Below, piece by piece: positions 1 to 20,000 of a DNA stretch of 20,000 nucleotides. The DNA lies in NCBI RefSeq assembly GCF_004010195.1, contig NC_057719.1:47621217-47641216 (forward strand), given 5' to 3'. The first letter of the stretch is position 1. Each line of letters starts with the position of its first letter. The notes beneath the pieces are model-generated. The model saw only the letters and a list, made by a program, of their open reading frames with translations. It had not been told where the DNA came from and did no database searches. Source of the DNA: Chiloscyllium plagiosum. Taxonomy: Eukaryota. The position numbers were made by a program, and so were the translations under genes.

Positions 1-224
1 CCATGATTGGAATAATTAGTCTGAGCAGAATCCTTGAACTAAGAACCAAGGCCTTTACTTGCATGGCCACTCCCTGCCAACTTTAAACAAAATTAACAGC
101 ATTTAACAAACACGGGCATTACCAATAGAAATGAATCAGCAACTAATCTGAATGTATATTGAAGATTGCTTTAGCCAACACTGCCAAGCATTCCTCCTTG
201 CTACTTGACACATTCGGCTGCACA

Positions 225-452
225 TAGGATATGGCAAGGCTAACATTTATTCTGCAATCCTAATTGACCCTGAATGGTGTGCTCACTGCCATTTCAGAGG
301 GCAGTGAACAATCAACTACATTATTGCAGGTTATGGTAACTATTAGACCAGTACCTATATTTTAATTTCACCATCCCCATCGTGTGATTTGAACCTGTTC
401 CCAGAACATTAGCCTGGGACTCTAGATTACCAGAATAGGTCACCACCTCCCC
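225..452 (-). mobile_element. Decayed tRNA-derived SINE (Deu/SacSINE1-like), approximate bounds
   Basis: Minus strand has a tRNA-like head (GGTTCAAATC B-box). Its 3' tail resembles the 3' end of the LINE at about 18765-18815 (catttattctgcaatcctaattgaccct vs catttgctgtccattcccaattgccct). Family assignment is from recall. Confidence 0.55.
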
Positions 453-494
453 TAATTCTACAACCCTCAAACTACTTTCTTCCTGGCTACTTGT

Positions 495-755
495 AAACCC
501 CTCCACTTCCTTTGTGTCACCATTAGTGGCTGTTCCTGTAGCACAGTAGGCTCAACGTTTCAGATACCCCTCCAAACCTCCCTGTTTCTATTTATCCCAC
601 TCCTCCTTAATGATCTTTTTTTTTAGAAAGCCCATCTTTTTCAGTTACTAATGCTAAGTCTAGTTTGGTGCTGATGTTTCTTACCCAGCTAACACAAAGC
701 ACATTTGGATCACCATTTTACATTAGCAGTGCTATATAAGTCCTGCTTTTTGTTG
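495..755 (+). mobile_element. Old L2-type LINE 3' end fragment, approximate bounds
   Basis: Similar to the fragment at 9920-10410 (caccattagtggctg vs cactattggttgctg; tacattagcagtgctatata vs tacattgaaaagatctatata). Confidence 0.5.
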
Positions 756-3125
756 ACAAGGAAATGTTTCATACTATATCTAGGCTTTGCATACCTAATT
801 AATGCCTTAATCGGATTTGTTTGGAAACTGCTGATTCGTTTGCAGATCAGAGCATTTGGCACGTTTTGTGCAAAGCTGACCTGTCCCATCCATGCCTCAA
901 TAACCCAAGTAAGACAGCAAACGTTTTCACAAATGTTAGGTTAAAATCATTGTATATTCTAAAGAAAATCACAACTTTATAATTTAAAAAGGCAAAATAT
1001 TACTCAAATTCCATGAAAACAACAAACATTGCTCAGCTCATTCAAGTCTTTAGGTTAAAGTACAATTTAATGTGGTTAAATTGTTAATACTAATAATACT
1101 TACTATATAAACAATTGGACATATATTACAATCTTTGACTATATTCAATACAGTCCCTTAAGTGCACTAAAATTAAATACATTTCAAAAGCGACAGTAAT
1201 TACAAAATATAAGAGTTTTAAAACAAACAATTCTATTTGACTCTCAGGATACAACAAAGTCCAAGGCCATATTTCAGTGCCAACAGACCCCAGGTTAATG
1301 CATTATACAAGTTACTCAGAACAACATACACTGAATATGGATTTCCACATACCAGAGGGGAGAGATTTTTCTCAATGTCAGGAATTTGCTTGTAGCAAAT
1401 TGGTATACAATTCATAGCCACTCTTTTTAGCTATATTAGTCAATTAGTAACATTGAGTTTCCATATGAAAAGTTGCACATTAGCATTCTGAGCAAAGCAA
1501 CAGTATTCACAAATACTGCAAATTTCTAGAATGTATGTCAATTGCAACATTAAAACATCATTAAGTTTTATATAAATGATTATCACCACACAGTACACTT
1601 AAAATATGCAATAATGAAAAGACACTTAAATAATACATGGAAAATGATACACTATTATACATTTTTGTGGAATTTATCAAGAAGTAATCGTACAACATTT
1701 GTGCAATGTTTAATCCGTCACTCTGAATCTTATCACTTGCCAATGATTTAGGCTGCTCCAGTGCTCAATCTCTGTACTCAAAGCTAATTCTAATCATGAA
1801 CTACTAAAAAATTAAATGGAGTTTGTTAAAGTAGAATGATTAACCATTCAAATAAATTAAACTCTGTCTAATTATCATTAAAAATTAATAAATTGACTTT
1901 TTTCAATAAATTATACACCTTTTTAAAAAGAAATTAGGAATTTATAGCTTGGTGAACGATGCAATTTCAGATACTTATTAAACCACTTTAGATTTTCTTG
2001 ATTGTAATGAGTTACCAAAATGTATTTCATCTTAAATTGACATTTTCATCTTTTATTTGAATAAATTTGTGCTATTTTTAAAAAGTAAACAAAAAAAGCA
2101 ACTTTCCTCTTTTTTAAATAAAGAAAATACAAAACTTCACCTCATGCATGTTGTATCGCACTCCTGGAATATTTCAGAACCCCACCACAGTATTCTATGT
2201 TCAAAAGATATTTCTTTTAAAATAACTCTAATGCAGGCTAATGATTCTGTACTTCTACATAGAATGTCTTGATTAGTAATCAAAATATTTTGAAAATAAT
2301 TAAATTTTAAAATATTGTAGGAAAATTATTTCTAAAGAATATTCCTGATTCCCTGGATTTGGAAATTCTTTTGTCTGAATGTTAATACATAACATGGATT
2401 TCTACAAATGTTGAACATGTAATATTTTGCCAGTGAAGTCATTGTGCACCTGTTGTTGCTGCCGCTCACTGCATCATTCATCACTTTACTCACTGACCAG
2501 CGTCCCACCCCATTTTCTGTTTCATGTGCAAGATGGTGGGTGAGGAAGAGGGTGGCCAAGAGGTGCAGCAAGTGGGAGATGAGCAGGGCAGTGAGGGGTT
2601 GGCAATGTGGCAGCAGTAGTCATGCAGAACAATTTTCTTTGATACTGGCATGTACTGACAACAGGACAGGTGCCGCCATTGCATGTGCAGCACTTGTGGT
2701 TGCAGTAGCAACAAATTTAAACACTGATGATTACATATTTCATTCAATTACCTTGCTACCAGATTTGGCAATTCAAGCTGTTACATGAAAGATGGTCAAG
2801 ATTTGCCATAAACAAAACAAGGAAGAATACACCGTGCATTTGTTTCTATGTTCTTCTCTGCATTTCCTGACTTACGCAAATCAACTTTAATCTTTTGCCC
2901 CAATGTTTTATTATTTTCTCATCTTCATTATGGGAAGCATACCTCTACCCTTCTAAGAACTCTTTGGATGAATTCACAGGCGAGAGCACATGTCTTTCCA
3001 CTCTGGGCTATTTGAGGCATACAAATAAATCATAAGATCCATTTAAACCTTCTAATTCTGTCCACAGATGACAGCAAGTATATTAAGTTGATTACAAAGT
3101 GGCACTTTGGGTCTTACTGAAAAGA

Positions 3126-3311
3126 GGAGAAAGTGAGGACTGCAGATGCTGGAGATCAGAGCTTAAAAATGTGTTGCTGGAAAAGCGCAGGTCAGGCAGC
3201 ATCAAAGGAACAGGAGAATCGACGTTTCGGGCATAAGCCCTTCCTGAAGATTCTCCTGTTCCTTTGATGCTGCCTGACCTGCTGCGCTTTTCCAGCAACA
3301 CATTTTTAAGC
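3126..3311. mobile_element. Non-autonomous Penelope-derived hairpin element (family 1), centre partly deleted
   Basis: Inverted arms at about 3158-3220 and 3249-3314, unique tail 3126-3157. 14-bp TSD tcttactgaaaaga at 3112-3125 and 3312-3325. Homologous to the copies at 6341, 10922 and 14993. Confidence 0.85.
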
Positions 3312-3729
3312 TCTTACTGAAAAGACACCTTTTGTCATAGTTTTTCACTTTGCACTCATCAGGACATTTCACAAGAAATGTTAAAACACAAGTAATGTGC
3401 CACCTGCAAGCCTGACAGTACTCTCCTCTCAAACAGCCTATATATTCTCCTTTTCATTTTTTTTTCTAACTTGAATGTGGTACTAGAGTTCATTATAAAT
3501 CTGACTAATGGTGCAAATGTATATTTCCCCTCTACCATTGTCTTAATTGAGTATCTGTTCCCCATAAATTTGAATGAGATGATCAATTCAAATTCATGAA
3601 ATTTGCTAGCGTTATGAAATTAGGGCAGTGGAATTGAAGGAATCAGAACACATTCTGTCCAACTTCTTCTGTAGCTCGAGAGGGTAGAACAGTGATTGAC
3701 AAACATTATTAGACTAATGTAAAATGCTG

Positions 3730-4415
3730 AATAAGAGGTCCAAGCACAATAGAGTAGCAAACAGTGATTACGATATAAGGCTTGAAAAAGAAAGCTAGGA
3801 GAAATTTATAGATAGTACTAAAACAGACTGAGTAAATAATGATGATCAAAGAAAGTTGAAAGGCAATATTGATGAGAGGATCTGTAAGACATGACAAATG
3901 GAATTTAATGTCAGCAAATGAGGTGGCACCCTTGGTTAGATAAAAGTAACCATTCCAATTTGAACAGCAAAAAAGGTTGGATGATGTACAAGATTGGAGA
4001 ATATTTGGTTCATTATAAAAGCAGCACTTCACATGGATAATTTCAATGTGAAGGAAAAGTTCATGAATTCGGGGATTTTAGAGTAAGATGTAAATGTAAA
4101 ACTTAAAATGGTAAGTCGAGATAAGTAAAATCACAGCTTCAGTCATGTATACAATTCAGAAATTCATACTCCAGGAAGGGTGTGGAAAATGCCACCTAGA
4201 ATGGGAAAATTAAAAAAGCTCTAGAAAAATCTGAAAACCTGGACTCCTGTTCATTATAACAGAGTGAGGTGATTTGATAGTGGTGTCTAAAATCATGAAT
4301 GGACAATGCAGACTGTTGCCAGTGGTTGAGAGATTTAAAGTAATTGTCTATGAAATATATTAGGGATCATGTTCACATGTAACAATGAGTTAGGTGATTA
4401 ATAGGTGCCTGAATG
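3730..4415 (+). mobile_element. Highly decayed CR1-type LINE ORF2 3' fragment, approximate bounds
   Basis: Remnant motifs such as tgacaaatggaatttaatgtcagcaaatg (WQMEFNVSKC-like) and gaggtgatttgatagtggtgtctaaaatcatg (RGDLIEVFKIM-like). Confidence 0.5.
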
Positions 4416-5280
4416 GACTGTGAGGGCTCTTAGTGCAATGGTAGTGTCATGAACCCAGGCCTTCTGACCCAGAGATAAAGTCCAACCATAACATCTGAAA
4501 GGTTGAATAAAAAATGTCTATATGCGTGATTTAGGCAGACACAGGACTATGACAACTGTTGAATATACAAATGATCGCAAATTGGTCAAACCATTTCTAG
4601 GTTAATTTCTAAGCAAAGTCAATATAAAACAATCAAACAGTATAATATGAAAGTTAAAGAAAAGCTTATTCAATCTGTAGTCAGACCACATCCTTGAGCA
4701 CTATATCGTCTTCTGGCTGCAGAGGCATGAAAGAGACACAAGAGCCACAGTTACCAATGCATGGAATTATCCTCTAGATCAAACATTAGAGACAAAAACA
4801 TTAAAAACACATTAATTCCCCTAACTTTTGAGTCAATCTGGATATATAAAGTATGGTGGCCAGATTGACATCCCTTTTTCCTTTTGCTTCATATGTACAC
4901 AGTATTTGCACAATCATAGCAGTTCTCAACTCTGAAGCAAACAATAATATTGAAAAGATTTAACTTCTTCTATTGAACCTAATTTGTCAATGGAATGAAG
5001 TCAGAATTCTACACAAACTCTGCACAAGTAACTGTCATGTGGAGAAGGACTATGCAGTTTTCTTCAGACACCACTGTAAATTCCACCACCATGACATTTA
5101 CTCCAAGTCTTCAGAAGCACTGTTTGATGCTACTTAGAAAAATAAATTTTAAAAATATGTGCAACAAGGAGACTACATACAGGTGCAAAGGATAAAATGT
5201 TTCAGTGAAAATTCAGTACTATTTGTGATATTTCCTCATTCAACTGGCTGGTACACAGAGGAAAAAGTACTTTTTTTGTT

Positions 5281-5286
5281 TTTAAT
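5281..5286 (-). terminator. Candidate polyadenylation signal (ATTAAA) of GCH1
   Basis: First canonical-type poly(A) hexamer I found downstream of the stop. It is followed about 13 nt later by U/GU-rich CTTTTTCCTCTGTGT on the minus strand. Not verified by transcript data. Confidence 0.35.
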
Positions 5287-5619
5287 TAAAAACTAAATGT
5301 GTAAATTTGTATAAATATTCTGAGTAGACCTCTGCTAGATTCCATTAAATACCAACCTATTGGTTACAAGACATCTAAATCTATGAAACTATCATGTATC
5401 TTTTTGAGAATTCTAAGACACTCAAATATTAAACACTAAGAACTGTGACTTTGTTACAGTATATTGACATAACCCAACGTACATTATCCTTTACTATTAA
5501 CAGGTTCATATTTTTGTAATTCTGAATCCTACATCTAAACATTTAACAAATACAAGTAATAACAATTAAAGCATATATTGAACATCTAAAAGCAGTATGT
5601 TCCATTCAGCGTTCAATTT

Positions 5620-5746
5620 TCAGTTCTTAATAAGAGTTAGAAACTCCTCACGGGTCTTCGGGTCTTCCCGGAAAACACCTAACATGGTGCTGGTTACAGT
5701 TTTACTGTTCATCTTTTGCACTCCCCTCATCACCATACACATGTGC
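5620..5746 (-). CDS. GCH1: GTP cyclohydrolase 1, last coding exon 6 (127 nt including TGA): [41 protein letters not shown]
   Basis: Acceptor ctctctctttgtAG. HMCM motif with the third Zn ligand. Stop TGA at 5620-5622; C-terminus nearly identical to vertebrate GCH1. Confidence 0.97.
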
Positions 5747-6289
5747 CTACAAAGAGAGAGATTATTTAAACAGGCTTGTTGATATTCTTAGTCACGATCC
5801 TTCAGATTTGGCAGAATGGCTTGGCTGTTTTAGTAAGCAACTTTATTTTGCACTAAACTTTCAGTTTATGTTGGACTCCTACATTTGACCAAGTAATGTT
5901 TTCCAGAACCAAGACAGTGTTTAGCCAACTTCCAAATCTCCACCCCAATACGGACCACTTATGATCAAACCTTCCACAACCATTCCACTCAAAAACAGGT
6001 CATTCCATCATTATTCACCTCTCTTTTGTATTTTCCTATTACTTTCCTTGCTATCCTTTCTTCCAAGCCACATCCACCTCAGATTCTCTTTCCCATTTTT
6101 AATTGTCATCAATGCTTCCCAACTCTCTTCATGAGCGACTTCTCTATCATTTTTCCCTACCCCTCTCTTTTCTTTCCCTGACTTCTGCCATCCATCTCTC
6201 TCATCCCTGCTCATGGTACAATACAATTATCCCAATGCTTCTACACTTTATTATTACATTTGATCTTATTGGATACATTCAATGCATGG

Positions 6290-6785
6290 GACATTAAACA
6301 AGATAAATCCCACCATACAGCTGTGGAACCTTTAAATTCAAGAGAAAGTGAGAACTGCAGATGCTGGAGATTAGAGTCAAAAAGTGGGATGCTGGAAAAG
6401 CACAGCCGGTCAGGAAGCATTCGAGGAGGAGAGTTGACATTTTGAGCATAAAGTGTTCATCAGAATCATCAGGATTCCTGATGAAGAGCTTATGCTTGAA
6501 TTGTCAACCCTCCTGCTCCTCGGATGCTGCCTGACCGGCTGTGCTTTTCCAGCACCACACTTTTTGACCTTTAAATTCAGTTGATTAAAAAAAACAGCTG
6601 GAATACAACACTGGTATTGATGATAGCGAAAGTGCTGTAAAAATCCACCTTGTTCACTAATATCCTTTTCTTAGGGAAGGAAACTGGGCAGATTTTATAT
6701 GTCTCCAGGCGTTTAACTGCCCTCCAAAATGCCCCGGCTATCCAATAGTCATAAAGTGTTAGCTAAGGAATCCTGGCCTGGCAAA
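6290..6785 (+). mobile_element. Decayed Deu/SacSINE1-like SINE interrupted by the hairpin element at 6341-6566
   Basis: Head remnant aaatcccacca...tttaaattca; body aaaaatccaccttgttcactaatatcc...agggaaggaaact...ttaactgccctcc recalled as typical of this family. Confidence 0.5.
6341..6566. mobile_element. Penelope-derived hairpin element (family 1, older copy)
   Basis: Inverted arms; central cctgatgaagagcttatgcttgaa (decayed hammerhead core). 13-bp TSD acctttaaattca at 6328-6340 and 6567-6579. Confidence 0.85.
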
Positions 6786-6944
6786 AAAAAACACATTTTT
6801 GGGATCGTCTCTGACCAGAAGCTTACACTAGACCAGACAAATCACATTTTGACTGGAAAAGCAGAGCAGAGTCTAAATACTCTGACAAATGACTAATGTT
6901 CTGGCATCAAAAGGTTTCTCTCCCTGTGTGTAGGGACAGTATAG

Positions 6945-8108
6945 ATGCAAAATGGTCAGCGATAAGAAATGGTACTTGTGATTGGTTGCTTTCCACACTG
7001 GAGGACAGAATATAGTGGGGTTTCACAGAGGTTAGTGTTAGAGCTCCTGCTTTTATTTTATATTACCTTTCCTTGTTCTTTCGACCAAAATAAATCACTT
7101 CACAATTCTCAGTATTAAATTTATTTGCCACTAGTCCACCCATTCCATTATCCGGTTTATGTTTCTTGTTTTGATAAACATCCTGTCCCTTAGTTCACAA
7201 TACTTCCAATGTTTTTTGATGTCTGCAAGTTTTGAAGTTGTGCCCTGCACACTGAAATCAAGAAAAAGAATTGTAGATGGTTCCAGCCACCATACTTTAG
7301 GAATATTGTGAACATGCTAAAGAAAGTGCAGAAATGATGCAAGGGAGTAGTCCAGGTTAAGGAACTTCTAGTCTAGAGAAATGGAATTCTTCCTCTTGGA
7401 TTAGGGAAATCTCAGAGGAGTATTGATAGACAGGAGGTTAAGGGGTGACCTTCTAAAAGTTTATAATATCATGAAAAATTAGATGAATAACAAAGATCTT
7501 TTCCCTAGGATGGGGAAAGTTCAAAACTTGGCGCATATTTTTAAGGCTAGAGGAACAAGTTTTAAAACACAAGGGGCAATTTTTTTGTTTTACAGTGTAT
7601 TCATATATGGAATGAACTGCCAGACAAAGTGGTGAATGCAGAAACAGTTACAACATTTGAAAGACATTTGGATAAGTAATATGGATAGGAAAGGTTTGGA
7701 GGGATATGGGCCAAAAACAGACAAGTGGGACTAGTTTAGTTTGGGAACATGGTCAACATGATTGAGTTTGACCAAAGGGTCTGTTTCTGTGCTGTATGAC
7801 TCAATGACTCTGCATTCAAAGTTGGCAGTCTGGACAGAAGAATTAAGAAGCTCACAACAATGATTTAAGGTCACTAACATAAGAAGCAACTGCAGCAGGA
7901 AGAAAGACACTTTTCTTCCATCAGTAGTCAGTATTTGGAATGTGTGGTGGAAATAGATTCAGTTGAGGCTTTCAAAAGAACTGAATAATTACCTTAAAGA
8001 GTAAAAAAAATTGCAGAGCCACAGGGAAATGGAACTAAATGAATTGTTCTCGCAGAAAGCTGGCACAAACATGATGGGCCAAATGAACTCCTTGTGTGAT
8101 AAAATCTC
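6945..8108 (+). mobile_element. Old CR1 LINE ORF2 remnant with an internal inversion (about 7066-7263) and a younger CR1 nested inside
   Basis: SGVSQRLVLELLL (decayed SGVPQGSVLGPLL) on + at about 7013-7065; LDFSVQGTTSKLAD and CEVIYFGRKN on -; PYFR...KVQK on + after 7270; 3' tail ending near 8108. Confidence 0.6.
7430..7811 (+). mobile_element. CR1/HER1-type LINE 3' end
   Basis: RRLRGDLLKVYNIM-like start; ends in gggtctgtttctgtgctgtatgactcaatgactct. Homologous to 9050-9373 and 14788-15164. Confidence 0.8.
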
Positions 8109-9049
8109 ATTAAATAATTACATCTGCAAGGTTTAAGTCAGTGTGTGATCGAATAACTCTTCACTGATCTAGATGGGTGAAGCTGCAACACAGATTTTAG
8201 CACCATCCAGGTAAAGAAGCATGTTAGATAATTATCCAAGACTTATTATCAAGACTTACTACTCACTGCAGTCTAAAGATATTATAAAACTCAGCAGAGC
8301 GATTTGCAAATTTCTCCATACCGCTCTATCACTAGAGAAAACGAGAGCAGCAATGTTGTGGGAACACATTTAAGGCCAACTCTGCTCCAGGTCACACTGT
8401 TCCTTCTCTGCTGTTTGGTAGAGAATTAGAGAATATATCCATTGTCTAATTGTTATACCAGAGATCTTTCATGGGTTAAATGTTTTTAAAAAGCAAAAAC
8501 ATATGGACCTAAAACAAGACCAGTGGACACCTGACTGCAGACAGACAAATTTCGAGAGTGGAATAAACAAAGCCACCTGTGCTGAAATTATTACTTTTCA
8601 TCTAAAAACATCAAAACCAAGCAACTGGATTAGCATCAACAAACTTCCAAATAAATCTGTTGGACTATATGCAGTTGAGAAGTCATAAATGTTGCAATTG
8701 GACTAGCTGGTTTCATACATACTTATATGACTTCATATATTGGGAAATTAAAGTCTTGCTGCCAGTTATTCAGCTTGAACAGACAACAGAGCTAGACTCT
8801 GGAATAACTTTCACCTACATTTCAACAGCTACTTTTGACCAGCAGCACAAACAAAAGAACTTGAATTCGTAACAGCAACACTTGGAAGTCACTCTCTCCC
8901 TACTTCGTTCCATCTCAGAAAGCAGGCCCCAATGATAAAGCAACCATTCACTAAGGACAAGAAATCTACCACAGATTCTGCTACTACTGCACAAATGAGT
9001 CAACAATTAACCAAATCTGGCCTCAGGTTTAAAATCTTAAAGAGTCTAA

Positions 9050-9373
9050 GGGTTTCCCTGGGGTGGGGAAGTCCAGAACTAGAGGGTATAGGTTTAGGGT
9101 GAGAGGGGAAGATATAAAAGAGGCCTAAGGGGCAACTTTTTCACGCAGAGGGTGGTATGTGTATGGAAAGAGCTGCCAAAGGAAGTGGTGGAAGCTAGTC
9201 CAACTGCAACATTTAAAAGGTACCTGGATGGGTATATGAATAGAAAGGGTTTGGAGGGATATGGGCCAGGTGCTGGCATTTGGAACTAGATTGGGTTGGG
9301 ATATCTGATCGGCATGGTCAAGTTGGACCGAAGGATCTGTTTCCGTGCTGTACATCTTTATGACTTTATGACT
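9050..9373 (+). mobile_element. CR1/HER1-type LINE 3' end (relatively young)
   Basis: aggggcaactttttcacgcagagggtggt...tggaaagagctgcca (RGNFFTQRVV..W..LP); 3' tail ctgtttccgtgctgtacatctttatgactttatgact. Confidence 0.88.
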
Positions 9374-9392
9374 TCTCAACTGCATAAAGTTA

Positions 9393-9569
9393 AAAATCAC
9401 ACCACCAAGTTATAGTCCAACAGATTTATTTGGAAGCACTAGCTTTTGGAGCACTGCTTCTTCATCAGGTGGAAGCTAGTGCTTCCAAATAAACCTGTTG
9501 GACTATAACCTGGTGTTGTGTAATTTTTAACTTTGTACACCCCAGTCCAACACCGGCATCTCCAAATGA
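9393..9569. mobile_element. Penelope-derived hairpin element (family 2)
   Basis: Inverted arms at about 9386-9445 and 9472-9534, tail 9535-9569. 16-bp TSD caactgcataaagtta at 9377-9392 and 9570-9585. Minus strand reads CTGATGA-AGAAGCAGTGCTCC-AAAAGCTA (decayed hammerhead core). Confidence 0.85.
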
Positions 9570-9919
9570 CAACTGCATAAAGTTATTTCTCCTTTTCTAC
9601 ACCAACCACTAACCATTTCGAACCTTTTACCTTTTTGTGTGTATATTTGATGTCATCTTTTTACTACTTTTTTTCTTCATATTAGTAAGTAATAAAATTT
9701 ATTTTACTTTCACTCAAGAAAACCTTGGTTTCTGCACCTTCACTTTCTAGTTAGCTATGTTGAATTGAATTGTGATGACTGTGTGCTATTTGATGTGACT
9801 GACAAGACGGGATTAAAAAGCAGATTTCATCTCCTTGTCTGGTCGTAATATTACTCACATGGTGGGGCTGATTTCAGAATAATCTTGGCATTCATTCATA
9901 CCTTTGTTACCTCTAAACT

Positions 9920-10410
9920 GAATAATTAATATGTACTCCTGACTGGTCTCCCACGATCTACATCCTAAACTCTGCTGTTTGTGATTAACTTGCAATAAGT
10001 TCCATTTTCCTAGATCACTGACCTACATTAGCTTCCAGAAAAGCAATGTCTATAAAAATTCTCATTCTGATTTTCAAATCCTCTACAACCTTGGCCCTTT
10101 CCTTTCTCTGTTATCTCCTTTAGACCACACACTCAAATATATTCATGCTCCTCTACACTAGCCTCGTGTCCAACCACCAATTTTAATTGCTCCACTATTG
10201 GTTGCTGAGGCTTCAATTGTCGAGCCACAAATTCTAGAATAACCTATCATTACCTGTCTGCCTCACTTCTTAAAGGCTTTCCTTAAAACATACGTCTTTG
10301 TCAAGCTTTTTGGTAACTGAATAGCTTCATAATTGACTTCACGTCATACATTGTTTTGTAATGCTCTTGATATTACATTGAAAAGATCTATATACATTTA
10401 TTTAGTTATT
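9920..10410 (+). mobile_element. Old L2-type LINE 3' fragment, approximate bounds
   Basis: Remnant LTGLP...DLH*LP...YKNS..IFKSLYNLGP-like sequence, and a 3' tail similar to 495-755. Confidence 0.6.
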
Positions 10411-10631
10411 CCAAAAACTACTTCCAACTCCACAGCCTTTGCTACATTGACAAACCAAAAGGAAATTAGCAGATTTGTGTTTCTTTGAAGATATAAATTA
10501 CATATACTGCTCTTTAACAATTAGAATACTCTGCCAAGTTAAACTTCATTAAAGCTGTTAAAATTGCACAAAACTAAAAATAACAAAAAATGCTTTGCTT
10601 TTTTAAACTTAATTCTGCTTTCAACACTCAC

Positions 10632-10716
10632 GTGGCTTCAATCACCACTCCGACACCTGCAGGCTGTAAGGCTTCTGTGATCGCTTTCGCAATTTGTTTG
10701 GTGAGACGCTCTTGTA
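10632..10716 (-). CDS. GCH1: GTP cyclohydrolase 1, exon 5 (85 nt): (V)[27 protein letters not shown](T)
   Basis: Acceptor ttgcctgtcaacAG, donor CAC|GTgagt. 85 nt; QERLT motif. Confidence 0.97.
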
Positions 10717-10921
10717 CTGTTGACAGGCAAAATAATATACTTGTATGAAATGAGCTCCGGATTAACTACTGAGTGAAGATGGGATATTACAACAATTTAA
10801 TTATGCATTTTCATTATGTTCTGAATAAAAATTCCTAATTTGTATTGGCCCAATTTATTCAAAGTAAATGTGTACAAATCCATGACATATGTATCACAAT
10901 ACACAAGTATATTAGATCATC

Positions 10922-11130
10922 GATGGAAATGTGTTGCTGGAAAAGCGCAGCAGGTCAGGCAGCATCTAGGGAACAGGAGAATCGACGTTTCGGGCATTAG
11001 CCCTTCTTCAGGGCTAATGCCCGAAACGTCGATTCTCCTGTTCCCTAGATGCTGTCTGACCTGCTGCGCTTTTCCAGCAACACATTTCCATCTCTGATCT
11101 CCAGCATCTGCAGACCTCACTTTCTCCTCC
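10922..11130. mobile_element. Penelope-derived hairpin element (family 1, young, near-perfect 83-bp stem)
   Basis: Arms 10922-11004 and 11010-11092 (1 mismatch), 5-nt loop, tail 11093-11130. 14-bp TSD tatattagatcatc at 10908-10921 and 11131-11144. Confidence 0.9.
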
Positions 11131-11876
11131 TATATTAGATCATCATCATTTATTCTTGGAAATTAAAATAAGGACAAAAACTTATCCATTAAATAGTTTT
11201 CATATTTATCTATGCACTTTTTAAAAAACTGCTGATTATATTATGACAATTTTTAAAATATTAATAGAACCACCAGGTAATAGCTGTTCCATGAGGCTTA
11301 TTTATATATAGTGTTATTAAAGGATACAGTCTAAAATTATTTTTTTTTAAAAAATCATAGATTCATAAGTATATCTTGAACTTTTAAACAGAGATTTTAC
11401 TGAGGAAAAGACATTCATTACAACAACATTTATGGCACCTGCAAGGAGCAGAGAACACAACTAGGGTCATACATTCTGTAGAATTTTAAGAGGATGGTCA
11501 TATGGTCCAGTTTAAGTAGGATAAGATTATACCATTTTTGAACGGAGTTTTGTTTTTACCTATCCAAAGAACACCTGCCCATTGTTACCCCTCTCTTTCT
11601 TTGAAATTCCTCTCAGCAAAACATTTCAGCTGAAATCCCACCAACAGTCATCTTTACTCATGGATAATTCCTGAAGTAGATTTTTTGGCAACTATCCAAT
11701 TATCTGAAACACTATGAATTCAGCCAACAACTGTTCCAGGAAGACAACACAGTATCACCTCAGCAGCAAAGAACATCATTGTCTATCTATTAACAGCTAT
11801 CAGATGGTCTCTTTATGAATGCCTGGCTGAGCTCCAAAAATAATTCACTTAGTTCAGCAAGTAAAGCATAAACAGT

Positions 11877-12635
11877 GAGTTTTGAGAAGATTTGTAGCGC
11901 AGGTTAAGGTTCTGGGTGTAGGTTTGCTCACTGAGCTGGAAGGTTCAGATGTTCCATCACTATACTAGGCAACATCTTCAGTGAGCCTCCGAATAAAGCA
12001 CTGATGGTGTAGCCTGCTTTCTATTTATATGTTTGGGTTTTCTTGGGTCAGTGATGTAATTTCCTGTGGTGACATCATTTCTTATGGTGATGCCATTTCC
12101 TGTTCTTTTTCTCAGGGGGTGGTAAATGGGATCCAAGACAATGTGTTTGTTGATAGAGTTTTGGTTGAAAGACCTTGCATGAACTGTAACAAAATTACAT
12201 TGGACAAACAGGCAGAAAACTAGCCACCAGGATGCATGAACATCAACTAGTCGCAAAAAGACATGACCCACTCTCACTCGTATCCTTACATACAGATGAG
12301 GAAGGATACCACATCAACTGAGGCAACACATCCATCCTAGGAGACAAGCCAAACAGAGACACACACACAAGAATTCCTAGAAGCCTGGCATTCCAACCGA
12401 AACTCTATCAACAAACACATTGACTTGGATCCCATTTACCGCCCCCTGAGAAAAAGAACTAGAAATGACATCACCACAGGAAATGGCATCACCAGCTCAA
12501 GGAAACCCAAACATATAAATAGAAAGTGGGCTACACCACCAGTGTTTCATTTGGAGGCTCACTGAAGATGTTACCTAGTATTGTGATGAAATGTCCAAAA
12601 ATGAACCTTCCAGCTCAGTGAGCAAACCTACATCC
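11877..12635 (+). mobile_element. 5'-truncated Penelope-like retroelement: GIY-YIG endonuclease remnant plus pLTR, with an inverted pLTR copy at the 5' end
   Basis: PCMNCNK-(frameshift)-YIGQTGRKLATRMHEH from about 12173, then EFLEAWHSNRNSINKHIDLDPIY. 11912-12168 is the inverted copy of about 12391-12635. 14-bp TSD aaagcataaacagt at 11863-11876 and 12636-12649. Confidence 0.9.
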
Positions 12636-13505
12636 AAAGCATAAACAGTTTGAAGTGGAATAGAAACTTGTGTTGACTTTTATATTACCATGTAACAACC
12701 TGGTCTTTCTTTGAAAGTTTTTCCACATTTGTATGTATATTTACATAAGATTGAGAGATCTGCTATGGATAACAGCTTTTTGAAATTGAAAAGGTAAGAG
12801 GGAAATATATTTTGATGGAAATATTGAATGATTGCCAGGTAAAAGAAAAACAACAGCCAAAATTACTCAAATAGGAATGTGCAGGAATCCCAAATTGGGA
12901 TGTATCTGCCATTCTTAAATACATCATGAATCAGCAAAAATCCTGGCATTGGACCCTGTCTTTCTTGTTTCAATCTTTATCTGTATTTGTTACATTTGTT
13001 CTATTTTGCTTGGTTAGGCTTTATTTTGAAATGTCTCTTCTCTGAATGTTTTCCACACACACTGTCTTGAGGATTTTTCTGCATCTTTGATTTTTGGGTG
13101 CAACACGCAGAATTAAAATGGCATTTATGCAAAGCTGAAATATGGCCCCTCAGAAAAGCCCATATTTCTACAGATACGTTAGCCTGATTTTGTTTACCAA
13201 ATCGTTTAAAAATTCTTGCCATTTGAGTGCAGAGTACAGCTTTCGTTTCTTTTGATCCTATGTCTTTAATTGTATAAGACCATAATAATAATCATACATC
13301 AGAATAAAATGATTATAATTATTCCATTTTTGATAGATTGTTTATTTGGTGATTTATATTTAAACAGTGGCTCCACTAATTTTGGATAATTATCACTGTT
13401 ATCATATACTTGGTATTAGAAAAAAAGATCACACTTTAAAATGGGGCTAGAATGATTTAAAAATGAAGATAAATACTAAATAACATTTTTAAATGTAATA
13501 CTTAC

Positions 13506-13537
13506 CTTGGAGTCTCCTACTGTAAATTTCAACAATT
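13506..13537 (-). CDS. GCH1: GTP cyclohydrolase 1, exon 4 (32 nt): (R)IVEIYSRRLQ
   Basis: Acceptor ttttctttttcAG, donor AAG|GTaagt. 32 nt; peptide matches human exon 4. Confidence 0.96.
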
Positions 13538-14787
13538 CTGAAAAAGAAAATCAGGCACTATTTTTAATATTAAGTCTGACATTCCAGTGAGTAAATTAGG
13601 GAACCACATACTTCTTTAACATAAATGCTAAAGTAATAATGCAGCAAACTAACTGGCATTGTATATTGAAACATATGTTATTCATTAAAAATGATTAGAT
13701 TACTGTTTCCACTTATCAAAGTCATCAGAGTTTTTGAGAGTGAGGTATAACATCGTTTTAGCCTTTCATGTAAAAATATGTTTGATTAGTTGGAGCTACT
13801 ACTGTACTTGTTACACTTGCATGAGCCACAGTAGAAATATTTCAATGTGTTGTGACAAATAAAACTTCTCTTATACCCAAACTATTCCCAAATGTTTTAA
13901 AGATTTATTTGAATATGGTTGTGTTTTAAAGTTCAGATTATTTGCTTTAATGTTATTCATTTGAAATAAACTGAAGCATATGAGTTAACGATCTATATAA
14001 AAAGACTGAAATAAGGATATTTTGAAATGTGAAAACATGCTTCATTACTTGAATGGCTAAAAATTACAGACAGATAGGTATTGAACATTTCTTTGTTTAT
14101 AAAAAGAACTATATCATATTATCCTATAATATTTTCTACAGATAATGGAAGCATAAGAAAAATGTTTCAGTCACAGAGAAGCTTTGTAAAATAAAAGGAG
14201 TTGAAGGGTTTCCATTCTCTGGTTTGGTTGGTCAGGTGAATTTTCATTTCAAGCTCACTGAAGTGCATGTGCCCCTACCCTGAAGGTCATATAAAATGTC
14301 AGTGCTTCATGGGTGATCAATATCAAGATAATAAGGAATAAAAGTTTCTTTTTTTTAATGAAACAAGTTGTGCTTTTTTAAAAAAAATAATCTTCCTGCA
14401 GTCATATAGCCCTTCACTGTTGTATTTTCAATGTAAATGACTATCTTTTGAATATACATTGATTGTAATGTTTCAGTCTTATAAGTAAATTGAAGAATTG
14501 CATGCTTCTTAAAAAGAAATGCAAAAATAGTGATCTGAAAAAACTAACTTGACATCCTGTATTTAAAACAATTAACAGATAAGTAATTGTTTTGTAACAA
14601 ATGGAATCAGGATTTTTTTCAAGTGCATGAAAACCAGCATTTTTACTTTAAGTAGGGACATGTTTGATGGTTAGAGCTACTGTACTTTCTGTCACACTTA
14701 TCAGATGTAATCATATTTGAATAATCAGCTTATGTTTACTTGGGTCACTCAAGTTATGTTTAGTATCGACTGTAAAGTGTAAACACA

Positions 14788-15164
14788 TCATAGTGTCATT
14801 GAGACGTACAGCACGAAAATAGACCCTTCGGTCCAACTTGTCCATGCCAACCAGTTATCCTAAATAAATCTAGTCCCATTTCCCAGCATTTGTCCCATAT
14901 CCCTCTAAATCCTTCCTATAAATCTCCCCATCCAGATGCCTCTTAAATGTTGTAATTGTACCAGCCTTCTCCACTGCCTCCAGCAGCTTGTTAGGGCTTA
15001 TGCCCGAAACGTCGATTCTCCTGTTCCCTGGATGCTGCCTGACCTGCTGCGCTTTTCCAGCAACACATTTCCAGCTCTGATCTCCAGCATCTGCAGACCT
15101 CACTTTCTCCCCATACACCATCACCCTCTGCATGAAAATGTTGTCCCTTATGTCCTTTTTAAAT
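14788..15164 (-). mobile_element. CR1/HER1-type LINE 3' end interrupted by a family-1 Penelope-derived arm
   Basis: Reverse complement is homologous to 9050-9373. The sequence is continuous across the insertion (cagcttgtt|ccatacacc). Confidence 0.85.
14993..15110 (+). mobile_element. Single arm plus tail of a family-1 Penelope-derived element
   Basis: Near-identical to 11010-11127. No partner arm and no TSD seen. Confidence 0.85.
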
Positions 15165-16022
15165 GTAACATGTATAAGCTTTCTGTATGTATAACTGAGG
15201 AGAATTTCAACCTATGGAATATTTCAATTTTAAAGCTGTCTGCAAAGCAATACCTCTTATTTTCCCTGATTAGTAGTAGCATAGCATACTTTAACACGAG
15301 GAGTCGTACTTAAATACGCCATATATTTTGAAAGATATATAAATCTGAAAGGTTACAAAAATACTTATGTGAGTCAGGCTGAACGTTAATAATAGGTATT
15401 TAAATGTAAACTCTTTGGTCATTTTGTTCAATAGCTAGGAAATGAATTGTAAGTGTTGTTATTACTGGCTTGGCAGGTTTCGTCAAAATAGAATCACACA
15501 TTTATTATAAAATGTCACAAGTTTGATCAATATATACAGCTTTAATGTACTTCAATACTAAAAAGTTTAAATTAAGAATCCAGCAATATGTGACTGCATT
15601 ACTAATTGATTTGTGATTACAGAAAGAAAGCAGAACAGCTTGTTTGATATTTCTATTACTCTCCTAGAATGGTGAATATAGCAGACAAAATTCTGACTAT
15701 CCAGAAATAAACTATTCAGAATAATACTGCACTAAGATAGATAGTTAAAGAAAAAAGCAATACAAATACAAATGCAGCTTGAAGCTAAGAAGGTATCCGT
15801 TTAGTCCTAAAATGTTTTTAACTTTGAGAATCATCAGTAATACATTCTTTAATTATTCTGTATAAATTAATAACTTCTTAACACACATTATCCTCCACTT
15901 TCTTCAATAAAATTTAAATATTACAATTTAAGAATGAATGTACAAGGAAAAACAAAATAATGTCATTGATTTGGAGTAATTAAGCCCTATTTGACTCTCA
16001 GCCATTGTCAATCAGTCCTTAC

Positions 16023-16078
16023 CTGGCAAGCTTGCTGAGACCAAGGAGTCGTTTTTCAGGTAGATAACCTATATGCAC
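16023..16078 (-). CDS. GCH1: GTP cyclohydrolase 1, exon 3 copy B (56 nt): VHIGYLPEKRLLGLSKLA(R)
   Basis: Acceptor gttttctttccatcctgtAG, donor CAG|GTaagg. 56 nt as in human exon 3 (VHIGYLPNKQVLGLSKLAR); GLSK motif intact. Confidence 0.95.
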
Positions 16079-16786
16079 CTACAGGATGGAAAGAAAACAT
16101 TGACTACACCTGACCACACACAGAAGGGACCAAGAAAATTCTCAGCCAGGTCAAAATTGAAGTATCTGTAGACAAGAGAGATGCTGACATTTTGTGATGG
16201 GTCCCGAATCAGTATGAGGCCAAATGTGTGCAATGGAATGACCATTCAATCATGAGCAGCCCTTTGGAATAAATAGCAAGCTCTGAGTAATATGCCTTTA
16301 GAGAAAACTGCTCATTCAAATTCAAGCCAAATGAACTAAACTATACAGTACTGATTTTCTAAAGCTAGCAGCAGCCAGTGCTGTATATCTCAAGTCTTTG
16401 GCAAAACATTAATTATAAAAAATTCCAGCAATAAAATTATTTTACTTATCCAAGCCAATGACACCCACAGTCATATGGGTACATCTTGAGCACAGAAATG
16501 TTATAATATTCAGTACTTAAAATTAAAATAATAACATTTTGTTTCATTAAAGAAGATACACATGCACATACAATTGCAGCAGCTTTAGCATTAGTTTTCT
16601 GTCTTTTGTCTAACCAAAGACTGAGGGTATTGCCACAGATAACAACAGTAAGAGAAATGCAGCCTTTGTTTCATTGGGTGCCATTTCCAATCTAGTCTGG
16701 AACAGTGAGCACTCAACCAAAAGTACAGCATCTATCGCTCCTATTTGTTGTATCTGTCTCTGTCACAGGCACTTGAGCCTAGTTAC

Positions 16787-16842
16787 CTGGCTAACTTGCT
16801 CACTCCTATAACTTTTCTGTTTGGTAAATAACCAATTGAAAC
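16787..16842 (-). CDS. GCH1: GTP cyclohydrolase 1, exon 3 copy A (56 nt; putative mutually exclusive exon): VSIGYLPNRKVIGVSKLA(R)
   Basis: Acceptor ctgtctcctttttttcAG, donor CAG|GTaact. Exactly 56 nt, phase 0 to phase 2, open frame, homologous to the GCH1 exon 3 peptide (IGYLP...GxSKLAR). Confidence 0.88.
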
Positions 16843-17564
16843 CTGAAAAAAAGGAGACAGTTTGAAATTCACTAAATAATTCTCAATTGCACAACTTTAT
16901 TTATAATTATTAATATATAAATAGCACTCCAGCAACTTTAGTGACCTCAAGTCAGGATGGACAGAGGCGAAATACTAAAGCATGAGGAATAACAGTAATT
17001 AATGATAACTGAAGCAAGAAGCTCCAAGAACAATGTAATTAAATATACTGCTGCAGTTACTTTCCCTATTAACAAATGTAAAATAAAACTGGTCTATAAA
17101 CTAAAAAACCTTCTGCCGAGCAAGGAGAACAGAACTGTAAGAACAATACAATCTTAAAGCATACTTTGACCAGAAAATGAAGAGAATGTGTTTCTACTTG
17201 CTATAAAACATAGACTAGAATAAATGGAAAAATATAATTGTTATTGAATGGTTTCTTCAGGCATTATAGTCTATAACAATAATAATTTTAAAATTTCCTT
17301 CCAGAGCATAATGAGTTAAATATAACTATGTAATTTGTTTTTGCAATTTATTGCTGTCATTGTCAGGTTGGACAAAGTTCTGCCTATTACGATCTAGTTT
17401 AATTTGGTGACATCTGCCCTACAGCATTTGCTGTATTCCTCAAAGTGCATTGAAATAAATGTCAAGATAAAGGAGGGTAAATTATCCATTTTCTTTTGAA
17501 AATTAATATTTGCATTCCTTACCAAAAAGTTACAAGTCAGGTTTTGGAACTGTGATTCACATCA

Positions 17565-17771
<207 letters not shown>

Positions 17772-17894
17772 TCAAAAGACAGGTCACATATTAAAAAGCA
17801 AATGACACATTAAATTGATTACATTTCTTGCTGCTAAACACCCAGTGCAGGATTGGGGAGTGATGGGGTATAGGTTGTTTAGTAAGATGAAAAA

Positions 17895-18750
17895 TAGATG
17901 GAATCAGCCATATGGCTTCTTGAGTCTGCACTACCATTCAATAAGATTATGGCTAATCTGATTTTGGTCAGATCTTTACCTTCCTGTGTGCTTCCCATAA
18001 TCCCTGATTGCTCAATTGTTCAGAATCTCTTTCATCTTTGGATGTATTCAACTATCATTGTCCAGGGTAAAGAAACTAGATGTTTAACCACCCTTGGGGA
18101 AAAATAATCCTCTTCATTGCTGTTTTAAATAAAAACTTCCAATTCTGAAACTATGCCCCGAAATCTGGATTTCCCCACAAACCTCCTCTCAGTATCTACT
18201 GTTAAACCCCACAGAACCTCCTATGTTTGAATAAAACCACCTATAATTCTTATGAATTTGAATGAGAATATGACCAACCTTTTCTCATGTGATAACTTCA
18301 TAATAAGGAGCAACCTAGCAATTTTTTCTGAACTGTCTGCCATGAAACTCCTGAAATAAGGAGAACGAAACTGAACATTCTCCATGTCTGCGTGGGTTTC
18401 CTCCGGATGCTCCAGTTCCCTCCGACAATCTAAAGATGTGCAGGTTAGGTGAATTGGCCACGCTAAATTGCGCGTAATGTTCAGGGATGTTTAGGTTAGG
18501 TGCATTAGTCAGGGGTCAATGTAGGTAAGGGAACGGGTCTGCATGGGTCATTCTTCAAAGGGTTGGTGTGGACTTGTTGGGCTGAAGGGCCTGTTTCCAC
18601 ACCGTAGGGATTCTATGAATCTATGTACACTGTATCCCAGGTTTGGTTTTACCAATGCCTCAGAGTTGCAGCAAGAGTTCCCTGCTGTTATATTTTATCT
18701 CACTTACAATGCAAGCTGATGTTCCAATGACCTTCTGAATTAACTTGCTT
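17895..18750 (-). mobile_element. Old CR1-type LINE 3' fragment interrupted by an HE1-like SINE, approximate bounds
   Basis: Starts with gaatcagccatatggcttcttgagtctgcactaccattcaataagattatggct (reverse of a CR1 3' UTR) and resumes after the SINE at 18626. Confidence 0.6.
18375..18625 (+). mobile_element. 5'-truncated HE1-like (V-SINE) element
   Basis: V-domain-like gtctgcgtgggtttcctccggatgctccagttccctcc...aaagatgtgcaggttaggtgaattggcc, and a LINE-derived 3' tail gggctgaagggcctgtttccac...gattctatgaatctatg. Confidence 0.85.
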
Positions 18751-18764
18751 AAAAATTTAATTCA

Positions 18765-19545
18765 GGAAATATGGGCTATAGTCAGCATTTGCTGTCCATT
18801 CCCAATTGCCCTCAAGAAGGTGGTGCTGAACTGACTTCTTTAACCACTTTATGTAGGTAGACCCACAATGCTGTTAAGGAGAGAGTTCCAGGATTTTGAC
18901 CCAGTGCCACTGAAGGGACAGTGATATATTTCCAAGTCAGGATGGTGAGTGACTTGTTGGGGGGGTAGAAACTTACAGGTGGGGGTGTTCCCGTGTATCT
19001 GCATCCTTGTTCTTCTAGATAGTTGTGGGCATGGGTTTGGAACATACTATCCAAGGAGACTTGGTGAATTCCTGCAGTACATCTTGTGGAATAGCAGCAG
19101 TGTCTATACCTGAGCATCAGATGGTAGAGGAACTAGATGTGGATGTGGTGTCAATCAGTCGGACTGCTTTGTTATGGATCGTATCAAGCTTCTTGCATGT
19201 TGTTGGAGCTGTACTCATCCAGACAAGTGTGGAGTATTCCATTGCACTCCTGAGATATGCCATTTAAATAGTGGGCAGGCTTTAACAAGTCAGGAGGGGA
19301 GTCAGTCACCTCAAAATTCCTCACCTTGACCTGCTCTTGGTTTGACAGTGTTCATGTAGTTTGCCAAATTCAGTTTTTGATTTATGGTAACCCCACAGGA
19401 TTTTGATACTGTCAAATTCAACAATAGTAATGCAATTGATTGTCAAAAGGTGATGGTCAGATTCTTGCTTGCTGGAGATAGTCATTGTTGAGCAGTTATG
19501 TGGCAAAATGCTACTTGTCAGTTGTCAGCCCAACCTTGAATATTA
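18765..19545 (-). mobile_element. Non-LTR retrotransposon (CR1/L2-group) RT C-terminus and 3' UTR, decayed
   Basis: Minus-strand remnants NIQGWADN*QV, TMTISSKQES, SLTILTWKYITVPSVALGQNPG. A related + strand fragment lies at about 6790-6930. Confidence 0.7.
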
Positions 19546-19675
19546 AACCGAGTCATTAAACCTAGATCTGTAACTGCATGCTTAATTTTTATGTTTCATG
19601 TGCAGACCTCTCTGTGCCAGAGTATTCTGTAGCAACACTTCATTCAAATAAAATTCTGCTTTTCTATGCATCCAG

Positions 19676-20000
19676 ATTTCAATGCAAGGGGCCTAACAGG
19701 GAAGGGCATGGTTAGGAACATGGACTGGGATACCATAGCAATTACGGAAACGTGGCTCAGGGATGGGCAGGACTGGCAGCTTAATGTACCAGAATACAAA
19801 TGCTATAGGAAGGATAGAAAGAGAGGCAAGAGAGGAGGGGGAGTGGCATTTTTGATAAGGGATGGCATTACAGCTGTGCTGAGGGAGGATATTCCCGGAA
19901 ATACATCCAGGGAAGTTATTTGGGTGGAACTGTGAAATAAGAAAAAGGATGATCACCTTATTGGGATTGTATTATAGACCCCCCAATAGTCATCAGAGAA
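19676..20000 (+). mobile_element. CR1 LINE ORF2 N-terminal apurinic-type endonuclease (APE) domain, pseudogenized, runs off the window
   Basis: FNARGL...WDTIAITETWL...YRKDRKRGKRGGGVAFLIR...IWVEL*, then YYRPPNS in another frame. In-frame stop and frameshift. Confidence 0.9.

Follow-up and report, generated by a model that had tools for sequence, protein, structure and literature searches.

An apparently ancient tandem duplication of gch1 exon 3 in sharks and sturgeons and the putative second form of GTP cyclohydrolase I that it would encode

The gch1 gene of the shark Chiloscyllium plagiosum carries a real tandem pair of exon 3, two neighbouring 56-nt copies named 3A and 3B, within the 20,000-nucleotide stretch of DNA analysed here (the window). 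The pair is probably best read as an ancient duplicated exon pair from which one copy is picked per mRNA, with 3A encoding a minor, regulated second GCH1 with predicted altered kinetics. According to this model, (i) exon 3 of gch1 would have been duplicated in tandem before the split between cartilaginous and bony fishes; (ii) selection at the protein level would have been maintained on both copies; (iii) the spliceosome would take one copy per transcript, with 3B as the default; (iv) 3A would provide the minor form, probably turned on in particular tissues or stages; and (v) either choice would lead to a predicted 248-aa GTP cyclohydrolase I.

The two-copy gene lies on the minus strand, with exons 2-6 inside the window and exon 1 outside it (G000:C10:47663905-47664240). 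In the order of the transcript, the minus-strand elements comprise (i) exon 2 (17655..17764, 110 nt), common to both forms, which codes the CEHH zinc-ligand motif and ends in phase 0; (ii) a GT-AG intron of 812 nt (16843..17654); (iii) exon 3A (16787..16842, 56 nt, VSIGYLPNRKVIGVSKLAR), the minor alternative copy, which corresponds to the RefSeq isoform X2 (P0126); (iv) an intron of 708 nt between the two copies (16079..16786); (v) exon 3B (16023..16078, 56 nt, VHIGYLPEKRLLGLSKLAR), the dominant copy and counterpart of the single exon 3 of mammals; (vi) exon 4 (13506..13537, 32 nt), which starts in phase 2, and exon 5 (10632..10716, 85 nt), both common to the two forms; and (vii) exon 6, coding as far as the TGA stop (5620..5746). 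Exons 3A and 3B each display a pyrimidine-rich AG acceptor (...TTTTTTTCAG and ...CATCCTGTAG, respectively), a GT donor (GTAACT and GTAAGG), a phase of 0 to 2 and an open frame.

The rest of gch1 is intact, with exons 1, 2, 4, 5 and 6 all located, and a 401-base stretch around 3A occurs once in the genome assembly. The exons of the window match the C. plagiosum GTP cyclohydrolase 1-like isoforms X1 (P0121) and X2 (P0126), exon 6 matches GCH1 proteins at 93-100%, and both the best matches and the RefSeq names of the gene are GCH1. The features of the PF01227 family are present, with similarity across the core, the CEHH zinc ligands, the third Cys and the recognition Glu; C139, H141, H142 and E181 are invariant in alignment A1, and C210 is nearly invariant. 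A tree computed under masking of exon 3 places the shark protein, on a short branch, among the gch1 sequences and apart from the two gch2 groups, whose branches are long, the gch1 fork itself being unresolved. Repeats accompany the gene: a SINE-like element of very high copy number occupies ~14800-15150 in intron 3, and a 123-nt part of it recurs at 11010-11132, giving an inverted pair of 91 nt whose arms lie 5 nt apart (region 10914-11132); another inverted repeat pair stands at 11903-12646, and ~19620-20000, in intron 1, resembles what we take to be a LINE retrotransposon endonuclease fragment.

The two copies share 35 of 56 nucleotides and 12 of 19 amino acids, differ synonymously in six of the 11 complete conserved codons, and agree at 10, 15 and 8 of 18 sites in the three codon positions, respectively. 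As a chance control, the best other 56-mer among the 39,886 in the window reaches 28/56 against 3B, and a BLOSUM scan of the window scores the exon-3 copies 90 and 87, with the next best at 20. The introns flanking 3A and 3B match at chance level (22/100 upstream and 29/100 downstream). The pair displays what is looked for in two neighbouring homologous exons: equal length, the same phase, intact splice sites and a similarity far above the window background. A preliminary description of this DNA had reported two 56-nt homologs of exon 3 with AG acceptors and GT donors, in phase 0 to 2, separated by a 708-nt intron and flanked by dissimilar introns; its coordinates and counts were all reproduced, a recount gave the same nucleotide, residue and synonymous-codon values, and the measured intron matches agree with its last point. 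A third or degenerate copy of exon 3 was found neither in the window, nor in the 30 kb upstream, nor in 30 kb of a gch2-like paralogue (from before exon 2 to exon 6). No GCH gene beyond gch1 and this paralogue was found in the genome. The paralogue (G000:C9:32949653-32993884) is laid out in exons as gch1 is, but has one exon 3 (score 79, next 23), with H153 and L165.

The reading frame constrains how the pair can be used. With 3A alone or 3B alone, the frame stays open to the normal stop in exon 6; inclusion of both copies brings a stop at nt 8 of 3B, 166 nt ahead of the last junction, and with neither copy the frame ends at nt 7 of exon 4, 111 nt ahead of the last junction, so that only one copy fits per mRNA. 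The mutually exclusive use proposed in the preliminary description is borne out to this extent. An early stop well upstream of the last junction leads to mRNA decay, and from the positions of their stops the double-inclusion and no-copy transcripts should be subject to nonsense-mediated decay. The simplest mechanism of exclusion would combine regulated choice with decay, steric exclusion being unlikely because the 708-nt intron is too long; the donors of 3A and 3B are ordinary GT sites. Pairing between the intron RNAs was considered as a cause of exclusion and rejected as unsupported, the best duplexes (-21.7, -24.9 and -24.1 kcal/mol) being equalled by 11, 12 and 5 of 30 shuffles, respectively. 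The inter-copy intron also contains one UGCAUG (16561-16566, ~220 nt downstream of 3A) and one ACUAAY (at about 16591-16595, minus strand), each a single match within chance. We take the former to be an RBFOX-type and the latter a QKI-type site, as leads only.

Conservation was followed in protein models, a sample with at most 15 members listed per cluster (e.g., 15 of 114 or 15 of 206). A 3A-type model is found in four of the 17 cartilaginous fishes sampled (C. plagiosum, C. punctatum, Scyliorhinus canicula and, among rays, the sawfish Pristis pectinata); the remaining 13, Callorhinchus among them, display 3B-type models only. In the X1/X2 pairs of C. plagiosum, C. punctatum and Pristis, the differences are confined to seven exon-3 residues. 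Among chondrosteans, each of the two gene copies of the sterlet Acipenser ruthenus has an X1 (3B-type) and an X2 (3A-type) model, and the GenBank model P0143 of the paddlefish Polyodon spathula comprises a 3B-type segment together with a peptide identical to shark 3A. At the protein level, both forms are modelled in C. plagiosum, C. punctatum, Pristis, A. ruthenus (two loci) and Polyodon, and 3A also in S. canicula. In five species, RefSeq X2 models join exon 2, 3A and exon 4 without loss of frame. P0143 of Polyodon is malformed: exon 2 and an intron-derived linker occur twice, the first time followed by 3A and the second time by 3B, as a prediction artefact or a duplication in the local assembly might produce.

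The 3A peptide of the shark is identical to those of S. canicula and Polyodon (19/19 each), agrees at 18/19 with Pristis and with the sterlet model P0373, and at 16/19 with the other sterlet copy. For comparison, shark 3B agrees with chondrostean 3B at 16/19, and the exons common to both forms are identical at 34/36 and 74/80 positions between shark and sterlet. The divergent sterlet copy, P0372, carries V152A and G164C, the latter at a position where G164 stands in 394 of 395 exon-3 segments; these changes look like an error, or like decay in a copy made redundant by genome duplication. V165 occurs in eight of the 395 segments, seven of them 3A copies and one a metagenome protein of bacterial type, and its near confinement to 3A marks 3A as one orthologous group. 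Since 3A has been kept in a ray, a catshark, the sterlet and the paddlefish, the exon pair is older than the split between cartilaginous and bony fishes, itself older than the ray-finned/tetrapod split, which PMC8373072 places at ~425 My in the part available. The earlier proposal, that the tandem duplication is old and that both copies have been under selection, is backed by the same distribution.

Two alternatives bear directly on this distribution. A silent or decaying pseudo-exon, with the X2 models as artefacts of homology-based prediction, would fit the lack of a 3A joint among those listed in the expression runs, the G164C change in one sterlet copy and the malformed Polyodon model; it is nevertheless very improbable, for the peptide is encoded independently by each genome, and neutral intron DNA would not hold 18-19 of 19 residues across the cartilaginous-bony split when intron similarity on either side of the copies has already fallen to chance level. 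Still less credible is that exon 3 was duplicated independently in sharks and sturgeons with convergence of the second copies. A single origin does require several losses or annotation gaps, given that no 3A model was seen among those sampled from bichir, bowfin, coelacanth and lungfish; against convergence, shark and chondrostean 3A have S153, K161, I163 and the rare V165 in common, one pair of peptides agrees at 19/19, and 3A is often missing from the annotation even among sharks.

Outside these groups, the ray-finned search gave 68 proteins in which the segment is complete, none of them of 3A type. Among the cluster members listed, none of 74 from teleosts, reedfish, bowfin, amphibians, turtles and birds has a 3A-type segment, and neither does the single coelacanth model or the single lungfish model. 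From these protein models, 3A appears to have been lost in teleosts and tetrapods. In the X1 model P0102 of the bird Chamaea fasciata, an 18-residue insert precedes exon 3 and its start is faintly 3A-like; read-through of the exon 2 donor is the more likely origin. The nucleotide identities within the shark genome (35, 35 and 39 of 56 for 3A/3B, 3A/gch2 and 3B/gch2, respectively) are saturated and give no order of events, and the exon-3-masked tree, with gch1 unresolved and bootstrap unsettled, gives no date for the duplication. Every cartilaginous-fish 3B sampled displays an acidic residue at 159 (E; D in Callorhinchus) and L162, compared with N159 and V162 in most vertebrates. Five cod-family proteins also carry D159, and the Scyliorhinus torazame models P0129 and P0131 are 3B with F at the conserved L168.

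RefSeq automatic annotation already holds both C. plagiosum isoforms, X1 with 3B and X2 with 3A; alternative isoforms in RefSeq are usually backed by RNA-seq introns. Expression was followed in four of 24 listed runs, without tissue labels, mapped onto 13400-17900: one raw single-cell RNA run (X20, of which about 2% was read) and three contig sets with RNA status guessed or unrecorded. The joint 3B-exon 4 is seen in all four runs (one read in X20; contig depths of 48, 35.4 and 17.7), and the joint exon 2-3B in two of the four (runs X1 and X11). No joint involving 3A, whether exon 2-3A or 3A-exon 4, appears among those listed for the four runs, with 30 joint rows obscured by repeat noise from the SINE-like element at ~14800-15150 and lone reads not itemised. 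The preliminary description had inferred that the locus makes two full-length isoforms, which might share decamers, to be checked at these four junctions: the 3B half stands on observed joints, and the 3A half is represented by the RefSeq X2 models and one probable read.

This read comes from X20, where the 3A bin has a depth of 0.4 (about 60 letters), both adjoining intron bins are at 0 and the 3B bin is at 0.36; the bin depth points to one read probably spliced through the 56-nt 3A. In run X1, an unspliced contig spans 3A at an intron-level depth of 2.8; in X11, there is no depth over 3A; and in X14, 3A is not enriched (21.9 compared with 12.7-20.7 in introns), with 3B at 77.6. The X14 contigs break inside 3A at 16801-16830, a position that matches neither splice junction and was not counted as splice evidence; an allele bubble is the more likely cause, and a variant at 16831 (codon 4, third position) would account for it. 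Among Logan (run-assembled) proteins in the sturgeon cluster, five of five carry 3B. In the runs seen, 3B is dominant and 3A minor or restricted in use.

Such low use is also what the substrate of a decay pathway would display, and a regulatory 'poison' exon would explain it differently: 3A would mostly be spliced together with 3B, the frameshift would send the transcript to decay, and the arrangement would tune the amount of GCH1 with no second protein made. The stop after double inclusion, 166 nt upstream of the last junction, suits this role. A poison exon, however, needs no conservation of protein, and the 3A peptide holds 18-19 of 19 residues in three of four comparisons with non-shark models; the X2 models of five species likewise join exon 2, 3A and exon 4 in frame. 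We consider the poison exon decidedly unlikely, and 3A very probably represents a selected second protein.

Isoforms X1 and X2 comprise 248 aa each and differ at seven positions, all in exon 3, which corresponds to human residues 152-170. In human numbering, the change from 3B to 3A comprises H153S, E159N, K160R, R161K, L162V, L163I and L165V, which appear to fall at a strand end, in the loop behind it and just ahead of a helix. Exon 3 appears to cover the end of a β-strand, a loop and the start of the phosphate-binding SKLAR helix, an order taken from a low-confidence AlphaFold2 model of the 3A form (32-row alignment, pLDDT 44.6, pTM 0.34), used loosely for the order of elements. The zinc ligands, E183 and the named human allosteric residues are all encoded by exons common to both forms; the allosteric residues comprise F122, H126, D127, E128, R235, R241 and E243, as listed in the accessible text of PMC7750480, all outside exon 3. 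According to the same text, L165 is discussed as a GTP-pocket residue, and the authors of the rat structure saw a shift of L165 that narrows the pocket on inhibition, whereas L165 displays no such shift in the human structures, contrary to the rat model; the disagreement leaves the regulatory role of L165 disputed. S166, K167 and R170, given among docking pocket contacts in the part of PMC9862521 consulted, are present in both copies.

S153 is the typical invertebrate residue, found in 91 of the 118 proteins for which one search gave the segment in full, a set biased toward 3A-like sequences; vertebrate gch1-3B and gch2 carry H153. The departure of cartilaginous-fish 3B from the bony-vertebrate sequence (E/D159 and L162) suggests that both copies may have specialised. 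The swap would most likely alter GTP binding or turnover through the pocket wall at 163-165, and an alteration of BH4/GFRP feedback is a bare possibility; all seven changes could be near-neutral. Overall, we give about an even chance that the 3A form would differ in catalysis or feedback.

A related alternative takes both forms as real and catalytically near-equivalent, with the pair kept because the surface loop 159-162 meets a tissue-specific partner, or because of a split expression pattern. The changes are mostly conservative, I163 and S153 are common in the family (37 and 98 of the whole set of 395 segments, respectively), and the unusual acidic 159 and L162 belong to cartilaginous-fish 3B, not to 3A. 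What makes near-equivalence unlikely is V165: almost unique to 3A and kept since the shark-sturgeon split, it points to a specific property of the pocket.

A bolder version of the reading of 3A as a minor regulated form is put forward tentatively, and we hold it as somewhat less likely than its negation. Early vertebrates would have possessed a PKM1/PKM2-like switch in the rate-limiting enzyme of BH4/pteridine synthesis, in which a full-length 3A GCH1, its GTP pocket remodelled and its feedback altered, would serve a specific cell type and mix with 3B chains in the decamer; teleosts and tetrapods would have lost the switch, and sharks, rays and sturgeons would have kept it. Because 3A has the invertebrate S153 while gch1-3B and gch2 have H153, the 19 residues of exon 3 even allow a duplication older than the gch1/gch2 split, in which case 3A would have disappeared from gch2. 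The gch1/gch2 split is attributed to early vertebrate genome duplications in the available portion of PMC1890551.

GCH1 catalyses the first step toward tetrahydrobiopterin (BH4); on it depends the supply of this cofactor, which dopamine, serotonin and nitric oxide require, as well as that of pteridine pigments. A second full-length form, almost unchanged for >425 million years, would amount to a natural experiment on residues 153-165 near the GTP pocket, including the disputed L165, and two proteins seven residues apart can be compared directly in a standard assay. A full-text literature search, with most subscription journals outside its scope, gave no paper that reports a duplicated exon 3 in GCH1, although supplementary exon catalogues of shark or sturgeon could list the pair; the sections available of PMC7815744, PMC13387830 and bioRxiv 10.1101/2024.05.22.595308 do not describe it. 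The preliminary description had supposed the pair undescribed, which holds for the papers searched and not for the RefSeq automatic annotation, where both isoforms stand. The exon class is well known; the gch1 pair is present in automatic annotation and apparently not discussed in print.

Two other routes to more than one GTP cyclohydrolase I form are known in vertebrates. Human GCH1 is likewise alternatively spliced, with isoforms of 250, 233 and 213 aa that have alternative C-termini, the 213-aa chain being inactive and reported in decamers with the full-length chain (PMC13002981, as far as its available text goes). The C-terminus is altered or truncated in the human isoforms, whereas in shark gch1 an internal active-site segment is swapped and both predicted products are full length with all catalytic residues. 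The paralogues gch1 (gchIa) and gch2 (gchIb) provide the second route (PMC1890551, in the portion available). The gch2 gene is not simply a 3A-type gene, given that shark and ray gch2 proteins agree with 3A at 15-16/19 and with 3B at 15/19.

As a class, the pair resembles the mutually exclusive homologous exons of PKM, FGFR2 and SLC25A3, which likewise comprise two homologous internal exons of equal length and the same phase, one per mRNA. The available part of PMC8373072 counts 236 human events of substitution derived from tandem exon duplication, 84.3% of which date to the human-shark ancestor; an ancient origin is common to these events and to the gch1 pair. In its supplementary table, 'GCH' gives no match, compared with five each for PKM, FGFR2 and SLC25A3. 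The gch1 pair differs from the catalogued events in that it seems to have been lost toward mammals and that 3A is very minor in the runs seen; human-centred catalogues cannot show a pair lost on that lineage, and any ancient switch between homologous exons that disappeared before mammals escapes a catalogue drawn up from human genes. PKM, too, is a metabolic oligomeric enzyme altered by an exon swap, as GCH1 would be here. In PKM, the choice of exon has a regulatory role.
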